From contig JBMNUR010000001.1 of NCBI GenBank assembly GCA_050946395.1, positions 1 through 55,084 of the forward strand: a DNA stretch of 55,084 bases, read 5' to 3'. Shown one piece after another: positions 1 through 55,084 of this stretch. Source of the DNA: Peptococcales bacterium (lineage in GTDB: Bacteria > Bacillota > Peptococcia > Peptococcales > BICA1-8). Positions within the stretch are counted from its first letter, which is position 1. Each line of letters starts with the position of its first letter. The notes beneath the pieces are model-generated. The model saw only the letters and a list, made by a program, of their open reading frames with translations. It was not told where the DNA came from and ran no database searches. Position numbers and translations under genes: made by a program.

Positions 1-1576
1 TATTATTAGTTAGTTGAGCTTTGTCAATATCTAGTTTGTTTTGATAGCTATTTAGGGCCTGCTCGATTACTGCCTTTAATGAAATATTGAGACCTTTGTC
101 AATAATGATATGACAAATACCTAGAGCATGTCTTCTTAAAGCGTAAGGGTCTTGGGAGCCTGTAGGCTCAATACCCACCGCAAAACAACCGGCAATAGTA
201 TCCATTTTATCAGTGATACTTACTAAAGTTCCTTCCATGGTTTCGGGTAAAATATCTCCAGCATTACGTGGTAGGTAGTGTTCGAAAATTGCTTTGGCTA
301 CCACATGGTCTTCTCCGGAAAGCAGAGCATACTTTTCACCCATTATTCCCTGTAATTCCGGAAATTCGTAAACCATATTTGTTACCAAGTCGGCCTTAGA
401 TAGATGGGCAGCCCTTAAAGCTCTTTCTTCGATAGCCTTTTCTATACCTAAGGTGCAAGATAAATTAATAACACCAAGCTTTATACGTTCTACCTTTTCA
501 TAAATTGTTCCTAGACTCTCTTGAAACACAATTGCTTTTAGTTTTTCAACATACTCTTCCAATTTAACCTTCTGATCTTCATCATAAAAGAACTTAGCAT
601 CTGCCAGTCTTGCTTCCAGTACTTTTTCATTACCAGCTTGAACTATTTCCAGGTGATCTTTATTACCATTGCGTACAGTAATGAATCTAGGCAATAAATC
701 ACCATTAGCATCTAAAACCGGAAAATAACGCTGATGTTCTTTCATGGGTGTAATTACAGCTTCCTTGGGAATTGCCAGGTACTTTTCATCAAAACTACCC
801 ATTAAAGCGGTAGGATATTCAATTAAATATATAATTTCCTCTAATAACTCATCATCAGGTTCTACCTGTCCCCCTACTGAGGAAGCCAATTCTTCTATTT
901 CCTGAGCAATTACTTTTTTACGTTGGTTAGGGTCTACCATAACATAATTTTCTTCTAATAAAGCAAAATATTGATCCGCACTGGCAATATCGATTTCTTC
1001 TTTACCTAAAAAGCGATGGCCCCGGGAGATACTGTTACTTGTTACTTCTCCAATGTTAAAATTAATAATTTCCGTACCAAATAAAGCTACCAACCATCTA
1101 ATAGGTCGAGCATATTTAAGATCGGAATAACCCCACCGCATAGGTTTGGGGAAATTTATCCCCAGTACAAGTTGAGGTAGAATTTCTTTTAAAACCTCTT
1201 GTACAGGTCGACCGGCAATTTTTTTCAGGGCGAAAACATATGATCCACTATCAGTCTCTTTAACTGTTAAATTATTAACATCTACACCTTGCCCCCGGGC
1301 AAAACCTTGGGCAGCCTTGGTGGGATTGCCTTCACTATCAAATGCGACCTTAGCTGAAGGACCTTTTACTTCCTCTATCAAATCCCCCTGCACTTCCGGC
1401 AGACCCTGAACATAAAGCACAATTCTTCTGGGTGTTCCATAAGCTTTTACTTCTTGATAGGCTAGTCTGGCCTCACTGAATTTTTTCTCAGCCATTTCTT
1501 TTAATTGTTGTAAAGCCGGAGGCATAAATTTAGCAGGTATTTCTTCAGTACCTATTTCTAAAAGTAAATTACGCAT
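1..1576 (-). CDS. glyS: glycine--tRNA ligase beta subunit, N-terminal ~525 codons (3' end of gene lies beyond window start)
   Basis: Not in ORF track because it is open to the window edge. Minus frame is open from base 1 to ATG at 1574-1576. Hand translation starts [33 protein letters not shown]...GTPRRIVLYV, a typical GlyS N-terminus. Start overlaps the glyQ stop as TAATG. Confidence 0.9.
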   Translation of the reverse strand, partial: MRNLLLEIGTEEIPAKFMPPALQQLKEMAEKKFSEARLAYQEVKAYGTPRRIVLYVQGLPEVQGDLIEEVKGPSAKVAFDSEGNPTKAAQGFARGQGVDVNNLTVKETDSGSYVFALKKIAGRPVQEVLKEILPQLVLGINFPKPMRWGYSDLKYARPIRWLVALFGTEIINFNIGEVTSNSISRGHRFLGKEEIDIASADQYFALLEENYVMVDPNQRKKVIAQEIEELASSVGGQVEPDDELLEEIIYLIEYPTALMGSFDEKYLAIPKEAVITPMKEHQRYFPVLDANGDLLPRFITVRNGNKDHLEIVQAGNEKVLEARLADAKFFYDEDQKVKLEEYVEKLKAIVFQESLGTIYEKVERIKLGVINLSCTLGIEKAIEERALRAAHLSKADLVTNMVYEFPELQGIMGEKYALLSGEDHVVAKAIFEHYLPRNAGDILPETMEGTLVSITDKMDTIAGCFAVGIEPTGSQDPYALRRHALGICHIIIDKGLNISLKAVIEQALNSYQNKLDIDKAQLTNN

Positions 1577-2499
1577 TATTTTGCCTCCTTTTCTTTTTCT
1601 TCGATAAGACCCAAAGCTTCCCGCTCTTTGGGATTTTTAATTAAAGGATAACCTAAGGTTTCCCGTTGTTTCACATAACCCTGAGCGCAAACCCTGGCCA
1701 TATTTCTCACCCGGGCAATATAACCGGTACGCTCTGTAACACTAATAGCTCCTCGCGCATCTAAAAGGTTAAAAGCATGGGAACACTTCAATACATAATC
1801 ATAAGCTGGTTGGATAAGCCCTTTTTCTACAACCCTGATAGCTTCTTTTTCATAAGCATCAAAAAGCATAAACAGCATATCAGTATCGGCCACTTCAAAG
1901 TTATAATGAGAATAGTCTACTTCACCTTGATGGTGCACATCACCATAGGTAATACCATCTACCCATTCAATGTCATAGACACTATCTTTTTTCTGAATAA
2001 ACATAGCTAACCGTTCAATCCCATAAGTAATTTCACCACTTACCGGCTTACAGTCAATACCACCACACTGTTGGAAATAGGTGAACTGAGTTACTTCCAT
2101 CCCATCCAACCATACTTCCCAGCCTAAGCCCCAAGCACCTAAAGTAGGGGATTCCCAGTTATCCTCTACGAACCTAATATCATGCATAAGCGGGTCAATA
2201 CCAATAGCTCTCAAACTATCCAGATACAACTCCTGGATATTATCAGGTGATGGTTTAAGAATTACTTGATATTGATAATAATGCTGGAGCCTGTTGGGAT
2301 TTTCCCCGTAACGACCATCAGTAGGTCGGCGGGATGGTTCCACATAAGCCACATTCCATGGTTCAGGGCCTAAAGCTCGTAAAAAAGTAGCAGGATTCAT
2401 GGTTCCCGCACCTTTTTCTAAATCATAAGGCTGCTGAATAATACAGCCATGTTCACCCCAAAATTTATTCAGGGCTAGAATTAGTTCTTGAAAATTCAT
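1576..2499 (-). CDS. glyQ: glycine--tRNA ligase alpha subunit
   Basis: ORF 1576-2514. [26 protein letters not shown]... is strongly GlyQ-like. I prefer ATG at 2497-2499 (GGAG about 9 nt upstream) over the TTG at 2514. Confidence 0.93.
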
Positions 2500-2514
2500 A
2501 AAATCACACTCCAA

Positions 2515-2578
2515 TTCGTTAGTTCGTCAATTCGTGGGTTCGTCAATACGTCTACTCGTGGTGAGTGGGCACGTGGGC
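2515..2578. repeat. in-phase degenerate octamer array in glyQ leader
   Basis: TTCGTTAG TTCGTCAA TTCGTGGG TTCGTCAA TACGTCTA CTCGTGGT GAGTGGGC ACGTGGGC, with CGT/GTG at a fixed phase for 8 units. It lies between the T-box terminator and the glyQ SD. Confidence 0.75.
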
Positions 2579-2599
2579 GAGCCCCATACTACCTGTTGC

Positions 2600-2805
2600 A
2601 ACACAAAAAGCCTCCGCGTCCCTACAGACAGGGACGGGAGGCAAATTCCCGCGGTTCCACCCTGATTGATCTAAAATATTTAGATCCACCTCAAAGTAAA
2701 AAGCTCCAGAGTGCCATTCACTATTGTTCTTCACCGGACTTTCACTACCACCGGCTCGCTTGGGAAGTTTGCAATAGATACTCCTCTCTGTCATTGCTAT
2801 ATATG
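2600..2805 (-). promoter_or_regulatory. T-box leader (tRNA-Gly sensing) with intrinsic terminator
   Basis: Minus strand reads AUCAGGGUGGAACCGCGGGA (revcomp of ~2645-2664), matching the T-box consensus. It is followed by hairpin GCCUCCCGUCCC...GGGACGCGGAGGC plus U5 (2605-2642). A stem I AGAGAGGAG motif sits at ~2781-2790. Candidate specifier GGC (revcomp of 2713-2715) is followed by A. The leader is upstream of glyQS, as in many Firmicutes. Confidence 0.85.
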
Positions 2806-2829
2806 GGTTTTTTCGTCTAATTTAGTTTA

Positions 2830-2858
2830 AATTTAGCAAAAATATTTTATGATGTCAA
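2830..2858 (-). promoter_or_regulatory. candidate sigma-A promoter for the glyQS T-box leader
   Basis: Minus strand TTGACA (2858-2853), 17 nt spacer, TAAATT (2835-2830). Confidence 0.45.
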
Positions 2859-2919
2859 GAGCGATTGCGGAATGACACACGGGTCGTTCCCTACAACACT
2901 GTTCCAATCTTTCACTGTT

Positions 2920-3351
2920 TCACTGTTCTTCATAATCATACAGTTGTATTTCCTGGGTTTCAACTTTTCCTCCGGGTCTTTCGATTTCCAAGGTATACTT
3001 ATTAGCAAGGGCTGCTACAGTACCCAAAGCTGCCACCAAAGCAAAGGTAGAACTTACAGCAGCACCGGCCAAACCTAGGACACCCACATTTATCGGGAAC
3101 TCAAAAACAGTTTTATCCTCTTTTTTTAACTTTATTTTATTGACATTACCCTTTTTTATGATTTCTTTCACCTGGGCCATGATTTGTTTGCCTTTTTTCT
3201 GTAAATCTTCATCCAGGTTAGATCTTTGCTCTTCGATAAAAATTAAGGCCTGAACTACATCTCCTCCGGCTTTATCTAAAGCCTCTTTGGCCTCTTTATA
3301 ACCTACTCCCGTTCTTTCTCGCAATAGGTCAATTTTGGCTAGTTCATCCAT
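2920..3351 (-). CDS. DUF4342-like protein with N-terminal UBA/EF-Ts-N-like domain
   Basis: ORF 2920-3432. I place the start at ATG 3349-3351 (MDELAKIDLLRERTGVGYKEAKEALDKAGGDVVQAL...), preceded by GAAGGGGG. The C-terminal Gly/Ala-rich hydrophobic segment is typical of the family. Confidence 0.7.
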   Translation of the reverse strand: MDELAKIDLLRERTGVGYKEAKEALDKAGGDVVQALIFIEEQRSNLDEDLQKKGKQIMAQVKEIIKKGNVNKIKLKKEDKTVFEFPINVGVLGLAGAAVSSTFALVAALGTVAALANKYTLEIERPGGKVETQEIQLYDYEEQ

Positions 3352-3472
3352 CAAAATACCCCCTTCAGAATAAATTATACCCTGGCGAAGGGAAAAAATA
3401 CCTTCAAAAGTTGGAATGTTACTATCGACCAACCCAATAAATTATCCCAGTAGTCTAATAACGCGCCTACGT

Positions 3473-4231
3473 TTAAATCGTCAATGCGTTTAGAAACTCC
3501 TTTGACTTCAATTTCTTGCCTAAACAAAAAACAATATGTAAATCCAGTATTTCATCCAATTCTTTTTTAGCATTAGTAGAAATCCGTAAACGATTAATTT
3601 TTCTTAATTCCATAGTCATAAGCTGTCTCAATATGACACATGTTTCTCCGCTGGCTTTGACAACTGAAAGTCCGGGCTTATCACTTAAGCATTGGCCACA
3701 GAGAAAGCCACCGAGTTCCGGAGAGAAATAATTAATACCAGCTTCTTTCCGGCCACAATTGGCACAACTACCTAAAATAGGTTCATAACCCAATTGCCGC
3801 AATAAGCGAAGCTCCATGACCTTTGTGGCTAGCCAAGGTTCTTCTAGGGATAATAAATATAAACCCATTAAAATTACCTTAAAAAGCTTTTCATCACTTT
3901 CCCCTTCAGGTATGAGATTTTCGAGGAGGTCAGCTAGATAAGCAGTAGAGCTCATCCGGGAAAGGTCTTCCCTTAAAGGGGCAAAAGTATTAATGGGTTC
4001 TGCTTGGGTTACTGTAGCTAAATTTTTTCCTAGATAAAGTACCACATTGGTATGGCTAAAAACCTGGACTCCGCCACGCAGTTTACTTTTTGGTTTTTTT
4101 ACTCCTTTAACAATAGCTGCAAGCTTTCCTGCCTTTTCCGTATAAAGAGTAAGAAGCTGATCTGCTTCATTATAATTTCGTGCCCGTAAAACCACCGCAC
4201 TAGTTTTCAAAATTTCCGGCAACTGCTTCAC
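3473..4231 (-). CDS. recO: DNA repair protein RecO
   Basis: 252 aa ORF with GTG start. It has an OB-fold-like N-terminus and the CANCG...CGQC zinc motif typical of RecO, and the conserved position after yqzL. Confidence 0.88.
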   Translation of the reverse strand: MKQLPEILKTSAVVLRARNYNEADQLLTLYTEKAGKLAAIVKGVKKPKSKLRGGVQVFSHTNVVLYLGKNLATVTQAEPINTFAPLREDLSRMSSTAYLADLLENLIPEGESDEKLFKVILMGLYLLSLEEPWLATKVMELRLLRQLGYEPILGSCANCGRKEAGINYFSPELGGFLCGQCLSDKPGLSVVKASGETCVILRQLMTMELRKINRLRISTNAKKELDEILDLHIVFCLGKKLKSKEFLNALTI

Positions 4232-4360
4232 CTACTCTTCTTCTGGAACAACCTTAGGAATCAAATCTTCATCTTCCACCAACATCTGTTTATAGATTAA
4301 ATATGCTCCTACTCCACCTGTATGCTGAAAATATTGCCAAAAAAAGTCCTTTATCTGCAT
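4232..4360 (-). CDS. yqzL: YqzL-like small protein (42 aa)
   Basis: Below the ORF-track cutoff. Hand translation is MQIKDFFWQYFQHTGGVGAYLIYKQMLVEDEDLIPKVVPEEE. AAAGGA lies 8 nt upstream of ATG 4358-4360, and the TAG stop abuts the recO GTG. Position and the W..F..TG...YL.YK pattern match the B. subtilis yqzL family. Confidence 0.6.
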   Translation of the reverse strand: MQIKDFFWQYFQHTGGVGAYLIYKQMLVEDEDLIPKVVPEEE

Positions 4361-4558
4361 GGTGACCATCCTTTCTGTTTGGGACTTACTCACGCAGTAT
4401 AGTTTATCAAAGAAAATCGATAGGTATACTGCCCTTCTTTTTCCACCAGGATATGATTCCTATCACTATTTATTATAAATCTTTTTTACAAAAATAGTAA
4501 ATACATTTCACCATCTATAACTGTTGCTTAACTACTCTTTAACCAATATTGTTTTGTT

Positions 4559-4587
4559 ACATAATATTTGTTAATTATCCCATACTA
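4559..4587 (+). promoter_or_regulatory. candidate forespore (sigma-G/F type) promoter for the ger operon
   Basis: ACATA (4559-4563), 17 nt spacer, CATACTA (4581-4587), compared with consensus GHATR-17/18-CATXHTA. It lies upstream of the ger genes. Confidence 0.4.
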
Positions 4588-4701
4588 AAGTTATTAAAAA
4601 AGTTTCCAAAGAAAGGGCTTTATCAGTGAAATTTTTTAAATGGAAAAAAAAAGAAAAATAATAAGGACACAAAAGAAAATATAAATGTTCCGGTAGCAGA
4701 A

Positions 4702-5820
4702 GTGCCCTCTTCTATACCTATGGAAATTCCTATTTTCCAAAATACTCCCAGGGCAAAGCATCAAGTAGGACGGGGCCCCCAAAGACTTAACTCGGAGAAT
4801 TTGGAATTTAATCTTTCCACCCTAAAAAAAATGTTACCTGATCCCAATCTAGTTGTTGAAAATTTTACCATTGGTAGTCGTACCCAAACTAAAGTAAGTA
4901 TTGTTTACCTTAAAGATATCGTACATCAAGGTATTTTACAAGAAGTTAAAACTAGACTGGAAAAGATTCATGCTGAAATAATTTTAGATTCTAATTTTAT
5001 CGAAAAAAACATTCAAAATTTCACCTGGAGTCCTTTCCCCCAAGTGGAAAAAACTAATCGCCCTGATGTTACTATATTTGCTCTTAACCAAGGTCGAATC
5101 GCAATTCTAGTAAATGGTACTCCCGATACATTATTAGCCCCCACGACTTTATTTGACATTTTAGATACTTATGACGATTCCTACCACAGATGGTTTGTTG
5201 CCAGCAGTTTTTTTCGCATAGCCCGAATTATACTCCTATTAATAGCAACCTTTTTACCGGCTTTTCATATTTCCTTGACTTCCTATAATCCGGAACTTAT
5301 TCCTACTATCTTATCTTTTAATATTATCGCAGCACGTAGTTCTAGTCCTTTACCCGTTTATTTAGAAACTTTTATTCTAATCGGAATAGCAGAAGCAACG
5401 CGGATGGTCATGTTAAGGTTTCCCACCTTTATTGGCCAAACTGTAGCTCTTTTTGCCCCAATATCTTTAGTTTTAACAGGCCTTGCCTCCAATATGTTTG
5501 GCGCACCCCTGATTATTATTGTTACCCTGTCTATTATTGCTACTTATACTATCTCCGACTTTGACTTACGTTCTTCAGTCCGGATGATCCAATTTTTCAC
5601 TATGCTCTTCTCCACATTTTTCGGTCTTTTCGGGCTAGCTATGGCATTTTTCTATATAAATATTCATCTGGTAACACTCAAATCTTTTGGTGTTCCCTAT
5701 CTAGCACCCCTAGCACCTATGAATTTAAGTGCCTGGGGGCACACTATTTTGAAAGAAGATACAACTGATATGCCGCCTGATACAACCTATAAACGAAAAT
5801 TAGGTGATAACAATGAATAA
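4702..5820 (+). CDS. GerA-family spore germination protein, A subunit (short N-terminal domain; likely 5' frameshift, see findings)
   Basis: 372 aa ORF. The stretch GRGPQRLNSENLEFNLSTLKKML...SPFPQVEKTNRPDV...GRIAILVNGTPDTLLAPTTLF plus 5 TM segments aligns to the GerAA core. A better SD plus GTG lies at 4626 in another frame. Confidence 0.8.
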   Translation: MPSSIPMEIPIFQNTPRAKHQVGRGPQRLNSENLEFNLSTLKKMLPDPNLVVENFTIGSRTQTKVSIVYLKDIVHQGILQEVKTRLEKIHAEIILDSNFIEKNIQNFTWSPFPQVEKTNRPDVTIFALNQGRIAILVNGTPDTLLAPTTLFDILDTYDDSYHRWFVASSFFRIARIILLLIATFLPAFHISLTSYNPELIPTILSFNIIAARSSSPLPVYLETFILIGIAEATRMVMLRFPTFIGQTVALFAPISLVLTGLASNMFGAPLIIIVTLSIIATYTISDFDLRSSVRMIQFFTMLFSTFFGLFGLAMAFFYINIHLVTLKSFGVPYLAPLAPMNLSAWGHTILKEDTTDMPPDTTYKRKLGDNNE

Positions 5821-6929
5821 GACCTTTAAATTTCAAGAGAAGATTTACCCCCAGGCTTTAATGATTCTCATATTTATCGGTTTAAGTGAGTGTATACTCA
5901 TCCATTTTACCTACATGGTCGTAAGTATCGCGGGCCGAGATGCTTGGCTAGTGGTTATTTTAGGCAGCCTTTTTAGTTTTCTTCTGGTCTATTTATTGAT
6001 CACTTTAGCCAATAGATTTCCAAAAGAAACTTTTTTTCGAATATAGCAAAAAAATCTGGGGCAAACCTATTACATACCTGTTAGTCATTGGCTATTTTTT
6101 CTACTGGTTAACATATATAACTTTATTTCTCGAGGATACTGTACAAATCAACAAAATGTTTTTTTTGCAGAAAACCCCCGTGATTGTACAAAACATTTTG
6201 TTACTCATTGGGATTATATGGATAATATCTTATGGCTTTAGTAATTTAGTCCGTTTTTATCAAGTAATGTTGCCCTTTTTTATAGGATTTTTATTGGTAA
6301 GTATTGGCCTCTCCTTACAAAAAATAGACTTTTCCACCTTTTTCCCCATCCTGGAAAATGGTTTTTTACCCCTTATTAAAGGTACTATTGTATATTGTGG
6401 GTTTCTGCAAGGGATCGAAGTTATTTTATTTACCTACCCCTTTTTTTCTAAAGGTAACAAAAAATCACTCTATAAAAATGCTTTAATAGGAGTAGGTCTC
6501 ATCAACTTTTTAGCTTTGACACAAATCCTCATTAGTGTGGGGGGATTAGGTTTACACTGTGTTAGAGAGTTATTATGGCCTAATTTTACCGTTCTACAAC
6601 TTATTGAAATACCTGGTCTTATCGGAGAAAGATTTGACCTATTATTTACCTTTGCCTGGTTTATTTCTTTATTTTGTGCCGGTATTTTATTTTATTATCT
6701 AGCAGCATATGGAATAATTGTAGCCTTTAAAATAAAAAACAAAAAATTTATTATTCTTTTAGTGGGAGTATTCACCATGATGTTTTCCTATATTATTCCT
6801 AATTACGCTTGGAGTACCCTTATCTGGCAAATCATAAACTACATAACAATTGTCTTTATTTTTTTAATACCTTTACTGACTCTCCTACTTGCCCTCTTCC
6901 GTAAGCAAGGGAGGCCGAGCCATGATTAA
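5813..6929 (+). pseudogene. GerAB-type spore germination permease split by a frameshift in a T7 run
   Basis: ORFs 5804-6046 and 6156-6929 are two halves of one permease. Deleting one T from T7 (6031-6037) reads ...FPKETFFEYSKKIWGKPITYLLVIGYFFYW... continuously. ATG 5813 is preceded by AGGTGA. Confidence 0.8.
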
Positions 6930-8067
6930 GAGAACATATTTTTATCTATTAACTTTAGCTTTATTATTTACCGGTACCGGCTGCTGGGACTTATTAGATA
7001 TTAATGACCGAGCGTATATCACTACTATTGGATTAGACAAACCGGCCAACCCTTTAACTGCAACCGGCGAAATACCTAATAGATATAAAGTAACCGCTGA
7101 AATACTATTACCCAATTTATTTAAAGAATCAGCCTCACGATTAGAAAGGAATAAAGAAACAGCAAGTGTCATTTATACTGCTGAAGGTGAAACAATTCAA
7201 AAGGCCATAGATGATATCCAAGCCAGGGTGCCTTTTAAAATATCCCTTGCTCATTTTAATATCTTAATTATCGGAGAAGATTTAGCTAGAGAAAGTTTGA
7301 AAAATCCTTTGGATTATTTTAAAAGAAACCCGGACGTAGCTAGGAGGTTAAGGGTATTTTTTGCCCATAATAGTGAGGCTAAAGATATTTTTAAACTAAA
7401 ACCCCAATTTTCCCAACTAATTTCCATGGAATTAATTACTCCTAAGCCCCTAGATTTATCTATGAATAGGTATGAACCGTTTAGTGATATATTAAAAGAA
7501 ATGTATATCAATAATGGAATATCATTAGGGGCGCGGCTTTTTCTATCGGATGGGGGAGAATCAGTAACTCGCCATGGTGCTTGTGTTTTTAAGGACTGGA
7601 AACTTTTTGGTTGGTTAAGTAAAGATGAAACAAGACATGCCAACTGGTTTGTAGGTAAGGGGGAGTCTATAGTTGTAGGGCAATCAAAAGACGAAGTTTT
7701 TTCCTACTATATTGAGAAAAGAAAACTAAAAATACAACCAAAAGTCGAAAATAATGAATTAAGCTTCATGGTTAATTTAAAAACCCAGGGTGTTATTTTA
7801 CAAAAAGAAGGTAATCATATGTTAAGTGAGATAAAAGACATACGAAAGCTTGAAGAGCTTTTTAATAAAGTTATTGAAAAAGAAGTAAAACATGCTATCC
7901 ATAAAGCCCAAAAAGATTTGCAAACAGATTATTTAGGCTTTGGTATGAAACTTTATAATAAGTACCCTCAAATGTATAAAAGCCTTGATTGGGAAGAAAC
8001 TTTCCCCAATGTACCCATAAACGTGCAAGTTGAAGCAACTATTTCAAGTTTTGGACAAGCAAGATGA
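6922..8067 (+). CDS. Ger(x)C-family spore germination lipoprotein
   Basis: ORF 6889-8067. ATG at 6922 is preceded by AAGGGAGG. The signal peptide and lipobox read MIKRTYFYLLTLALLFTGTGC. The start overlaps the gerAB stop (ATGATTAA). Confidence 0.85.
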   Translation: MIKRTYFYLLTLALLFTGTGCWDLLDINDRAYITTIGLDKPANPLTATGEIPNRYKVTAEILLPNLFKESASRLERNKETASVIYTAEGETIQKAIDDIQARVPFKISLAHFNILIIGEDLARESLKNPLDYFKRNPDVARRLRVFFAHNSEAKDIFKLKPQFSQLISMELITPKPLDLSMNRYEPFSDILKEMYINNGISLGARLFLSDGGESVTRHGACVFKDWKLFGWLSKDETRHANWFVGKGESIVVGQSKDEVFSYYIEKRKLKIQPKVENNELSFMVNLKTQGVILQKEGNHMLSEIKDIRKLEELFNKVIEKEVKHAIHKAQKDLQTDYLGFGMKLYNKYPQMYKSLDWEETFPNVPINVQVEATISSFGQAR

Positions 8068-8138
8068 TTTTGAGGGGCTTCGCCCCGTATCTACTGTAGC
8101 TACAGTATCTACAGTTCTACAGAAAGAAGTCGCTATCT

Positions 8139-8228
8139 GTCATCGCGAGGAGCGATAGCGACGTGGCGATCCCGGTTGTGGAGATAATCGCGTAAAGGAG
8201 GGATTGCTTCACTAACGTTCATAATGAC
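8139..8228. repeat. GTCAT...ATGAC imperfect palindrome (33-mer family)
   Basis: Left arm GTCATCGCGAGGAGCGATAGCGACGTGGCGATC (8139-8171) recurs at 35571-35603 (identical, inverted) and at 22778-22810 (1 mismatch). The right arm is a degenerate inverted copy ending ATAATGAC. Confidence 0.8.
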
Positions 8229-8231
8229 CAG

Positions 8232-8261
8232 AAAAAGGGCAGACACAAAGCCTGCCCCTAC
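8232..8261 (-). terminator. REP-like GTAG hairpin acting as feo operon terminator
   Basis: Minus strand reads GTAGGGGCAGGCTTTGTGTCTGCCC followed by TTTTTCT. It lies downstream of feoB and the small ORF. Confidence 0.65.
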
Positions 8262-8309
8262 AATCCATATAACCATGTGCCCTCCGGCACATTGAAAAAA
8301 AATCTATAT

Positions 8310-8456
8310 TCATCTGTGCTCATCTATAGCTACCTTTTTTATTGAGCATTTGCCACAATTAGTACATCCGCCTGTGTGCAGAAGGCTTTTAAAGCATCTG
8401 GGACAACGAACAGCATTTTCCTCTCTTATTTCATAACCACATTGGGGACATTTCAT
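8310..8456 (-). CDS. small Cys-rich zinc-ribbon protein (48 aa) translationally coupled to feoB
   Basis: Hand translation is MKCPQCGYEIREENAVRCPRCFKSLLHTGGCTNCGKCSIKKVAIDEHR. AGGAGGG lies inside the feoB 3' end, 7 nt before the ATG, and the ATG is 3 nt after the feoB TAA. Confidence 0.55.
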   Translation of the reverse strand: MKCPQCGYEIREENAVRCPRCFKSLLHTGGCTNCGKCSIKKVAIDEHR

Positions 8457-8459
8457 TAT

Positions 8460-10436
8460 TTATCCCTCCTGAGAAACAGTCTTAACCTGTGGGCTTTTTT
8501 TAATTCTGACCAGTACTGAAGTAATCCCAGCTAAACCGATAAAGACAAGAATCGTAAACCAACTACCTGTAACATCATTATTAAAGAGCCCTGAAAGTTT
8601 ATTAACAACCCCTCCTACGAAAAAGGCAATTGTTAAAGAACCAATCCACATAATGGCCGCTTCCTTTTTATTGCGCTCTTTAAAGAGTACCAAGATGGCT
8701 GCAATACATGGTACAAATAAAGTAATGGTAATCAGAGCTACAATTGTAGCTAACGGGTCCAAAGCTAAATCACTTAAACCTGCAGCACCGAAATCTCTCC
8801 GGACTATACCCATTACAAAAGCAGTAGATGCTTCTTTGGGTAAGTTTAGCCAACCGACAGTCAGCGGAGCTAAGAAATTTTGTAAAGCAGCCAAAAATCC
8901 GGTTAAGTCCATAATACTAATCAAAAATGCACCAAGAGCAAATAAAGGTGTAGCCTCTTTTAAAAATCCATAGGATTTAGTAAAAGTCTTTTTTAAGACA
9001 TTATCCATTCGAGGAAGTCTTAAAGGTGGTAAATCAATCAATAAATCTGTGGATTTGCCGGGTAAAACATGATTTAACAAAGTACCTACGATGGCCATCA
9101 TACTAACGATTACTACCACATAAAGAGCTACATATTCTCCACCTAACCCGGCCAACATACCTGCTATTACTCCCATTTGAGCAGAACAGGGTATAGCCAA
9201 GGCTAAAAGGAAAATAGCAATTTGTCTTTCTCTGACCGAACCTAACATCCTGGTAACCACAGTTGCTAAGGTTACACAACCGAACCCTAAAATTATGGGA
9301 ATAATGGCTCGACCATTTAACCCCACCATACCAAGTAATCGGTCAGTCAAAGCAGCTAATCGCGGCAAATAACCGGAATCCTCAAAAGCAGAAAGGAAGA
9401 AATAAAACCCTACTACCAGTGGAGCTAAAAGCCCGAGAACATAAGTAACAGTCATGGTTAAAACACCAAACTCACCGGCTAAAATATAACCTATGGAACT
9501 ATTTAAGTCCACGAATTTACTTACAACTTCCCGCATAAAGGGCTCATAGAATTCGGACATTATGATTCCTTCTGTAATATCTACAACAGTTTGGGCCACA
9601 AAAACACCGATAGTTTGGTACATTAAATAGAGCATTACCAGAAGTATCGGTATACCGGTAATCGGCTTAATCATCCACCGCCCCAGCTTAGTTTTAAAAT
9701 CGGTCCCCTCTTGAACTTCCGAAACGACATGACCCACTATATCATTAACTCTTTCCCGCCGCATCAGATATATTTCCTCCCGATGGTTAGCAGGCTGTAA
9801 ACCATGCCTCTGGGCGATTATGGGATCTCCCTCTAGGACTAAAAGAGCCTCACCTTGAGTACCTACCCTGGCATGCATTTTTGTTAGCATTACTTGTAAC
9901 TCATCATGAGAGATAATCCCGGGTTTTGCTTTATTTATACTATTTTTTACTTTCTCAATACCGATACCTTTTATGGCAACACTTTCGATAACCGGTACTC
10001 CTAATAAATGTTCCAGGAGGTCAGCATCCACTTTGATTCCCTGTCTTTTAGCATCATCAACCATATTAAGAGCGATTATTACCGGTACCCCTGTATCAAT
10101 AATCTGCTGGGTCAGAAACAAATCTCGTTCTAAGTGAACAGCATCAACCACATTCACAACTATATCAGCAGATAGAATTACATCCCTGGCAATCCGTTCC
10201 TCATCATTAAAAGAGGAAATACCATAGACACCTGGTGTATCAATAATAATATCTTCACCATAGCTTCCATGGGAAATATCCAAGGTAGTTCCCGGATAAT
10301 TGGAAACATCCACATACATACCCGTAAAGGCATTAAAGAAAACTGATTTACCTACATTAGGATTACCTGCTAAAACAATCTTCCGTCCATGTTCCGGCAA
10401 ATCTATTTTAATATTACTTCCATGACAATGAGCCAT
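8460..10436 (-). CDS. feoB: ferrous iron transporter FeoB
   Basis: 658 aa with an N-terminal G-domain (GNPNVGKS, DTPG, NMVD) and a polytopic membrane domain. Confidence 0.93.
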   Translation of the reverse strand: MAHCHGSNIKIDLPEHGRKIVLAGNPNVGKSVFFNAFTGMYVDVSNYPGTTLDISHGSYGEDIIIDTPGVYGISSFNDEERIARDVILSADIVVNVVDAVHLERDLFLTQQIIDTGVPVIIALNMVDDAKRQGIKVDADLLEHLLGVPVIESVAIKGIGIEKVKNSINKAKPGIISHDELQVMLTKMHARVGTQGEALLVLEGDPIIAQRHGLQPANHREEIYLMRRERVNDIVGHVVSEVQEGTDFKTKLGRWMIKPITGIPILLVMLYLMYQTIGVFVAQTVVDITEGIIMSEFYEPFMREVVSKFVDLNSSIGYILAGEFGVLTMTVTYVLGLLAPLVVGFYFFLSAFEDSGYLPRLAALTDRLLGMVGLNGRAIIPIILGFGCVTLATVVTRMLGSVRERQIAIFLLALAIPCSAQMGVIAGMLAGLGGEYVALYVVVIVSMMAIVGTLLNHVLPGKSTDLLIDLPPLRLPRMDNVLKKTFTKSYGFLKEATPLFALGAFLISIMDLTGFLAALQNFLAPLTVGWLNLPKEASTAFVMGIVRRDFGAAGLSDLALDPLATIVALITITLFVPCIAAILVLFKERNKKEAAIMWIGSLTIAFFVGGVVNKLSGLFNNDVTGSWFTILVFIGLAGITSVLVRIKKSPQVKTVSQEG

Positions 10437-10457
10437 ATTTTTTTCACCTCCGAAATT

Positions 10458-10506
10458 AGTTACTAGTGACTAGTAACCAGTGGTCAATAGTCGATAGTTA
10501 GTAAGT
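10458..10506. repeat. in-phase degenerate heptamer array (feoA-feoB spacer)
   Basis: AGTTACT AGTGACT AGTAACC AGTGGTC AATAGTC GATAGTT AGTAAGT. Confidence 0.75.
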
Positions 10507-10514
10507 ATCGTTCC

Positions 10515-10733
10515 CTATACTGCTTCAACTAAAATCTCCCGGGCTAAACCATAGCCAACGGCGATTTCTTGTCTATTCTTTTTTAAAATAACAGGCCCCG
10601 CCGGTATCAATTCATCACAAGTGACAACAGCACCTTCGGAAATACCAAAGCGAATAGCCTGAGCACGAACAACCTCATTGGGAATTGAAAGTATTTTAAA
10701 AGTTTGACCTTTTTTAACTTCGGCTAAAACCAT
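10515..10733 (-). CDS. feoA: ferrous iron transport protein FeoA
   Basis: ORF 10515-10781. I place the start at ATG 10731-10733 (MVLAEVKKGQTFKILSI...), preceded by AGGAGG. It is an SH3-like FeoA domain. Confidence 0.85.
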   Translation of the reverse strand: MVLAEVKKGQTFKILSIPNEVVRAQAIRFGISEGAVVTCDELIPAGPVILKKNRQEIAVGYGLAREILVEAV

Positions 10734-10750
10734 GTGTTTTTCCTCCTTAT

Positions 10751-10765
10751 TGATAATGATTATCA
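10751..10765. promoter_or_regulatory. Fur box (perfect 7-1-7)
   Basis: TGATAATGATTATCA equals the TGATAAT-n-ATTATCA consensus. It lies 18 nt upstream of the feoA ATG. Confidence 0.8.
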
Positions 10766-10995
10766 TTTGTGTTTTTATCATACTATATTACTCGGAATTA
10801 GGGAAGACTTTTTTTCATAAATTTTTTTAATAATTAACGGAAAATTAATACATATAGAGGATATATATTTAATGCAACACAAGAAATGCGCGCATTCCTG
10901 TACTGTAATCCTTGATACTTTGCAAAATGGCAAGTATGTAAATTGCTACATAATAAAAAATAGCCGACTATTCTATGAATAATCGACCAAATCGT

Positions 10996-11053
10996 GTCAT
11001 TATGAAAAGCGACGAAGCAATCTATATTGCTACGCCTATCAGCTCGCAATGAC
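10996..11053. repeat. GTCAT...ATGAC imperfect palindrome
   Basis: GTCATTATGAAAAGCGACGAAGCAATC-tatat-TGCTACGCCTATCAGCTCGCAATGAC. It explains the spurious ORF 10834-11055. Confidence 0.75.
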
Positions 11054-11181
11054 AAAAATTCTCATTTATTTGATGACTACCAATCGTAAGAAACCCATCT
11101 TGAAAAAGTTTTTCTCTTAGGCAAGCTCCATTTAAAGCTAAGAGTCACTTGATCGTAATGTGAGAGTTACATATGATAATT

Positions 11182-11856
11182 CTAAAGGGATGACATTGAT
11201 GTTACAATTGCGACTCCCGAGCTAGTACCAATGCGATTGGCACCGACACTGATAAATTCCTGGGCAGTTTTTAAATCCCTGATACCACCAGATGCTTTAA
11301 TTTGAGCCTTGTCACCCACTACTTTTCTCATTAATTGAATATCCGTCAAGATTGCACCACTACCACTAAAACCGGTAGAAGTTTTTACAAAATCGGCACC
11401 AGCTGCTAAGGCCAGTTCACAGGCTTTTACTTTTTCAATATCATTAAGTAAACCCGTTTCAATAATTACTTTGACAACCTTTTTAGGAACTTGATCTTTC
11501 GCTACATCTACCACAACCTGAATATCCTCTTTAACCACTTCAAAATTTCCCGACTTTAATGCTCCGATATTAATAACCATATCAACTTCTTGGGCACCGG
11601 CTTTAAAAGCTTGTTCTGCCTCAAAGGCTTTTACTTCCTTGATGTTAGCCCCTAAAGGAAAACCAATTACCGTAGCTATTTTTACAGCAGTACCTGTTAA
11701 TAATTTCGCAGCTAAGTTAACATAGCAAGGATTTACACAAACTGCATAAAACTGATAATCTTTTGCTTCTCGACACAACTGTATAATATCTTTTTCATTT
11801 GCTTCAGGTTTTAAAAGAGTATGGTCAATATATTTCGCGATCTCTAATCTGGACAT
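11182..11856 (-). CDS. deoC: deoxyribose-phosphate aldolase
   Basis: ORF 11182-11898. I place the start at ATG 11854-11856 ([17 protein letters not shown]...), preceded by GAGGTG. The FVKTSTGF Schiff-base lysine motif is present. Confidence 0.9.
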
Positions 11857-11873
11857 ATGTACACCTCGATTTT

Positions 11874-11945
11874 TTTCGTCAATTAGTCGACTCGTCAACT
11901 CGTCTAATCGTCTTTAGTCAGTTAGTCTGCTTGTCAATTCGTGGG
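11874..11945. repeat. in-phase degenerate octamer array in deoC leader
   Basis: TTTCGTCA ATTAGTCG ACTCGTCA ACTCGTCT AATCGTCT TTAGTCAG TTAGTCTG CTTGTCAA TTCGTGGG. Confidence 0.75.
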
Positions 11946-11947
11946 GT

Positions 11948-12014
11948 GTCATTGCGAGCCGATAGGCGTGGCAATCTCTCGGGTGACAGATTGCCACGCT
12001 ACGCTCGCAATAAC
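11948..12014. repeat. GTCAT...imperfect palindrome
   Basis: GTCATTGCGAGCCGATAGGCGTGGCAATC-tctcgggtgaca-GATTGCCACGCTACGCTCGCAATAAC. Confidence 0.75.
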
Positions 12015-12122
12015 ACTACCCTAAACAATATATAAAATCTAGCGAAGCGAAATATTAATATAACGAAACATAGTGAAGTGAAATCTTTTTTCTGTAGGTA
12101 CTTTTGACATGGAGCTTTCCCC

Positions 12123-13475
12123 TTAAAGGATTCCCAAAATCAAAGTAGCTAAAATGGAGTAAATTATTAAACCCATCACATCTACGGTAGTTGAGATAAA
12201 GGGAGCTGAAGCAGCTGCAGGGTCCACTCCAATTTTTCTTAAAAATAGGGGAACAGCTGTACCCATTGTTGCCGCCGCAAACATATTAGTAAACATGGTC
12301 AAGCCCACTACAAGGCTTAGCTTGAAACTACCTTGCCAGATAAAAGCAGTAGTGGCCACAATAACCCCCATCACAGTTCCCAAGGAAATGCCAACCATAG
12401 ACTCTTTAAGCACTGTTTTAGCTATTGTACCGGTATTTACTTGTCCCGTGGCAATACCGCGAACAGTTACCGTCGAAGATTGAGTTCCTACATTCCCACC
12501 CATACCAATTAATAAAGGAATAAAAAAGGCCAAAGCTACAACCGCATTTAACTCTTCAGAAAACCTTTGTAAGACCTGGCCGGAGAGCATTCCTCCAACC
12601 ATAGTAATTAAAAGCCAGGGCAGCCTGGATTTAACAGCCGTAGAAAACTTGGCTACTGTTTCATCATCTTCAGAGGTACCTGCTAAACGGTATAAATCTT
12701 CCGTTGCTTCTTCATGAATAACATCGATTACGTCGTCAACAGTAATGATACCAATAAGGTGTTGTTTTTGATCAACAACGGGAACGGCCAAAAAATCATA
12801 CTTAGCCACCATGCGGGCTACATCTTCCTGATCATCGTTAACATTAACACTGATGACCTTTTTACGCATTATATCGGAAACCAGAGAAGCAGGATTGGCA
12901 ATTATCAGTTCCCTTAAAGAGATTACACCAACCAACTGATTCTGGAGATTAATCACATAAACATAATACACAGTTTCCGCATCAGGTGCAGTATCTCTTA
13001 GGACCTCAATAGCTTTACTCGCAGTAATATTGTTAGGAATAGCCACATATTCAGTGGTCATTATACCACCGGCAGTATCCTCCCGATAGTCCATTAATTC
13101 CCGAACATCTTCCGCATCTTGTATCTCAAATAAATCTAAGAACTTTTCTTTATCATTTTCCGAAAGTTCCCCAAGAAAGTCGGCAGCGTCATCAAAAGGC
13201 ATTTCTTCAAAAATCTCGGAAACCCTTTCTGGAGAAATTTCTTGGAGTAAATCAGCCACGAATTCGGCGTCGAATTCATTTAAAACAAGGGCTGCCTGAT
13301 CTGAATCTAACTGAGCTAAAAGATATTGTTTTTGTGTTTTTGTGCTAAGATTTTTTAGAACTTCTGCCACGTCAGCATGGTGCATATCCTGCAAAAATTG
13401 TTTCAAATGTTTTTCATCACGGGCAACCAAAAGTTCTTTTATAACGTTAAATAAATAATTGTTGCGTTCTTTCAT
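12123..13475 (-). CDS. mgtE: magnesium transporter MgtE
   Basis: 450 aa with an MgtE N-domain, tandem CBS region and C-terminal 5-TM domain. ATG is preceded by GGGGAGGAG. Confidence 0.92.
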   Translation of the reverse strand: MKERNNYLFNVIKELLVARDEKHLKQFLQDMHHADVAEVLKNLSTKTQKQYLLAQLDSDQAALVLNEFDAEFVADLLQEISPERVSEIFEEMPFDDAADFLGELSENDKEKFLDLFEIQDAEDVRELMDYREDTAGGIMTTEYVAIPNNITASKAIEVLRDTAPDAETVYYVYVINLQNQLVGVISLRELIIANPASLVSDIMRKKVISVNVNDDQEDVARMVAKYDFLAVPVVDQKQHLIGIITVDDVIDVIHEEATEDLYRLAGTSEDDETVAKFSTAVKSRLPWLLITMVGGMLSGQVLQRFSEELNAVVALAFFIPLLIGMGGNVGTQSSTVTVRGIATGQVNTGTIAKTVLKESMVGISLGTVMGVIVATTAFIWQGSFKLSLVVGLTMFTNMFAAATMGTAVPLFLRKIGVDPAAASAPFISTTVDVMGLIIYSILATLILGIL

Positions 13476-13635
13476 TAGGCTTCTCCTCCCCGGGGAAGCC
13501 TATCTATGGAAACGGCTCCCCACTGCTATTTTCTTTTTGTTTAACTTGCTACTTCGCGGTTTGCCTTCCACAAAATCTCACCTCAGCTTTTATTAATGGC
13601 TAGTGACTAGAGCCCCTATTTGACTTTATCAATTC

Positions 13636-13677
13636 AAAAAAACACTGTCAACCTAAAATTTCACCCTAGGCTATGAC
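13636..13677 (-). terminator. candidate leader terminator upstream of mgtE
   Basis: Minus strand reads GUCAUAGCCUA-GGGUGAAAUUU-UAGGUUGAC (two bulges), then AGUG and U7 (A7 at 13636-13642 on plus). It lies about 160 nt upstream of the mgtE ATG. Confidence 0.4.
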
Positions 13678-13803
13678 TCCCTTGGACAGACGGAGTCCTT
13701 CTGCCCCAACAATGTTCAAGATTCAATATCACAATGTTCCGGAAAACCATGTCATGGTGTCGCGGCGAAAGGGTGAATTATTCTTCTCGCCCACTCATAA
13801 ACT

Positions 13804-14688
13804 TTAATAATCTTGATAACCTAAATTACGCAAAATGTTTTCCCGATTTCGCCAGTCTTCTTTAACTTTTACCCATAATTCCAGATACACTTTATTTCCT
13901 AAAAGAACTTCAATATCTTTTCGCGCTAAGGAACCTATTTGGCGTAAGAGTTCTCCTTTTCTACCAATGATTATACCTTTTTGAGAATCTCTTTCTACGA
14001 AAATAGTTGCCCCTAGATAAATAGTGTTATTACGCCTTTTTTGCATCAAATCAATTACTACTGCTATACTATGAGGAACTTCTTCCCGTGTTAAATGAAG
14101 AATTTTCTCTCGTATTAATTCGCTGATGACAACCTGTTCTGGTTGGTCTGTTACAGCATCATCCGGATAATACTTTGGCCCTTCCGGTAAAATTTCAACA
14201 GTTTTTTCAACTAATCTATTAATATTTTCCCCTCTTAAGGCTGATATGGGGAAAACCTCCTGAAATTCTCTTCGGTTTTGCCACTGTGCTATTGTAGATA
14301 AAATTTGTTCTTCTTTTAGCAAGTCAGTTTTATTCAAAATAAGAAAAATGGGAGTTTTAACTTTTTCCAACTTATTAATTATGTATTCTTCACCAGAGCC
14401 AAAGCTAACACTTGCATCCACCATATAATATATGACATCAACCTCTTCCAGTGTTGTTTGAGCAATATCTACCATATACTGACCTAATTTATGTTTGGGT
14501 TTATGAATACCCGGAGTATCCAAAAAAATTATTTGCGCATCCTCCCGGCTTAATATTCCGGTTATTCTATTACGAGTTGTTTGAGGTTTATCGGAAATGA
14601 TAGCTACTTTCCTTTCTAAAATACTATTTAATAGGGTTGATTTCCCCGCGTTAGGTCGGCCGATAATGGCTACAAAGCCTGATTTCAT
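13804..14688 (-). CDS. era: GTPase Era
   Basis: 294 aa with GRPNAGKST, DTPG and NKTD motifs and a KH domain. Start overlaps the cdd stop (TAATG). Confidence 0.95.
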   Translation of the reverse strand: MKSGFVAIIGRPNAGKSTLLNSILERKVAIISDKPQTTRNRITGILSREDAQIIFLDTPGIHKPKHKLGQYMVDIAQTTLEEVDVIYYMVDASVSFGSGEEYIINKLEKVKTPIFLILNKTDLLKEEQILSTIAQWQNRREFQEVFPISALRGENINRLVEKTVEILPEGPKYYPDDAVTDQPEQVVISELIREKILHLTREEVPHSIAVVIDLMQKRRNNTIYLGATIFVERDSQKGIIIGRKGELLRQIGSLARKDIEVLLGNKVYLELWVKVKEDWRNRENILRNLGYQDY

Positions 14689-15095
14689 TATTTTCTCTCC
14701 TCCTCAAGCTTTACAGGGCTAAAAGCTAATGGTAACAAATCCTTAGCTTTATAGATTTGATAGTCACCGTGGACATTAGCCATTATGACCTCAATATTTT
14801 CACCAAATTCAATCAATACTTGTCTACAGGCACCACAAGGTGAAGTCAATGTTTCTGTATCGGTAGAAATGGCTATTGCTTTAAACTTTTTATGACCTTC
14901 GGAAACTGCTTTAAAAATTGCCGTTCTTTCCCCACAATTAGTTAAACTGAAGCTGGCATTTTCAATATTACAACCGGTAAAAACTTCACCATCTACCGTT
15001 AATAAAGCAGCTCCTACCCGAAAATTCGAATAGGGCACATAAGCCATTTCCTTGGCCCGAGCTGCCATTTGAACTAGTTCCTCATAAGTCATCAT
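14688..15095 (-). CDS. cdd: cytidine deaminase
   Basis: ORF 14688-15119. I place the start at ATG 15093-15095 (MMTYEELV...) after GGGAGG. The zinc motifs CGERTA and PCGACRQ are present. Confidence 0.9.
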   Translation of the reverse strand: MMTYEELVQMAARAKEMAYVPYSNFRVGAALLTVDGEVFTGCNIENASFSLTNCGERTAIFKAVSEGHKKFKAIAISTDTETLTSPCGACRQVLIEFGENIEVIMANVHGDYQIYKAKDLLPLAFSPVKLEEERK

Positions 15096-16369
15096 TCTTT
15101 CCTCCCTTCTTCCTTCCAAACCTTTACTTTATCTACCCTCCGGCCTAAAATTTTTTCCACCTTGATTCTAATCTCTCCTAAGGATATCTCTTCTCCTTCT
15201 TTGGGAATATGACCTAAAAGTTGAAATACTAGGCCACTTATTGTTTCAAAATCGTCATCAGGCAAATCAATTTCTAAGGCCTCATTGATATCGTAAATAC
15301 TCGCCCTGGCGTCGGCTCTAATTCCACCATCCGGGAGAATGACAATAGCATCCTCTTCGATATCATATTCGTCTTGAATGTCACCTACTATTTCCTCAAT
15401 AACATCTTCAATAGTGACAAGTCCTGCTGTACCACCATATTCATCAATAACAATAGCCATATGAACTTTAGCTTGTCTTAATTCGGCCAAAAGATCTGTA
15501 ACCTTTTTGGTTTCAGGAATATAAAAAGCCGGCCGCATCAATTTACGGACCTCTACATTTTTTAAGTCTTTATTAATTATTTTCAGTAAATCTTTGGCAT
15601 AAATAATACCTACGATATTATCTATAGTCTCTTCATAAACCGGGATTCTGGAATGACCTCCATCAATCGCTATATTAACTAAATTAATTAAATTATCACT
15701 AACATCAATAGCAATAATATCAATTCTAGGCGTCATTATCTCTCTAACTAGAGTGTCATCAAATTCAAAAATGCTATTAATCATAGCCCGCTCGCTTTCA
15801 GCTATCAATCCTTCTTCCTGACCTACATTTACCAATAAACGCAATTCATCCTCTGTAATGAAAGGATCTTCCTTGGCATTACGACCAGTAAGTTTTAGCA
15901 TGAAATTAGTTAATGAAGTTAAAACTTTGATAATTGGTAAAAAAACAATACTCAAGAATCTGGTTATATCAACTATTTTTAAGGCCCAGTTTTCGGCATT
16001 TTGAGCGGCAAAGGACTTAGGGGTTACTTCGCCAAAAACTAAAACAAGAAATGTCATAATACCGGTAGCTATACCTACCCCGCTATTACCCCAGAGATTG
16101 ATTGCCAATGAAGTAGCAATAGCAGATGCACCGATATTAACAATGTTATTACCAATTAGGACCGTTGAAATAACTCGATTAGGCTCTTCTAATAAATTCA
16201 TAACTAGCTGAGCTTTTTTGTTTCCTTCCTCAGCCATATGTAAAACTCTTACCTTATTTAGAGAAAACAAAGCTGTTTCTGCGGAAGAAAAAAATGCAGA
16301 AAGGCCTAATAATATTAAAAGCATTACTATTTGAAGAACTATACCCGTATCCAAATAAAAATCCTCCAT
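15092..16369 (-). CDS. CNNM/HlyC/CorC-family membrane protein (DUF21 + CBS pair + CorC_HlyC)
   Basis: 425 aa. The domain order is recognisable from LSAFFSSAETALFSLNK..., a CBS region, and a C-terminal ...ISGLVFQLLGHIPKEGE... Confidence 0.85.
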   Translation of the reverse strand: MEDFYLDTGIVLQIVMLLILLGLSAFFSSAETALFSLNKVRVLHMAEEGNKKAQLVMNLLEEPNRVISTVLIGNNIVNIGASAIATSLAINLWGNSGVGIATGIMTFLVLVFGEVTPKSFAAQNAENWALKIVDITRFLSIVFLPIIKVLTSLTNFMLKLTGRNAKEDPFITEDELRLLVNVGQEEGLIAESERAMINSIFEFDDTLVREIMTPRIDIIAIDVSDNLINLVNIAIDGGHSRIPVYEETIDNIVGIIYAKDLLKIINKDLKNVEVRKLMRPAFYIPETKKVTDLLAELRQAKVHMAIVIDEYGGTAGLVTIEDVIEEIVGDIQDEYDIEEDAIVILPDGGIRADARASIYDINEALEIDLPDDDFETISGLVFQLLGHIPKEGEEISLGEIRIKVEKILGRRVDKVKVWKEEGRKE

Positions 16370-16407
16370 TCATTTCCGCTCTATCCTTAGTTTTGTTTGG
16401 AAAGGGC

Positions 16408-16773
16408 CTAAAAATACTTGCATATTTTAGGTAGAAAAACAACCGCCCCAATTATTAAAGCATTAAGGGCGGCTACTAAAACTGCACCAGCAGCTACATC
16501 CTTTGCTATCTTGGCTAAAGGGTGAAGCTCTTTTATAAACATATCAATGGTTCTTTCAAGTGCTGTATTAAGCATCTCTAATGTTATTACTAAGGTAATA
16601 CTAAAAATGACCATTAGCCATTCATTAACGGGTATGCGAAAATACAATGATAAACTTATGGCCAAAACCGCAAAAAACAAATGAATACGCATATGCTTTT
16701 CATCTTTAATACAGTAGATAATACCGTGCCAGGCATGACCGAAAGCTTTCATGAATTCCGTAAAATTTTTCAT
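16408..16773 (-). CDS. dgkA: diacylglycerol/undecaprenol kinase
   Basis: 121 aa, 3 TM, with MLNTALERTID and AKDVAAGAVL motifs. It keeps the conserved position after ybeY. Confidence 0.88.
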   Translation of the reverse strand: MKNFTEFMKAFGHAWHGIIYCIKDEKHMRIHLFFAVLAISLSLYFRIPVNEWLMVIFSITLVITLEMLNTALERTIDMFIKELHPLAKIAKDVAAGAVLVAALNALIIGAVVFLPKICKYF

Positions 16774-16796
16774 ATGTACCTCTGCACACTTTATTA

Positions 16797-16834
16797 AACC
16801 ACGGGCCCTCCGGGCACACAGATAAACACGGATA
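16797..16834. repeat. AACCACGG decamer-type module
   Basis: AACCACGGGCCCTCCGGGCACACAGATAAACACGGATA, with an inverted partner at 16936-16966. Confidence 0.7.
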
Positions 16835-16874
16835 TTTATTAAATAAAATAACCTTAAAGTTACATTTCACCCGT

Positions 16875-16904
16875 AAAAAGGCGGACAGGGTCGTCCGCCC
16901 CTAC
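16875..16904 (-). terminator. REP-like GTAG hairpin, terminator after ybeY
   Basis: Minus strand reads GTAGGGGCGGACGACCCTGTCCGCC followed by TTTTTAC. The 27-mer is identical to the copy at 23425-23451. Confidence 0.65.
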
Positions 16905-16935
16905 AGTTATATAAGACCCTTAAAACTTAACATTT

Positions 16936-16966
16936 AATCTGTGTTAATCCGTGTGCATCCGTGGTT
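16936..16966. repeat. AACCACGG decamer-type module (inverted)
   Basis: AATCTGTGTT AATCCGTGTG CATCCGTGGT T, which is three in-phase decamers. Confidence 0.7.
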
Positions 16967-16996
16967 AAATATCAAAAACTCTTTCACTGTTCCCCT

Positions 16997-17476
16997 CTAT
17001 CTCCCCAGTCCCACTGCTTCCAATAGTTCTTCCTCTCTATTACGCATGATAACCTTATCCTCTTCATTCATATGATCATACCCTAAAAGATGTAATAAAC
17101 CATGGACCATAAGGTAAGCTATTTCCCGCTCAATAGAATGACCATATTCCTTTGCTTGATGGAGAGCTTTTTCCAAAGAGATAATAATATCGCCTAGGAG
17201 TATTTCTTCCTCTTCATCAACTATCGGTATTTCATCTTCAGTTGTCTCTAAAAGAGCAAATGAAAGGACATCGGTAGGTTTATCCTGACCCCGATAAGTC
17301 TTGTTTAATTCTTGAATACCCGCATTATCAACAAAAACTAAACTTATTTCTGCCTTAGGATCAATATTTTCTAAAATCAAACACCGGTCAGCAATATTTG
17401 TTAGGTTAGCCTCCCACTGGGGGTGCAGGGGGATTTTTGCCTGTTGGTTGCTTAGAATCAGCGCCACTCTTTTCAC
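16997..17476 (-). CDS. ybeY: rRNA maturation endoribonuclease YbeY
   Basis: The [11 protein letters not shown] zinc motif is present. GTG at 17476 or GTG at 17465-17467 (AAGGTGA upstream) could be the start. The ORF overlaps the pgpH 3' end. Confidence 0.9.
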
Positions 17477-19595
17477 CTTTCTTTTCTAAACCTCTTAGGA
17501 TACTTTCCGGATACTCAATCCGGTGATGAAAAATTCCATTTAATACTCGAACAAAGGCATTGGTTATTTTATCCAAATCTCTAAATGTAAGGTCACATTC
17601 ATCTAGCTGCCCATCATTTAAACGGTCTTTGAGGATATTGCGAACTAGGCCTTCAATTTTACCCGGAGTTATTTGTTTCATAGATCTGGCAGCTGCCTCT
17701 ACATTATCAGCTAACATAATAAGAGCAGCTTCTTTACTTTGAGGCTTTGGTCCATCATAGCGAAAATCCTCTTCATTAATAGTCTCTTCTTTACTTGCTT
17801 CTAATGCTTTATGGTAAAAGAATTTGACTAGGCTCACACCATGATGTTGACCAATCATGTCTATAATAACTTGAGGTAAACCATAATTTTTAGCAAGTTC
17901 TACCCCTTCTTTCACATGTGAAGTTATAATTAAAGTACTTAAAGGAGCTGCAATTTTATCATGAGGGTTTTCTCCTGCAATTTGATTTTCCACAAAGAAA
18001 TAGGGTCGTTTAGTTTTCCCAATATCATGGTAATATGCCCCCACTCTTACAAGGAGTGATTCAGCCCCAATAGCTTCGGCAGCCGCTTCCCCTAAATTAC
18101 CTACCAGGATACTATGATGATAGGTGCCAGGTGCTTCTAATAGTAATTTTTTTAGCAGAGGGTGGTTAGGATTAGACAATTCTAACAACCTTACTGAAGT
18201 TGTTATACCAAAAGCACTTTCTAGATAAGGTAATAAACCAATTGTCAGAACCGATGATAAAAGGCCATTAGCTATGCCAAAGCCCGTGCCAAAGGCAACT
18301 TCCTGCCAGGTTAAGTTGTTCAATAATCCTAAAGAAACCACGCTGACCGTGTTTGCCAGACCGATCCATAGCCCTGCTTTTGCTAAATCAGAACGTTGGC
18401 TTAGATAGGAAACACTATAGACACCCACTAAACCACCTGTTAAAGCAGTTAGGACAAAAGTTATATTTCCGGTAAATAAACCTACAAACATAGAAAATAT
18501 GACTGTCATAAAAATGGCAATTTTTAAATCTAACAAAATAGCGATAAGCATAGTTCCTGCGGCAACAGGAATCATATGTCCAACCTGCTGGGCTCGCTCA
18601 GGAATATTACTTAGGTTAATCGATAAAATAAACTTACATAAAACTAAGGTAACTATGGCTAAAAGCATTAAAAGAACTAAATATTTCTCATTACGATAAA
18701 GCTCTTTACAATAATGCCGGAGATACAAAGTCGCTAAAATAATCATTAACCCTGTAAAAAGAGCTAAACCAGAAAGAATTATGGTTGGTGAAGCATTATT
18801 TTTATAACCCAACCAAGTCAAAATATTTACCTGCCGGGTAGTTAAAACATCACCGGCACTGACAATTCGCTCATTTTTTTGAATGACTACATTGACAGGC
18901 TCCACTTCTTCCATGGCCTGCCGTCTTTTTTCCTCAGTGGCCTGCTCACTATAGGTTAAGTTAGGCCTAAATTCTGTAGCATCTAAAATTCCTTTAATCA
19001 ACTGTCGATAAGCCGTATTTATATCCAAAAGGTCGATTTCAGAATAAATTTTATCCTTAGCAAAAGGTAAATTTTCGTTACCAACACCAGCAGCCATAGT
19101 ATTACTAACTATTTTTATAGTTTGAGCTTCCATTTTTTCAATTTGTTCAGGCTCCAATTTAAGAACTTCTAGCCATTGTCCCTCGGACATGGGCCATTTT
19201 AAAGAGTTCAAAGCCTGTAATTTATCTTCTTCAGATAAATTAGGATTTATCTTTACACCTAATACCTTTTTAAAATTGGAACTAATTTGGCTCCTTAGTC
19301 TTTCCCAAACTTCGGGATTTAATTCATAGACAGGTTTTACACTCTGATAGGCTTCCTGTCTTTTTTGCTCAGTAGCCCCTTCATCTTCGAAAGTCAAATA
19401 ACGGTTGGCGGAAATATCAACAGGACTAACTTGTCCAACTTCCAAGGGCACTTGGTCGGGTAAAAAATGTAGTGAAAAAAGCCCCATAGTTATCGCAAAA
19501 AATAAAAGACACCAAAGCGTTCTGCGCACTTTAGTATATCCTAACCAACCGGTTAAAAATTTCGGTAATTTGATTTTAAACTTTTTATTTGCCAT
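17406..19595 (-). CDS. pgpH: 7TM-HD membrane phosphodiesterase PgpH (YqfF family)
   Basis: 729 aa with an extracellular domain, 7 TM segments and an HD domain ([16 protein letters not shown]). ATG follows GAGGAGG. Confidence 0.9.
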
Positions 19596-19600
19596 GAGAG

Positions 19601-20581
19601 TTACCTCCTCTCGTCTACCTCTGGAACATACTCTTCATAAGCAGCAATTATCTTGGAAACCACCGGATGTCGTACCACATCAGCTCTAGTTAAATAGAGA
19701 AATCCTATTTCAGGAATGTTTTGGAGGATTTTTTGCACCAATACCAAGCCGGATTCGTTATTTTTAGGTAAATCAACTTGTGTTACATCCCCCGTAACAA
19801 CCGCCTTAGAACCAAAACCAATTCGGGTTAAAAACATTTTCATTTGCTCAGGAGTTGTATTTTGCGCTTCATCTAAAATAATAAAAGAATCATCAAGAGT
19901 TCTTCCCCGCATGTAAGCCAAAGGGGCAATTTCAATAATCCTTTTTTCCATATAACGCTGAGCCGTTTCGATACCTAAAACATCATAAAGGCCATCATAG
20001 AGGGGTCTTAAATAGGGATCTACCTTATCTTGCAGATCTCCTGGTAAGAAACCCAATTTTTCCCCGGCTTCTACGGCGGGCCTAGTTAGAATTATCCGTT
20101 GCACATCCTTATTACGCAAGGCCTTAACAGCCATAACTACAGCTAAGTAAGTTTTACCCGTTCCAGCCGGGCCGATACCAAAAACAATATCTTTTTCTTT
20201 CATAGCCTTTATATATTTATACTGTCCCAAAGTTTTAGGACGAATTTGTTTGCCGCGAGCAGTAATTTGCAGTACCTCAGAAAGATATTCTGATATTTTC
20301 TCATCCGGTTCCCGAGAAATAAGTGTTAAGGCATAGTTAATATCTGGAATATTAATATTCTTGCCATTATTAATTAACTCAAGTAAGTGATCAAATAGTT
20401 GTTTAGCTGCACGCACCTCCTCTAGAGAACCCGATATTACAATTTCTTCACCTCGGGCTACAATTTTAGCTGAAAAGTTTTTTTCGATAAACTTGAGATT
20501 CATATCCTGCATCCCAAAAAGCATGGATGCCTGTTTAGTATCTTTAAGAGCAATCTTAACTTCATGGTGATTATTTGACAA
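19601..20581 (-). CDS. phoH: PhoH-like ATPase (YbeZ)
   Basis: 326 aa with Walker A GPAGTGKTYLA. TTG start as given in the ORF track. Confidence 0.9.
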   Translation of the reverse strand: MSNNHHEVKIALKDTKQASMLFGMQDMNLKFIEKNFSAKIVARGEEIVISGSLEEVRAAKQLFDHLLELINNGKNINIPDINYALTLISREPDEKISEYLSEVLQITARGKQIRPKTLGQYKYIKAMKEKDIVFGIGPAGTGKTYLAVVMAVKALRNKDVQRIILTRPAVEAGEKLGFLPGDLQDKVDPYLRPLYDGLYDVLGIETAQRYMEKRIIEIAPLAYMRGRTLDDSFIILDEAQNTTPEQMKMFLTRIGFGSKAVVTGDVTQVDLPKNNESGLVLVQKILQNIPEIGFLYLTRADVVRHPVVSKIIAAYEEYVPEVDERR

Positions 20582-20748
20582 AATTAATGTATACCTCCTA
20601 TTAGTGGCTAGTTTTGGGTTATTTATTGGGTAAGTATTCAGTGCTCCTTGCTATGACACGATGTCACGATATAACCTTTTTTATTTTCAAAACTGTAGTT
20701 CCTGTAGGTACGGGCGAAGCCCTAAATATGCTACGGGGCGTAGCCCCT

Positions 20749-20968
20749 CAGAATGTAGACAAACTCCATATTTATCAACGTTACGCTGGCTCAGACAATT
20801 TATTGTGAATGAACTCAACGGCTTCAGGAATTAGCAAAACTCACCTTCGGTTCAAACAGTTGCTAATTCTGGTCTTCAGCCGTCTGCGTTCTTTGTTCTA
20901 AACTCGCCAAATGCTTCACTTATGATAAAAATATATGGATTTTGTTTTGAATAACTTTGTCAACAGGC
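20749..20968 (+). repeat. 220-bp imperfect-palindrome element, copy A (MITE-like or structured RNA)
   Basis: About 95% identical by eye to the reverse complement of 44767-45060, except for the apical segment. Termini are TGTAGACAAACT / ACTTTGTCAACA (10/12 TIR). It is flanked by GCTACGGGGCGTAGCC on both sides. Confidence 0.8.
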
Positions 20969-21006
20969 TACGGGGCGTAGCCTCTAAGTTATTATACCCC
21001 AATATT

Positions 21007-22242
21007 TTATTGCGTGCCAACATTAGATATGAGATATGGTACTGCAATGTTCTCCAAGATCTTCCAGGTAACTTCTACTACAACCTTATCTTCCCTATCT
21101 ATGGGGATGATTTGAACCGATTTTTCCAGTACTTTGGCATCATCAGTTAAGAGGCAACTTAAATCTTTTTCCGCCCGCCTAATAGCTTCATGATAAGCTT
21201 CTTCCTGTCCATAAGAATTTACCAAACGTTTTTCCTCCCAAAAGACATTCGTTATTAATTCGACAGGCACCTGGATATTCCTCCACGAAGGAAATGTTTT
21301 TATAGTAGTTTCCAAATCATAATACTTATAGGGGGATTGTGCTTCCCCTTTTAATACAATTATTTCTTTCCCTATTTTTAATAAAACCTGTTCACTTTTC
21401 ATCCCGGTTTTTGTAATTTCCGTTTCTAAAAATTCACAAGAATTTTGCCTTGTAAGTTTTACTATGGCCCGTACTACACCTTTAGCACGTACCAATGTAG
21501 GTTCACCTGCTGGTGTATGTGTGCCATCTTCATTAAGATGTATTTCAGGATAAACTAAACCGGAAATAAGGATTTGCCCTTGTTTAATTTGATCCCCTTC
21601 TTTAACCTGAGGAGTACCCACAAGTACTAACATTTCTTTAATTATTCCTGATTCCTTAGCCACTAAATGAGCATAATTATGGTCATCAGTTTCGGGAATT
21701 AATACTTTTTCTGAAATTTCAATAGTAACTTTTGTTCCTTGAATACTTATACCTACCCAAGCCAGTTTAGGATGGGCATCAAGTAAAGCAGTTTCCAATT
21801 TATCAATATCAATTTTTTTTCTTACTACACCGGGTTTTAATCCCCAGTGACTGGCCAATTCCTTAATCTCACTGGTTGTTAAATCTTCATTACCTTTTAC
21901 ATCAATCACCCAAACAAAAGAGGTTAAAATATATATACTTAAAAAAAACAATAGGCTGCCTAAAGCTAAAGTTTTTCTACGTTTGATAAGTTTAATCTGA
22001 AAAGGAAGGCCCCGTCGATCATAAACTTTTATTCGGCAAGAACAAGCTCTACTTATGCGTGCTAAGGGCCTAAAGGCATATAACCTTATTTTCATACTAA
22101 TTCTATTTTCGCCAATTTGCTTTATATCCCATAAAAAAATTCCCCGGGTTAAAGCCATATTAATTACTTTTTCGGGAAATTGTCCTTCAATTATTATTAT
22201 CAAATAACCCACTAAATAGGAATACCACCGCAATTTTTTCAA
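21007..22242 (-). CDS. yqfD: sporulation protein YqfD
   Basis: 411 aa. ...IIIEGQFPEKVINMALTRGIFLWDI... plus one TM segment is the typical YqfD architecture, and it follows yqfC. Confidence 0.88.
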   Translation of the reverse strand: MKKLRWYSYLVGYLIIIIEGQFPEKVINMALTRGIFLWDIKQIGENRISMKIRLYAFRPLARISRACSCRIKVYDRRGLPFQIKLIKRRKTLALGSLLFFLSIYILTSFVWVIDVKGNEDLTTSEIKELASHWGLKPGVVRKKIDIDKLETALLDAHPKLAWVGISIQGTKVTIEISEKVLIPETDDHNYAHLVAKESGIIKEMLVLVGTPQVKEGDQIKQGQILISGLVYPEIHLNEDGTHTPAGEPTLVRAKGVVRAIVKLTRQNSCEFLETEITKTGMKSEQVLLKIGKEIIVLKGEAQSPYKYYDLETTIKTFPSWRNIQVPVELITNVFWEEKRLVNSYGQEEAYHEAIRRAEKDLSCLLTDDAKVLEKSVQIIPIDREDKVVVEVTWKILENIAVPYLISNVGTQ

Positions 22243-22270
22243 ACCCCCTCTTTAGTGACTGGTGACTAGT

Positions 22271-22307
22271 AATCCGTTTATCCATGTGCCCAGAAGGCCT
22301 CGTGGTT
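22271..22307. repeat. AACCACGG-type module (inverted)
   Basis: AATCCGTTTATCCATGTGCCCAGAAGGCCTCGTGGTT. Confidence 0.65.
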
Positions 22308-22320
22308 GAATTCTCGCCAA

Positions 22321-22602
22321 CTATCTCATAAACCCAACTTCTTGGATTTTCCCATCAATGTATATCTCTTCTACACTAATATTTCTTAAAACTAATTCTT
22401 CACCTTTTATAATTAATTGCCCCAAGGAGGTACTAAGTCTTACCAATTCGTTAGTATATTCAATTATCCCCCGATGATTTTCAATATAAATCTGAATATC
22501 TCCGATTACTGTTAACTTAGGTAAATCTAACATCACATCTTTAGGCATATCTAAAATACTGGAAAACCTATTTTTGATATTTTTGCTATTATTAAAAGGC
22601 AT
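22321..22602 (-). CDS. yqfC: sporulation protein YqfC
   Basis: 93 aa. ...LDLPKLTVIGDIQIYIENHRGIIEY... is typical of YqfC. ATG follows GAGGGGG. Confidence 0.88.
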   Translation of the reverse strand: MPFNNSKNIKNRFSSILDMPKDVMLDLPKLTVIGDIQIYIENHRGIIEYTNELVRLSTSLGQLIIKGEELVLRNISVEEIYIDGKIQEVGFMR

Positions 22603-22609
22603 AGAAAAA

Positions 22610-22647
22610 CCCCCTCTTTCCTTAAATTTATGCCGGAAAAAGGGGGG
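22610..22647 (-). promoter_or_regulatory. hairpin pairing the yqfC Shine-Dalgarno
   Basis: Minus strand reads CCCCCCUUUUUCC-GGCAUAAAUUUAA-GGAAAGAGGGGG, giving 12 pairs with one bulge and one G-U. The 3' arm contains the SD GAGGGGG. Confidence 0.45.
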
Positions 22648-22657
22648 ATATGCCTAT

Positions 22658-22741
22658 TAGTTACTAGTGGCTAGTGACTAGTGTTTGGTTTAATTTATTT
22701 GGTTAGGTCGATAGTCGATAGTCAATGGTCTACGGTCTATT
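22658..22741. repeat. two in-phase heptamer arrays
   Basis: 22658-22685 reads TAGTTAC TAGTGGC TAGTGAC TAGTGTT. 22707-22741 reads GTCGATA GTCGATA GTCAATG GTCTACG GTCTATT. Confidence 0.75.
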
Positions 22742-22750
22742 AGCTAACAT

Positions 22751-22810
22751 GTCATTGCAAGCCGATAGGCGTTGCGGGATCGCCACGTCGCTAACGCTCC
22801 TCGCGATGAC
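22751..22810. repeat. GTCAT...ATGAC imperfect palindrome
   Basis: GTCATTGCAAGCCGATAGGCGTTGCGG-GATCGCCACGTCGCTAACGCTCCTCGCGATGAC. The right arm is the 33-mer with 1 mismatch. Confidence 0.8.
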
Positions 22811-22872
22811 AAAATAGCGACTTAACAGGTTGGAATCTTAATCTATATTTACTGTAGGTGCCGAGTTAAGGG

Positions 22873-23424
22873 CTAGCCCCTGGTGAACTTTTTCTTTGCC
22901 CGGGGCGGGCCTAAAACTTCCGCCCAGACTATACCATTAACAACTGCCTTTTTATCTATATCATTTAAACCATAGTCAAAAGTTTGCCATTCCTCTTCTT
23001 GAATTTCAATAAATGTTGGGGCGACCTTCTCTTTAACTTTCGGCATATTTAAAACTTGCGGTTTTTCCCTTTTGTCAGATTTCGATGTTTCATCTTTAGC
23101 AGCTACTTTTTTAACATCTTTCACATTTTTTGCAGTTTCCCCTTTGGGTAATTCTACCTTGGGTAGTTCCAATGGAAAAGGAAACCATTCAGGCATAGGT
23201 AGTGGTTCGGTCTTAGGTGGGTGAGACGCCTTTTTAGGCTCGGTCCTTGGCTGTTCAAAAACATTAGGCCGAGGCGTGGTTTTAGTCCTTGGTTTATCTC
23301 CTTGACGGCCAGCATGTTTTCTTTTAGCTTCATTACTCTTTAATAAACCGCTCACAATAAACCACAAGAAAACTAAAATGCCCATTATATCAAAATCCAG
23401 TGTAAACACCACCTTCCAGAACAT
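22873..23424 (-). CDS. hypothetical membrane-anchored Pro/Lys/Glu-rich protein (yqfB position)
   Basis: 183 aa ORF with an N-terminal TM segment (ILVFLWFIVSGLL), a low-complexity linker, and a C-terminal ...VVNGIVWAEVLGPPRAKKKFTRG. No convincing SD precedes either ATG (23424 or 23385). Confidence 0.55.
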   Translation of the reverse strand: MFWKVVFTLDFDIMGILVFLWFIVSGLLKSNEAKRKHAGRQGDKPRTKTTPRPNVFEQPRTEPKKASHPPKTEPLPMPEWFPFPLELPKVELPKGETAKNVKDVKKVAAKDETSKSDKREKPQVLNMPKVKEKVAPTFIEIQEEEWQTFDYGLNDIDKKAVVNGIVWAEVLGPPRAKKKFTRG

Positions 23425-23449
23425 GGCGGACAGGGTCGTCCGCCCCTAC
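23425..23449 (-). repeat. REP-like GTAG hairpin abutting the ORF start
   Basis: Same sequence as the ybeY terminator copy (16880-16904) but without a U-tract. On the minus strand the hairpin ends directly at ATG 23424. Confidence 0.7.
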
Positions 23450-23515
23450 AAGTGATACAGGTGTGACTTCTAGTCTAGCGAAGCGAAACCTTAACCTCAA
23501 CCTTAACCTTTATTT

Positions 23516-24499
23516 TTACTTCTCATTTTTTTCGGGAGTTGTAGTTCTTGCAATATTTTCCCGCATGGAGGTATCTGCTAAAATATTTTGCATATTAAAG
23601 TAATCCATCACACCAAGTTTGCCTTCTCGTAAAGCTTGGGCCATTGCTCTGGGTACTTCTGCTTCAGCTTCTACAACTTTCGCCCGCATTTCCTGTACTT
23701 TTGCTTTCATTTCCTGTTCAGAAGCTACAGCCATAGCTCTACGCTCTTCAGCCTTAGCTTGAGCAATCTTCTTATCTGCCTCAGCTTGATCCGCCTGTAG
23801 TTCTGCACCTATGTTTTTACCAACATCAACATCAGCAATATCAATAGATAAAATTTCAAAGGCTGTACCTGCATCCAAGCCTTTGGCCAAAACCGTCTTA
23901 GAAATATTATCGGGATTTTCCAAAACATCCTTATGAGATTCAGAACTACCAACAGTAGAAACAATACCTTCTCCAACACGGGCAATAATGGTTTCTTCTC
24001 CCGCGCCCCCTACCAATCTATCAATATTAGCCCTAACTGTAACCCGAGCAGTAGCGACTACCTGGATTCCGTTCTTAGCCATAGCCGATATCTGCGGAGT
24101 TTCGATAACCTTAGGTGTAACAGAAACCATCACAGCTTCTTTAACATCTCTACCAGCTAAATCAATAGCCGCAGCCCGGGAGAAATTGAGTTCAATTCCT
24201 GCTCTTTGAGCAGCAATTAAAGCGTCCACAACCCGGTCCACATTACCACCGGCTAAATAGTGGGCCTCAAGCTTAGAAATGTCTACTTCCATTCCTGCTT
24301 TATCTGCTTTTATTAAGGGCATTACTATCCTAGCAGGAGATACCCTTCTTAAACGCATACCTACAAGAGTAAAAAGGCCTACCTTCACGCCGGCTGCTAA
24401 CGCGGAAATCCAGAGACCCACCGGAATAAAGGTAAATAAAATTACAACTGCTAAAACTACAAATACAAACATGACTAACAGGGTTACATTTAAAAACAT
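23516..24499 (-). CDS. floA: flotillin-like protein FloA (YqfA, UPF0365)
   Basis: 327 aa with an N-terminal TM hairpin and an SPFH-like/Ala-Glu-rich C-terminus. It follows nfeD as in B. subtilis yqeZ-yqfA. Confidence 0.9.
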
Positions 24500-24511
24500 A
24501 TACTTCCTCCT

Positions 24512-25819
24512 TTAATCAATTTTTTTAACTATTATCCTATTGCCTTCCACCTTGATAACTTTTACAGGTGTATCTTTTTCTATAAATTCTCCAGCGGTTA
24601 CAACATCAAGGCGGTGACCATTTGTTAGTTCAACCGTTCCTGCAGGCCGCAGAGTTGTCAAGGCTTTACCCTCTTGGTTTATATAATTAGGCAATTCCTG
24701 GCTACTAGCTACATACCCTTCCTCAGTAACCAATTTATTACCTAAAACTAGCCTTTTCCAGAAATTCCTGGTTGTCAAAAACTTCATACTAACAATTACC
24801 AGAATTATTGTTCCAATAATAGCAATGGTTAAGGAAATCAAAGCAGCTTCGAAACTCGGTGAAACTAAGATAATACTGGTAATAAAAGCTAAAAGACCAC
24901 CAATACCAAATATGCCAAACCCCGGGAAAAAGGCTTCCACCACCATAAAGATTAAACCTAGCACAAAAAGAAGTATGGCCTCCCATCCGGAAAATCCGGC
25001 TATTAAGTGACCGCCAAAGAAGAGAACAAGAGACAAAAATCCAATAATACCAAATAATCCAAAACCAGCTGTAAGAACTTCAATAATAAGCCCTGCGATA
25101 CCTACTGTTAATAAAATAGGAGCTACAAATGGGTTGGTAACGAGGCGGGAGATTCTTTCAGCAACTGTAGGATCGGCGGAAAGTATTTGGGCTTGTTCAA
25201 GACCTAAAACCTTCAATAATTCTTCCCTATTACTAACTTGATAATCGGCCATCCCCAATTTTACTGCATCATTGGGTGTAAGGGTCAGTAATTTCCCCTT
25301 AGTTATGACACCTTCTATTTCCATATCCCGGTCGGCAAAAGCTTTAGCTATTTCCGGATTGCGATTATTCGCTTCTGCTACGGCAGCCAATTCTTCCCTC
25401 CAAGCCGAAAGAATTTTTTCATCTGCCGGTTCATTACCGACTCTTGGTTCAGCATCGCCTAGAGTCGAACCTGGCTGCATAGCAATTTGGTCACAACTTA
25501 AAGCAATATAAGAACCGGCGGATAAGGCCTGACTTTTTACTAAGGCAGCAGTAGGAATATCTGAACCCATAATAATATCTTTAATTTCTTTGGCTGCATC
25601 AATGCGTCCACCCGGAGTGTCTATTTCCAATATAATATAATCCACATTTTCGTTGTTAGCTTCTGTAAAAGCTCTTTGGACAAAAGAGGATAAACCTTTT
25701 TCCACCGTTTTTTCGATGGGAACAATCATTACTTTTTGTGTTTCCTCAGCTATAACTGGGGATGTTATTAAAAATAATAAAAAAATTACAATAACTAAAG
25801 CTAAAAGACGTTTGGACAA
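24512..25819 (-). CDS. NfeD-like membrane-bound ClpP-class serine protease (YqeZ)
   Basis: 435 aa with a signal peptide, a ClpP-like domain (DTPGGRIDAA, LSAGSYIAL), TM segments and a C-terminal NfeD OB domain. Confidence 0.88.
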   Translation of the reverse strand: MSKRLLALVIVIFLLFLITSPVIAEETQKVMIVPIEKTVEKGLSSFVQRAFTEANNENVDYIILEIDTPGGRIDAAKEIKDIIMGSDIPTAALVKSQALSAGSYIALSCDQIAMQPGSTLGDAEPRVGNEPADEKILSAWREELAAVAEANNRNPEIAKAFADRDMEIEGVITKGKLLTLTPNDAVKLGMADYQVSNREELLKVLGLEQAQILSADPTVAERISRLVTNPFVAPILLTVGIAGLIIEVLTAGFGLFGIIGFLSLVLFFGGHLIAGFSGWEAILLFVLGLIFMVVEAFFPGFGIFGIGGLLAFITSIILVSPSFEAALISLTIAIIGTIILVIVSMKFLTTRNFWKRLVLGNKLVTEEGYVASSQELPNYINQEGKALTTLRPAGTVELTNGHRLDVVTAGEFIEKDTPVKVIKVEGNRIIVKKID

Positions 25820-25920
25820 AATTTCACCCCTTTTCTGTTTTTATAGTCTCTCCATTTTATTATAACAATAATTTATAAGTGACACCAACTGTATTTTAAT
25901 TATCAATAATTTTTTCAATT

Positions 25921-25945
25921 TAAAAGGCAGTCTGAACAGACTGCC
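25921..25945 (-). terminator. rpsU intrinsic terminator
   Basis: Minus strand reads GGCAGUCUG-UUC-AGACUGCC followed by UUUUA. Confidence 0.8.
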
Positions 25946-25973
25946 TTAGTTTCACAACTAACACATAATTGCT

Positions 25974-26156
25974 TTAACCAAATTTTCTCTTATTTTTCCT
26001 TGCGGCTTCTGATTTTTTCTTACGTCTCACACTAGGTTTTTCATAGTGTTCACGTTTACGACATTCAGATAACACACCAGATTTTTGGCATGACCTTTTA
26101 AATCTACGAAGTGCGCTATCTAAAGTTTCATTTTTACCAACGTATACCTCGCTCAC
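25974..26156 (-). CDS. rpsU: 30S ribosomal protein S21
   Basis: 60 aa. [27 protein letters not shown]... GTG start follows GGAGGGAGGG. Confidence 0.95.
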
Positions 26157-26244
26157 TTATATCCCTCCCTCCACTACTAACCCCTAACTAAAATCTAAAA
26201 AATGGATTAGCTAACTAGGGAATTTTAAAAATTGCACATTGCTA

Positions 26245-26273
26245 ATTATACTAAAATTTACATATATAATCAA
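26245..26273 (-). promoter_or_regulatory. candidate sigma-A promoter of rpsU
   Basis: Minus strand TTGATT (26273-26268), 17 nt spacer, TATAAT (26250-26245). Confidence 0.55.
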
Positions 26274-26276
26274 GCA

Positions 26277-26621
26277 TTAACCTGGAGGCCATTGCATTTG
26301 TCTTTCCCCTAGTAAATGGAAATGCAAATGACTAACTGTTTGACCACCTTTTTCGCGGCAGTTATTAACTATGCGAAAACCATCTTCGGCTATGCCTTTT
26401 GCCTGGGCAATTTGATTAATAGCTTTAAAAATCTCTTTTACTATATCATATTCTTCTTGGGGTAAAGAAACGATATCGCTAATATGCTTTTTAGGTATAA
26501 CCAATATATGGATAGGTGCCTGGGGATCGATGTCATTAAAAGCAATAATAGAATCATTTTCATAAACAACCTGGGTAGGGATTTCCTTATTTGCTATTTT
26601 GCAAAATATACAATCTGACAC
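26277..26621 (-). CDS. HIT-family (histidine triad) protein
   Basis: 114 aa with the HLHFHLLG triad motif. GTG start follows GGGAGGTG. Confidence 0.9.
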   Translation of the reverse strand: MSDCIFCKIANKEIPTQVVYENDSIIAFNDIDPQAPIHILVIPKKHISDIVSLPQEEYDIVKEIFKAINQIAQAKGIAEDGFRIVNNCREKGGQTVSHLHFHLLGERQMQWPPG

Positions 26622-26681
26622 ACGCTTTCACCTCCCGTATATTAGTTGCTGGTCACTTCATTTTATTCTACACTAATCTGC

Positions 26682-27995
26682 TCAGTTCCTGCTAGAAGCT
26701 AAAACACCTTGTACATAATTTTTCTCTATCCTTGTTAATTTCACCGATACAATGGTGCCTTTTTCGGCTTGACCATCAAAAACTACTCGTAAAAAATTAT
26801 CGGTATGGCCTTCCCAGCCACCTTGGGGCCAGTTGGATTCAATTAAAACATCGAGGGTTTGTCCTAAGTACTTGTTGGCAAAGGAATGAAAACCCATTTC
26901 CGCTACCTTAAGCATGGCTTTACTTCTCTTTTCTTTTTCCTGAGAAGAAACTTGTTGATCAAATTTACTAGCAGGTGTTCCTTTGCGAGGTGAATACTTA
27001 AAAACATGAAGGCTCATAAAATCCATTTCCTTAACAAAAGAGAGACTATTTGCGAAATGCTCCGATGTTTCACCGGGAAAACCTACCATAATGTCTGTAG
27101 AAATGCCTATGTGGGGAACCCTCGAGCGAATTTTTGCTATGATTTTTCGATAATCATCAGTGGAATAAGGCCGGTGCATTTTTTTTAATATCAAATCATC
27201 GCCATTTTGTAGGGGAATATGTAAGTGACGACAAAATCTTGAGTCCCTCTCCATAAGAGTTATGAGCTCATCACTTATTTCCGTTGGTTCAATGGAACTT
27301 AATCTTAGCCTTTTGATATTAGTTTTAGCCAAAATCTCCTTACAGAGAAATGCTAAATCAACCTGTACATCTAGGTCCTTACCATAGGCACCCAAGTGGA
27401 TACCCGTTAAAATTAGTTCTTTAAATCCTGCCTCCACCAATTTATGTGCTTCTTGTAAGGTGTTTTCAACACTGCGGCTACGAGAAGGTCCTCGAGCAAA
27501 AGGAATAATACAATATGTGCAAAACTGTTCACAGCCTTCCTGTACTTTTAGATAGGCCCGGGTACGGTTAATTAAGCGATCTACAGGCAGCTCTTCGAAA
27601 TCTTTTGCTTTTAAAATATCATGAACATATGTAATGGGAGTTGTGCTTTTTTTGTGTTCCTGAATTAAATCTACGATACGTGCCCTATCTCGTGTACCGA
27701 TAATTAAGTCTACTCCCGGAATTTTTTCAACTTCACCCGGGGAGGTTTGAGCATAACAACCGGTAACAACAATGAGAGCTTGGGGGTTATTATGGATAGC
27801 ACGCCGGATAAACTGGCGGGATTTTCGATCACCCAAGTGAGTTACTGTACAGGTATTTATAATATAAACATCAGCTATTTCTTCAAAATCTACTACTTGA
27901 TAATTATGTTCTTTAAATAATGCACCTAGGGCTTCTGTTTCATTTTGATTTACTTTACACCCTAATGTGTAAAACGCCACTTTGGGATTGGACAT
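26682..27995 (-). CDS. mtaB: tRNA t6A37 methylthiotransferase MtaB (YqeV)
   Basis: ORF 26682-28004. I place the start at ATG 27993-27995 after GGGGTGA. It has a UPF0004 Cys triad, the radical SAM CEQFCTYC motif and a TRAM domain. Confidence 0.88.
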   Translation of the reverse strand: MSNPKVAFYTLGCKVNQNETEALGALFKEHNYQVVDFEEIADVYIINTCTVTHLGDRKSRQFIRRAIHNNPQALIVVTGCYAQTSPGEVEKIPGVDLIIGTRDRARIVDLIQEHKKSTTPITYVHDILKAKDFEELPVDRLINRTRAYLKVQEGCEQFCTYCIIPFARGPSRSRSVENTLQEAHKLVEAGFKELILTGIHLGAYGKDLDVQVDLAFLCKEILAKTNIKRLRLSSIEPTEISDELITLMERDSRFCRHLHIPLQNGDDLILKKMHRPYSTDDYRKIIAKIRSRVPHIGISTDIMVGFPGETSEHFANSLSFVKEMDFMSLHVFKYSPRKGTPASKFDQQVSSQEKEKRSKAMLKVAEMGFHSFANKYLGQTLDVLIESNWPQGGWEGHTDNFLRVVFDGQAEKGTIVSVKLTRIEKNYVQGVLASSRN

Positions 27996-28000
27996 GTTTT

Positions 28001-28741
28001 TCACCCCAAATCACCTAATTCATATAAAACCATGATTAATGCTGCTAAACCTGCTGTTTCAGTCCTTAAAATTCTCGGTCCTAAAGTAACAGTGCTCGCA
28101 CCTCGAGCTAATAATTGTTTGACTTCCTGCCTAGAAAGCCCACCTTCCGGACCAATAACAAGAGTAATATGCTCCAGTTCCGTATTTTCTTTAAGAAAAG
28201 CTTTTAACCCATAGCTTGACTCGTTCTCCCATAAAACCAAGGTAGGTCCTAATAAATCATTTTTTGCAAAATATTGGGGCCAAGTACAAATGTCCTCTAT
28301 TTGTGGCACAGTGGCCCGTTGGCATTGCTTACTTGCCTCTTGGGCAATTTTTTGCCACCTGTCTTGCCGTTTTTTTTGTTTATCTTTATCTAGTTTAACC
28401 ACTGTCCGTTCCGTCAAAACGGGAATTATTCTAGCTATACCCACCTCTGTACATTTTTGGACAATTAAGTCCATTTTATCCCCTTTAGGAATACCCTGGA
28501 CTAAAGTAACATTAACATGAGAATCCCTCTGGGATGAAGTAACACCTAGAATATCCCCAATAACCAAGCCCGTAGAAATATCGTTAATTTCAACAAGATA
28601 TTCTACACCGGTACCGGCAAAAACAATTATCTGTTCCCCTTCTTTCAACCTTAAAACTTGGCTTAAATGATGGGCATCATCATCTTTAATATATACTTTT
28701 TCATTAGTTATATCTTCAGGATTAACAAAAAAACGGCGCAT
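28001..28741 (-). CDS. rsmE: 16S rRNA (U1498-N3)-methyltransferase RsmE
   Basis: 246 aa. MRRFFV... with a PUA-like N-terminus and SPOUT C-terminus (GPEGGLS...LGPRILRTETA). Confidence 0.9.
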   Translation of the reverse strand: MRRFFVNPEDITNEKVYIKDDDAHHLSQVLRLKEGEQIIVFAGTGVEYLVEINDISTGLVIGDILGVTSSQRDSHVNVTLVQGIPKGDKMDLIVQKCTEVGIARIIPVLTERTVVKLDKDKQKKRQDRWQKIAQEASKQCQRATVPQIEDICTWPQYFAKNDLLGPTLVLWENESSYGLKAFLKENTELEHITLVIGPEGGLSRQEVKQLLARGASTVTLGPRILRTETAGLAALIMVLYELGDLG

Positions 28742-28834
28742 CTTTTACCTCACAAGTAATATTTTGGGGGCATGTTTTCGCCAATTAGTCTATTCGTGCT
28801 CACGTGCCCACGAATAAGCGAAAAAGCGTTCAGC

Positions 28835-29764
28835 CTAGGGCTGAGCCACTATCGCTACCCAACCAGCTTCTTCTTTTACCTGAATGATCTTGAAACCATG
28901 TTCTTCTAAGGCTTGAATAACATCTGTTTTTCTTTCATCAATAATACCCGATGCTATAAATATACCATTTTCTTTTAAGCGACCAGGTACGTCAGGAATA
29001 AGATGCTTTATAATATCCGCCACAATATTGGCAATAATTATATCTCCTTGACCTTGAGCTTTTGCTAAAAGATCACTATGATTAACTGTTATCGTTTTTT
29101 CCAACTTATTCTCCCGTACATTATTAATAGCAGCTTCCACGGCTACTGTATCAAAATCCAAAGCTTGTACGGTTTTGGCTCCTAAAAGAGCGGCTAAAAT
29201 ACTTAGGATACCACTACCTGTCCCTACATCAATTATTTCCATTCCCGGGCGGACATATTGCTCTAGTAATTTAATACATAGTGCTGTAGTTGCATGGCCT
29301 CCCGTACCAAAAGCCATTCCTGGGTCTAATTCAATTATTAGTTCACCGGGCTTGGGGGAATATTCCTCCCAGGATGGTTTAATTACTGTCTTTTCTCCTA
29401 TTTTTTCCGGTTTAAAATATGCCTTCCAGGAATTGGCCCAATCTTCTTCTTTTACCTCAGCCACATTTAGCTCAGTTGTAATATTTCCCATTCTCATTTT
29501 TAAATAATCAAGTTCTTGTTTAAGTTCTTCGAACTTATTAATGAAATACTGATCTAGAGGAAGATAACCTTTGACAATTACTTCCTCTTGAGCCAAAATA
29601 TCTTCATTAAACTCATGGGCATCCCACTGCCCCCCTTGGGCATACATAGCGATAAGCTGGGGGTCTTCAATAACTACACCCCCAGCTCCCAGCTCATGAA
29701 ATATATTAGCAATACCCTCGATAGCACTCTGTTCCGTGGTTATTTTTACCTCTAACCAATCCAT
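28835..29764 (-). CDS. prmA: ribosomal protein L11 methyltransferase
   Basis: ORF 28835-29770. I place the start at ATG 29762-29764 after AAGGAG. The SAM motif DVGTGSGIL is present. Confidence 0.9.
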   Translation of the reverse strand: MDWLEVKITTEQSAIEGIANIFHELGAGGVVIEDPQLIAMYAQGGQWDAHEFNEDILAQEEVIVKGYLPLDQYFINKFEELKQELDYLKMRMGNITTELNVAEVKEEDWANSWKAYFKPEKIGEKTVIKPSWEEYSPKPGELIIELDPGMAFGTGGHATTALCIKLLEQYVRPGMEIIDVGTGSGILSILAALLGAKTVQALDFDTVAVEAAINNVRENKLEKTITVNHSDLLAKAQGQGDIIIANIVADIIKHLIPDVPGRLKENGIFIASGIIDERKTDVIQALEEHGFKIIQVKEEAGWVAIVAQP

Positions 29765-29776
29765 AAGCAAATCTCC

Positions 29777-30919
29777 TTAACCTTTAAATGCGTCTTTTAC
29801 CCGCTCGAAAAAACTTCTATCTTTACTTCCTCCACTGTTTTCTACAAAACTATTCTGCTCGGCATTAAAGGAAGCACCTAATTTCTTCAGTAATTCCTTT
29901 TGTTCCGATGTCAAGTTTTGGGGAGTAACAAGTTTTATCTTAACATGTTGGTCACCTTTGCCGTATCCTTGAACATTTTTAACACCTTTACCTTTAAGGC
30001 GGAATACAGTATCAGTTTGTACTCCTTCGGGTATTTTAAATTTAACTTTACCTTCAAGAGTAGGTATTTCTATTTCAGCACCTAAAGCCGCTTGCACAAA
30101 ATTAATGGGTTGTTCCAAATAAATATCATCCTCATGGCGAGTAAAATATTTATGAGGTTTAACTGTTATGAAAATATAAAGATCCCCCGGTGGTCCCCCT
30201 AATTCACCTGCTTCTCCTTCTCCTGCAATCCGCAGGCGGGAACCGGTATCAACGCCAGCGGGAATTTTAATTTGCACTTGTTTGGTTCTTCTTACTTGGC
30301 CTTTACCACTACAAACTGAACAGGGATTTTTGATTACTTTACCTTCTCCCTGACATTCGGGGCAAGTACGAATAGTTTGGAAATGTCCTAAAGGAGTTCG
30401 TTGGGTATGGGCAACCTGACCTGTACCTCGACATCTTGCACAGGTTTCAGGACGAGTACCTTTTTTCGCACCAGTACCTTCACAAATAGAGCAAGTTTCC
30501 CAACGAGGCAAACTAATAGTTTTTTCTCCACCAAAAGCAGCCTCTTCGAATTCAATAGTTAAATCAAAGCGTAAATCATTTCCTTTACGAGGACCTTTTC
30601 TAGTTTGCCCGCCAAAGCCACCACCGAAAAACATGTCAAATATATCGCTAAAGCCACCAAAGTCCGCACCGGCCCCACCGCCAAAACCGTTAGGATCAAA
30701 ACCACTATGGCCGAATTGGTCATAACGTGCCCTTTTATCCGGGTCGGAAAGAACTTCATAGGCTTCTGTTACCTCTTTAAATTTTGCCTCAGCATCTTTA
30801 TTATCCGGGTTCACATCAGGGTGATACTGCCGAGCTAACTTTCGATAAGCCTTTTTAATATCCGCCTCACTCGCACCCTTTTCTATACCCAAAACTTCAT
30901 AATAATCGCGCTTAGCCAT
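29777..30919 (-). CDS. dnaJ: molecular chaperone DnaJ
   Basis: 380 aa with a J domain (HPD), a G/F region and four CxxCxGxG repeats. Confidence 0.96.
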
Positions 30920-30999
30920 CCCGGTTCACCTCCTCTTAGAAAAATTGTCTATATGCCCCCGAAGGGCTCGTAATTTTAATTTAATATTTTTTAATTTTT

Positions 31000-31108
31000 A
31001 ACCACAGATGAACACAGATGAACACGGATTCCATGTTATATTTTGGGGTCTTTTTTATAATTTACTTTTAAAACCGTGTTTATCGGTGTGCCCGAAGGGC
31101 CCGTGGTT
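31000..31108. repeat. inverted pair of AACCACGG decamer-type modules
   Basis: AACCACAGATGAACACAGATGAACACGGATTCC (31000-31032) faces CCGTGTTTATCGGTGTGCCCGAAGGGCCCGTGGTT (31072-31108). Confidence 0.7.
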
Positions 31109-31123
31109 TATTTATAATCACAA

Positions 31124-31157
31124 GAAAATTGGACAGGGACTGGCCCTGCCAATTTTC
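31124..31157 (-). terminator. strong hairpin after dnaK (attenuator/stabiliser, U-tract poor)
   Basis: Minus strand reads GGAAAAUUGGCAGGG-CCAG-UCCCUGUCCAAUUUUC (~14 bp stem) followed by UUGUGAUUAU. It begins 40 nt after the dnaK stop. Confidence 0.5.
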
Positions 31158-31196
31158 CAACTTACGAATAGCCACTAACAACTAGCAACTTACCAC

Positions 31197-33029
31197 TTAC
31201 TTCTTCTCCTCATCAACCTCTTCAAACTCGGCATCGACTACATTATCTTGCGGATTTTGAGCCTGTTCAGCCCCGGGAGTGCCTTGTCCTTGGGGATTGG
31301 CTTGTTCGTACATTTTAGTAGTTAATTTATATAAAACTTCGGTTAATTTTTCTGACTTGGCTTTTATATCTTCTAAATTATCAGTTTCAATAGCTTTTTT
31401 CAATTCATCTTTAGCAGTTTCTACCTCTTCTTTTTCGGCTTGAGATACTTTATCGCCTACTTCTTTTAGGGTTTTTTCCGTTTGATAAACTAAAGAATCA
31501 GCCTGATTTCTAGTTTCTACTTCTTCTTTACGTTTTTTATCCGCTTCAGCATTGGCTTGTGCTTCTTTAACCATTTTATCAATTTCTTCATCAGATAATC
31601 CGCTGGAAGATTGGATGGTAATTTTCTGTTCTTTACCTGTACCTAAATCTTTGGCAGAAACATTAACAATTCCGTTAGCATCTATATCAAACTTAACTTC
31701 GATTTGAGGAACTCCTCTAGGTGCTGGAGGAATACCGGTTAATTGGAAACGACCTAGTGTCTTATTATAGGCAGCCATTTCCCTTTCACCTTGTAGAACA
31801 TGTATTTCTACGGAAGTTTGGTTATCAGCAGCTGTGGAGAAAATCTGACTTTTTGAAGTAGGAATAGTCGTATTACGATCAATTAATCTAGTAAATACTC
31901 CACCCAAAGTTTCGATTCCCAAGGAAAGGGGTGTAACGTCAAGTAACAAAACGTCCTTTACTTCCCCTGCCAAAACACCTGCTTGAATAGCTGCACCAAT
32001 AGCTACACACTCATCAGGGTTTATCCCTTTATGAGGTTCTTTTCCTAAAACTTTCTTAATAGCTTCTTGTACAGCCGGTACCCTAGTTGATCCCCCTACC
32101 AGAATTACTTTATCTATATCCTGAGGTGATAGACCGGAATCTGATAAAGCTCTTCGAGTTGGCTCCATAGTTTTTTCGATTAAATCTGCAATTAATTCCT
32201 CGAATTTTGCCCTGGTTAGATTTAAATCTAAGTGTTGAGGACCATCTTGAGTTGCAGTGATAAATGGCAAATTAATATTTGTAGTAGTAACAGAAGATAA
32301 TTCATGTTTTGCTTTTTCCGCCGCTTCTTTTAAACGTTGTAAAGCCATTTTATCTTTTGCTAAATCAACACCCACTTGCTTTTTGAATTCTTGAATCATC
32401 CAATCTATAATTCGATCATCAAAGTCATCTCCACCTAGACGGTTATTACCGCTCGTTGCCTTAACTTCAAAAACTCCTTCCCCTAATTCAAGGATGGATA
32501 CGTCAAAGGTACCACCACCTAGGTCATAAACCAAAATAGTTTGCTCCCCTTCTTTATCAATACCATATGCTAAAGCTGCTGCAGTTGGTTCGTTGATAAT
32601 TCTAAGTACTTCCAAACCAGCAATTTTACCAGCATCTTTAGTTGCTTGACGCTGACTATCAGTAAAATAGGCAGGAACAGTAATTACCGCTTGGGTAACC
32701 GTCTCCCCTAAATAACTTTCTGCATCAGCTTTTAATTTTTGTAAAACCATAGCGGAAATTTCTTGAGGTGTGTATGCTTTACCTTCAATTGTAGCTTTGT
32801 GGTCAGTACCCATATGTCTTTTAATTGAACTTACCGTACGGTCAGGGTTTGTAACAGCTTGCCGCTTTGCAACCTGCCCTACTAAAAGTTCACCTGTTTT
32901 TGAAAAAGCAATAACTGAAGGTGTTGTTCTATTACCTTCCGCATTTGGTATAACAACAGGCTCTCCGCCTTCCATTACGGAAACACATGAGTTAGTGGTT
33001 CCTAAGTCAATACCTATAACTTTACCCAT
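31197..33029 (-). CDS. dnaK: molecular chaperone DnaK
   Basis: 610 aa. GIDLGTTNS..., DLGGGTFD... ATG follows AGGAGG. Confidence 0.97.
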
Positions 33030-33068
33030 ATTAGATTACCTCCTATAAAAAAAATAAATATTTTCTTG

Positions 33069-33173
33069 GTCGATAGACGATAGTCAATAGTCGATAATCA
33101 GATAACTAGGGACTAGTAACTAATAACATTGACCATAGACTATCGACTATAGACTATTAGCCATTAATAATCA
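33069..33173. repeat. 15-unit in-phase heptamer array in dnaK leader
   Basis: GTCGATA GACGATA GTCAATA GTCGATA ATCAGAT AACTAGG GACTAGT AACTAAT AACATTG ACCATAG ACTATCG ACTATAG ACTATTA GCCATTA ATAATCA. Confidence 0.8.
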
Positions 33174-33341
33174 ATTTATCCGATGACTACCGGCCGCTAT
33201 CTCTCACCTTCTATAAGTGTGAGATAACGGCTGCTACGTCCCTGGACCAGGTTAATTGCCCTTAAAGGCAAGAGAAGGCGCCCTGGAGCGTAAGTTCTTC
33301 TAAGCTTCAGTTGGAGTAAGTATTTCTATTACGCAAACTAG

Positions 33342-33896
33342 CTAAGAATCACTTGATTTTGCCTCATTTTTTGCCACTTTGACCATACTAGGTCTAATTA
33401 CCTTATCTTTATACATATATCCACAGCGCAAGTCTTCAAGAATACTGTTGTCTGGGGCAGATGAATCTTCTACCTGCATAACTGCTTCATGCTTTTGGGG
33501 ATCAAAAGTTTCGCCAAGAGCATTTATTGGCACTAAACCTGCCTGTTCTAATATTTGCATTAACTGCCGGTAAATCATTTCCATCCCGGCTAAAAACTTT
33601 TTCACTTCTTCATTGGGTTCTTTAATATCTAGTGCTCTTTGGAAATTATCTAATACCGGAAGAAGATCAGAAATTAAATTGCTGTTGGCATACTTCATAA
33701 ATTCTTCTTTTTCCATTCTGGTTCTTTTCCGATAATTATCAAAGTCGGCAGCGATCCGCATTAAACGTTGGTTAAGTTCTTGAACTTCTTTTTCTAAGTT
33801 TTCAGTTGGATCCTCAACTTGATTTTCCCCGTTATCTTCAAGGGGCGTATTTTCCTTTTGTAAATCTTCTACTTTTTCATCCATGTTATTTGTCAT
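33342..33896 (-). CDS. grpE: nucleotide exchange factor GrpE
   Basis: 184 aa with a coiled-coil region, ...RIAADFDNYRKRT... and a C-terminal beta domain. Confidence 0.94.
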   Translation of the reverse strand: MTNNMDEKVEDLQKENTPLEDNGENQVEDPTENLEKEVQELNQRLMRIAADFDNYRKRTRMEKEEFMKYANSNLISDLLPVLDNFQRALDIKEPNEEVKKFLAGMEMIYRQLMQILEQAGLVPINALGETFDPQKHEAVMQVEDSSAPDNSILEDLRCGYMYKDKVIRPSMVKVAKNEAKSSDS

Positions 33897-33917
33897 TTCT
33901 TCACCACCTGTTTTCCT

Positions 33918-35471
33918 TTATTTATTGTTCGGTGCGGATTCAACTTCTTTTTTGCGAATTATAGTATCAATCCTTAAAATAGCTTCCGCAACCTCACCTG
34001 CAGCTTTTAATGCATGTATTTTAACTAAGGTTGGATCAACAACCCCTGATTTAACCATGTCGGAAATGTCCCCTGTATCACAATCAACTCCCAAAGAAAA
34101 ACTTTGCTTTTCCACCTGAGCTTGAGTTACATCGCCTAATTTTTCTAAAGGATTAAAACCCGCGTTAGACATAATCTGAATAAAGGGTCTTTCTAAAGCC
34201 CGAATCACACAATTAATACCAAAAGCAGACATGCCTTTCAAGTTTTTCTTCAGTTCTTCTACTTCTCTAGCTACCGTTAATTCTATAGAACCTGCACCAG
34301 GAACAATACCACCTTTGATGGCAGCCTGAACACTACTTGCGGCATCTTTAGCAATACGTTCCCTTTCACCTACTACTTCTTCAGTAGAAGCACTCACTAG
34401 GATTGTTGCCGTGGGTTTACCCTTGCCACCTACGACACGGATATGTTCAAGTTTTTCATTTTCATAAACACATTTAGATTGTCCTAGGTATTTGGCAATT
34501 TCCTCAGGTTCTTTCTTTAACCCTGTCCTTTTAAGCATCCGGGCACCAGTATGTTCAGCGATATTCCGTAATTCTTTATTGGCTACCCTTTGCACAACCA
34601 TAATCCCTGCATCAGAAAATATTTCTTCTGCTAGATCATCGACTCCCCGATCTACAAGGACTACATTAACTCCTAGCTCAACAAGTTTAAATAGATTTGT
34701 CCTAAATTCTTCTCTTAGTGTCAGATAACGTGAAAACCCGGCTTCCGTAGCCAAAGCTTCATCATCTAATTCCTCGGGTTCTAAAGCATCATCAACAAGC
34801 AAGATTTTTACTTTTCCGGTAAGTTCTCGGGGCATTTGTTTGTTCATTCGTTCTTTGTTCACTAAAACTCCCTGAAAAACTTCATTGTCAGCACCCTCTA
34901 TAGCTTTAATAATTTCCGAAAATTTAAAGGTAGGATCTTGAAGCTTTTCTGTACCAATAGCCTTAGCCGCCTCCACCACAAGTCTGGCAATATCCCTATT
35001 CTCTCGTCCGGCAATCAAAGCTATATTGTAAAGAAGAGGGTCATCTAGGCCCTGTATCTCTTGACTCTTGTCTTGAATACTTTGAATAGCTTTATTAACA
35101 CCTTGGCGTAGCCCTTCAATAACCCGGGCAACCGGTACCCCCTGTAGCACTTGGGTAAATCCTTCGTTAACCATTTCCCCGGCCATTAAAGTTGCGGTAG
35201 TAGTCCCATCTCCAATTTCATCTTGTTGGGCTTTGGCAATGTTTATTAACATTTTAGCAGCAGGATGATTTACTTCCATTAGGTTTAAGATTGTAACCCC
35301 ATCATTGGTAATTACTACGTCGCCAAATTGGTCAACAAGCATTGTATCCAAACCCTTAGGGCCAATAGTACCTTGTACTGCACCGGCAATAGCCCGCACA
35401 GCATTAACATTTGTTTCTAAGGCGCTATACTTGGTATCAACTTCAGAATTTGTTACACTTTTTACATTCAA
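33918..35471 (-). CDS. thermosome/TCP-1-type (group II-like, bacterial group III) chaperonin
   Basis: 517 aa with [10 protein letters not shown] and [14 protein letters not shown] motifs of the Cpn60/TCP-1 family. TTG start lies 9 nt after AGGAGG, and the gene ends 21 nt upstream of grpE. Confidence 0.85.
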
Positions 35472-35490
35472 TTGTAAAGTCCTCCTAAAT

Positions 35491-35574
35491 TAGTGGCTAG
35501 TTTCTAGTGGCCAGTTTCTAGACTTTCGGGCTAATTTATCGGGTCGGGTCTATAGTCTATGGTCTATCTGGATC
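35491..35574. repeat. 12-unit in-phase heptamer array in chaperonin leader
   Basis: TAGTGGC TAGTTTC TAGTGGC CAGTTTC TAGACTT TCGGGCT AATTTAT CGGGTCG GGTCTAT AGTCTAT GGTCTAT CTGGATC. Confidence 0.75.
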
Positions 35575-35645
35575 GCCACGTCGCTATCGCTCCTCGCGAT
35601 GACAGGGAGCAGGAACCGCTCCCTGTCATTTAGCGCAGCGAAATC
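35571..35645. repeat. 33-mer palindrome family, tail-to-tail with central perfect hairpin
   Basis: GATCGCCACGTCGCTATCGCTCCTCGCGATGAC is the exact inverse of 8139-8171. It is followed by the ATGACAGGGAGC-aggaacc-GCTCCCTGTCAT 12-bp hairpin and the degenerate arm GTCATTTAGCGCAGCGAAATC. Confidence 0.8.
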
Positions 35646-35687
35646 TTAATCTTAATCACGAAATATAACCTAGCTCCTGTAGGTTCG

Positions 35688-36710
35688 TTAGAATCTTTTT
35701 AACGAAAGAGAGAGAGTATCTGTTAAAAACTCCAAAATAGAGATAGCCTGAGCATACTGCATACGGGTTGGCCCTAAAAGACCAATTGTACCTAGAATTC
35801 TCCCATCCATTTTATAGGTTGCAGTTATTAAACTGCAGTCCTTGATACTTTCATATTTATTTTCTGCGCCTATTTTTATATGAATACCTTCACTATCATC
35901 TTTAAGGATACTAGAAACTGTATCCTCATTTTCCAGTAACTCTAAAAGATTTTTTACCTTACTAACATCTTTGAATTCCGGCTGGTTTAAAATGTTTAAG
36001 GCCCCCGCCAAATATACTTTGTCATCAATTTCTTCATTCAAAAGTGAATCAAGAAAATCTAAGGCTATTGATACTATATTTTTCTGTTTAAGAAGTTCTG
36101 AGTGCACAGCTCGTAGGATAGTTTTATCCCAATCTTTAGATGTTAAACCTTTAAACCGATTATTTAAATAGGTGGAAACTATCTCTAAATCGTTTTTAGT
36201 AACTTCCTCCGGAATGTCAATAATTCTATTTTCGATTCTACCGCCATCTGTAATAACTACTATTAATGCTTTACCTGGTTCAACCAAAATCATTTGTATT
36301 AATTGTAATGTACTGCTACCTACCTGAGGGGCAAGAATTAATGAAGTATAACTGGTCATAGAGGATAACATTTTTAAAGACAATTGGATTAATTCTTCCA
36401 ACTGTTTTATTTTCTTTTGGAAGCTATTTTTAATAACCATTTTTGCTTCATTTTCAAGATCTTGTCGCTCCATGATACAATCTACATAATAACGATATCC
36501 TGCATCAGAAGGTACTCGCCCAGCAGAGGTATGAGGTTGTTCAATCAGTCCCATTTCTTCTAAATCCGCCATTTCATTTCTAATAGTAGCAGGACTGACC
36601 CCTAATTTGTATTTACGGGAAATAGTTCTGGAACCGACAGGCTCAGCAGTAGCAATGTAGTCAATAATTATCGCTTCTAAAACTTTGCGCTTACGAGCAT
36701 CTAATTCCAT
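35688..36710 (-). CDS. hrcA: heat-inducible transcription repressor HrcA
   Basis: ORF 35688-36731. I place the start at ATG 36708-36710 (MELDARKRKVLEAIIIDYIATAEPVGSR...) after AGGGGTGA. Confidence 0.93.
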   Translation of the reverse strand: MELDARKRKVLEAIIIDYIATAEPVGSRTISRKYKLGVSPATIRNEMADLEEMGLIEQPHTSAGRVPSDAGYRYYVDCIMERQDLENEAKMVIKNSFQKKIKQLEELIQLSLKMLSSMTSYTSLILAPQVGSSTLQLIQMILVEPGKALIVVITDGGRIENRIIDIPEEVTKNDLEIVSTYLNNRFKGLTSKDWDKTILRAVHSELLKQKNIVSIALDFLDSLLNEEIDDKVYLAGALNILNQPEFKDVSKVKNLLELLENEDTVSSILKDDSEGIHIKIGAENKYESIKDCSLITATYKMDGRILGTIGLLGPTRMQYAQAISILEFLTDTLSLSLKRF

Positions 36711-36724
36711 AAAATCACCCCTTG

Positions 36725-36751
36725 TTAGCACTCTCTTCAGATGAGTGCTAA
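36725..36751. promoter_or_regulatory. CIRCE operator
   Basis: TTAGCACTC-tcttcagat-GAGTGCTAA is a perfect match to the CIRCE consensus. It lies immediately upstream of hrcA. Confidence 0.95.
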
Positions 36752-36789
36752 TATCTTACTTAAAAAATAACACTATACTACCTGTTTTG

Positions 36790-37929
36790 TCAATTATCCA
36801 GAAGGAATTCTTCAAAGACTAAATTACCTAAATAAACTCCTTGAGATGTTAATCTTAGGTAATTATTCTCCAATTCAATTAATCCTAATTTTAAACACTT
36901 TTGAATAGCCCCTTGAAAAACTTGGCGGGCATCTAAACCAAAACGATTATAAAAATGCTCTAAATTAACCCCTTCTAGAAGTCTTAAGCCCATAAACATA
37001 GTTTCTGACATTGCAGCAGTTAAAGTTTGCCTTTCCGTAAAACTAGGCGGATAGTTACCTTCCTCCAAATCTTTGAGATAGAGGGAAAGATCACTTAAAT
37101 TTTCAACTCGTTCCGGGGGAAGGTAAGAGTGGGCACCCACCCCTAATCCCAAATAAGGTTCACACCGCCAATAAATCTGGTTATGACGGCTTTGATAGCC
37201 TGGTTTTGCATAATTTGATATCTCATAATGAATAAAACCCGCCTGAGTCAAATATTTTTCAGTAAGCCGATACATTTCCAGAGCTAGTTCGTCATCAAAT
37301 TCCTGGATTAATCCCTTGTCTAATTCCCTACCCATGGGCGTGTCTTCTTCTATTTTAAGCTGATATAGAGAAATATGTTCCAAATTAAATTTCAAAACTT
37401 CTAATAAGGTTTTTTCCCAATCTTGTAAGCTTTGTCCAGGTAAACCATACATTAAATCAAAATTAAGATTAGTAAATCCAGCCTCCCGGGCCAAATTAAA
37501 ACTTTTGTATATATCCTGAGGTGAATGGATTCGCCCTAAGTTTTTTAATAAATCCGGATTAAAAGACTGAACACCAAAGGAAAGCCTATTTGCTCCTGCT
37601 TTTCTTAAAAGTTTAAGTTTTTCCAAATCCACAGTTCCTGGATTGGCTTCGATAGTAATTTCTATTTCTGGATTAAGTGAAAAATTTTCAGATAGGAATT
37701 CTAATAAATGCACAAGAAGCCCACCTGACAAACAAGTGGGCGTTCCTCCGCCAAAAAAAATGCTTTTTAAATTTATTGCTAAATCATCCTTGCTTAAAAT
37801 AGCCTCTTGTTTTAAAGCCTCTACATACCTTTTTTGCAATTCCTCAGATGAACCGGAGAAACTATAAAAGTCACAGTAATTACATTTAGCTTGACAAAAA
37901 GGTATATGAATGTAAAGGGCTTCAATCAT
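36790..37929 (-). CDS. hemW: radical SAM heme chaperone HemW (HemN-like)
   Basis: ORF 36790-37980. I place the start at ATG 37927-37929 (MIEALYIHIPFCQAKCNYCDF...) after GGGGAG. Confidence 0.88.
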   Translation of the reverse strand: MIEALYIHIPFCQAKCNYCDFYSFSGSSEELQKRYVEALKQEAILSKDDLAINLKSIFFGGGTPTCLSGGLLVHLLEFLSENFSLNPEIEITIEANPGTVDLEKLKLLRKAGANRLSFGVQSFNPDLLKNLGRIHSPQDIYKSFNLAREAGFTNLNFDLMYGLPGQSLQDWEKTLLEVLKFNLEHISLYQLKIEEDTPMGRELDKGLIQEFDDELALEMYRLTEKYLTQAGFIHYEISNYAKPGYQSRHNQIYWRCEPYLGLGVGAHSYLPPERVENLSDLSLYLKDLEEGNYPPSFTERQTLTAAMSETMFMGLRLLEGVNLEHFYNRFGLDARQVFQGAIQKCLKLGLIELENNYLRLTSQGVYLGNLVFEEFLLDN

Positions 37930-37955
37930 GGTGCTTCTCCCCAAGTTATTATTTA

Positions 37956-37994
37956 AACCACGGGCCCCTACGGGGCACACAGATGAACACAGAT
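37956..37994. repeat. AACCACGG decamer-type module
   Basis: AACCACGGGCCCCTACGGGGCACACAGATGAACACAGATA. Confidence 0.7.
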
Positions 37995-38099
37995 AAAAAT
38001 ATAGTAGAACGTCTAACTAAAACACTGTAACACTGACATGCAGGTAAACCCATCAGGCAACACACAGACGTCTCCTGTATAACCCACAAGCTTTGACAC

Positions 38100-38136
38100 G
38101 TCTTGAGGAATAATTCTTCGAATTATTCCTCAAGAC
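38100..38136. other. perfect 17-bp-stem palindrome spanning the lepA stop codon
   Basis: GTCTTGAGGAATAATTC-ttc-GAATTATTCCTCAAGAC. One arm encodes the last lepA codons (...SLEE*). Confidence 0.85.
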
Positions 38137-39922
38137 TAAGAATGGCCATAAATGCTTCTTGGGGTATTTCCACACTACCCACCTGTTTCATCCGTTTTTT
38201 ACCTTCTTTTTGTTTTTCCAGTAGTTTTCGTTTCCGACTAATGTCCCCACCATAACACTTGTCCAAAACACTTTTTCTAAGGGCTTTAACACTTTCCCGC
38301 GCAATAATTTTGGAACCAATAGCTGCCTGAATAGGTACCTCAAACATTTGTCGAGGAATAATTCCCCTAAGCTTGGTTACCAAAGCCCGCCCCCGGGTAT
38401 ATGCTTTGTCACGATGAACAATACATGATAAAGCATCAACAGGTTCATTGTTGACAAGCACATCTAATTTAACTAAATTAGACTCTTTATAACCCTTCAT
38501 TTCATAATCTAAGGAGGCATAACCTTTAGTTCTGGTTTTTAGCTGGTCAAAGAAATCATAAACAATCTCACTTAATGGCAAATCATATTTTATCATGACC
38601 CTAGTTTCAGAAAGATACTCCATATTTACAAAAGTACCTCTTCTTTCCTGGGATAACTCCATAACCGCACCCACAAAATCTGTAGGTACCATCATGGAAG
38701 CCTGTACATAAGGCTCCTCCAAAGTTTCGATTGTCTGAGCAGGCGGAAGATTGGCAGGGTTATCAATCATTATGGTTTCCCCATTTGTTTTAGTTATCCG
38801 ATAAATAACACTTGGTGCTGTTGTAATCAAATCCAAACCATATTCCCGCTCAAGTCTTTCTTGGATGATTTCCATATGCAAAAGTCCTAAAAATCCGCAA
38901 CGGAAACCAAAACCCAAAGCTGTAGATGTTTCCGGTTCATAAAGAAGTGATGCGTCATTTAATTTTAATTTATCCAAAGCATCCCGAAGGTCTGTATATT
39001 CATTCGTTTCAACAGGATATAAACCACAGAAAACCATAGGTGTGGCTTTACGATATCCGGGTAATGGTTTTGAGGCAGGATTTTCCACACAAGTTATCGT
39101 ATCCCCTACCTGAGTATCTTTTACATTCTTGATACTGGCAGCTAAAAATCCAACTTCACCAGGTTTTAACTCATCAACTAAAGTCATATTGGGAGCAAAA
39201 ACACCGACTTCGTTTATATCAAAGACTTTACCTGTTGCCATCATTTTAACTTTCATATCTTTTTTTAAACAACCCTGAACAACCCTTAAATAAGGTATTG
39301 CACCCCGATAAGGGTCATAATGGGAGTCAAAAATCAAGGCCTGCAAAGGTTGTTCCGCGTCACCTTCCGGGGGAGGAACCTGAGTAACCACTGCCTCTAA
39401 TATTTCTTGAATACCGATACCTTCTTTGGCTGAACAAAGGATTGCATCACTTGCATCTAAACCTATAACATCCTCAATTTCCTTTTTAACTCGCTCGGGA
39501 TCGGCACTTGGTAAATCTATTTTATTAATAACCGGGATTATCTCTAAATCATGTTCTAAAGCTAAATAAACATTAGCCAAAGTTTGCGCCTCAATACCTT
39601 GTGCTGCATCAACAACCAAAATAGCTCCTTCACATGCTGCCAGACTACGGGATACCTCATAAGTGAAGTCAACATGACCTGGTGTGTCGATTAGATTGAG
39701 GATATATTCCTTGCCATCATTGGCTTGATAAGGGAGTCTAACTGCTTGGAGCTTAATAGTAATACCCCTTTCCCGCTCCAAATCCATGGTATCTAAAAAC
39801 TGATCAACCATTTCCCTTTTAGTCAAAGTACCTGTATATTCTAATAACCTATCTGCCAAAGTGGACTTACCATGGTCAATATGAGCAATTATGCAAAAGT
39901 TCCTGATCCTTTCTTGCTTCAC
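38123..39922 (-). CDS. lepA: elongation factor 4 (LepA)
   Basis: 599 aa with [14 protein letters not shown] and NKID motifs and the LepA C-terminal domain. GTG start follows GGGGGA. Confidence 0.96.
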
Positions 39923-40020
39923 TAATGATCCCCCTTCTTTATTAAACCATCGTTAGACGATTGTTAAGCGATTAATTAAACCATCGTTTTTTTTACATTA
40001 CCGTTTATTATATCAAATTC

Positions 40021-40052
40021 GTTGAAAAGTTGGAAGGTTGGAAAGTTGAAAA
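40021..40052. repeat. tandem octamers in lepA upstream region
   Basis: GTTGAAAA GTTGGAAG GTTGGAAA GTTGAAAA. Confidence 0.8.
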
Positions 40053-40166
40053 CACCCCTATTCCCGTGTCATCGCGACATCGTGCCCTTGTGTCATAATC
40101 AACTATAGAACTGATGCAATAATTAACCCTAAAGTATTGTCACTAATAAACGCGCAATACGTAGCC

Positions 40167-41741
40167 CTACGCACTTTTCCTCCGTCTTATCCTTCTAGTC
40201 AGTATTCCTGTAGCCATTTTGGCTTCTTCCATCTTCATAAAACTTACAATCAAAATATATACCAAAGCACCTATTCCTACACCTAAGAAAACTTGCGATA
40301 TTTGCAGCACTTTACTTTCCACACCAAAATTCATTTCAAACAAAGATGCACTAAAGTAAACAATTACACCCATAATAACTGAGGCAGTTAGGGTTTTACC
40401 GAAAGAGATAAGCATTTCTCTGCCACTAATATGCCCAATTTTATTTCGTAGAAAAAGAAGTAATAAGACCATATTGACAAGACCCGCCATGGAATAGGCT
40501 AGAGCCAATCCCCCATGACCTAAGGGTTTAATCAGCAAAAAGTTTAACACAATGTTAATTAATATTGTTATGATTCCTACGGTTACCGGTGTTTTAGTAT
40601 CCTCTAAAGCATAAAAAGCCCTGTTTAAAACTTGTTGAGCTGAATAACCGATAAGCCCTAGGGAGTAAAAGAACAAAGCATAGGCAGTTGATTCTGTATT
40701 AAAAGGGGTAAATTCCCCTTGTTGAAACATAACTCTAACTATGGGAACTCGCAAAGCAATTAATCCTACAGCCGCCGGTAATGTAATAAAGATAACTGTC
40801 CTTACTCCCAAGGACATAGTTACCTTAAATTCCTTTTCCTCCTTCCGGGCAGCATGAGCAGTCAGAGTTGGGAAAACCGCTAATGCTACTGCAATAGCAA
40901 AAACCCCAATCGGTAGTTGCATTATCCTTTGGGCCGCCCTAAGAGCAGAAATCATCCCCTGAGGTAAAGAAGAAGCTAAAAACTGGTTAACAAAAAGGTT
41001 TAAATGAGTAACAGATAAACCAATAAAAACCGGCACCATTAATATTAAAATTTTCTGTACACCCGGATGTTTAATATTAAATACGGGTTTATATTTTAAA
41101 CCTATTTTAATTAAGGCAGGTACCTGAACTAAAAAGTTTAGAGCGGCCCCCAAAACCACACCGATTGAAAAACCCAAAATTCCTATTTTATCAACTAGCA
41201 AAATCCCTACCACAATAATACCTAGATTATATAGTACCGAACCTAAAGCCGGAGCAAAAAAATGTTTATAGGAGTGGAGTATCCCTTGAGAGATGCCATT
41301 TAAAGCCATAAAAAAACTTTGAGCAAACATAACTCTTGTCAAAAGTACCGTCAAATTAAAAGCTTCAACCGTAAAGCCGGGTACGAGAATTTTTACTAAC
41401 TGAGGAGTAAAAATAAGCCCTAAGGTTATGCCTATTATCATTAACACCATAACTAAATTGAAGATAGTACTGGCTACTTGCCAGCCGTCTTCTTCTTTAT
41501 TAGTAGCCAGGTAACTGGAGAAAACCGGAATGAATGCCGAACTGAGGGCACCACCGACTAACAAGTAGTATAAAAAGTCAGGGATTGAGAAAGCTGCATT
41601 ATAAGCATCTGTCCGAAAATCCTGACCAAATTTATAATAGATAACAATATCACGAATATACCCAAAAAGGCGGGAAAGAGCCATGGCAATCATAATGGTT
41701 CCTGCCGCCCTGGCCACCCCGCCAGCTTTTACTTTAGCCAT
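40167..41741 (-). CDS. murJ: lipid II flippase MurJ (MviN)
   Basis: ORF 40167-41750. I place the start at ATG 41739-41741 after AAGGGTG. ...RLFGYIRDIVIYYKFG...DAYNAAFSIPDFLY... is the typical MurJ N-terminus, with 14 predicted TM segments by eye. Confidence 0.88.
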   Translation of the reverse strand: MAKVKAGGVARAAGTIMIAMALSRLFGYIRDIVIYYKFGQDFRTDAYNAAFSIPDFLYYLLVGGALSSAFIPVFSSYLATNKEEDGWQVASTIFNLVMVLMIIGITLGLIFTPQLVKILVPGFTVEAFNLTVLLTRVMFAQSFFMALNGISQGILHSYKHFFAPALGSVLYNLGIIVVGILLVDKIGILGFSIGVVLGAALNFLVQVPALIKIGLKYKPVFNIKHPGVQKILILMVPVFIGLSVTHLNLFVNQFLASSLPQGMISALRAAQRIMQLPIGVFAIAVALAVFPTLTAHAARKEEKEFKVTMSLGVRTVIFITLPAAVGLIALRVPIVRVMFQQGEFTPFNTESTAYALFFYSLGLIGYSAQQVLNRAFYALEDTKTPVTVGIITILINIVLNFLLIKPLGHGGLALAYSMAGLVNMVLLLLFLRNKIGHISGREMLISFGKTLTASVIMGVIVYFSASLFEMNFGVESKVLQISQVFLGVGIGALVYILIVSFMKMEEAKMATGILTRRIRRRKSA

Positions 41742-41754
41742 ATTTTTCACCCTT

Positions 41755-41850
41755 TTTCGTCAATTCGTCAGTCGTGTATTCGTTTATTTGTCAATTCGTC
41801 GATTCGCCAAAGGTCTATTCTTTTATTCGTTTATTTACGAACCAACGAAA
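41755..41850. repeat. in-phase degenerate octamer array in murJ leader
   Basis: TTTCGTCA ATTCGTCA GTCGTGTA TTCGTTTA TTTGTCAA TTCGTCGA TTCGCCAA, followed by 5 more degenerate units. Confidence 0.7.
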
Positions 41851-41860
41851 TTATCTTTGT

Positions 41861-42244
41861 TCATCTGTGGCTACAAATTATTTGCAATTGTTTAAGAAGT
41901 AAACTGATGTCATCAACTAACTTATCTGTACCTGTATCCCATTGATAACGCAAATACTCAACTCTCGGTGCTATGTTAAATTTTACAGTAACCCGGAAGT
42001 TTTGTATAGAAGATTTGATAGATGTATAATTATTTTGAATAGAATCAATTGAATATTGATAAGTTTCCCCAAAAACTCCTAACCGAATAATATTGTCCTC
42101 GGTAGTTGCAAACATAAAAGGAGGTGAAACTTCACAGTTAGTAATTTCAGCTAATTGTTTAGCAGAAATATTTGTCCCAACAATTACCAAGGATAGGAAG
42201 AAAAGTAGGGAAATACTTATTGTAAAACAGAACTTACCGTTCAC
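41861..42244 (-). CDS. hypothetical secreted/membrane-anchored protein (yqxA position)
   Basis: 127 aa. GTG start follows GAGGAGGTG. It has an N-terminal signal/anchor (FCFTISISLLFFLSLVIVG). I recognise no family. Confidence 0.6.
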   Translation of the reverse strand: MNGKFCFTISISLLFFLSLVIVGTNISAKQLAEITNCEVSPPFMFATTEDNIIRLGVFGETYQYSIDSIQNNYTSIKSSIQNFRVTVKFNIAPRVEYLRYQWDTGTDKLVDDISLLLKQLQIICSHR

Positions 42245-42464
42245 GGGAACACCTCCTCAAATATTTGTAAGACAAATATTGCAGGTTCCCTTCGCTAGAT
42301 AGGAAAAGACAACTGGTGGGCGCGTGAGCTCGTGAGCGCGAAAATGTTTAATTACTTAAAGCTAATGTGTCACTAGATGTCATCCTGAGCAATAGCGAAG
42401 GTCTTAGCTATTTCTTATTTTTGCCACTTTGAAATATTGTTATTCGAAAGTTGGAACGCACAAT

Positions 42465-42500
42465 GATAAAAGAGAGGGTAGACACAAGGCCTACCCCTAC
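42465..42500 (-). terminator. REP-like GTAG hairpin, terminator after spoIIP
   Basis: Minus strand reads GTAGGGGTAGGCCTTGTGTCTACCC followed by TCTCTTTTATC. Confidence 0.55.
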
Positions 42501-42564
42501 AATTATTAGAATTCTAGTGCCGGTCACTAAATCACTTACACACTTAAACACTCACACACTAAAA

Positions 42565-43710
42565 TCACTGTTGTTTAATAACCTCAGCAACTACTCTAGA
42601 AAACAGCCTTGCGCTATATTGGGCTTCCTCTAAGGTATTTAAATCACTACCAAATTCTAAAATTACGGAAGCAGGATGAAGATGCTGATTATATCTGCGG
42701 TTATTGGCTATTCGAACATCTCTTATTAAGCCTGGATAAAGTTCACTAGCTTTAGAGTCCAATTTTTGCGCAAAGGCTAAGTTTTCTCGCCAACGATTAT
42801 GTTCGGTGCCCAAAACTATTATCATAGATGCAGCATCTTTCCCATTTATCTTTACCGTTGTTGTCGACTTATCTTTAAAGCCCGCATCCCTATGAACATC
42901 AAATACCGCTCGGATAGTTTTATTGACTTTTAATAAAGATTGAACTGTTTGCATTGAATTGATATAGGACCTAGCCCAATCAGGATAATCATGAATATTA
43001 TTAGAGCGAATAGTCCTTAACCCATACTCCTGCTGCAATGTTTCCTCCATTACTTGAGCTACTTTGGCAACACCCGCATTTTTGCCTTCTAATTTACTTT
43101 TGCCGTCTGTTGGCTGATATGTTTCAGCATTATGAGTAGTATATAATAAGACTACAGGGTCCTTGGTCAATTCAACGGGTTGTCCGGGATCGATTTCAAA
43201 ATGCCAATCATCCATACCTGGTGGTGTATCTAGATAAAAATCTTCTTCCCCTATTTCGTCTGGTGATAAAAATTCATCTCCCGCTTGAGCGGCCAATACT
43301 GGCTCTTGACCGACTAAAACGGCAAGTTGAGATTTAAGTATCGTTGTAGGATCATTACTATTTAACCCAGTTAAATAGTTTAATCCTAATAATAATAATC
43401 TTTGCAAATCTACTCTAGAACTACTTGTTTCCGAATTATAAACTAACGGGCAACCGTCTCCTAAAATTTCTAGCATTTTTAACTCAGTTATATCCAAAAG
43501 TTGGAAAATTTTTGCTAATTCCAACATCAGTGGACTCGGTTCATAAATCGTACCTGTATTAACAACCTTTACTGATTTATCCATATTGACAATATTAATT
43601 AGTAAAAATGATATTAATATAAAAAGCAAGCTAACACCTAAAATTAAGTACAGCTTGGACTTTTTTTTACCGAATCTAGCTAAAGACAGTTTACTTTTTC
43701 CTAGAAACAA
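42565..43710 (-). CDS. spoIIP: stage II sporulation protein P
   Basis: 381 aa. ...LLYTTHNAETY...VFDVHRDAG...ILEFGSDLNTLEEA... is typical of the SpoIIP amidase family, with an N-terminal TM segment. Confidence 0.9.
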   Translation of the reverse strand: MFLGKSKLSLARFGKKKSKLYLILGVSLLFILISFLLINIVNMDKSVKVVNTGTIYEPSPLMLELAKIFQLLDITELKMLEILGDGCPLVYNSETSSSRVDLQRLLLLGLNYLTGLNSNDPTTILKSQLAVLVGQEPVLAAQAGDEFLSPDEIGEEDFYLDTPPGMDDWHFEIDPGQPVELTKDPVVLLYTTHNAETYQPTDGKSKLEGKNAGVAKVAQVMEETLQQEYGLRTIRSNNIHDYPDWARSYINSMQTVQSLLKVNKTIRAVFDVHRDAGFKDKSTTTVKINGKDAASMIIVLGTEHNRWRENLAFAQKLDSKASELYPGLIRDVRIANNRRYNQHLHPASVILEFGSDLNTLEEAQYSARLFSRVVAEVIKQQ

Positions 43711-43797
43711 AATAACCCCTCCCTGTCTTATACCAAATCATAATTGATATATATGTACCAGAGTTAGGGGTTATGTCTTTTGTTATTAATAATCAAA

Positions 43798-44127
43798 TTA
43801 TCGTAATTCTGTAGGAACAACAGCATCGATTAATCCAATGACAAGAGCAGATAGCAAGGCTCCAATTAAAGATACTGAAAGCTGAGCAGGAATAATAAAC
43901 TGTGCAAGATAAATAACAACTGCAGCTGATAAGAATCCTACGATTCCTCTACCCTGGGGAGAAATGTTTTTGCCTAATAAACTTTCTGCAACCCAACCTA
44001 AAAGGGCAATAATTACGGCCCCATATAATGCACCGATAAATCCATTAACACGGATTCCCGGTAGTATCCAGCTTACAACTAATAAAACTAATGCAGATAC
44101 GATAAATCTTATTATTGTACGTATCAT
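43798..44127 (-). CDS. small 3-4 TM membrane protein (phage-holin-4_2/YvlD-like or DUF2512-like; uncertain)
   Basis: ORF 43798-44148. I place the start at ATG 44125-44127 (MIRTIIRFIVSAL...) after GGAGGTG. Confidence 0.6.
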   Translation of the reverse strand: MIRTIIRFIVSALVLLVVSWILPGIRVNGFIGALYGAVIIALLGWVAESLLGKNISPQGRGIVGFLSAAVVIYLAQFIIPAQLSVSLIGALLSALVIGLIDAVVPTELR

Positions 44128-44285
44128 AGTTTTCACCTCCTTTTCCAAAGCCTGCTTTAAGATACCGCTGTCAATTAGTCTGTCCCAAACAAATGTTTAA
44201 TATAATAAAATAAACCCACTTTAGAAGTGGGAGATATGTGGTATTAAGTCATCATATAAAAATTCGAATGTTTAAGCATACTCGC

Positions 44286-44314
44286 TTGCATTTTAAAGAA
44301 GCCCGTGATAGAAT
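44286..44314 (+). promoter_or_regulatory. candidate sigma-A promoter of rpsT (extended -10)
   Basis: TTGCAT (44286-44291), 17 nt spacer, TAGAAT (44309-44314), with TG at 44306-44307. Confidence 0.55.
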
Positions 44315-44377
44315 ATAGTTTGTTGAAAAATACGGAATTCGATAGTTTTTTTGATGTTTTCGAGGGAGGTGACATCC

Positions 44378-44644
44378 TTGGCTAATATTAAATCCGCTAT
44401 AAAACGTGCTAATAAGGCAAAAGTAAGAGCCTTGAGAAACCGTGCGGTAAAATCTACTGTTAAAACTGCTATTAAGCGTTTTGAAGCTGCTGTAGAAGCT
44501 AAAAATCTTGATGATGCAAAAGTACAATTACAAAAAGCAGTTAAAACAATTGATAAAGCTGCTTCCAAAGGTATCTTGCATAAAAATAACGCTGCTCATA
44601 AAAAATCTCGCTTAGCTAAGCTTTATAATAAGTTAGCCGGTTAA
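44378..44644 (+). CDS. rpsT: 30S ribosomal protein S20
   Basis: ORF 44351-44644. I place the start at TTG 44378 ((M)ANIKSAIKRANKAKVR...), 5 nt after GAGGGAGGTGA. Confidence 0.93.
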   Translation: MANIKSAIKRANKAKVRALRNRAVKSTVKTAIKRFEAAVEAKNLDDAKVQLQKAVKTIDKAASKGILHKNNAAHKKSRLAKLYNKLAG

Positions 44645-44647
44645 TTA

Positions 44648-44671
44648 AAGTCGCCTCGGGCGACTTTTTTT
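44648..44671 (+). terminator. rpsT intrinsic terminator
   Basis: AAGTCGCC-tcg-GGCGACTT followed by a T-run. Confidence 0.85.
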
Positions 44672-44766
44672 GTTAATAAGCAGGAACGGTGCTACTTACA
44701 AAAAACACCGTTCCTGCTTGACTACTTCGTCTAATGTAATTATGCGTCATAAATGACGCATAATCA

Positions 44767-45060
44767 GCCTGTTGACAAAGTTATTCATAACAAAATCTAT
44801 ATAATTTTATCATTAGTGAAGCATTTGGCGAGTTTAGATAAAAAGAACGCAGACGGCTGAAGACCAGAATTAGCAACTGTTTGACCCGACACTTAATTGC
44901 AATAATTAACTCTGCATCTTGAATAAAGAATAGTATGTATCATGAGTTTCCAATTAAGTGTCGGGGAGTTTTGCTAATTCCTGAAGCCGTTGAGTTCATT
45001 CACAATAAAATTGTCTGAGCCAGCGTAACGTTGATAAATATGGAGTTTGTCTACATTCTG
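44767..45060 (-). repeat. 294-bp imperfect-palindrome element, copy B (inverted relative to copy A)
   Basis: The reverse complement matches 20749-20968. The 9-nt apex ACCTTCGGT of copy A is replaced by an 81-bp hairpin (44885-44965). It is flanked by TGCGTCATAAAT(G/A)ACGCATAAT on both sides. Confidence 0.8.
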
Positions 45061-45095
45061 CTGCGTCATAAATAACGCATAATTTACATCATAAT

Positions 45096-46112
45096 TTACA
45101 TATAGCATAATCCTATCACCAAATTTTCCATTAGTTCTCCAGGGTCCCCTCCGCTAGATTTTAAGAGTACTTCCGTTTCCAAAAGCTTAGCAAAAGCTTT
45201 AACTAATTGTTCTCCTGAAAAACTTCTACCTTGACTTAATACTTTAGCTAATACAAAGGGCTGAATGGCAAGTTTCTCTCTAATTTGCCTTTCAGAAAAG
45301 CCTTGACTTACCATATCTTTAGCTGCAAAGATTAAGCGGTATTGGCGCACTAGGAGACTCAAGATCTTCATAGGTGATTCACCCATAATTAAACTCAGTT
45401 GCAAGAGTTCCAAAGCTTTTTTACCTTTTTTTTCGGCAATACTGTCTATCAGATTAAAAACATTTATTTCGCTGGTCTTAGTAACAATATCTTGAACCAT
45501 TGCAGAGGTTATTACGGTCGAATTTCCGGAATATAGTACTAACTTTTCCAGTTCATTTTGAAGAACTGCTAGACCCTCACTTGCTAATAAAGCTATTATA
45601 TGAAAAGCTTGAGGTTCAATTTTTTTACCCTTTTCTTTAAGAAAATGCTCTATCCACCGCCCTAGATTTTCACCTGTTAGGCTTGCAAACTCCACAGTCT
45701 GTCCTCTTTCTTCCACGGCTTTATAAATTTTCTTTCGCTTATCAGCTTTACCTAAAACTTTAAAAATTAAACAACAGCTAGTATTGGGATTTGTAAGATA
45801 CTTTAATAAAGGTGCTTCATTAAATTTGTTTTCACCACTTTTAGTTGCAGCAAAATATACCGCATTTTCTACAATCACGACTCTTTTTTCAGCCAAAACC
45901 GGCATAGTATTGGCTAAGTCAACAATTTGGGTAAGACTTACCTTTTCTCCGTCAACCTTATCAAAATTAAAAGCCTCAAGCTCGGAAGGCAAAACTTTTG
46001 CTTTTATTTTATCTACATAATCATCCATTAAAAGTTTTTCCGTTCCATAAAAAAGATAAACAGGAGCTAAAACGCCCCTATTTATACTCTTAAGTAAAGC
46101 TATATGTTCCAT
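45096..46112 (-). CDS. holA: DNA polymerase III delta subunit
   Basis: 338 aa. ...PVYLFYGTEKLLMDDYV... is typical of HolA, and it keeps the conserved position next to comEC and rpsT. Confidence 0.88.
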   Translation of the reverse strand: MEHIALLKSINRGVLAPVYLFYGTEKLLMDDYVDKIKAKVLPSELEAFNFDKVDGEKVSLTQIVDLANTMPVLAEKRVVIVENAVYFAATKSGENKFNEAPLLKYLTNPNTSCCLIFKVLGKADKRKKIYKAVEERGQTVEFASLTGENLGRWIEHFLKEKGKKIEPQAFHIIALLASEGLAVLQNELEKLVLYSGNSTVITSAMVQDIVTKTSEINVFNLIDSIAEKKGKKALELLQLSLIMGESPMKILSLLVRQYRLIFAAKDMVSQGFSERQIREKLAIQPFVLAKVLSQGRSFSGEQLVKAFAKLLETEVLLKSSGGDPGELMENLVIGLCYM

Positions 46113-46147
46113 CTACCAATCACTCCCAAATCGGCCTTACCATTTGT

Positions 46148-46196
46148 GCTATAGTACTGACAACTAGGACTATCGACTATTGACCATTGACTTAAT
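46148..46196. repeat. in-phase heptamer array in holA leader
   Basis: GCTATAG TACTGAC AACTAGG ACTATCG ACTATTG ACCATTG ACTTAAT. Confidence 0.7.
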
Positions 46197-47413
46197 TAAT
46201 AACGATAGTTGGTAATTCTCCTTGATGAACCAAAGATACGTGTTCTGCGTCTACGCTTTAAATATCTTCGGATAATCCTAACAAAAATTTGCAAGATAAA
46301 TAAACCAGCTAAAGTATTAATTGCTACCCGTACCCAATCAATAGGCTTTTTTACTTCCCCCTGTGATTTTACAGGAATTCTTTCTTTTTCTTCGCCATTT
46401 AAACTAATTATCAACTCACCCACAACTTTTTCTGCTTCAATAGGTAAAGATAAGTCACCAAGTACTAATCTTCTCTCTACATTTGTTTCTTCATTATTGT
46501 TGACTGCAATAGTAGCGGAGCGAGCCGGTATTAGATTGACCTCTTGATCGTTAGCTACCTTTAAAGTGGCAACTACTTCATCGTCCGTGGCAAGACTGAG
46601 ATTTTGAAAATTAGCGAAACCATATTCTAAGAGTGCCTTAGCATCATCCCAAATTCTTGCATCACTACTTCCTAAAATAACGGCAATAAGCTCTTGAGTA
46701 TTTTTTTGAGCGGACGCTGCCAAGGTATAACGGGCAGCACTAGTATAACCCGATTTTATCCCTGTACTTTCTTCCATCCGCCAGAGAAACTTATTGATAT
46801 TGATTAACCGAGTTTGCCATTCTTCACCTGCCCAGTCGTATACCTTTTCTTGAGCTAATTCACGAAATTTTGGATTTTCCATAGCATATCTACTAATTAA
46901 AGCCAAGTCATAAGCTGTAGAATAATGATTTTCCGCAGTAAGGCCATGAGGGTTCACAAAATTTGAGTTTTTAACACCTAGTTCCTTAGCTTTTTCATTC
47001 ATCATTTGGGCAAATTTTTCTTCGCTTCCCCCAATATGTTCGGCAATGGCCAAAGCTGCATCATTGGCAGAATGAATCATTGCAGCATTAAGTAATTTTT
47101 CTAATTCTATTTTTTCGCCTGCTCGGAGATAAACCTTGGTTCCTTCAACCAAAGGGACATTTTTGCTAATTGTCACCATATCTTGTAAATTGCCTTTTTC
47201 CAAGGCAATAATTGTTGTCAGTATTTTAGTTGTACTAGCCGGGTATAACTTTTCATCAATTTCCTTCCCATATAAAACCTGCCCGGTTTTGCCATCAATT
47301 AGTACAAAGGCTTTACCTTCTATATTTGGTGCTGCCCAAAGCTCAATGTTAGTACTAATTGTAAAAAATAACAGTACTAAAAATAATACTAAAAGTTTGC
47401 GCAAATTCATCAC
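46196..47413 (-). CDS. D-alanyl-D-alanine carboxypeptidase (PBP5/S11 family)
   Basis: 405 aa with a signal peptide, ASTTK (SxxK), SAND (SxN) and KSGYT (KTG-like) motifs, and a C-terminal TM anchor. Confidence 0.88.
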   Translation of the reverse strand: MMNLRKLLVLFLVLLFFTISTNIELWAAPNIEGKAFVLIDGKTGQVLYGKEIDEKLYPASTTKILTTIIALEKGNLQDMVTISKNVPLVEGTKVYLRAGEKIELEKLLNAAMIHSANDAALAIAEHIGGSEEKFAQMMNEKAKELGVKNSNFVNPHGLTAENHYSTAYDLALISRYAMENPKFRELAQEKVYDWAGEEWQTRLININKFLWRMEESTGIKSGYTSAARYTLAASAQKNTQELIAVILGSSDARIWDDAKALLEYGFANFQNLSLATDDEVVATLKVANDQEVNLIPARSATIAVNNNEETNVERRLVLGDLSLPIEAEKVVGELIISLNGEEKERIPVKSQGEVKKPIDWVRVAINTLAGLFILQIFVRIIRRYLKRRRRTRIFGSSRRITNYRY

Positions 47414-47555
47414 CTCATGAAGCTACTAATGTTTTCAACATTATAACATAATCCTTTCCTATATTGATTAAGTAGTTTTTGTAAGAAAAGAAACAGTATA
47501 ACATTAGGTTTACTTTGGGGTCAGGTCGATGGTCAATAGATAAGACTTTTCCTAA

Positions 47556-49841
47556 TCAAGGAAGCATTGTTCTCACCTTAAGCTTTTTCCCATCAGTAGA
47601 GAAAATAACTGCACCCTGTTGATCTGTCCGATAAATTTTTATTTTTTCTTCCTCTAATCCCCCCAATACTTCCACATGGGGATGGCCATAGCGATTAGCT
47701 CTTCCGGCAGAAATAACTGCCACTTGAGGTTTTATTTCCTTATATATCTTTGCTGTATAAGAGCCTCTACTCCCATGATGAGGGATTTTTATTACTTCTA
47801 TTTTTCGATCTAAAGGTAACACTTGTTCTATTATTTCCTTATCAACATCACCGGTAAATAAGAAATCCTGTTGGCCATAAGAACAATTAACGATTAATGA
47901 TGCATTATTAGTATCCAAGAATTTAACATCCTTGACATCCGGATGAAGAACCTGAAAGGTTACTTCCGGACGAAGCTTTAAAACTAGGCCATCTCCTCCC
48001 TCTATTATCTTTGTCCTTCTTTTTTGAGCCATGAGTTTTAATTCTTCTAATTCTTGACTCCCACTAACATCAGGAGGAATCAGCAAAGTTTCTACTTTAA
48101 AATCCTTGAATACCTGATAGAGCCCATTAATATGATCAGCATCTGGGTGAGAAAGAATCACCAAAGCCACCTTATTTGCGCCTTGATAGCGGAGATATTG
48201 ACTTATGGTGGTAGTCCCCGGCCCCCCATCAATAACTACAAATTGATTGCGAGGAGTTTTTAGAACTGCTCCGTCACCTTGTCCCACATCAAGGAAGGCT
48301 ACTTCTAAGTACATAGACCTGGGTATCATACCTAAGAAAAGGAAAATTACCAAGGCGATAATACCTAAAAATTTTACTTTTTTCTTTTCCCGTAAACCTA
48401 TCAAAACAAGATAATAAAAAGCAATAAATATTAAAGGCGGTCGAGCTAGATAAATGTGACCATCGGTAAAAAGGTAAGTAAAATAATCAATAAAAGCTGC
48501 TAAAATATAGGCTATTCCTCCAGCAAGGAAAATAAACGGTTGAGCAATCGTTATCCAGATAAAGGCTAAAAAAAGTGAAATAAATAAAAGTGGTACAAGA
48601 ATGGAGACTATTGGTACAACAAACAAATTCATTAAAGGTGCTAAAAGGGAAAGAGTGTTAAAGTGGTATAATGTTATGGGTATTGAAGCCATTTGGGCTG
48701 CAATTGGCACTGCTAAAACTCGGGCAATTTTATCCGGTAAAAAGCTGAACATTTTTTGGGCTAAAGGAAAAAAGAAAAATAAGCCCCAAGTAGTAATGAA
48801 AGATAACTGAAAACCAATTGTAAAGATACTCAAGGGGTCGGAAAAAATAATTATAAAAGCAGTTGCAGCTAAAATAGTATAAAAATCCTTAAATTTAAGC
48901 CACTTAACTGCCAGTAGTCCTAAAAGTCCCATAATAGATGCTCTAACGACTGAAGGGGTAAAACTAACTAGCAAGCTATAACTTCCTAATAAAAAGACAG
49001 CTCCGATAATTATAGGAGTATGGGAAAACTTTAGTAACCTCGCCACCCCTAGATAAAAAGCCAAAACTACTCCTACATGTAATCCAGAAACTGCAAAAAC
49101 ATGAGCAATACCCATCTTTTGAGCAGTGGAATAAAAATCAGCATCTATCGCTTTTTTATCCCCCAAAAGTAACCCTAGGAGCATTCCGGCTTCTTCATTA
49201 GCTAAGGTAGTATTAATTAACTGGTAAATTTCTTCCCGAGCTAATACCGTATATTTATGTATTCCTTGGGCCTTTTTAATTATTTGGCCTTCTTTAGTGG
49301 CACTAAGTTTATAACCTATGCCCTTTTGCCGCCAATAGTTCTCCTCAGAAAAACCACCGGGATTAACCTGGGGTAGTGGTTTTTCCAGTTTGCCAGCAAA
49401 TTCTAACTTATCCCCCCACCGATAGGCATTCTCATCTTTCCAGAGAGTATTGACTACAACCTTGTTTCCGGTTTTTAAAGTCACTCCATTGATATTTGTT
49501 ATCTTTAAAATAACCTGGTTGTCCCGGGGAGTGATATCTGCCACTTGCCCTACAACCTTAATGTTATACCCATACCAATCTTCTAAAGAATATAAATTTC
49601 TTTCATTCCAGTCAATCCAAGTAAAACCTACTAAAAATAAAACAAAGACTATAAGCCCACTGCTAGTGTTTTCTCGGAAAATATATATGAATACTAATAG
49701 AATAAAAAGGATTAGCAGGGCAAAAATAGACCACAAATAATAGATATCAGTAAAATATCCAGCAATTATTCCTAAAATTAATAAAATAGAAGCCCAGAGC
49801 AATTTTCTAGAAAGATTCCAGTTCTCTTTGAAATTACCCAT
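47556..49841 (-). CDS. comEC: DNA internalization competence protein ComEC/Rec2
   Basis: 761 aa with a polytopic competence domain and a C-terminal metallo-beta-lactamase domain (LSHPDADHINGL). Confidence 0.9.
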   Translation of the reverse strand: MGNFKENWNLSRKLLWASILLILGIIAGYFTDIYYLWSIFALLILFILLVFIYIFRENTSSGLIVFVLFLVGFTWIDWNERNLYSLEDWYGYNIKVVGQVADITPRDNQVILKITNINGVTLKTGNKVVVNTLWKDENAYRWGDKLEFAGKLEKPLPQVNPGGFSEENYWRQKGIGYKLSATKEGQIIKKAQGIHKYTVLAREEIYQLINTTLANEEAGMLLGLLLGDKKAIDADFYSTAQKMGIAHVFAVSGLHVGVVLAFYLGVARLLKFSHTPIIIGAVFLLGSYSLLVSFTPSVVRASIMGLLGLLAVKWLKFKDFYTILAATAFIIIFSDPLSIFTIGFQLSFITTWGLFFFFPLAQKMFSFLPDKIARVLAVPIAAQMASIPITLYHFNTLSLLAPLMNLFVVPIVSILVPLLFISLFLAFIWITIAQPFIFLAGGIAYILAAFIDYFTYLFTDGHIYLARPPLIFIAFYYLVLIGLREKKKVKFLGIIALVIFLFLGMIPRSMYLEVAFLDVGQGDGAVLKTPRNQFVVIDGGPGTTTISQYLRYQGANKVALVILSHPDADHINGLYQVFKDFKVETLLIPPDVSGSQELEELKLMAQKRRTKIIEGGDGLVLKLRPEVTFQVLHPDVKDVKFLDTNNASLIVNCSYGQQDFLFTGDVDKEIIEQVLPLDRKIEVIKIPHHGSRGSYTAKIYKEIKPQVAVISAGRANRYGHPHVEVLGGLEEEKIKIYRTDQQGAVIFSTDGKKLKVRTMLP

Positions 49842-49890
49842 TTTCCCCTCTAAGACTACTTAAATACATTACCACTTACTACGTTGTTTG

Positions 49891-49919
49891 TTGACAAAAT
49901 TCCTGCATTTTCGAATATT
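49891..49919 (+). promoter_or_regulatory. candidate sigma-A promoter of the hyd maturation operon
   Basis: TTGACA (49891-49896), 17 nt spacer, AATATT (49914-49919). Confidence 0.4.
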
Positions 49920-50085
49920 TAATTCAAAACGCTTGCTATTATTTGTACTTTCACATATAGTTTAATTAATACCTAACTTACCGGGCTTTTCTGGTAAAAG
50001 GGTAAGTAAAAAATCTTCATACCTTTATCCAAGGGTCCAACCTGAGGAATAGGATGGGTAAAAATTTTGTTATGTAGTTTTTGCT

Positions 50086-50124
50086 ACCCGTATTGTGCCT
50101 ATTTTCAGGTGCCTACGGGTTTTT
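50086..50124 (+). terminator. leader terminator/attenuator upstream of the hyd operon
   Basis: ACCCGUA-uu-GUGCC-uauuuuca-GGUGC-c-UACGGGU followed by UUUUU. The inner stem needs G-U pairs, so it is plus-strand specific. It ends 9 nt before the AGGGAGG SD. Confidence 0.5.
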
Positions 50125-50147
50125 AATTTTCTAGGGAGGTAATTAAT

Positions 50148-50405
50148 TTGGCAAAAAGGATTGGTGTTGTAGGCATCGTTGTGGAAGATAAGGAAAATGT
50201 TCATCGCCTTAACGGAATTCTAAGTGAATATGCAGATATTATCATAGGTCGAATGGGGGTTCCAAGACACGGCTCAGTTAATGTTATTGCTCTTATAGTG
50301 GAGGGAAGCAATGATGAAGTAGGTGCTCTTACCGGAAAATTAGGAAGCCTTAAAGGAATTAAGGTTCGTTCAGCATTAACTAACTATGTGACCGGGGAGG
50401 TTTAA
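50148..50405 (+). CDS. TM1266-like ACT/NikR-C-like small protein (putative iron-only hydrogenase system regulator family)
   Basis: 85 aa. TTG start lies 7 nt after AGGGAGGT. The sequence is IGVVGIVVEDKENVHRLNGILSEY...IIGRMGVP.... It sits directly upstream of hydE/G/F, as is typical for this family. Confidence 0.7.
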   Translation: MAKRIGVVGIVVEDKENVHRLNGILSEYADIIIGRMGVPRHGSVNVIALIVEGSNDEVGALTGKLGSLKGIKVRSALTNYVTGEV

Positions 50406-50406
50406 A

Positions 50407-51456
50407 ATGACTTTGGATTTTTTAACAGCTCTGGAAAAAGCCCGAAATACTACCGAATTAAATAAAAATGAGATTATAAACCTTTTAAAAGCAAACCCGG
50501 AAGAAAGTAAGTTGTTATTTCAACTTGCTGATAAAAAAAGGGCAGAGTACATAGGTAATACCGTTCATCTAAGAGGTATAATTGAACTTTCTAATTATTG
50601 CCGGCAAAACTGCCATTATTGTGGTCTGCGTTTTGAAAATAAAAAACTTAACCGGTATAGGTTAAGTTATGATGAAATTTATGATGCCGCCGAAAAAGCT
50701 ATCCAACTTGGTTATAGAACTCTGGTTTTACAGTCCGGAGAGGATAAACATTACTCGCCCATAAAAATAGCTGAATTAGTAATGGCTCTTAAAAAACTAG
50801 ATGTGGCCATAACTCTTTCCTTAGGGGAACATACTTATGAAACTTACCAACTCTGGCGGGAGGCAGGAGCAGATCGTTATTTAATTAAGCATGAAACATC
50901 TAATCCTGAACTATTTCAAAAAATACGCCCGGGCAAAACCCTGGAAGAAAGACTTAAGTGTCAAAGTTGGTTAAAGGAATTAGGTTACCAACTAGGTTCA
51001 GGCTGTATGGTTGGCTTGCCCGGTCAAAACCTAGATATACTTGCCGATGATCTTCTTTTACTCAAAAAAATGGATGTTGAAATGGCAGGCATAGGGCCTT
51101 TTATTCCCCATCCTAATACTCCCCTGGCGGGCAGCAGAGAGGGTTCAGTAGAAATGACCCTAAAAATGGTAGCAATAGCCCGGATTATTATGCCTTTTAT
51201 TCATCTTCCTTCTACTACTGCCTTAAGTACTATCCATCCTTTCGGTAGAGAACTAGCTTTACAAAGTGGAGCTAATGTAGTTATGCCTAATGTAAGCCCT
51301 AATCAATACCGTAAGTTTTATGAAATTTATCCTAACAAAATTTGTACTAAGGATAGCTCTGACTACAGTAACATAATTAAGAAAATTCAGGTTCTAGGCC
51401 GAACTATCGGTACCGACTATGGACACAGTCCCAAACTAAAGGAGGCTTTAAATTGA
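50407..51456 (+). CDS. hydE: [FeFe]-hydrogenase H-cluster radical SAM maturase HydE
   Basis: 349 aa with CRQNCHYC (CX3CX2C) and a biotin-synthase-like fold. Operon context supports the call. Confidence 0.88.
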   Translation: MTLDFLTALEKARNTTELNKNEIINLLKANPEESKLLFQLADKKRAEYIGNTVHLRGIIELSNYCRQNCHYCGLRFENKKLNRYRLSYDEIYDAAEKAIQLGYRTLVLQSGEDKHYSPIKIAELVMALKKLDVAITLSLGEHTYETYQLWREAGADRYLIKHETSNPELFQKIRPGKTLEERLKCQSWLKELGYQLGSGCMVGLPGQNLDILADDLLLLKKMDVEMAGIGPFIPHPNTPLAGSREGSVEMTLKMVAIARIIMPFIHLPSTTALSTIHPFGRELALQSGANVVMPNVSPNQYRKFYEIYPNKICTKDSSDYSNIIKKIQVLGRTIGTDYGHSPKLKEALN

Positions 51457-52871
51457 AAACTGTTGATTTTATCAATGCCCAAAGGATTCGTAACGATTTG
51501 GAGAAAGCAAAAAGTTCATCTTTAAAAGAGGCAAAGCAAGTTCTCGAAAAGGCCAAGGAAGCTAAAGGATTGACTCCACTGGAGACAGCAATCCTGCTGG
51601 AAGGAGCCAACTCCGATATTAACTTAAGAAACGAAATATTTAAAACCGCTCGAGAAATTAAAGAAAAAATTTATGGTAAACGAATAGTGATTTTTGCACC
51701 ACTTTATTTAAGTAATTATTGTGTTAATAACTGTGTCTACTGTGGCTATCGTCGAGATAATGACATTTGCCGCCGTAAGTTAACCACAGAAGAAATACAA
51801 GAAGAAGTCAAGATTTTAGAAAAAATGGGACATAAGCGATTAGCTCTCGAAGCTGGCGAAGACCTGGTTAACTGTCCCTTAGATTATATCCTGGAATCAA
51901 TCAAGGTCATCTATGATACTAGCGAAGAAATGGGCTCTATCCGTAGAGTAAATGTAAACATAGCTGCCACAACAGTAGAAGACTATCAAAAATTAAAGGC
52001 CGCAGGTATTGGTACCTATATATTATTTCAGGAAACTTATCATCAAGAAACTTATGCTAAAATGCACCCCTCTGGTCCTAAAGCTTCGTACTACTACCAT
52101 ACTACCGCCATGGACAGAGCCATGGAAGCCGGCATCGATGATGTAGGTTTTGGGGTCCTTTTTGGTCTTTATGACTATAAATTTGAGATTTTAAGTTTAC
52201 TTTATCACGCTCTCCACTTAGAAGAAGTTTTTGGAGTAGGTCCCCATACTATTTCAGTTCCCAGGCTAAGACCTGCCCAAGGGGTGAATTTAGACACTTT
52301 TCCTTATTTAGTTAACGATGATGAATTTAAACTAATAGTAGCTCTTTTGCGGTTAGCCGTACCTTATACAGGTATCATCCTTTCTACCCGGGAAGATCAA
52401 AACTTCAGGGATGAAGTAATCTCCTTAGGGGTCTCCCAAATAAGTGCCGGTTCTTGTACGGGAGTAGGTGCTTATAAGAAAGAACTGGAAATGCAAAATC
52501 AAAATCCTGAGAAAAAGGAAAATACCGCTCAATTTGAGGTAGGTGATCATAGAACACCTGATGAAATTTTAGCTAATTTGTGCAATTCCGGTTATTTGCC
52601 TAGCTACTGTACCGCTTGTTATCGCCAAGGGCGTACTGGGGACCGTTTTATGCAGTTAGCCAAAACAGGGGAAATCGGAAACGTCTGTCAACCCAATGCA
52701 ATCTTAACTTTTCAAGAATATTTATTAGATTATGCTTCCACGGAAACAAGAAAAATAGGTGAAAAGGCAATAGCACAATTTTTAGATGAGATTTCTAATG
52801 AAAAGATTAGAGATTTAACCATAAAAGAATTAGAAAAAATCCGGCAAGGTCAACGTGATTTATACTTTTAG
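51453..52871 (+). CDS. hydG: [FeFe]-hydrogenase H-cluster radical SAM maturase HydG
   Basis: 472 aa with CVNNCVYCGY and a C-terminal Cys cluster (CTACYRQGRTGDRF). TTG start follows AAGGAGG. Confidence 0.9.
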   Translation: MKTVDFINAQRIRNDLEKAKSSSLKEAKQVLEKAKEAKGLTPLETAILLEGANSDINLRNEIFKTAREIKEKIYGKRIVIFAPLYLSNYCVNNCVYCGYRRDNDICRRKLTTEEIQEEVKILEKMGHKRLALEAGEDLVNCPLDYILESIKVIYDTSEEMGSIRRVNVNIAATTVEDYQKLKAAGIGTYILFQETYHQETYAKMHPSGPKASYYYHTTAMDRAMEAGIDDVGFGVLFGLYDYKFEILSLLYHALHLEEVFGVGPHTISVPRLRPAQGVNLDTFPYLVNDDEFKLIVALLRLAVPYTGIILSTREDQNFRDEVISLGVSQISAGSCTGVGAYKKELEMQNQNPEKKENTAQFEVGDHRTPDEILANLCNSGYLPSYCTACYRQGRTGDRFMQLAKTGEIGNVCQPNAILTFQEYLLDYASTETRKIGEKAIAQFLDEISNEKIRDLTIKELEKIRQGQRDLYF

Positions 52872-52882
52872 AGGTGGTAAAA

Positions 52883-54091
52883 ATGAAGGATACTCCTAGC
52901 GGTTCTCGGATTCATATAGCCCTATTCGGCCGGAAAAACGCCGGCAAATCAAGTTTAATAAATGCCTTAACAAACCAGAAGATAGCCTTAGTCTCGCCTA
53001 TAGGAGGAACTACTACTGATCCAGTCTACAAAGCTATGGAGATTTTACCTATTGGGCCGGTCATGTTAATCGATACAGCAGGAATTGATGATGATGGACA
53101 ATTAGGTACAATGCGAGTAGAAAAAACCCTGGAAGTTTTAGATAAAACTGACATAGCCCTATTAGTTGTGGACCCTTTCCAAGGATTTGGTTACTATGAA
53201 GATAAAATTATTAAACTTTGTACTGAAAAATCAATAACTATATTAATTGTCTTTACTAAAAGTGATTTAGTCACTAAGGAAAGAAAAGATAAGTTAAAAA
53301 AAATATATGAAGATAAATACAATCATCCCTACTTCTGGGTAAACTCCCCAACCAAAGAAGGTATTAAGGTACTTACGGAAAAATTAGGTCAATCAAAACA
53401 AAATGAGGATCTTCCCCTATCTATTGTAGGTGATTTATTAATGACTGGGGATCTCGTGATCTTAGTGACACCTATTGACTCTTCTGCTCCCAAAGGCAGG
53501 CTTATTTTACCCCAAGTGCAAACTATCCGGGATATTCTTGACCATCACTGCCTAAGTATTGTTTGCCGAGAGCAAGAATTAACTACGGCACTAGAGTCCT
53601 TAAAAGAGCCTCCTAAGCTAATTGTTACAGATTCTCAAGTTTTTCACAAGGTTGCTCAAGATACACCTGCCCATATACCTTTAACTTCTTTTTCAATCTT
53701 AATGGCTAGATTCAAAGGTGACCTAAAAATTTTAGCCCAAGGGGCAAAAACAATAGATAATCTTAAACCTAATGATAAAGTTTTAATCGCAGAAGCATGT
53801 ACACACCATCAACAGGCAGATGATATAGGAAAAGTAAAAATTCCCCGCTTGCTCCAAAAAAAAATAGGCGGCGAATTAAGCATCGACTTTTCTAATGGCT
53901 TTAGTTTTCCAAGTAATTTAGATGAATATAAGTTAGTTGTCCACTGTGGTGGGTGTATGCTTAACAGAAAAAATATGCTTAATAGGATTAACGCTGTGGA
54001 AAAAGTTAGGGTACCAATTACCAACTACGGTGTTTTAATTGCTCATATTCACGGTATTCTACCCAGAGCTCTAGCCCCCTTCGGAATCTAA
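52883..54091 (+). CDS. hydF: [FeFe]-hydrogenase maturation GTPase HydF
   Basis: ORF 52874-54091. I place the start at ATG 52883, 5 nt after GAGGTGG. It has GRKNAGKSS and DTAG motifs and C-terminal CTHH...HCGGC cluster ligands. Confidence 0.9.
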   Translation: MKDTPSGSRIHIALFGRKNAGKSSLINALTNQKIALVSPIGGTTTDPVYKAMEILPIGPVMLIDTAGIDDDGQLGTMRVEKTLEVLDKTDIALLVVDPFQGFGYYEDKIIKLCTEKSITILIVFTKSDLVTKERKDKLKKIYEDKYNHPYFWVNSPTKEGIKVLTEKLGQSKQNEDLPLSIVGDLLMTGDLVILVTPIDSSAPKGRLILPQVQTIRDILDHHCLSIVCREQELTTALESLKEPPKLIVTDSQVFHKVAQDTPAHIPLTSFSILMARFKGDLKILAQGAKTIDNLKPNDKVLIAEACTHHQQADDIGKVKIPRLLQKKIGGELSIDFSNGFSFPSNLDEYKLVVHCGGCMLNRKNMLNRINAVEKVRVPITNYGVLIAHIHGILPRALAPFGI

Positions 54092-54123
54092 AAAAGCAAG
54101 TGGCTGTTACCACTTGCTTTTTT
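54091..54123. terminator. bidirectional intrinsic terminator
   Basis: AAAAAGCAAGTGG-ctgtta-CCACTTGCTTTTTT lies between convergent hydF and the 54122 ORF. Confidence 0.85.
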
Positions 54124-55084
54124 AGATTCCACTTAAATTTCCCCGTGAAAGACCCACTGGTTTCCAATAACTTTGGTTCTTCTTATCTAGTACCATTTTA
54201 TAAATTTCCTGTTTTCCGTTGTATTTGACTTTTAAATATACCTTACAGTAATCGGCATTTTTTACATCGGCTGCAAAAACCGGTAAACTGGAAGTCCAAA
54301 ATTGAATCTGACCGATTTCTACTTCTTTACCTTCTAACTCACCTGGAAAAATCTTGCCCTTTTGACTTTCAGATACGTATTCCTTAATAATTTTCTCCAA
54401 GTCATTTCGCATTTGAGAGTCAGGAAAAGTACTCAAGCCAGTCACATACCACTCATTATCATTTTCAACTAATTCTAAGGCGTAGTCCATACTTGACTCA
54501 CCACCGGAACTAGTAAGGGTATTAACTCGAACTTTTGCAAATGCTCGGTGTTCTTCAACATTTATTATTAAATCCTCTAATTTTATTCCTATTATATAGA
54601 GATTATCACTACTATTTACGAAAGTTGTGGTATTGAAATAGTTAATAATGTCAAAGTAAGCCCATTGGTCAGGTGAATTAGTATCTATAAAATATTTTTT
54701 AGCACCTACCCTGTCTTTTTCACCGGATAATTCAAACTTATAAAGGATATTTATGGCCTGTCTAATGGTTTGAAAAACTTTCTCCTTTTCGGAATTACTT
54801 TCCGGTGGAGAAAATAAACCTTTTTCTATTTGATTTTCTACAAAGTTGATTTTCTCCCAGAAAGGTCCCCCAATATACCCTGTTTTCCCATTCGGTGATA
54901 ATGCAATTCTACTTCCGGAAACTTGTATCTTCTTAATTTCCTTACCACTTTTGTCCAGTATATAAAGAAAGAACAGATTTTTTTCCATATCCTTATTTTC
55001 AACTATATAAGTGATTTTCCCCTCATCCACAAATTTGGCATCAAAGACATATTCTTCGGATAAGATCTTTATATTTTCAGGTTT
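54122..55084 (-). CDS. hypothetical protein, C-terminal ~320 codons (frame open to window end)
   Basis: ORF 54122-55030. The same frame continues without a stop through 55031-55084 (KPENIKILSEEYVFDAKF...), so the true start is probably outside the window. I recognise no family with confidence. Confidence 0.6.
   Translation of the reverse strand, partial: KPENIKILSEEYVFDAKFVDEGKITYIVENKDMEKNLFFLYILDKSGKEIKKIQVSGSRIALSPNGKTGYIGGPFWEKINFVENQIEKGLFSPPESNSEKEKVFQTIRQAINILYKFELSGEKDRVGAKKYFIDTNSPDQWAYFDIINYFNTTTFVNSSDNLYIIGIKLEDLIINVEEHRAFAKVRVNTLTSSGGESSMDYALELVENDNEWYVTGLSTFPDSQMRNDLEKIIKEYVSESQKGKIFPGELEGKEVEIGQIQFWTSSLPVFAADVKNADYCKVYLKVKYNGKQEIYKMVLDKKNQSYWKPVGLSRGNLSGI

Follow-up and report, generated by a model that had tools for sequence, protein, structure and literature searches.

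A two-copy miniature element bracketed by duplicated hairpins in a Peptococcales genome: a candidate for structure-directed transposition

The insertion sequences IS1272 and TnSha1, staphylococcal members of the IS1182 family, insert into hairpins of 21-85 bp with no sequence specificity. Their targets are often terminators lying just downstream of genes and are entered in either orientation, and the stem-loop is deleted or replaced, with no target duplication left (PMC5678879; PMC4923244). Another outcome was drawn as pathway b in Fig. 13 of Wan et al., where joining at the 5' feet leads to the entire stem-loop being duplicated (PMC5678879). Long target duplications (5-6, 15-17 or 27-29 bp) are found in a different family, IS1202, whose ends begin 5'-TGT and whose ISTde1 and IS1202 subgroups occur in Firmicutes (bioRxiv 10.1101/2022.12.17.520857). 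Non-autonomous miniature transposons (MITEs) of prokaryotes are defined as non-coding elements of <500 bp with terminal inverted repeats of ~4-30 bp and flanking direct repeats, the further criteria being multiple dispersed copies and a cognate autonomous IS with the same termini (PMC10969869).

Here we compare with these systems an element that occurs twice in the window, by which we mean the whole 55,084-bp contig analysed, from a Peptococcales MAG. Our reading, to which we give a probability of about 0.6, is that it is a new non-autonomous transposon (MITE) that inserts at hairpins and duplicates them. The broader statement, that the element is mobile and MITE-like at all, we hold to be quite likely.

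Anatomy and setting of the element

The pair of copies was found by repeat search, blastn and global alignment. The copies and their parts are located as follows:

20749..20969 (+): copy 1 of the element, 221 nt, with the short apex ACCTTCGGT
44766..45060 (-): copy 2 of the element, 295 nt, in the opposite orientation
44883..44966 (-): apical palindromic module specific to copy 2, replacing ACCTTCGGT of copy 1
20750..20765 (+): left terminal inverted repeat of copy 1, AGAATGTAGACAAACT, matching the right terminus at 12/16
20954..20969 (-): right terminal inverted repeat of copy 1, AGCCTGTTGACAAAGT in the minus-strand reading
45044..45059 (-): left terminal inverted repeat of copy 2
44766..44781 (+): right terminal inverted repeat of copy 2

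The earlier note had matched 20749-20968 to the reverse complement of 44767-45060, and blastn and global alignment show the match to be real, with coordinates that agree within 1 nt. Globally aligned, the two copies are 96.4% identical over 221 aligned positions, with 8 mismatches and two 1-nt indels. The left 96 nt had been described as differing by a single 1-nt indel; the indel is there, in a T-run, accompanied by one A/C change at the apex base. The distal right arm, for which about seven differences had been counted by eye, holds six of the point differences. The apex of copy 2 is 72 nt larger than that of copy 1 and contains a perfect 15-bp hairpin (CCCGACACTTAATTG/CAATTAAGTGTCGGG), and no further copy of this module was found in the window or in the fetched loci. 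A nested insertion was considered as the origin of this apex and rejected on account of its flanks (CCC/GGG), which are not direct but inverted.

The element is bounded by AGAATGTAGACAAACT ... ACTTTGTCAACAGGCT. The 10/12 terminal inverted repeat proposed in the earlier note (TGTAGACAAACT/TGTTGACAAAGT) is present as the core of a longer one, AGAATGTAGACAAACT / AGCCTGTTGACAAAGT, which reaches the element tips, matches at 12 of 16 positions and falls within the ~4-30 bp of MITEs; paired termini like these occur nowhere else in the window. The two arms are ~83% complementary, with indels, and the right arm carries an additional end-like segment of ~20 nt. From this anatomy and the comparison of the copies, the element is an old imperfect palindrome whose two copies diverged recently. 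Its longest open stretch is ~30 codons and no ORF is conserved between the copies, in agreement with the non-coding status assigned to it earlier, and its length (221 and 295 nt) is below the 500 bp of the MITE definition.

Copy 1 occupies the spacer of two minus-strand genes, yqfD and phoH, and copy 2 that of the convergent genes rpsT and holA, starting 36 nt past the holA stop codon. These contexts had been called unrelated, which proved correct; the flanks of the two copies are unrelated as well, and the 55 kb hold two independent insertions. The copies are oppositely oriented relative to transcription and replication alike. With host transcription, the reverse complement of copy 1 would stand in the phoH 5' UTR, and copy 2 would be transcribed forward, after holA. 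Close to copy 1 there is a promoter-like site:

20991..21020 (-): TTGGCA-18-TATAAT, an 11/12 match, just downstream of the yqfD stop

The context of its -10 box, TGG(G/T)GTATAAT, is kept in three relatives (L018, L020 and L022). Judging by its position, and with a predicted start site, this promoter would drive a reverse-complement transcript of copy 1 within the phoH 5' UTR.

The contig has a GC content of 37.6% and a GC skew that is negative throughout. Its ORFs of at least 150 aa are all housekeeping or sporulation genes, save two with no Pfam match. The earlier note had seen no transposase in the element, and none is encoded among the ORFs of the 55-kb window, nor is an integrase, a recombinase, Cas1, a Y1 transposase or a RAYT. 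Both contig ends, checked as a clue to a parent IS, are ordinary coding sequence. A T-box at 2627-2803 is the sole match in the window at the Rfam gathering threshold. REP-like repeats, made of GTAG plus a hairpin, occur beside copy 1 and also at 8067-8130.

The foldback structure bears on a different reading, which develops the structured RNA gene offered in the earlier note: the two sites would hold paralogous copies of a non-coding RNA gene, or of a cis-regulatory RNA, whose long hairpin would be the functional fold. The helices named there appear in the fold of copy 1 (-49.3 kcal/mol, z = -2.3), and for copy 2 the long-hairpin fold reaches z = -4.8. On the reverse strand both copies fold over their full length (-53.2 and -81.9 kcal/mol), a G-to-A change becoming a G-U pair, and at the apex base pairing survives one double change, from A-T to C-G. 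Moreover, the left 96 nt are much better conserved than the distal right arm, and copy 1 lies just downstream of the conserved promoter. On the forward strand of copy 2, however, the G-to-A change breaks the outer helix, which is missing from the minimum free energy structure, the z-score of copy 1 is only -2.3, the apex has been exchanged wholesale between the copies, and the evidence of covariation is limited to two sequences. Transcription from the host genes would read one strand of the element at copy 1 and the other at copy 2; the promoter-like match inside the element is weak, at 9/12, and a terminator is absent. No Rfam family was recovered at gathering or E-value thresholds: the gathering scan of the window had no match in the element and the E-value scans of both copies returned sub-threshold noise only, consistent with the earlier statement that no RNA family could be named. 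Finally, terminal inverted repeats and the flanking target duplications described below are features of transposons, foreign to RNA genes. We consider the RNA reading very improbable.

Direct repeats at the two insertion sites

On either side of each copy, local DNA is repeated imperfectly in direct orientation. These repeats, the hairpins that they comprise and the repeat unit adjoining copy 1 are the following:

20730-20748 and 20967-20985: direct repeat of copy 1, GCTACGGGGCGTAGCC[C/T]CT, 18/19
45062-45083 and 44743-44764: direct repeat of copy 2, ATTATGCGT[T/C]ATTTATGACGCA, 21/22
20730..20748 (+): left target hairpin of copy 1, GCTACGGGGCGTAGCCCCT, -9.3 kcal/mol
20967..20985 (+): right target hairpin of copy 1, GCTACGGGGCGTAGCCTCT
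45062..45083 (-): left target hairpin of copy 2, ATTATGCGTTATTTATGACGCA, starting 12 nt past the holA stop codon
44743..44764 (-): right target hairpin of copy 2, ATTATGCGTCATTTATGACGCA, -8.9 kcal/mol
20693..20722 (+): resident REP-like unit adjoining copy 1, CTGTAG repeats plus GGGCGAAGCCC

The direct repeats, which were overlooked in the earlier note, are the most informative feature of the element. Their scores are 27 (copy 1) and 39 (copy 2), against a maximum of 21 in 500 shuffles, and the flanks of one copy compared with those of the other (left with left, right with right) show background similarity only. The boundary of the copy 1 duplication is ambiguous (16-19 nt) because the first 3 nt of 20967..20985 overlap the shared GGCT. 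The duplications are offset from the hairpin feet, and those of copy 2 lie 1 nt off the shared sequence on each side. Judged from occupied sites alone, the flanking direct repeats of the MITE definition are present, and at 19-22 bp they are far longer than usual. Correia, ERIC and RUP-type MITEs leave duplications of a few bp and typically number tens to hundreds of copies, whereas the element described here has duplications that are complete hairpins, and two known copies. It is like them in being shorter than 500 bp, intergenic and non-coding, with terminal inverted repeats and flanking direct repeats, and it is like the stem-loop MITEs of UTRs in having a stable stem-loop that transcripts of neighbouring genes would include (PMC10969869).

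Each direct repeat makes up a complete hairpin, whose more stable version has -9.3 kcal/mol at copy 1 and -8.9 kcal/mol at copy 2. Hairpins as strong as these make up 0.3% of the 19-nt and ~1% of the 22-nt non-coding windows of the contig, and the probability that two targets would both be of this strength by chance is therefore ~1e-4 to 1e-5. In sequence the target hairpins have nothing in common, that of copy 1 being GC-rich and REP-like and that of copy 2 an AT-rich palindrome which extends into the holA stop codon region. Since two unrelated sites are each bracketed by complete copies of the local hairpin, the element looks like a hairpin-inserting, hairpin-duplicating miniature transposon.

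Repeats of this length might instead have been made by fixed, long staggered cuts, had the element been moved as a MITE by an IS1202-family transposase, the hairpin content of the targets then being incidental or the result of a mild preference. The element shares with the ISTde1 and IS1202 subgroups its unusually long duplications, its occurrence in a Firmicute and a TGT motif in the terminal repeats, where TGTAGAC and TGTTGAC recall the TGT of IS1202. Unlike those of IS1202, its duplications are unequal, ~19 (16-19) and 22 bp, and fall between the subgroup lengths, and TGT is internal by 5 nt on the left (CAGAA) and by 4 nt on the right (AGCC, reading inward); two features that define the IS1202 family are therefore missing. 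We tried TGT...ACA as the true tips, which would give duplications of 25-33 bp with an ungapped identity of only 20/25 and 24/33, and rejected them because CAGAA and GGCT, outside TGT, are common to both copies. Under fixed cuts, two strong hairpins would have been hit by chance, at the very low joint probability given above. A hairpin preference is not reported for the long-duplication IS1202 subgroups (bioRxiv 10.1101/2022.12.17.520857), and our literature search found no MITE of the IS1202 family. An IS1202-type origin is thus an unlikely explanation in our judgement.

Other enzymes leave direct repeats as well. In spacer integration, Cas1-Cas2 duplicates a palindromic repeat after cutting at either side of it, and casposons have terminal inverted repeats and target duplications; the ~20-nt palindromes bracketing the insert formally resemble the repeat duplication of CRISPR spacer integration. 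A Cas1-type, casposase-like integrase might then have placed the element, or a site-specific recombinase for which the repeats would serve as att cores. As stated above, the window contains no Cas1, integrase or recombinase. The att-like repeats of the two copies have unrelated sequences, contrary to what a sequence-specific recombinase would leave, and the termini weakly resemble the ends of DDE-type IS. We think this origin very unlikely.

A PATE, the other mobile option raised in the earlier note, fares worse. In that case an IS200/IS605-derived PATE or a REP/REPIN element would have moved as single-stranded DNA by means of a Y1 (HUH) transposase. This is the type of element that the REP-like repeats near copy 1 and at 8067-8130 bring to mind, and the flanking hairpins are directly oriented, like the left-end and right-end hairpins of IS200/IS605 elements. 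These flanking hairpins are, however, wholly different between the two copies, so they would not be recognisable as ends by one enzyme. Terminal inverted repeats and target duplications, both present here, are foreign to the IS200/IS605 family, and the PATE variant is unsupported for this reason. In addition, the copies are oppositely oriented to the replication strand in a contig of uniformly negative GC skew, contrary to a one-strand insertion bias, and the window encodes neither a Y1 transposase nor a RAYT. We regard movement by a Y1 transposase as extremely improbable.

The duplication of hairpins by the insertion itself has to be weighed, at copy 1, against a tandem hairpin that may have been there before. 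REP-like hairpins are repeated anyway around copy 1. In the closest relative (L018, YqfD 80% identical) a single hairpin, AGGGGCTTCGCCCCGTA, with CTACAG repeats, directly follows the conserved TATAAT, and the resident unit at 20693..20722 is its ortholog. Compared with L018, the window has the resident hairpin plus two near-identical hairpins that bracket the element. Because the relatives are too diverged and the species samples are all occupied, a pre-existing tandem may still account for the repeat of copy 1.

Occurrence of the element and comparison of its termini

At the rpsT-holA site the element was found in three independent samples of this species, one of which supports the phoH-side junction of copy 1 as well. 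An independent JGI contig (L002) contains a complete copy 2, with 99.7% identity. Five Logan contigs, coming from three of the four sides, break off 23-29 nt into the element, as they should at a repeat in a k=31 assembly. In the relatives, by contrast, the element is absent from both orthologous loci: the holA-rpsT spacer of BICA1-8 measures 132 nt, versus 452 nt in the window, and the yqfD-phoH spacer ~102 nt, versus 425 nt. The earlier note had suggested counting copies in relatives by blastn or nhmmer; blastn and an nhmmer profile of the two copies, run on the window and ~200 kb of related loci, detected no diverged copies. This absence from the relatives, at both loci and across their ~200 kb, also counts against an RNA gene.

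Exact look-ups of HolA, PhoH and S20 for strains with an empty site returned samples with the insertions only, and those of YqfD (411 aa) and the 88-aa S20 gave no record. In plasmids, blastn with the whole element and with a 52-nt end had no match. An exact 20-mer scan of 185,579 GTDB species genomes yielded 3 chance matches only, an exact 21-mer scan of metagenome contigs 1 chance match, inside coding sequence, and two exact-pattern scans of viral contigs none. A chimeric six-frame translation, aimed at spurious ORFs overlying other copies, matched none of 5.8 billion proteins, by an approach of uncertain sensitivity. An autonomous element sharing these ends was not found in the searches made. 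Within the collections searched, the sequence family of the element therefore appears to be unrecorded.

For the comparison of termini we located IS1272 on a plasmid by means of a published 30-nt probe, and took 12 more IS1182-family members from Firmicute plasmids. The ends of 12 of the 13 elements read roughly (A/G)G(A/G)GGCTG(T/G)GACA(T/A)AA(G)T. The right terminus of our element, AGCCTGTTGACAAAGT, resembles such ends, for example GAGGCTGTGACATAAGT; fitted by eye from the true tips, the element ends are GAGGCTGT-GACATAAGT versus AGCCTGTTGACA-AAGT, and the pattern AG.C.TG..GACA.AA(G)T is shared between the element and the family, at a suggestive level only. This match by eye was downgraded after a family weight matrix failed: with 20 termini from 10 elements, the element ends rank from 97 to 6,173 among 110,128 positions, which is not significant, and shuffles score higher. 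When each end is aligned to its best among 20 IS1182-family ends, the right end falls among the best 0.06% of window positions and the left end among the best 0.6%; with the end positions fixed in advance, these ranks are suggestive, at roughly p = 0.005 and 0.05, and short of proof. The nhmmer search with the 20-terminus profile returned nothing, the model being too short. Altogether, the terminal similarity to the IS1182 family is suggestive, as judged from these alignments.

The likeness extends to other features. As with IS1272 and TnSha1, the target is a hairpin chosen by structure, two strong hairpins of unrelated sequence having been used here, near gene ends, in either orientation and in a Firmicute host. 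As in the IS1182 family, there are imperfect terminal inverted repeats of 16 nt; and IS1272L has a tandemly duplicated end, comparable to the additional end-like segment of ~20 nt in the right arm of our element. The junctions differ. The 13 IS1182-family copies have an A-run on one side and a T-run on the other, the context that replacement of a terminator stem-loop should leave, and none of the 13 has a flanking direct repeat above background, whereas two full hairpin copies bracket the element, the whole hairpin being duplicated where IS1272 and TnSha1 would have deleted or replaced it. It also differs in size, 221-295 bp with no transposase, versus ~1.8-2.0 kb for IS1182-family elements. 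In its choice of target the element seems to act like the IS1182 family; because its junctions are of the other kind, we do not assign it to that family.

A possible route of insertion and its meaning

The MITE option of the earlier note is the one that agrees with these observations: unrelated insertions in opposite orientations, terminal repeats, flanking duplications, non-coding sequence and absence from relatives. In the hairpin-duplicating transposon that we favour, the element would depend for its mobilisation in trans on a DDE-type transposase whose gene lies elsewhere in the genome, and its integration would be steered by DNA structure rather than sequence. The enzyme would select a short hairpin or cruciform within intergenic DNA and join the two ends of the element to its flanks, at points roughly 20 bp from each other, and repair of the staggered gaps would then leave one full copy of the stem-loop on each flank of the element. 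This route would correspond to the hypothetical pathway b for IS1272 (Wan et al. 2017), and the outcome predicted for that pathway is the anatomy found here, including the unequal duplication lengths that track the two hairpins. Among types of partner, a transposase like those of the IS1182 family would be the likeliest; taken as a claim in its own right, an IS1182-like partner is a tentative proposal, with the odds somewhat against it. It is conceivable, though doubtful, that the element provides the first case in nature of transposition directed by structure in which a whole stem-loop is duplicated.

Once inserted, the element is probably a passenger. Each copy would add a long stem-loop to a host mRNA, the two coming from opposite strands of the element, and copy 1 would put one of ~220 nt at the start of the phoH mRNA.

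Since the element is known from two copies in a single uncultured genome, and neither an enzyme nor an exact empty site was found, the finding is a lead, not a result. The hairpin-duplicating junction is nonetheless unusual and mechanistically informative. The element, with its 16-nt ends defined and natural targets available at two sites, offers a substrate for tests of cruciform-directed integration. Elements of this kind will escape MITE finders in which duplications are capped at ~10 bp. Where a hairpin lies close to the end of a gene, as a terminator or a 5' stabiliser stem-loop does, it may be a hot spot for insertion. If stem-loop duplication is confirmed, it would imply a transposase variant, IS1182-like or other, that has not been described and that joins ends at the outer feet of a cruciform, and the length of the duplication would be set by the size of the hairpin, not by a fixed stagger of the enzyme; target structure could in this way dictate duplication length. 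Hairpin-choosing transposases would then resolve integration in two ways, by deletion of the stem-loop, as in IS1272, or by its duplication, as in the element described here.

Genes and a T-box leader elsewhere in the window

Besides the two copies of the palindromic element, the window carries several genes and one leader that can be described individually:

1576-2514 (-), gene for the alpha subunit of glycyl-tRNA synthetase
2627-2803 (-), T-box leader upstream of that gene (Rfam RF00230, 104 bits)
4702-5820 (+), GerA ORF
6156-6929 (+), spore-permease ORF
33918-35471 (-), gene for a Cpn60/TCP-1-type chaperonin, 517 aa
47556-49841 (-), comEC, intact, 761 aa

The chaperonin gene lies between hrcA and grpE, in the dnaK operon, an arrangement known in some Clostridia for archaeal-like chaperonins. 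The Pfam profile matches of the GerA and spore-permease ORFs cover only the C-terminal two-thirds of each profile, and these ORFs of a germination receptor operon may contain frameshifts, or their starts may be mis-called. As in the window, comEC is intact in the compared locus L001; in two further samples of this species it is broken into ORFs of 370 aa and 398 aa (L002 651-2937, L003 851-3137). The break points to a frameshift at strain level or to an error in assembly.

Dispersed repeats and the copy 2 junction

A REP-like unit, in which AGGGGCTTCGCCCCGTA precedes a tandem series of (N)CTACAG(N2-3) repeats, occurs more than once in the window, and the hairpin targeted by copy 1 of the element is a variant of this unit. 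Three more families of dispersed repeats are GC-rich in an AT-rich genome, intergenic, 31-41 nt long and 94-97% identical.

8067-8130 (+), REP-like unit
20693-20722, REP-like unit, reversed relative to that at 8067-8130 (+)
L018 1775-1835, REP-like unit 3' of yqfD in the closest relative
8132-8174, 22775-22811 and 35570-35610, GC-rich family of three members
16875-16905 and 23420-23450, GC-rich family of two members
16795-16831 and 31074-31110, GC-rich family of two members

At copy 2, the 12-nt sequence ATGTAAATTATG, within which the holA stop codon falls, stands twice in tandem (45083-45106, minus strand) directly before the left target repeat. This pair may be a piece of a more complex copy 2 junction, or may reflect a separate slippage event.

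The yqfD-phoH spacer

One promoter-like site overlaps the end of yqfD:

20991-21020 (-), TTGGCA-18-TATAAT

Its -10 context, TGG(G/T)GTATAAT, is conserved in three relatives (L018, L020 and L022), all of which carry a small hairpin at most ~35 nt downstream, directly after the -10 in two of the three. This is likely to be the promoter of phoH, accompanied by a stem-loop that would act as a 5' stabiliser. In L020, a related Clostridia MAG, the yqfD-phoH spacer is 322 nt long (1308-1629) and holds its own GATGCATC-containing repeats, which are unrelated to the element. The spacer seems to be a gathering place for repeats in several lineages.

Follow-up and report, generated by a model that had tools for sequence, protein, structure and literature searches.

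Tandem heptamer arrays in the gene leaders of a Peptococcales bacterium and their probable tie to PF05635 stem-loop cassettes

The window analysed here is a stretch of 55,084 nt from a Peptococcales bacterium (assembly GCA_050946395.1, contig JBMNUR010000001.1), the source genome, G000. Short tandem arrays, many of them with 7-nt units, lie in it upstream of minus-strand genes including dnaK, feoB, yqfC, holA and a thermosome-like chaperonin gene (Table 1), alongside host-typical features (a T-box, the sporulation gene yqfC, the hrcA/CIRCE operon). A sequence-only reading had described such heptamer arrays in the leaders of housekeeping genes; Tandem Repeats Finder (TRF) calls and printing of the intervals in register show the units that it listed, and the genes downstream of arrays are indeed housekeeping genes. 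Compared with mononucleotide shuffles of each interval, lag-7 identity across 33069-33173 is 0.64 against 0.28 ± 0.04 (z 8.5), and the z scores of the other intervals are given in Table 1. The chaperonin leader, previously read as one array of 12 units, resolves into two, the 28 nt between which (35519-35546) are aperiodic (z -0.1); the array nearer the start codon is unstructured by fold (z -0.14), and the orthologous leaders in the relatives G007, G005 and G004 carry arrays too. Upstream of yqfC, the CACTAGY array is kept at the same position in G008 and G004, and the linker that joins it to its neighbor recurs in many leaders. In the holA leader, AATAGTCGATAGTCC is conserved in G008.

Table 1. 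Repeat features of the window, with positions in the 55,084-nt stretch (TRF, Tandem Repeats Finder call; z, lag-7 identity relative to shuffled intervals)
Feature	Position	Strand	Evidence
feoA-feoB spacer: GACTATY-type units, then CACTAGY array, then ACTAAT, then feoB Shine-Dalgarno	10457..10506	-	TRF 10457-10482, period 7; z 6.1; 25 nt to start
Short CACTAGY fragment, mgtE leader	13600..13620	-	z 2.5
Short array TACTAGTCACCAGTCACTA abutting the Shine-Dalgarno of gene 21007-22242	22253..22272	-	z 4.5
CACTAGY array of the yqfC upstream region, immediately 5' to a conserved sigma-E-like promoter motif (spotted by eye)	22658..22685	-	TRF 22658-22683, period 7; in-register print; z 5.9 for the yqfC upstream region
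GACYATN (F2) array, joined to the CACTAGY array by linker ...AACCAAATAAATTAAACC...	22707..22741	-	TRF 22707-22723, period 7; in-register print
Hexamer array (AAGGTT)n, then TTCGCTTCGCTAGA	23487..23510	-	TRF
3' arm of the dnaK-leader hairpin	33069..33100	-	TRF 33069-33096, period 7, unit GTCGATA; z 6.2; folds
Apex of the dnaK-leader hairpin, degenerate CTAGT-type units (UUACUAGUCCCUAGUU) forming a small terminal hairpin	33101..33130	-	lag-7 identity 0.57, z 3.2; fold
5' arm (mRNA sense) of the dnaK-leader hairpin	33131..33166	-	TRF 33131-33157, period 7; lag-7 identity 0.76, z 6.3; MFE pairing with 33069-33100
Dispersed repeat of ~140 nt, filling the rest of the grpE-dnaK spacer and overlapping the grpE stop	33218..33357	-	at least 12 further genome copies
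CCACTAG/AACTAGA array abutting the Shine-Dalgarno of the thermosome-like chaperonin gene	35491..35521	-	TRF 35491-35521, period 14; 24 nt to start
GACCATA/GACTATA array, same chaperonin leader	35547..35567	-	TRF 35548-35567, period 7; non-periodic 28 nt from the 35491..35521 array
Octamer array, sense TTGACGAA-type, sister class with period 8	41756..41810	-	TRF; genome-wide counts
holA-leader array, TAGTCGA/TAGTCAA type	46148..46196	-	TRF 46168-46192, period 7; z 3.3
Short GACCATC-type fragment after the comEC stop	47521..47548	-	z 3.1

The longest of the heptamer runs, in the dnaK leader, had been called an imperfect palindrome, and its two ends are in fact reverse complements: the array consists of two inverted arms, and the sense RNA (130 nt) folds into a long imperfect hairpin of -34.6 kcal/mol (z -3.97; 0 of 200 shuffles as stable). 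The 5' arm has the sense units (UAGUCUA/UAGUCGA/UGGUCAA)n, which are GACTATA-type units on the plus strand, and the 3' arm has (UAUCGAC/UAUUGAC/UAUCGUC)n; the Shine-Dalgarno AGGAGG and the dnaK start (33029) follow ~40 nt downstream of the 3' arm. The leader folds as a hairpin in G008 (z -6.9) and G003 (z -3.95) as well as in the source genome. The array is identical in two sequencing runs, and the sole match found in a search for strain variation is an identical second copy. In G000 the grpE-dnaK spacer measures 312 nt because the dispersed repeat, which is separate from the heptamer array, fills the rest of it; no Rfam family matches this spacer, dispersed repeat included. Relatives outside the family have short, plain spacers of 14-21 nt here, so the arrays are dispensable. 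As a general architecture of G000, inverted pairing was considered and rejected, with a partner found for only 8 of 165 arrays compared to 2-3 in controls; the dnaK palindrome is the exception.

Across ~493 kb of non-ORF DNA of G000, we counted arrays against dinucleotide shuffles. The period-7 signal proposed from the window is present genome-wide (149 arrays vs 25), and a view confined to period 7 proves too narrow, since periods 6 (73 vs 8), 8 (183 vs 27), 14 (30 vs 5) and 16 (31 vs 3) are enriched too; for the 6-, 7- and 8-nt classes, intergenic DNA holds 6-9 times as many arrays as the shuffles do, and in the same DNA period-5 arrays show no enrichment. The small vocabulary of units is, as suggested, reused at unrelated loci, unit families recurring at 8-29 loci each; array counts by family are ACTAGTC 29, ACTAGCC 15, ACTATAG 12, ACTATCG 8, AATAGACG 24 and AACCTT 34. 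The arrays are short and degenerate (2-12 units, maximum about 12). Their placement is strongly biased: 25 CACTAGY arrays are sense to the mRNA and 3 antisense, and in 21 of the 25 sense cases the array ends 13-50 nt before the start codon (KS p = 4e-4), with a canonical Shine-Dalgarno (AGGAGG/GAGGTG) following each CACTAGY array. In the sister genera the strand ratio is 18:4, and start-proximal placement holds likewise. The arrays are intra-operonic, with a single CIRCE/sigma-A promoter on one side and the downstream genes on the other, and show no promoter excess. No arrays were found between lagging-strand genes, leaving transcription and replication strand inseparable. Arrays as a cause of assembly fragmentation in G000 were rejected (only 7 of 926 contig ends touch one); in G004 and G008 many array matches do lie at contig ends.

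The sequence-only reading missed the physical link of the arrays to stem-loop cassettes that carry PF05635 (S23p/Avd-like) genes. Most of the ~40 PF05635 genes that we inspected are bracketed by inverted tandem arrays, and those of G000 and its relatives have tandem arrays at their flanks, mostly inverted. A TRF array lies within 220 nt of 22 of the 27 copies in relatives, on both sides for 15 of them, and minimum-free-energy folds join the 5' and 3' arms of a cassette by 17-68 pairs that span the ORF. The arm type of the hexamer array in the window also brackets PF05635 genes in G006, G004 and G008, and array-flanked PF05635 genes occur in Brevundimonas, Dialister, Chamaesiphon and a Bacteroidota MAG as well. 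A unit shared with the cassette arms of relatives is found in 57% of G000 heptamer arrays, compared to 17% for a reversed-unit control. G000 has ~430 arrays against two intact PF05635 genes (C40, two copies) and one remnant, so most arrays are orphans.

Two orthologous sites display full, decayed and gene-less states of the cassette. In the atpG-atpD spacer, G001, G004, G005 and G007 have a full PF05635 cassette, with arms (GTGACTA)n after atpG and (TAGTCAC)n-CACTAA abutting the atpD Shine-Dalgarno; G000 retains only a C-terminal PF05635 remnant (C49:2976-3086) and the 3' arm beside the atpD ribosome-binding site. The other site is the tip of helix P12 of RNase P RNA, where site calls were confirmed with Infernal. 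The tip is native (10-20 nt) in G011, G008, G004 and the C3 copy of G000, holds a full cassette of 429-435 nt in G001, G006 and G007, a decayed one of 149 nt in G005, and a gene-less heptamer hairpin of 72 nt in the C200 copy of G000, whose CTAGAGG units are one mismatch from the TTAGAGG/TCAGAGG arms of relatives. The arms are homologous throughout this 17 / 72 / 149 / 430-nt series. Both the P12 and the atpG-atpD series bore out the expectation that a gene-less copy arises in place from a full one. A core shared by the apexes of the dnaK and P12 hairpins was sought as well, and the motif search gave only ordinary CACTAGY arrays.

Seven of eight sister genera contain complex arrays, which are lacking in all 45 genomes drawn from the three other families of the order; PF05635 is found in 7 of 8 sister genomes and 3 of 45 elsewhere in the order, a correlation that amounts to a single clade. 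G003 has arrays but lacks PF05635, and G002 has PF05635 but few arrays. At the level of the phylum, we rejected PF05635 presence as a predictor of CACTAGY arrays: it occurs in 5 of 5 pattern-positive genomes but also in 4 of 5 negative ones, so gene presence is not diagnostic. The CACTAGY-type unit recurs at dozens of loci per genome in cyanobacteria, Bacteroidota, proteobacteria and Dialister, with zero hits for a reversed-unit control. In Dialister it is mostly antisense, just after stop codons; array placement is therefore lineage-specific. A cross-phylum analysis of strand and position was set aside as confounded, because stop codons supplied by the arrays terminate spurious ORFs where GC content is high.

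The arrays are real, family-specific, and biased in strand and position, and PF05635 genes are bracketed by such arms. We consider the class of arrays to be probably tied to PF05635 cassettes. We also lean, by a smaller measure, toward a specific account in which the arrays belong to the STRR / long-simple-sequence-repeat class and, in this family, represent arms of small, ORF-bearing stem-loop inserts resembling the intervening sequences (IVS) of 23S rRNA. A complete insert would be a PF05635 four-helix-bundle gene between two inverted arms, each of 3-17 tandem copies of a 6-9-nt unit whose sequence differs between insert lineages, placed co-oriented inside an operon or at the helix tip of a structural RNA. 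Internal deletion would leave either a gene-less two-arm hairpin, as proposed for the dnaK leader (33069-33166), or a solo 3' arm beside the ribosome-binding site of the next gene, as proposed for most CACTAGY arrays. The arrays would be transcribed within the hrcA-chaperonin-grpE-dnaK mRNA, where RNase III may cut the arm stems and so divide the transcript, as it does in the 23S IVS, and unit number would be set by slippage. The data allow equally that the arrays came first and that the gene then homed into array hairpins. Relic solo arms predict equal survival of 5' and 3' arms, yet sense outnumbers antisense 25:3, and added selection or biased deletion is therefore needed.

For the dnaK array specifically, a tie to such a cassette is a close call that we place just short of even. 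Its hairpin may have descended from an insert of this kind; the element has no ORF and could therefore only be a gene-less derivative. No PF05635 gene is present in any grpE-dnaK spacer examined, none was found with arms of the GTCGATA/GACTATA type seen at dnaK, and the derivation of gene-less from full copies was not seen at this site itself among the spacers compared across relatives.

A different account, which we think improbable though deserving of serious weight, makes the arrays local, slippage-born long simple-sequence repeats (SSRs), with PF05635 secondary, homing into or retained in array hairpins, and with placement marking where repeats are tolerated. In many prokaryotes no long SSR is more common than the heptamer, for which slippage has been proposed as the cause (Mrazek 2007, as cited in PMC4679880 and PMC4692102). 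Fast turnover of repeat-bearing spacers fits this account (median identical fraction between the congeneric G004 and G008, 0.49 vs 0.89 for coding DNA), as do the changes of unit type and copy number between relatives at orthologous leaders, the 14-21 nt grpE-dnaK spacers outside the family, the great excess of G000 arrays over PF05635 genes, and the occurrence of PF05635 in four of five pattern-negative genomes. Pure slippage, which the sequence-only reading had listed among its options, nevertheless leaves unexplained the strand bias of 25:3 (18:4 in relatives), the fixed position next to the ribosome-binding site, the narrow range of distances to the start codon, and the sharing of one unit among dozens of loci per genome in distant phyla where the reversed control is zero. 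It is opposed too by the 4-unit array of the dnaJ leader, which is length-conserved across three genera, by the passage from full cassette to relic with homologous arms at P12 and atpG-atpD, and by the lack of period-5 enrichment, which a process made up wholly of slippage and escape from mismatch repair would not predict.

The same placement and the conserved dnaJ-leader array could instead mean that arrays are kept as RNA-level leader modules, CACUAGY serving as a single-stranded platform for an RNA-binding protein (of cold-shock-domain, S1 or KH type) or as a translational element; we judge this unlikely. In its favor are the sense orientation and start-proximal ends of the arrays, in the sister genera as in G000, the high rank of ACTAA, CACTA and GTCAC among the 5-mers enriched at -40..-10, which holds even for leaders free of arrays, and the retention of an array beside the Shine-Dalgarno in orthologous leaders while its unit type changes; a precedent is the proposal made for TAACTGA repeats in Beggiatoaceae (PMC4679880). 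The leader spacer of the early suggestions, taken as a device that keeps the Shine-Dalgarno open, gains no support in silico: in 56 leaders whose array was shuffled, replaced or deleted, predicted accessibility is 0.447-0.467, compared to 0.456 for the native leaders (p > 0.36). The antisense, post-stop unit of Dialister and the yqfC array, which lies upstream of a promoter-like motif and so outside a short 5' UTR, also speak against a leader module, and no protein that binds the arrays came to light. HutP, which recognizes UAG at 7-nt intervals, was rejected as a reader of UAG-N4 repeats since it does not co-vary with arrays: PF09021 occurs in 46 of 54 genomes of the order, all array-free families included, and was undetected in G000. 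Very unlikely, in our view, is a role as DNA-level sites, be they tandem operators, nucleoid-protein sites or iterons, or as phase-variation (contingency) repeats. The units do consist of a 4-6-bp palindrome plus 1-3 bases (ACTAGT+C, CTATAG+A, TCGA), as would suit dimeric DNA binders, and tandem 8-bp met boxes are a precedent for tandem DNA operators; a strong strand bias is unexpected for palindromic DNA sites, however, and the intra-operon arrays lie downstream of the single CIRCE/sigma-A promoter. Phase variation is further opposed by neighbors that are housekeeping rather than surface or variable genes, by the identity of the array in the second sequencing run, and by the short and degenerate character of G000 arrays, so that the arrays do not fit the pattern of contingency-locus SSRs, which alter the frame or promoter spacing of surface or variable genes and vary within populations.

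The arrays share features with several known systems. CCCCAGT is the unit of STRR1 of cyanobacteria, and CACTAGT arrays grade into it in other genomes only. The analogy with STRR drawn by the sequence-only reading is apt: both have 7-nt tandem units of few types at many intergenic loci and hairpins between operon genes (here the dnaK leader), the function of the STRR hairpins being unknown (PMC2670836), and both have heptamers in the RNase P RNA gene, for STRR according to the title of Vioque 1997 as cited in PMC2858038, and for G000 as the P12 hairpin. STRR hosts are heterocystous cyanobacteria, whereas the present arrays belong to a spore-forming anaerobic Firmicute family; the G000 units differ (CACTAGY, GACYATN), its arrays have only 2-12 units, hexamer and octamer classes are equally enriched, and the tie to PF05635 cassettes seen here is unreported for STRR in the literature searched. 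The 23S rRNA IVS, known from Coxiella burnetii and Leptospira, has terminal inverted repeats, an S23p ORF in the loop, mid-stem cleavage by RNase III and a sporadic distribution suggesting horizontal spread (PMC4990558). The cassettes described here fold alike and share the inverted-repeat stem, the PF05635 ORF in the loop, the sporadic distribution and the location at a structural-RNA helix tip, four relatives carrying one in P12 of RNase P RNA. They differ in having arms of tandem 6-9-nt repeats where the IVS stem is unique, in occupying mRNA spacers (atpG-atpD) as well as RNase P RNA, and in being mostly gene-less; an RNase III cut like that of the IVS may occur here as well, and G000 encodes an RNase III gene.

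TAACTGA repeats of marine Beggiatoaceae, Cyanobacteria and Bacteroidetes likewise lie in forward orientation just upstream of the starts of unrelated genes, and have a patchy cross-phylum distribution with no known transfer mechanism (MacGregor 2015, PMC4679880); TCACTGA runs in G007 are one mismatch away. The repeats of BOGUAY replace the Shine-Dalgarno, whereas CACTAGY arrays retain a canonical one, and PMC4679880 drew no link to a gene cassette such as that made here. The G-rich GGGAATC / GGGGAYT arrays of Xanthomonas and Nostoc also show an intergenic 7-nt excess, length and sequence variation between close relatives, and some inverted pairs (Rehm 2015, PMC4692102), traits shared by the present arrays, whose units are not G-rich and have no G-quadruplex potential and whose periods 6 and 8 are enriched as much as 7. 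PF05635 proteins resemble Avd of diversity-generating retroelements in sequence and structure (PMC10053308), but no reverse transcriptase or template/variable repeat pair was seen beside the inspected copies; that a retro-mechanism makes the arms is pure speculation. In the literature searched, we came across no account of these units or of comparable arrays in Peptococcaceae, and none of its papers contains 14-mers of the array units.

A broader idea, which we hold to be possible though on balance doubtful, is that a single class of selfish stem-loop element, widespread and spreading horizontally, with the Avd-like PF05635 protein at its core, has left the STRR-type heptamers in general (CCCCAGT, TAACTGA, CACTAGY and related 6-9-nt units). 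Such an element would enter RNAs, or the genes for them, at the tips of hairpins (23S rRNA, RNase P RNA, operon spacers), build or extend its own tandem-repeat arms, and decay to gene-less hairpins and solo arms that hosts tolerate or co-opt beside ribosome-binding sites; if true, this would explain why heptamers are in excess across bacterial genomes. Cyanobacterial tandem heptamers have been on record since 1990, and since 2007 heptamers have been recognized as the most frequent long SSR of many prokaryotes; we know of no agreed origin or function for them. If the arrays are arms and relics of PF05635 cassettes, a large share of the "junk" intergenic structure in many phyla would gain a single testable source, the 23S rRNA IVS would be just one example among the landing sites of an element able to enter RNase P RNA and operon mRNAs too, and the Avd-like protein family would gain a candidate role outside diversity-generating retroelements. 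The arrays also have practical consequences, breaking assemblies in relatives and generating spurious ORFs, and they may set mRNA processing sites in core operons of these bacteria, such as hrcA-grpE-dnaK and atp.

The array interval 33069-33173 lies in the grpE-dnaK spacer, where the heptamer units of the sequence-only reading are reproduced when the sequence is printed in register, and where lag-7 identity is 0.64 over 105 bases against 0.28 ± 0.04 in shuffled sequence (z 8.5) and still 0.57 at the array centre. The palindrome described there is also real, the two array ends being reverse complements. The sense RNA of the dnaK leader folds into a single long imperfect hairpin (z −2.7 at 166 nt, −3.97 at 130 nt), with no shuffle as stable as the native sequence; a second sequencing run contains the spacer with identical sequence. 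Tandem Repeats Finder (TRF) also calls the remaining arrays of that reading, but the chaperonin-leader array, counted as 12 units, is actually two arrays with 28 non-periodic bases between them. Only one strong sigma-A-like promoter is predicted for the coding strand of the hrcA operon; it lies 5' of hrcA and beside a CIRCE palindrome seen in the spacer alignment. Because no other strong promoter was predicted on that strand and the operon's spacers contain no terminator-like sites, we infer that its arrays are transcribed.

Two further features of this operon were observed. A thermosome/CCT-like (group II-type) chaperonin gene, between hrcA and grpE and served by the hrcA promoter, replaces the GroEL-type gene and is kept in all sister genomes examined. 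The remaining grpE-dnaK spacer is occupied by a GC-richer dispersed repeat that overlaps the grpE stop codon, has no match in Rfam, and recurs in at least 12 more copies in the focal genome (contigs C143, C73, C75, C66, C99, C124, C431, C365, C4, C19, and C77), some of them arranged tandemly with a period of 45 nt; its edge is the exact break point of a contig from another run.

Features discussed, located in the window unless a contig (C) of the focal genome G000 or a relative (other G numbers), with its extracted locus (L) where available, is named
Feature	Location	Coordinates	Length (nt)	Strand	Source
grpE	window	33342-33896		minus	NCBIfam
dnaK	window	31197-33029		minus	NCBIfam
GTCGATA x4	window	33069-33096			TRF
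GACTATA x3.9	window	33131-33157			TRF
Dispersed repeat	window	33218-33357	~140
Chaperonin gene	window	33918-35471
GACYATN-CACTAGY linker	window	22742-22765, 35522-35546, 47500-47520
33-mer palindrome family	window	8139-8171, 22778-22810, 35571-35603	33
Apex hairpin, 295-bp element	window	44885-44965
rnpB, PF05635 cassette at P12	L207 (G001)	267-1033
rnpB, PF05635 cassette at P12	L209 (G007)	266-1033
rnpB, PF05635 cassette at P12	L211 (G006)	261-1033
rnpB, PF05635 cassette at P12	L210 (G002)
rnpB, decayed cassette	L222 (G005)
rnpB	C200	4647-5056
rnpB	C3	30742-31096
Group II intron D1-D4 match	L209 (G007)	1104-1218
P12 native tip	G011, G008, G004, C3		10-20
P12 unrelated hairpin	G003		48
P12 full cassette	G001, G006, G007		429-435
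P12 arms and truncated ORF	G005		149
P12 gene-less heptamer hairpin	C200		72

In the ~493 kb outside long ORFs of the focal assembly (3.36 Mb, 463 contigs, 37.8% G+C, 94.6% complete), the period-7 signal proposed as a check exceeds that of dinucleotide shuffles (149 arrays versus 25). Periods 6 (73 versus 8), 8 (183 versus 27), 14 (30 versus 5), and 16 (31 versus 3) are enriched too, so the phenomenon extends past heptamers; period 5 showed no enrichment in the same DNA. The proposed reuse of a small vocabulary holds genome-wide, with ACTAGTC in 29 arrays, ACTAGCC in 15, ACTATAG in 12, and ACTATCG in 8; AATAGACG (24 loci) and AACCTT (34 loci) are further recurrent units. Arrays are at most ~12 units long, inverted partner arrays are rare, and comparison with contig ends ruled out arrays as the source of contig breaks in this assembly. 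Among sister genomes, G004 and G008 have many CACTAGY arrays in the terminal 30 bases of contigs, at either end, so long arrays do fragment these two assemblies and their arrays are undercounted.

CACTAGY arrays between co-directional genes favor the mRNA sense (25 versus 3 antisense; p 3e-5), and in 21 of the 25 the array ends 13-50 nt from the start codon (KS p 4e-4), while the upstream stop codon is 6 to 468 nt away. The leader layout is (NACTAGY)n-CACTAA-(0-12 nt)-AGGAGG/GAGGTG-start, and the genes that follow include those for Mur ligase, FabF, SerS, RNase PH, AtpD, SHMT, FtsY, feoB, chaperonin, and yqfC. GACYATN arrays lie farther 5', often linked to a CACTAGY array via a recurring GACCCAATAAATTAACCC, and hexamer arrays lie directly 3' of upstream stop codons. 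A conserved linker, GACCCAATAAATTAACCCAAAAA with variants, marks the GACYATN-CACTAGY junction in the window and in many other leaders of the focal genome; the two arrays therefore travel as a composite module of ~70-90 nt.

The closest genomes compared belong to other genera of the same family (dnaK nucleotide identity ~78-80%). A 20-nt CACTAGY pattern, allowing at most one mismatch, matched 7 of the 8 sister genomes, with as many as 257 windows, and none of 45 genomes from the order's three other families; the reversed pattern gave 0-4 matches. TRF reports 8-30 complex 6-8-nt arrays per 10 kb of intergenic DNA within the family and 0-15 outside it, the latter solely A/T-rich low-complexity units. 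The unit-number variation that was to be looked for in orthologous leaders is present: GTCTATA/GTCGATA units occupy the grpE-dnaK spacer of G008, G004, and G003 in differing numbers, and the spacer is plain (14-72 nt) in the remaining genomes. Orthologous leaders retain an array beside the Shine-Dalgarno sequence but switch its unit type, unlike the dnaJ leader, which keeps a 4-unit array in three genera. G004 and G008, which are congeneric, share 89% identity in coding DNA; the identical fraction has a median of 0.49 in repeat-bearing spacers and is 0.99 in the CIRCE spacer.

A candidate origin for these arrays is offered by cassettes in which a gene of the S23p/Avd-like family PF05635 lies between two inverted tandem-repeat arms. 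The family is present in 7 of 8 sister genomes versus 3 of 45 in the rest of the order, a correlation with arrays that rests on one clade. The relatives' copies have an array within 220 nt in 22 of 27 cases, and minimum-free-energy folds pair one arm with the other across the ORF. The focal genome has two intact copies on C40 and one remnant on C49; octamer (CACACTTA) and nonamer (CTACAGNNN) arrays that have inverted partners border those on C40. The atpG-atpD spacer of G001, G004, G005, and G007 holds an intact gene between a 5' arm, (GTGACTA)n, after the atpG stop and a 3' arm, (TAGTCAC)n-CACTAA, abutting the atpD Shine-Dalgarno sequence; the focal genome retains only the gene's last third and the 3' arm, so that one "leader array" is fully accounted for. 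Other cassette arms, among them AAGGTT together with TTCGCTTCGCTAG, GTGGAAAA, CGTGGGCG, and GATGCATC, are built from the same units as the window's other repeats, and 57% of the focal genome's heptamer arrays share a cassette-arm unit versus 17% for the reversed control. Further repeat classes of the focal genome may also be arms, as judged from sequence context: G001 (L215) has a member of the 33-mer palindrome family, GTCATCGCGAGGAGCGATAGCGACGTGGCGATCC, immediately 5' of a PF05635 gene, and in Dialister (L054, L095) heptamer arrays lie next to a related motif, AAGATTTC(TC)GCTTCGCT..AATGAC.

The RNase P RNA gene provides a second orthologous-site series. Four sister genomes carry a cassette within it; Infernal aligns the full class-A model in G001, G006, and G007 (span 767-773 nt) and only part of it in G002. 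The focal genome has two ~98% identical versions, which may represent two strains in the bin: P12 has a native 17-nt tip on C3 and a heptamer hairpin on C200, whose CTAGAGG units differ by one mismatch from the TTAGAGG/TCAGAGG arms of relatives. Together with the P12 series, this is the clearest support for gene-less heptamer hairpins deriving from cassettes. Cyanobacterial short tandemly repeated repetitive heptamers (STRRs) in RNase P RNA also lie at P12. The focal hairpin parallels the presence of STRRs in cyanobacterial RNase P RNA genes as reported in the title of Vioque 1997. Separately, the arms of the G003 P12 hairpin (L218, CGACACTTAATTACT...AGTAATTAAGTGTCG) match the apex hairpin of the window's 295-bp element (CCCGACACTTAATTG...CAATTAAGTGTCGGG), which suggests that this hairpin is itself a helix-tip insert. 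In G007, a group II intron match lies directly 3' of the cassette-bearing gene.

Beyond the family, a cross-phylum scan (one genome per species, at least 4 CACTAGY units) returned, among the matches listed, cyanobacteria, Bacteroidota, Planctomycetota, Gemmatimonadota, Acidobacteriota, Chloroflexota, Alpha- and Gammaproteobacteria, Negativicutes, and others; within the phylum, only 8 of 400 sampled genomes have the pattern. Five array-bearing genomes outside the family have 34-384 pattern windows each and none for the reversed control. Inside arrays the unit shades into CACCAGT, CCCTAGT, CCCTAAT, and CCCCAGT. Arrays likewise bracket PF05635 copies in Brevundimonas, Dialister, Chamaesiphon, and a Bacteroidota MAG. 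Dialister arrays are mainly antisense and immediately 3' of stop codons; placement is therefore lineage-specific.

Two functional explanations failed. HutP binds UAG every 7 nt, but does not co-vary with the arrays; a HutP-family protein (PF09021) occurs in 46 of 54 genomes of the order, with no copy detected in the focal genome (94.6% complete). An in-silico test gave no support to arrays as insulators for Shine-Dalgarno accessibility. The STRR analogy of the sequence-only reading is sound. STRRs are described as 7-bp repeats that form intergenic hairpins and may act in transcript stability or translational coupling (PMC2670836). TAACTGA repeats lie in forward orientation immediately 5' of start codons (PMC4679880). 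Our literature search found no published link between heptamer arrays and PF05635, a family similar to Avd of diversity-generating retroelements (PMC10053308). Most arrays are orphans, the dnaK unit type flanks none of the PF05635 genes examined, G003 has arrays and no PF05635 gene, and the family also occurs in 4 of 5 CACTAGY-negative genomes of the phylum. Solo 3' arms (single leftover arrays) outnumber solo 5' arms, which requires selection or a biased deletion process.

Intervening sequences of 23S rRNA, sporadic in distribution, have terminal inverted repeats forming a stem that RNase III cuts midway, with an S23p ORF in the loop (PMC4990558). With independent support from the atpG-atpD and RNase P P12 series, the arrays are most likely the arms and relics of similar PF05635 stem-loop cassettes, which would be mobile and whose arm stems would be cut by RNase III, an enzyme encoded in the focal genome.

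Follow-up and report, generated by a model that had tools for sequence, protein, structure and literature searches.

The two copies of a repeat that lie in the window (the whole 55,084-nucleotide stretch of Peptococcales DNA that was analysed) belong to a hairpin-targeting MITE family of Peptococcales-like Firmicutes, a family that is itself undescribed so far, and the difference between them at the apex, the tip of a foldback MITE, is sub-family variation of an ordinary kind, comparable to the Correia length classes. The best explanation overall, to which we assign a probability of roughly 0.6, is that there is a single MITE family in which a long tip is ancestral to one sub-lineage, and that the short tip ACCTTCGGT is a secondary collapse of it, followed by a burst of copies. 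As part of this same explanation, the tip is a cap that tolerates changes in length and is indifferent to sequence, and what is conserved is the set of helices beneath it together with the motifs AAAACTC and TCAAACAG. The tip difference should not be taken as evidence of a new RNA.

Copy A (222 bp, 20749..20970, + strand) begins with the left terminal inverted repeat CAGAATGTAGACAAA (20749-20763, +) and ends with the right repeat TTTGTCAACAGGCTA (20956-20970, +); copy B (296 bp, 44765..45060, - strand) has its right repeat, which reads CAGCCTGTTGACAAA on the + strand, at 44765-44779, and its left repeat, reading TTTGTCTACATTCTG on the + strand, at 45046-45060. Both are predicted to fold as a rod, copy A over the whole element and copy B with a z of -4.25, and a search for ORFs of at least 60 aa overlapping copy B returned none. 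Copy A is flanked by the duplicates of its target hairpin, CGGGGCGTAGCCCCT on the left (20734..20748) and CGGGGCGTAGCCTCT on the right (20971..20985), and copy B by a 22-bp duplicate on each side (44743..44764 and 45062..45083). Outside the tip, copies A and B can be aligned over about 210 bp and differ at few positions. Helix P2 pairs GAATTAGCAA (20828..20837, +) with TTGCTAATTC (20860..20869, +) in copy A, and its arms lie at 44971-44980 and 44867-44876 in copy B; helix P1 of copy A pairs ACGGCT (20818..20823, +) with AGCCGT (20878..20883, +).

At the tip itself, the + strand of copy A reads ...GGAATTAGCAAAACTC ACCTTCGGT TCAAACAGTTGCTAATTC..., with 9 nt between the unpaired motifs AAAACTC on the 5' side (20836..20842, +) and TCAAACAG on the 3' side (20852..20859, +). 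The - strand of copy B reads AAAACTC, then 81 nt, then TCAAACAG, the two motifs being present as reverse complements at 44966-44972 and 44877-44884. The short tip (20843..20851, +) has a 3-bp ACC/GGT stem and a TTC loop and is the majority form; the long tip (44885..44965, -) is an 81-nt hairpin whose arms, CCCGACACTTAATTG (44885-44899) and CAATTAAGTGTCGGG (44951-44965), pair perfectly over 15 bp around a 51-nt AT-rich loop. The initial annotation, which had described two copies with identical flanks around 9 nt in one and an 81-bp hairpin with perfect 15-bp arms in the other, was exact in its coordinates and sequences; the difference that it drew from these two copies is real, but the genome holds more than 60 copies, 40 of them full. 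Its view of the copy A tip as a minimal hairpin holds for the RNA fold, in which the tip forms 3 bp only, but not for the DNA minimum-energy fold, from which the tip is absent. Folded as a single strand of DNA, the long tip together with the helix next to it gives a z of -5.0 to -5.9 against shuffles.

The assignment to a MITE family comes from the host genome as a whole (G000, a Firmicute draft of 3.36 Mb with 38% G+C). A BLAST search finds 63 left and 60 right element ends there, of which 40 pair as full elements of 214-372 bp; many contigs terminate within element copies, and each of the 12 internal orphan ends belongs to a copy that is truncated or has an internal deletion. The terminal inverted repeats, CAGAATGTAGACAAA on the left and, on the other strand, CAGCCTGTTGACAAA on the right, are conserved among the full copies. 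Direct repeats of 15-28 bp abut 32 of the 40 full copies on both sides, and each of these is a different complete local stem-loop; at the copy C7:1338, the left and right flanking hairpins differ. The repeat is thus a small, non-coding, multi-copy element with terminal inverted repeats and with target duplications at independent loci, all of which fit a MITE. (It should be noted that the duplicated target stem-loops are often terminator-like.)

Insight into the transposase comes from a relative, G003, which belongs to the same family as the host and to another genus. This genome carries a 1.6-kb element (L173:1234-2840) that is bounded by matching terminal repeats: it begins with CAGACTGTCGACAAAG and its end reads CAGATTGTAGACAAAC on the other strand, so that the left end of the MITE agrees with the right end of the G003 element at 15/16 bases and the right end of the MITE with its left end at 14/16. 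The 490-aa protein of the G003 element scores 452.7 bits on the NCBIfam model NF033551, IS1182 family transposase (cut-off 270), and also carries Pfam DUF772 and DDE_Tnp_1_6. Because the G003 element shares the ends of the MITE and encodes an IS1182 transposase, the repeat is best filed as a MITE of the IS1182 family, and an IS1182-family transposase is most likely what mobilises these MITEs. No autonomous element with these ends was found in the G000 draft, which is 94.6% complete in 463 contigs; three DUF772 transposase matches in this genome were considered as the autonomous partner and were rejected, since they are without these terminal repeats.

The MITE resembles the IS1182 family in its ends (CAGnnTGTnGACAAA), which match those of the G003 element, and in inserting at DNA stem-loops that vary in both sequence and length. 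A member of this family, IS1272 of Staphylococcus, has been reported to target inverted-repeat structures of varied sequence and to replace the target inverted repeat without duplication (Wan et al. 2017, PMC5678879). Unlike IS1272, the MITE described here duplicates the whole hairpin on both sides, and unlike IS1182 elements it is geneless, with a conserved foldback interior that is not derived from the interior of the G003 element.

Within the order, 54 genomes were searched by BLAST, and within the class, 88 genomes were searched with a covariance model built on the central 133 positions; both searches place the family in the same four genomes and no others, namely G000, G003 and G006, which are three genera of one family, and G011, which belongs to another family. 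(A scan of genome contigs with the 17-mer AAACAGTTGMTAATTCT gave mostly chance matches, with many copies only in the MAG 'Clostridia bacterium AS01afH2WH_13'.) It had been proposed to look at the apex in further copies, and across the four genomes the intact centres carry a closed tip, from 8-10 up to 97-114 nt, with 45, 72 and 81 nt between. In G000, the short form ACCTTCGGT is present 44 times, ACCTTCGGC twice, and ACCTTCGTT, ACCTTCGATTAT and CCCTTCGGG once each, and the divergent copy C16 has the tip GCCCAAGGGC. Ten G000 copies have long hairpins, of 81 nt (four copies), 72 nt (two) and 45 nt (four), and all ten are placed between AAAACTC and TCAAACAG of the element; the 72- and 45-nt tips are loop deletions in which the arms are intact. 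The ten G011 copies have 8-nt tips (ACTATCGT, GCTATCGC, GCTAGCGC, GCTAAGGC and GCTATCAC). In G006, two divergent lineages have the tips GCTAAGGGC and GTCCAAGGGC and the main lineage has a hairpin tip of 101-114 nt; G003 has one hairpin tip of 97 nt. Several copies in G003 and G006 have lost the entire centre.

Comparison of the long tips across G000, G006 and G003 gives the arms CCCGACACTTAATTG, CCCGGCACTTAATTG and CCCGACACTTAACTG, with one compensatory change of an A-T to a G-C pair, in which one arm has A-to-G and the opposite arm T-to-C. In the loops, the 3' halves can be aligned (AAGATGCAGAGTTAATTATTG versus AAGATACAAAATTAATAGTTT) and the remainder varies by insertions and deletions; by such alignments, the long tips of the three genomes are shown to be homologous. 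The CCC/GGG closing pairs are common to the basal short tips (GCCCAAGGGC), the long hairpin and CCCTTCGGG, and the variation is in the material inside this small conserved closing stem. Consequently, the picture of one hairpin swapped for another, as first put forward, does not hold: the CCC/GGG stem is shared and only its interior changes, with the change in G000 probably running from long to short.

The order of events was approached with a maximum likelihood tree of the flanks, built with the tip excluded from 114 columns and midpoint rooted. In this tree the short-tipped lineages (G011, L023/L203 of G006 and L188 of G003) are basal, and the main lineages of G006 and G003 form one clade with all G000 copies, with moderate support (81/80); within that clade, the long- and short-tip copies of G000 interleave on branches of near-zero length. 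The backbones of long- and short-tip copies in G000 are about 5-6% apart, versus 19-29% from those of G006 and G003; G000 copies are 71-83% identical to copies in G006 and G003 and about 75% identical to the basal copy C16. Within G000, pairwise divergence is 6.9% among long-tip copies, 4.0% among short-tip copies of 216 bp, and 2.4% among short-tip copies that have a second 84-bp module, a series in which the long-tip copies would be the oldest and the short-tip copies with the 84-bp module the youngest. Two long-tip copies are without recognisable target duplications. Tip type and the second 84-bp module occur in all four combinations, which, together with the copy that has unlike side hairpins, indicates that exchange between copies, or recurrent loss, has occurred and could mislead as to direction.

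The tree and the divergences suggest that the long tip is ancestral to the sub-lineage, and from these sequences we infer both the direction of change and a route by deletion. The oldest lineages have a tiny closing stem, in some CCC/GGG enclosing 2-5 nt and in others two base pairs enclosing TATC. Inside the CCC/GGG stem, a long palindrome would have been gained once, with the arms CCCGRCACTTAAYTG...CARTTAAGTGYCGGG around an AT-rich loop, and the long-tip sub-lineage would then have populated three genera, G000 included, where copy B retains the long tip. In G000, loss of the interior, CCC[GACAC...AAGT]GTCGGG, would have left the 9-mer CCCGTCGGG, which one substitution would convert to CCCTTCGGG, a form that is seen once and is a candidate intermediate; a two-sided change from C-G to A-T would then convert CCCTTCGGG to ACCTTCGGT. 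The collapsed ACCTTCGGT form would have been the source of the main amplification in G000, copy A included. (As regards this collapse, it should be said that the deletion route requires one additional substitution to reach CCCTTCGGG and that MITEs can transfer between hosts and exchange segments.)

If instead the short tip were the retained ancestral state in G000 too, the long hairpin would be a palindromic expansion of, or an insertion into, the tip loop, both forms would predate the split of the host genera, and gene conversion would have homogenised the flanks within each genome. The basal lineages are all short-tipped, as this requires, and recombination is evident from the four module combinations and from the unlike hairpins of C7:1338. 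Moreover, ACCTTCGGT and the G011 tip ACTATCGT are alike in their A-C...G-T closing pairs, a resemblance that tells against the collapse and could mean that an old short form was retained. However, such a history demands sustained conversion of a flank of about 200 bp with the tip spared, the long-tip copies in G000 are older than the short-tip copies, and the sole G000 short-tip copy of basal type (C16) is only about 75% identical and has the different tip GCCCAAGGGC. We regard a retained short tip, with all that it entails, as unlikely, and the collapse of a long tip remains the preferred account.

Length variation of this kind has parallels among bacterial repeats. [quoted passage not shown] 2009, PMC2649163). 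Like the family described here, CREE is a bacterial MITE with discrete length classes; unlike it, CREE has an unrelated transposase and host, loses a core with an IHF site rather than a palindromic tip, and is not described as duplicating a hairpin target. The ERIC repeats of enterobacteria are imperfect palindromes in intergenic regions, with short and long variants that arise by deletions or insertions at fixed internal sites. Two papers on these repeats, Hulton et al. 1991 and Wilson and Sharp 2006, are cited in PMC10969869. ERIC is alike in having its length variants at fixed internal sites and unlike in its sequence, in its hosts and in having no link to IS1182.

The conservation of the foldback below the tip was followed in an alignment of the element centre with 69 matches from the four genomes, of which 62 distinct rows were counted. 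In this alignment 93% of cells pair; the figure is 83% after column shuffles and 42-55% when the partners are slid. Two-sided changes are seen at 18 of the 26 pairs, and the covariation score is 0.30 versus 0.135. Helix P1 has compensatory changes at 6/6 pairs across the four genomes, and helix P2, GAATTAGCAA/TTGCTAATTC in copy A, is elsewhere GAATTATCAA/TTGATAATTC, GAATTCTCAG/CTGAGAATTC, GAACTTTTAA/TTAAAAGTTC or GAATTTTCCCA/TGGGAAAATTC. Among the intact matches of the 69, both unpaired motifs, AAAACTC and TCAAACAG, are retained with rare single-copy changes, and AACTC is invariant in an alignment of ten sequences from the four genomes.

The way in which the pairs change depends on the scale at which copies are compared. 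Within bursts, departures from the consensus pair are one-sided rather than two-sided by 19 to 1 in G000 and by 65 to 3 in G006; between the genome consensuses, two-sided differences that keep the pair number 3-10 versus 0-1. One-sided changes within bursts and two-sided changes between genomes together indicate that pairing is kept in the copies that propagate and is left unrepaired in resting copies. Templated correction of arm mismatches was considered as the sole cause of the covariation and was rejected, since young copies hold one-sided changes that have not been corrected. The resulting picture of the family, in which the foldback is kept by compensatory change in propagating copies and decays in others, argues for a probable role of the foldback in propagation. 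Short-tip copies number about 48 in G000 and long-tip copies 32 or more in G006; both tip forms have thus been amplified, so that tip length appears neutral for such a role, and the natural variants show that the length of the tip and the sequence of its loop are, to judge from copy numbers, immaterial for amplification.

We infer that it is as DNA, and not as RNA, that the foldback would matter for transposition. A tentative and rather unlikely extension is that the IS1182-family transposase recognises the donor as a foldback, through its covarying helices, its two unpaired motifs (AAAACTC and TCAAACAG) and a tip that is closed but may have any length, and that the enzyme reads extruded or single-stranded hairpins at both donor and target. 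If this were true, the reading of hairpins at donor and target would explain the duplication of whole target hairpins as well as the selection for pairing in propagating copies only. The natural tip variants, with 9, 45, 72, 81 or about 100 nt and one flipped loop, provide a ready mutant series for DNA-shape recognition by an IS1182 transposase.

It had also been suggested that the apex is a variable-length helix replacement as seen in structured RNAs. The likeness is genuine, in that both have a closed helix of variable length at a fixed point, with conserved junctions and covarying helices beneath; however, the element here, unlike the peripheral helices of structured RNAs, is without Rfam match or orientation preference, and without strand bias once three invariant G-T positions are set aside. 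The part of the suggestion that stands is therefore the closed tip of variable length, and the part that does not is the RNA, for which neither an Rfam family nor an orientation bias speaks, nor wobble use apart from those three positions. In its full form, the RNA explanation holds that a structured RNA is encoded by the element, or that the element functions as one, read from the copy-A plus strand, with the tip as its variable-length peripheral helix, and we consider this improbable. The strong covariation with conserved unpaired motifs is what such an RNA would give, but a DNA-level constraint would give the same. The elements lie between a terminator stem and its T-tract, hence many would be co-transcribed, and foldable MITE transcripts are known (review PMC10969869). 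However, orientation relative to the terminator T/A-tracts is 8 versus 5, with 6 copies having both and 13 neither, which is no preference. In addition, individual copies decay freely, which is what a constraint on propagation alone would produce, and the loop is inverted in one copy. No Rfam family matches the element: at the gathering threshold, the only hit is a T-box elsewhere in the window, and an E-value search with copy A returns no match even at E = 5.

Wobble pairs provide a further argument for the RNA. Three near-invariant G-U pairs are found on the copy-A plus strand only, and when they are counted in, G-U outnumbers A-C by 181 to 34; with the three invariant positions set aside, however, G-T versus A-C is 40 versus 33, and at two of the three invariant G-T pairs a run of purines faces a run of T. 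(These three pairs, being confined to the copy-A plus strand, would fit a strand-specific fold and count against the DNA explanation.)

The proposal that a UUCG-type loop in copy A marks the functional or transcribed strand fails on two points. Comparison of CCCTTCGGG with ACCTTCGGT has the pairs 1-9, 2-8 and 3-7 kept, which gives a TTC triloop and not the C(UUCG)G register; and the short-tip loops of the relatives are TATC, TAAG(G), TAGC or AA. A C(UUCG)G tetraloop hairpin was thus rejected, the closing pairs fitting a TTC triloop and UUCG being present in no relative. A consensus scan did not flag the long hairpin as a terminator or promoter.

The 81-bp unit behaves as a part of the element wherever it occurs. 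Matches to the arm pattern number 18 in G000, 75 in G006, 1 in G003 and 0 in G011, and all are within the element, beside AAAACTC or TCAAACAG; in G006, 32 of them have the AACTC flank. Fourteen G006 arms without a partner arm were fetched, and 13 of these have the other element flank and 1 has AACTC, with 13 located at contig ends. Whole-genome BLAST and pattern searches of the four genomes that carry the family detected no free-standing hairpin, nor did a metagenome-wide scan requiring both arms, which returned three records: one bioreactor contig carrying the entire element in its G006 form, one coding region rich in G+C, and a hairpin inside a 16S rRNA gene. No target duplication is present at the 81-bp junctions, where the flanks AAAACTC and TCAAACAG are unduplicated, as the initial annotation had said; free-standing copies with duplications, which it had named as the finding that would speak for nested insertion, were searched for and none was found, in keeping with its preference against a nested transposon. 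An independent palindromic mobile element landing in the short tip with deletion of 9 nt, for which the perfect 15-bp inverted arms and one copy in opposite orientation might be cited, is therefore very improbable, given the lack of a free-standing copy in the four genomes or the metagenome scan and of a target duplication, the confinement of the unit to one site of the element, the co-divergence of the hairpin with its host element across three genera, and an inverted copy that, as the exact reverse complement of the copy B hairpin, fits a flip between the arms.

The inverted copy is the one on contig C85, whose 51-nt loop is the exact reverse complement of that in copy B (100% identity). Since only 1 of 24 distinct long hairpins is inverted, the other 23 having one orientation, a loop 'flip-flop' as a regular feature was rejected. 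The inverted loop of C85 does point to a flip between the arms at the level of DNA, and to a loop whose sequence is not read.

Besides its tip, the MITE has another internal segment that varies, an 84-bp module (TAGCCTAAATGAAAG...AAGTTTTACT) situated after GCTTCACT. This module is carried by about half of the MITE copies in the window's own genome (G000), which constitute a 300-bp class (for example, contig C409:1196-1500). It is missing in the two copies of the window, copy A (20749-20970, plus strand) and copy B (44765-45060, minus strand), and it is not found in the MITE copies of two other genomes, G006 and G003. There was no free-standing 84-bp module among the BLAST matches, all of which (29/29) lie inside a MITE. 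Presence or absence of the module and tip type, short or long, are found in all four combinations. One copy with both the long tip and the module spans 372 bp (G000 C7:1338-1710); the hairpins that flank it on the left and on the right differ, and it looks like the product of recombination between two MITE copies. The long tip itself can also vary: in one copy (G000 C85:2967-3047), the 51-nt loop matches that of copy B exactly once reverse-complemented, with the host elements set in the same orientation; this is the sole flip among 24 distinct hairpins.

Two motifs, AAACTC and TCA(A/G)ACA(G/A), each occur three times in the MITE: close to its ends, next to the tip, and one further time on each arm (in copy A, within 20749-20767, 20836-20859, and 20900-20910). 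These could be repeated protein-binding sites.

Target hairpins, the local stem-loops duplicated on both sides of an inserted MITE, are in part a repeat family of their own. Extreme internal-deletion derivatives of the MITE are present in G000 at C267:1954-1981 and C12:7642-7687; the smallest derivative, a 30-bp remnant (GTAGACAAACTCCATATTTATCAACAGGCT), is still flanked by two target-hairpin copies. Several G000 insertions (C30, C49, C56, C7) are located in hairpins that belong to a repeat of the form GGCGACCAAAGGTCGCC, and close to heptamer arrays (CACTCTTT, GTGACTA).

The ten copies in another genome, G011 (loci L177-L202; for example, L202:1501-1634 with flanks), are without CAGnnTGTnGACAAA ends, and hairpin duplication is not obvious in these ten. 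They are bounded by a 15-bp outer stem, GGTAATTTATTATCA / TGATAATAAATTACC, which covaries from copy to copy. These may be elements of another or an older kind, with the same core as the MITE.

The arm pattern of the long hairpin also retrieved, from a metagenome contig (Ga0182238_1003307, locus L228, 3424-3490), a hairpin of 67 nt whose 16-bp arms (CCGGCACTTAACTGGG...) pair perfectly. It is located inside a 16S rRNA gene, with TTGCCAGT on one side and AGGAACTC on the other, and is probably a helix expansion unrelated to the MITE.
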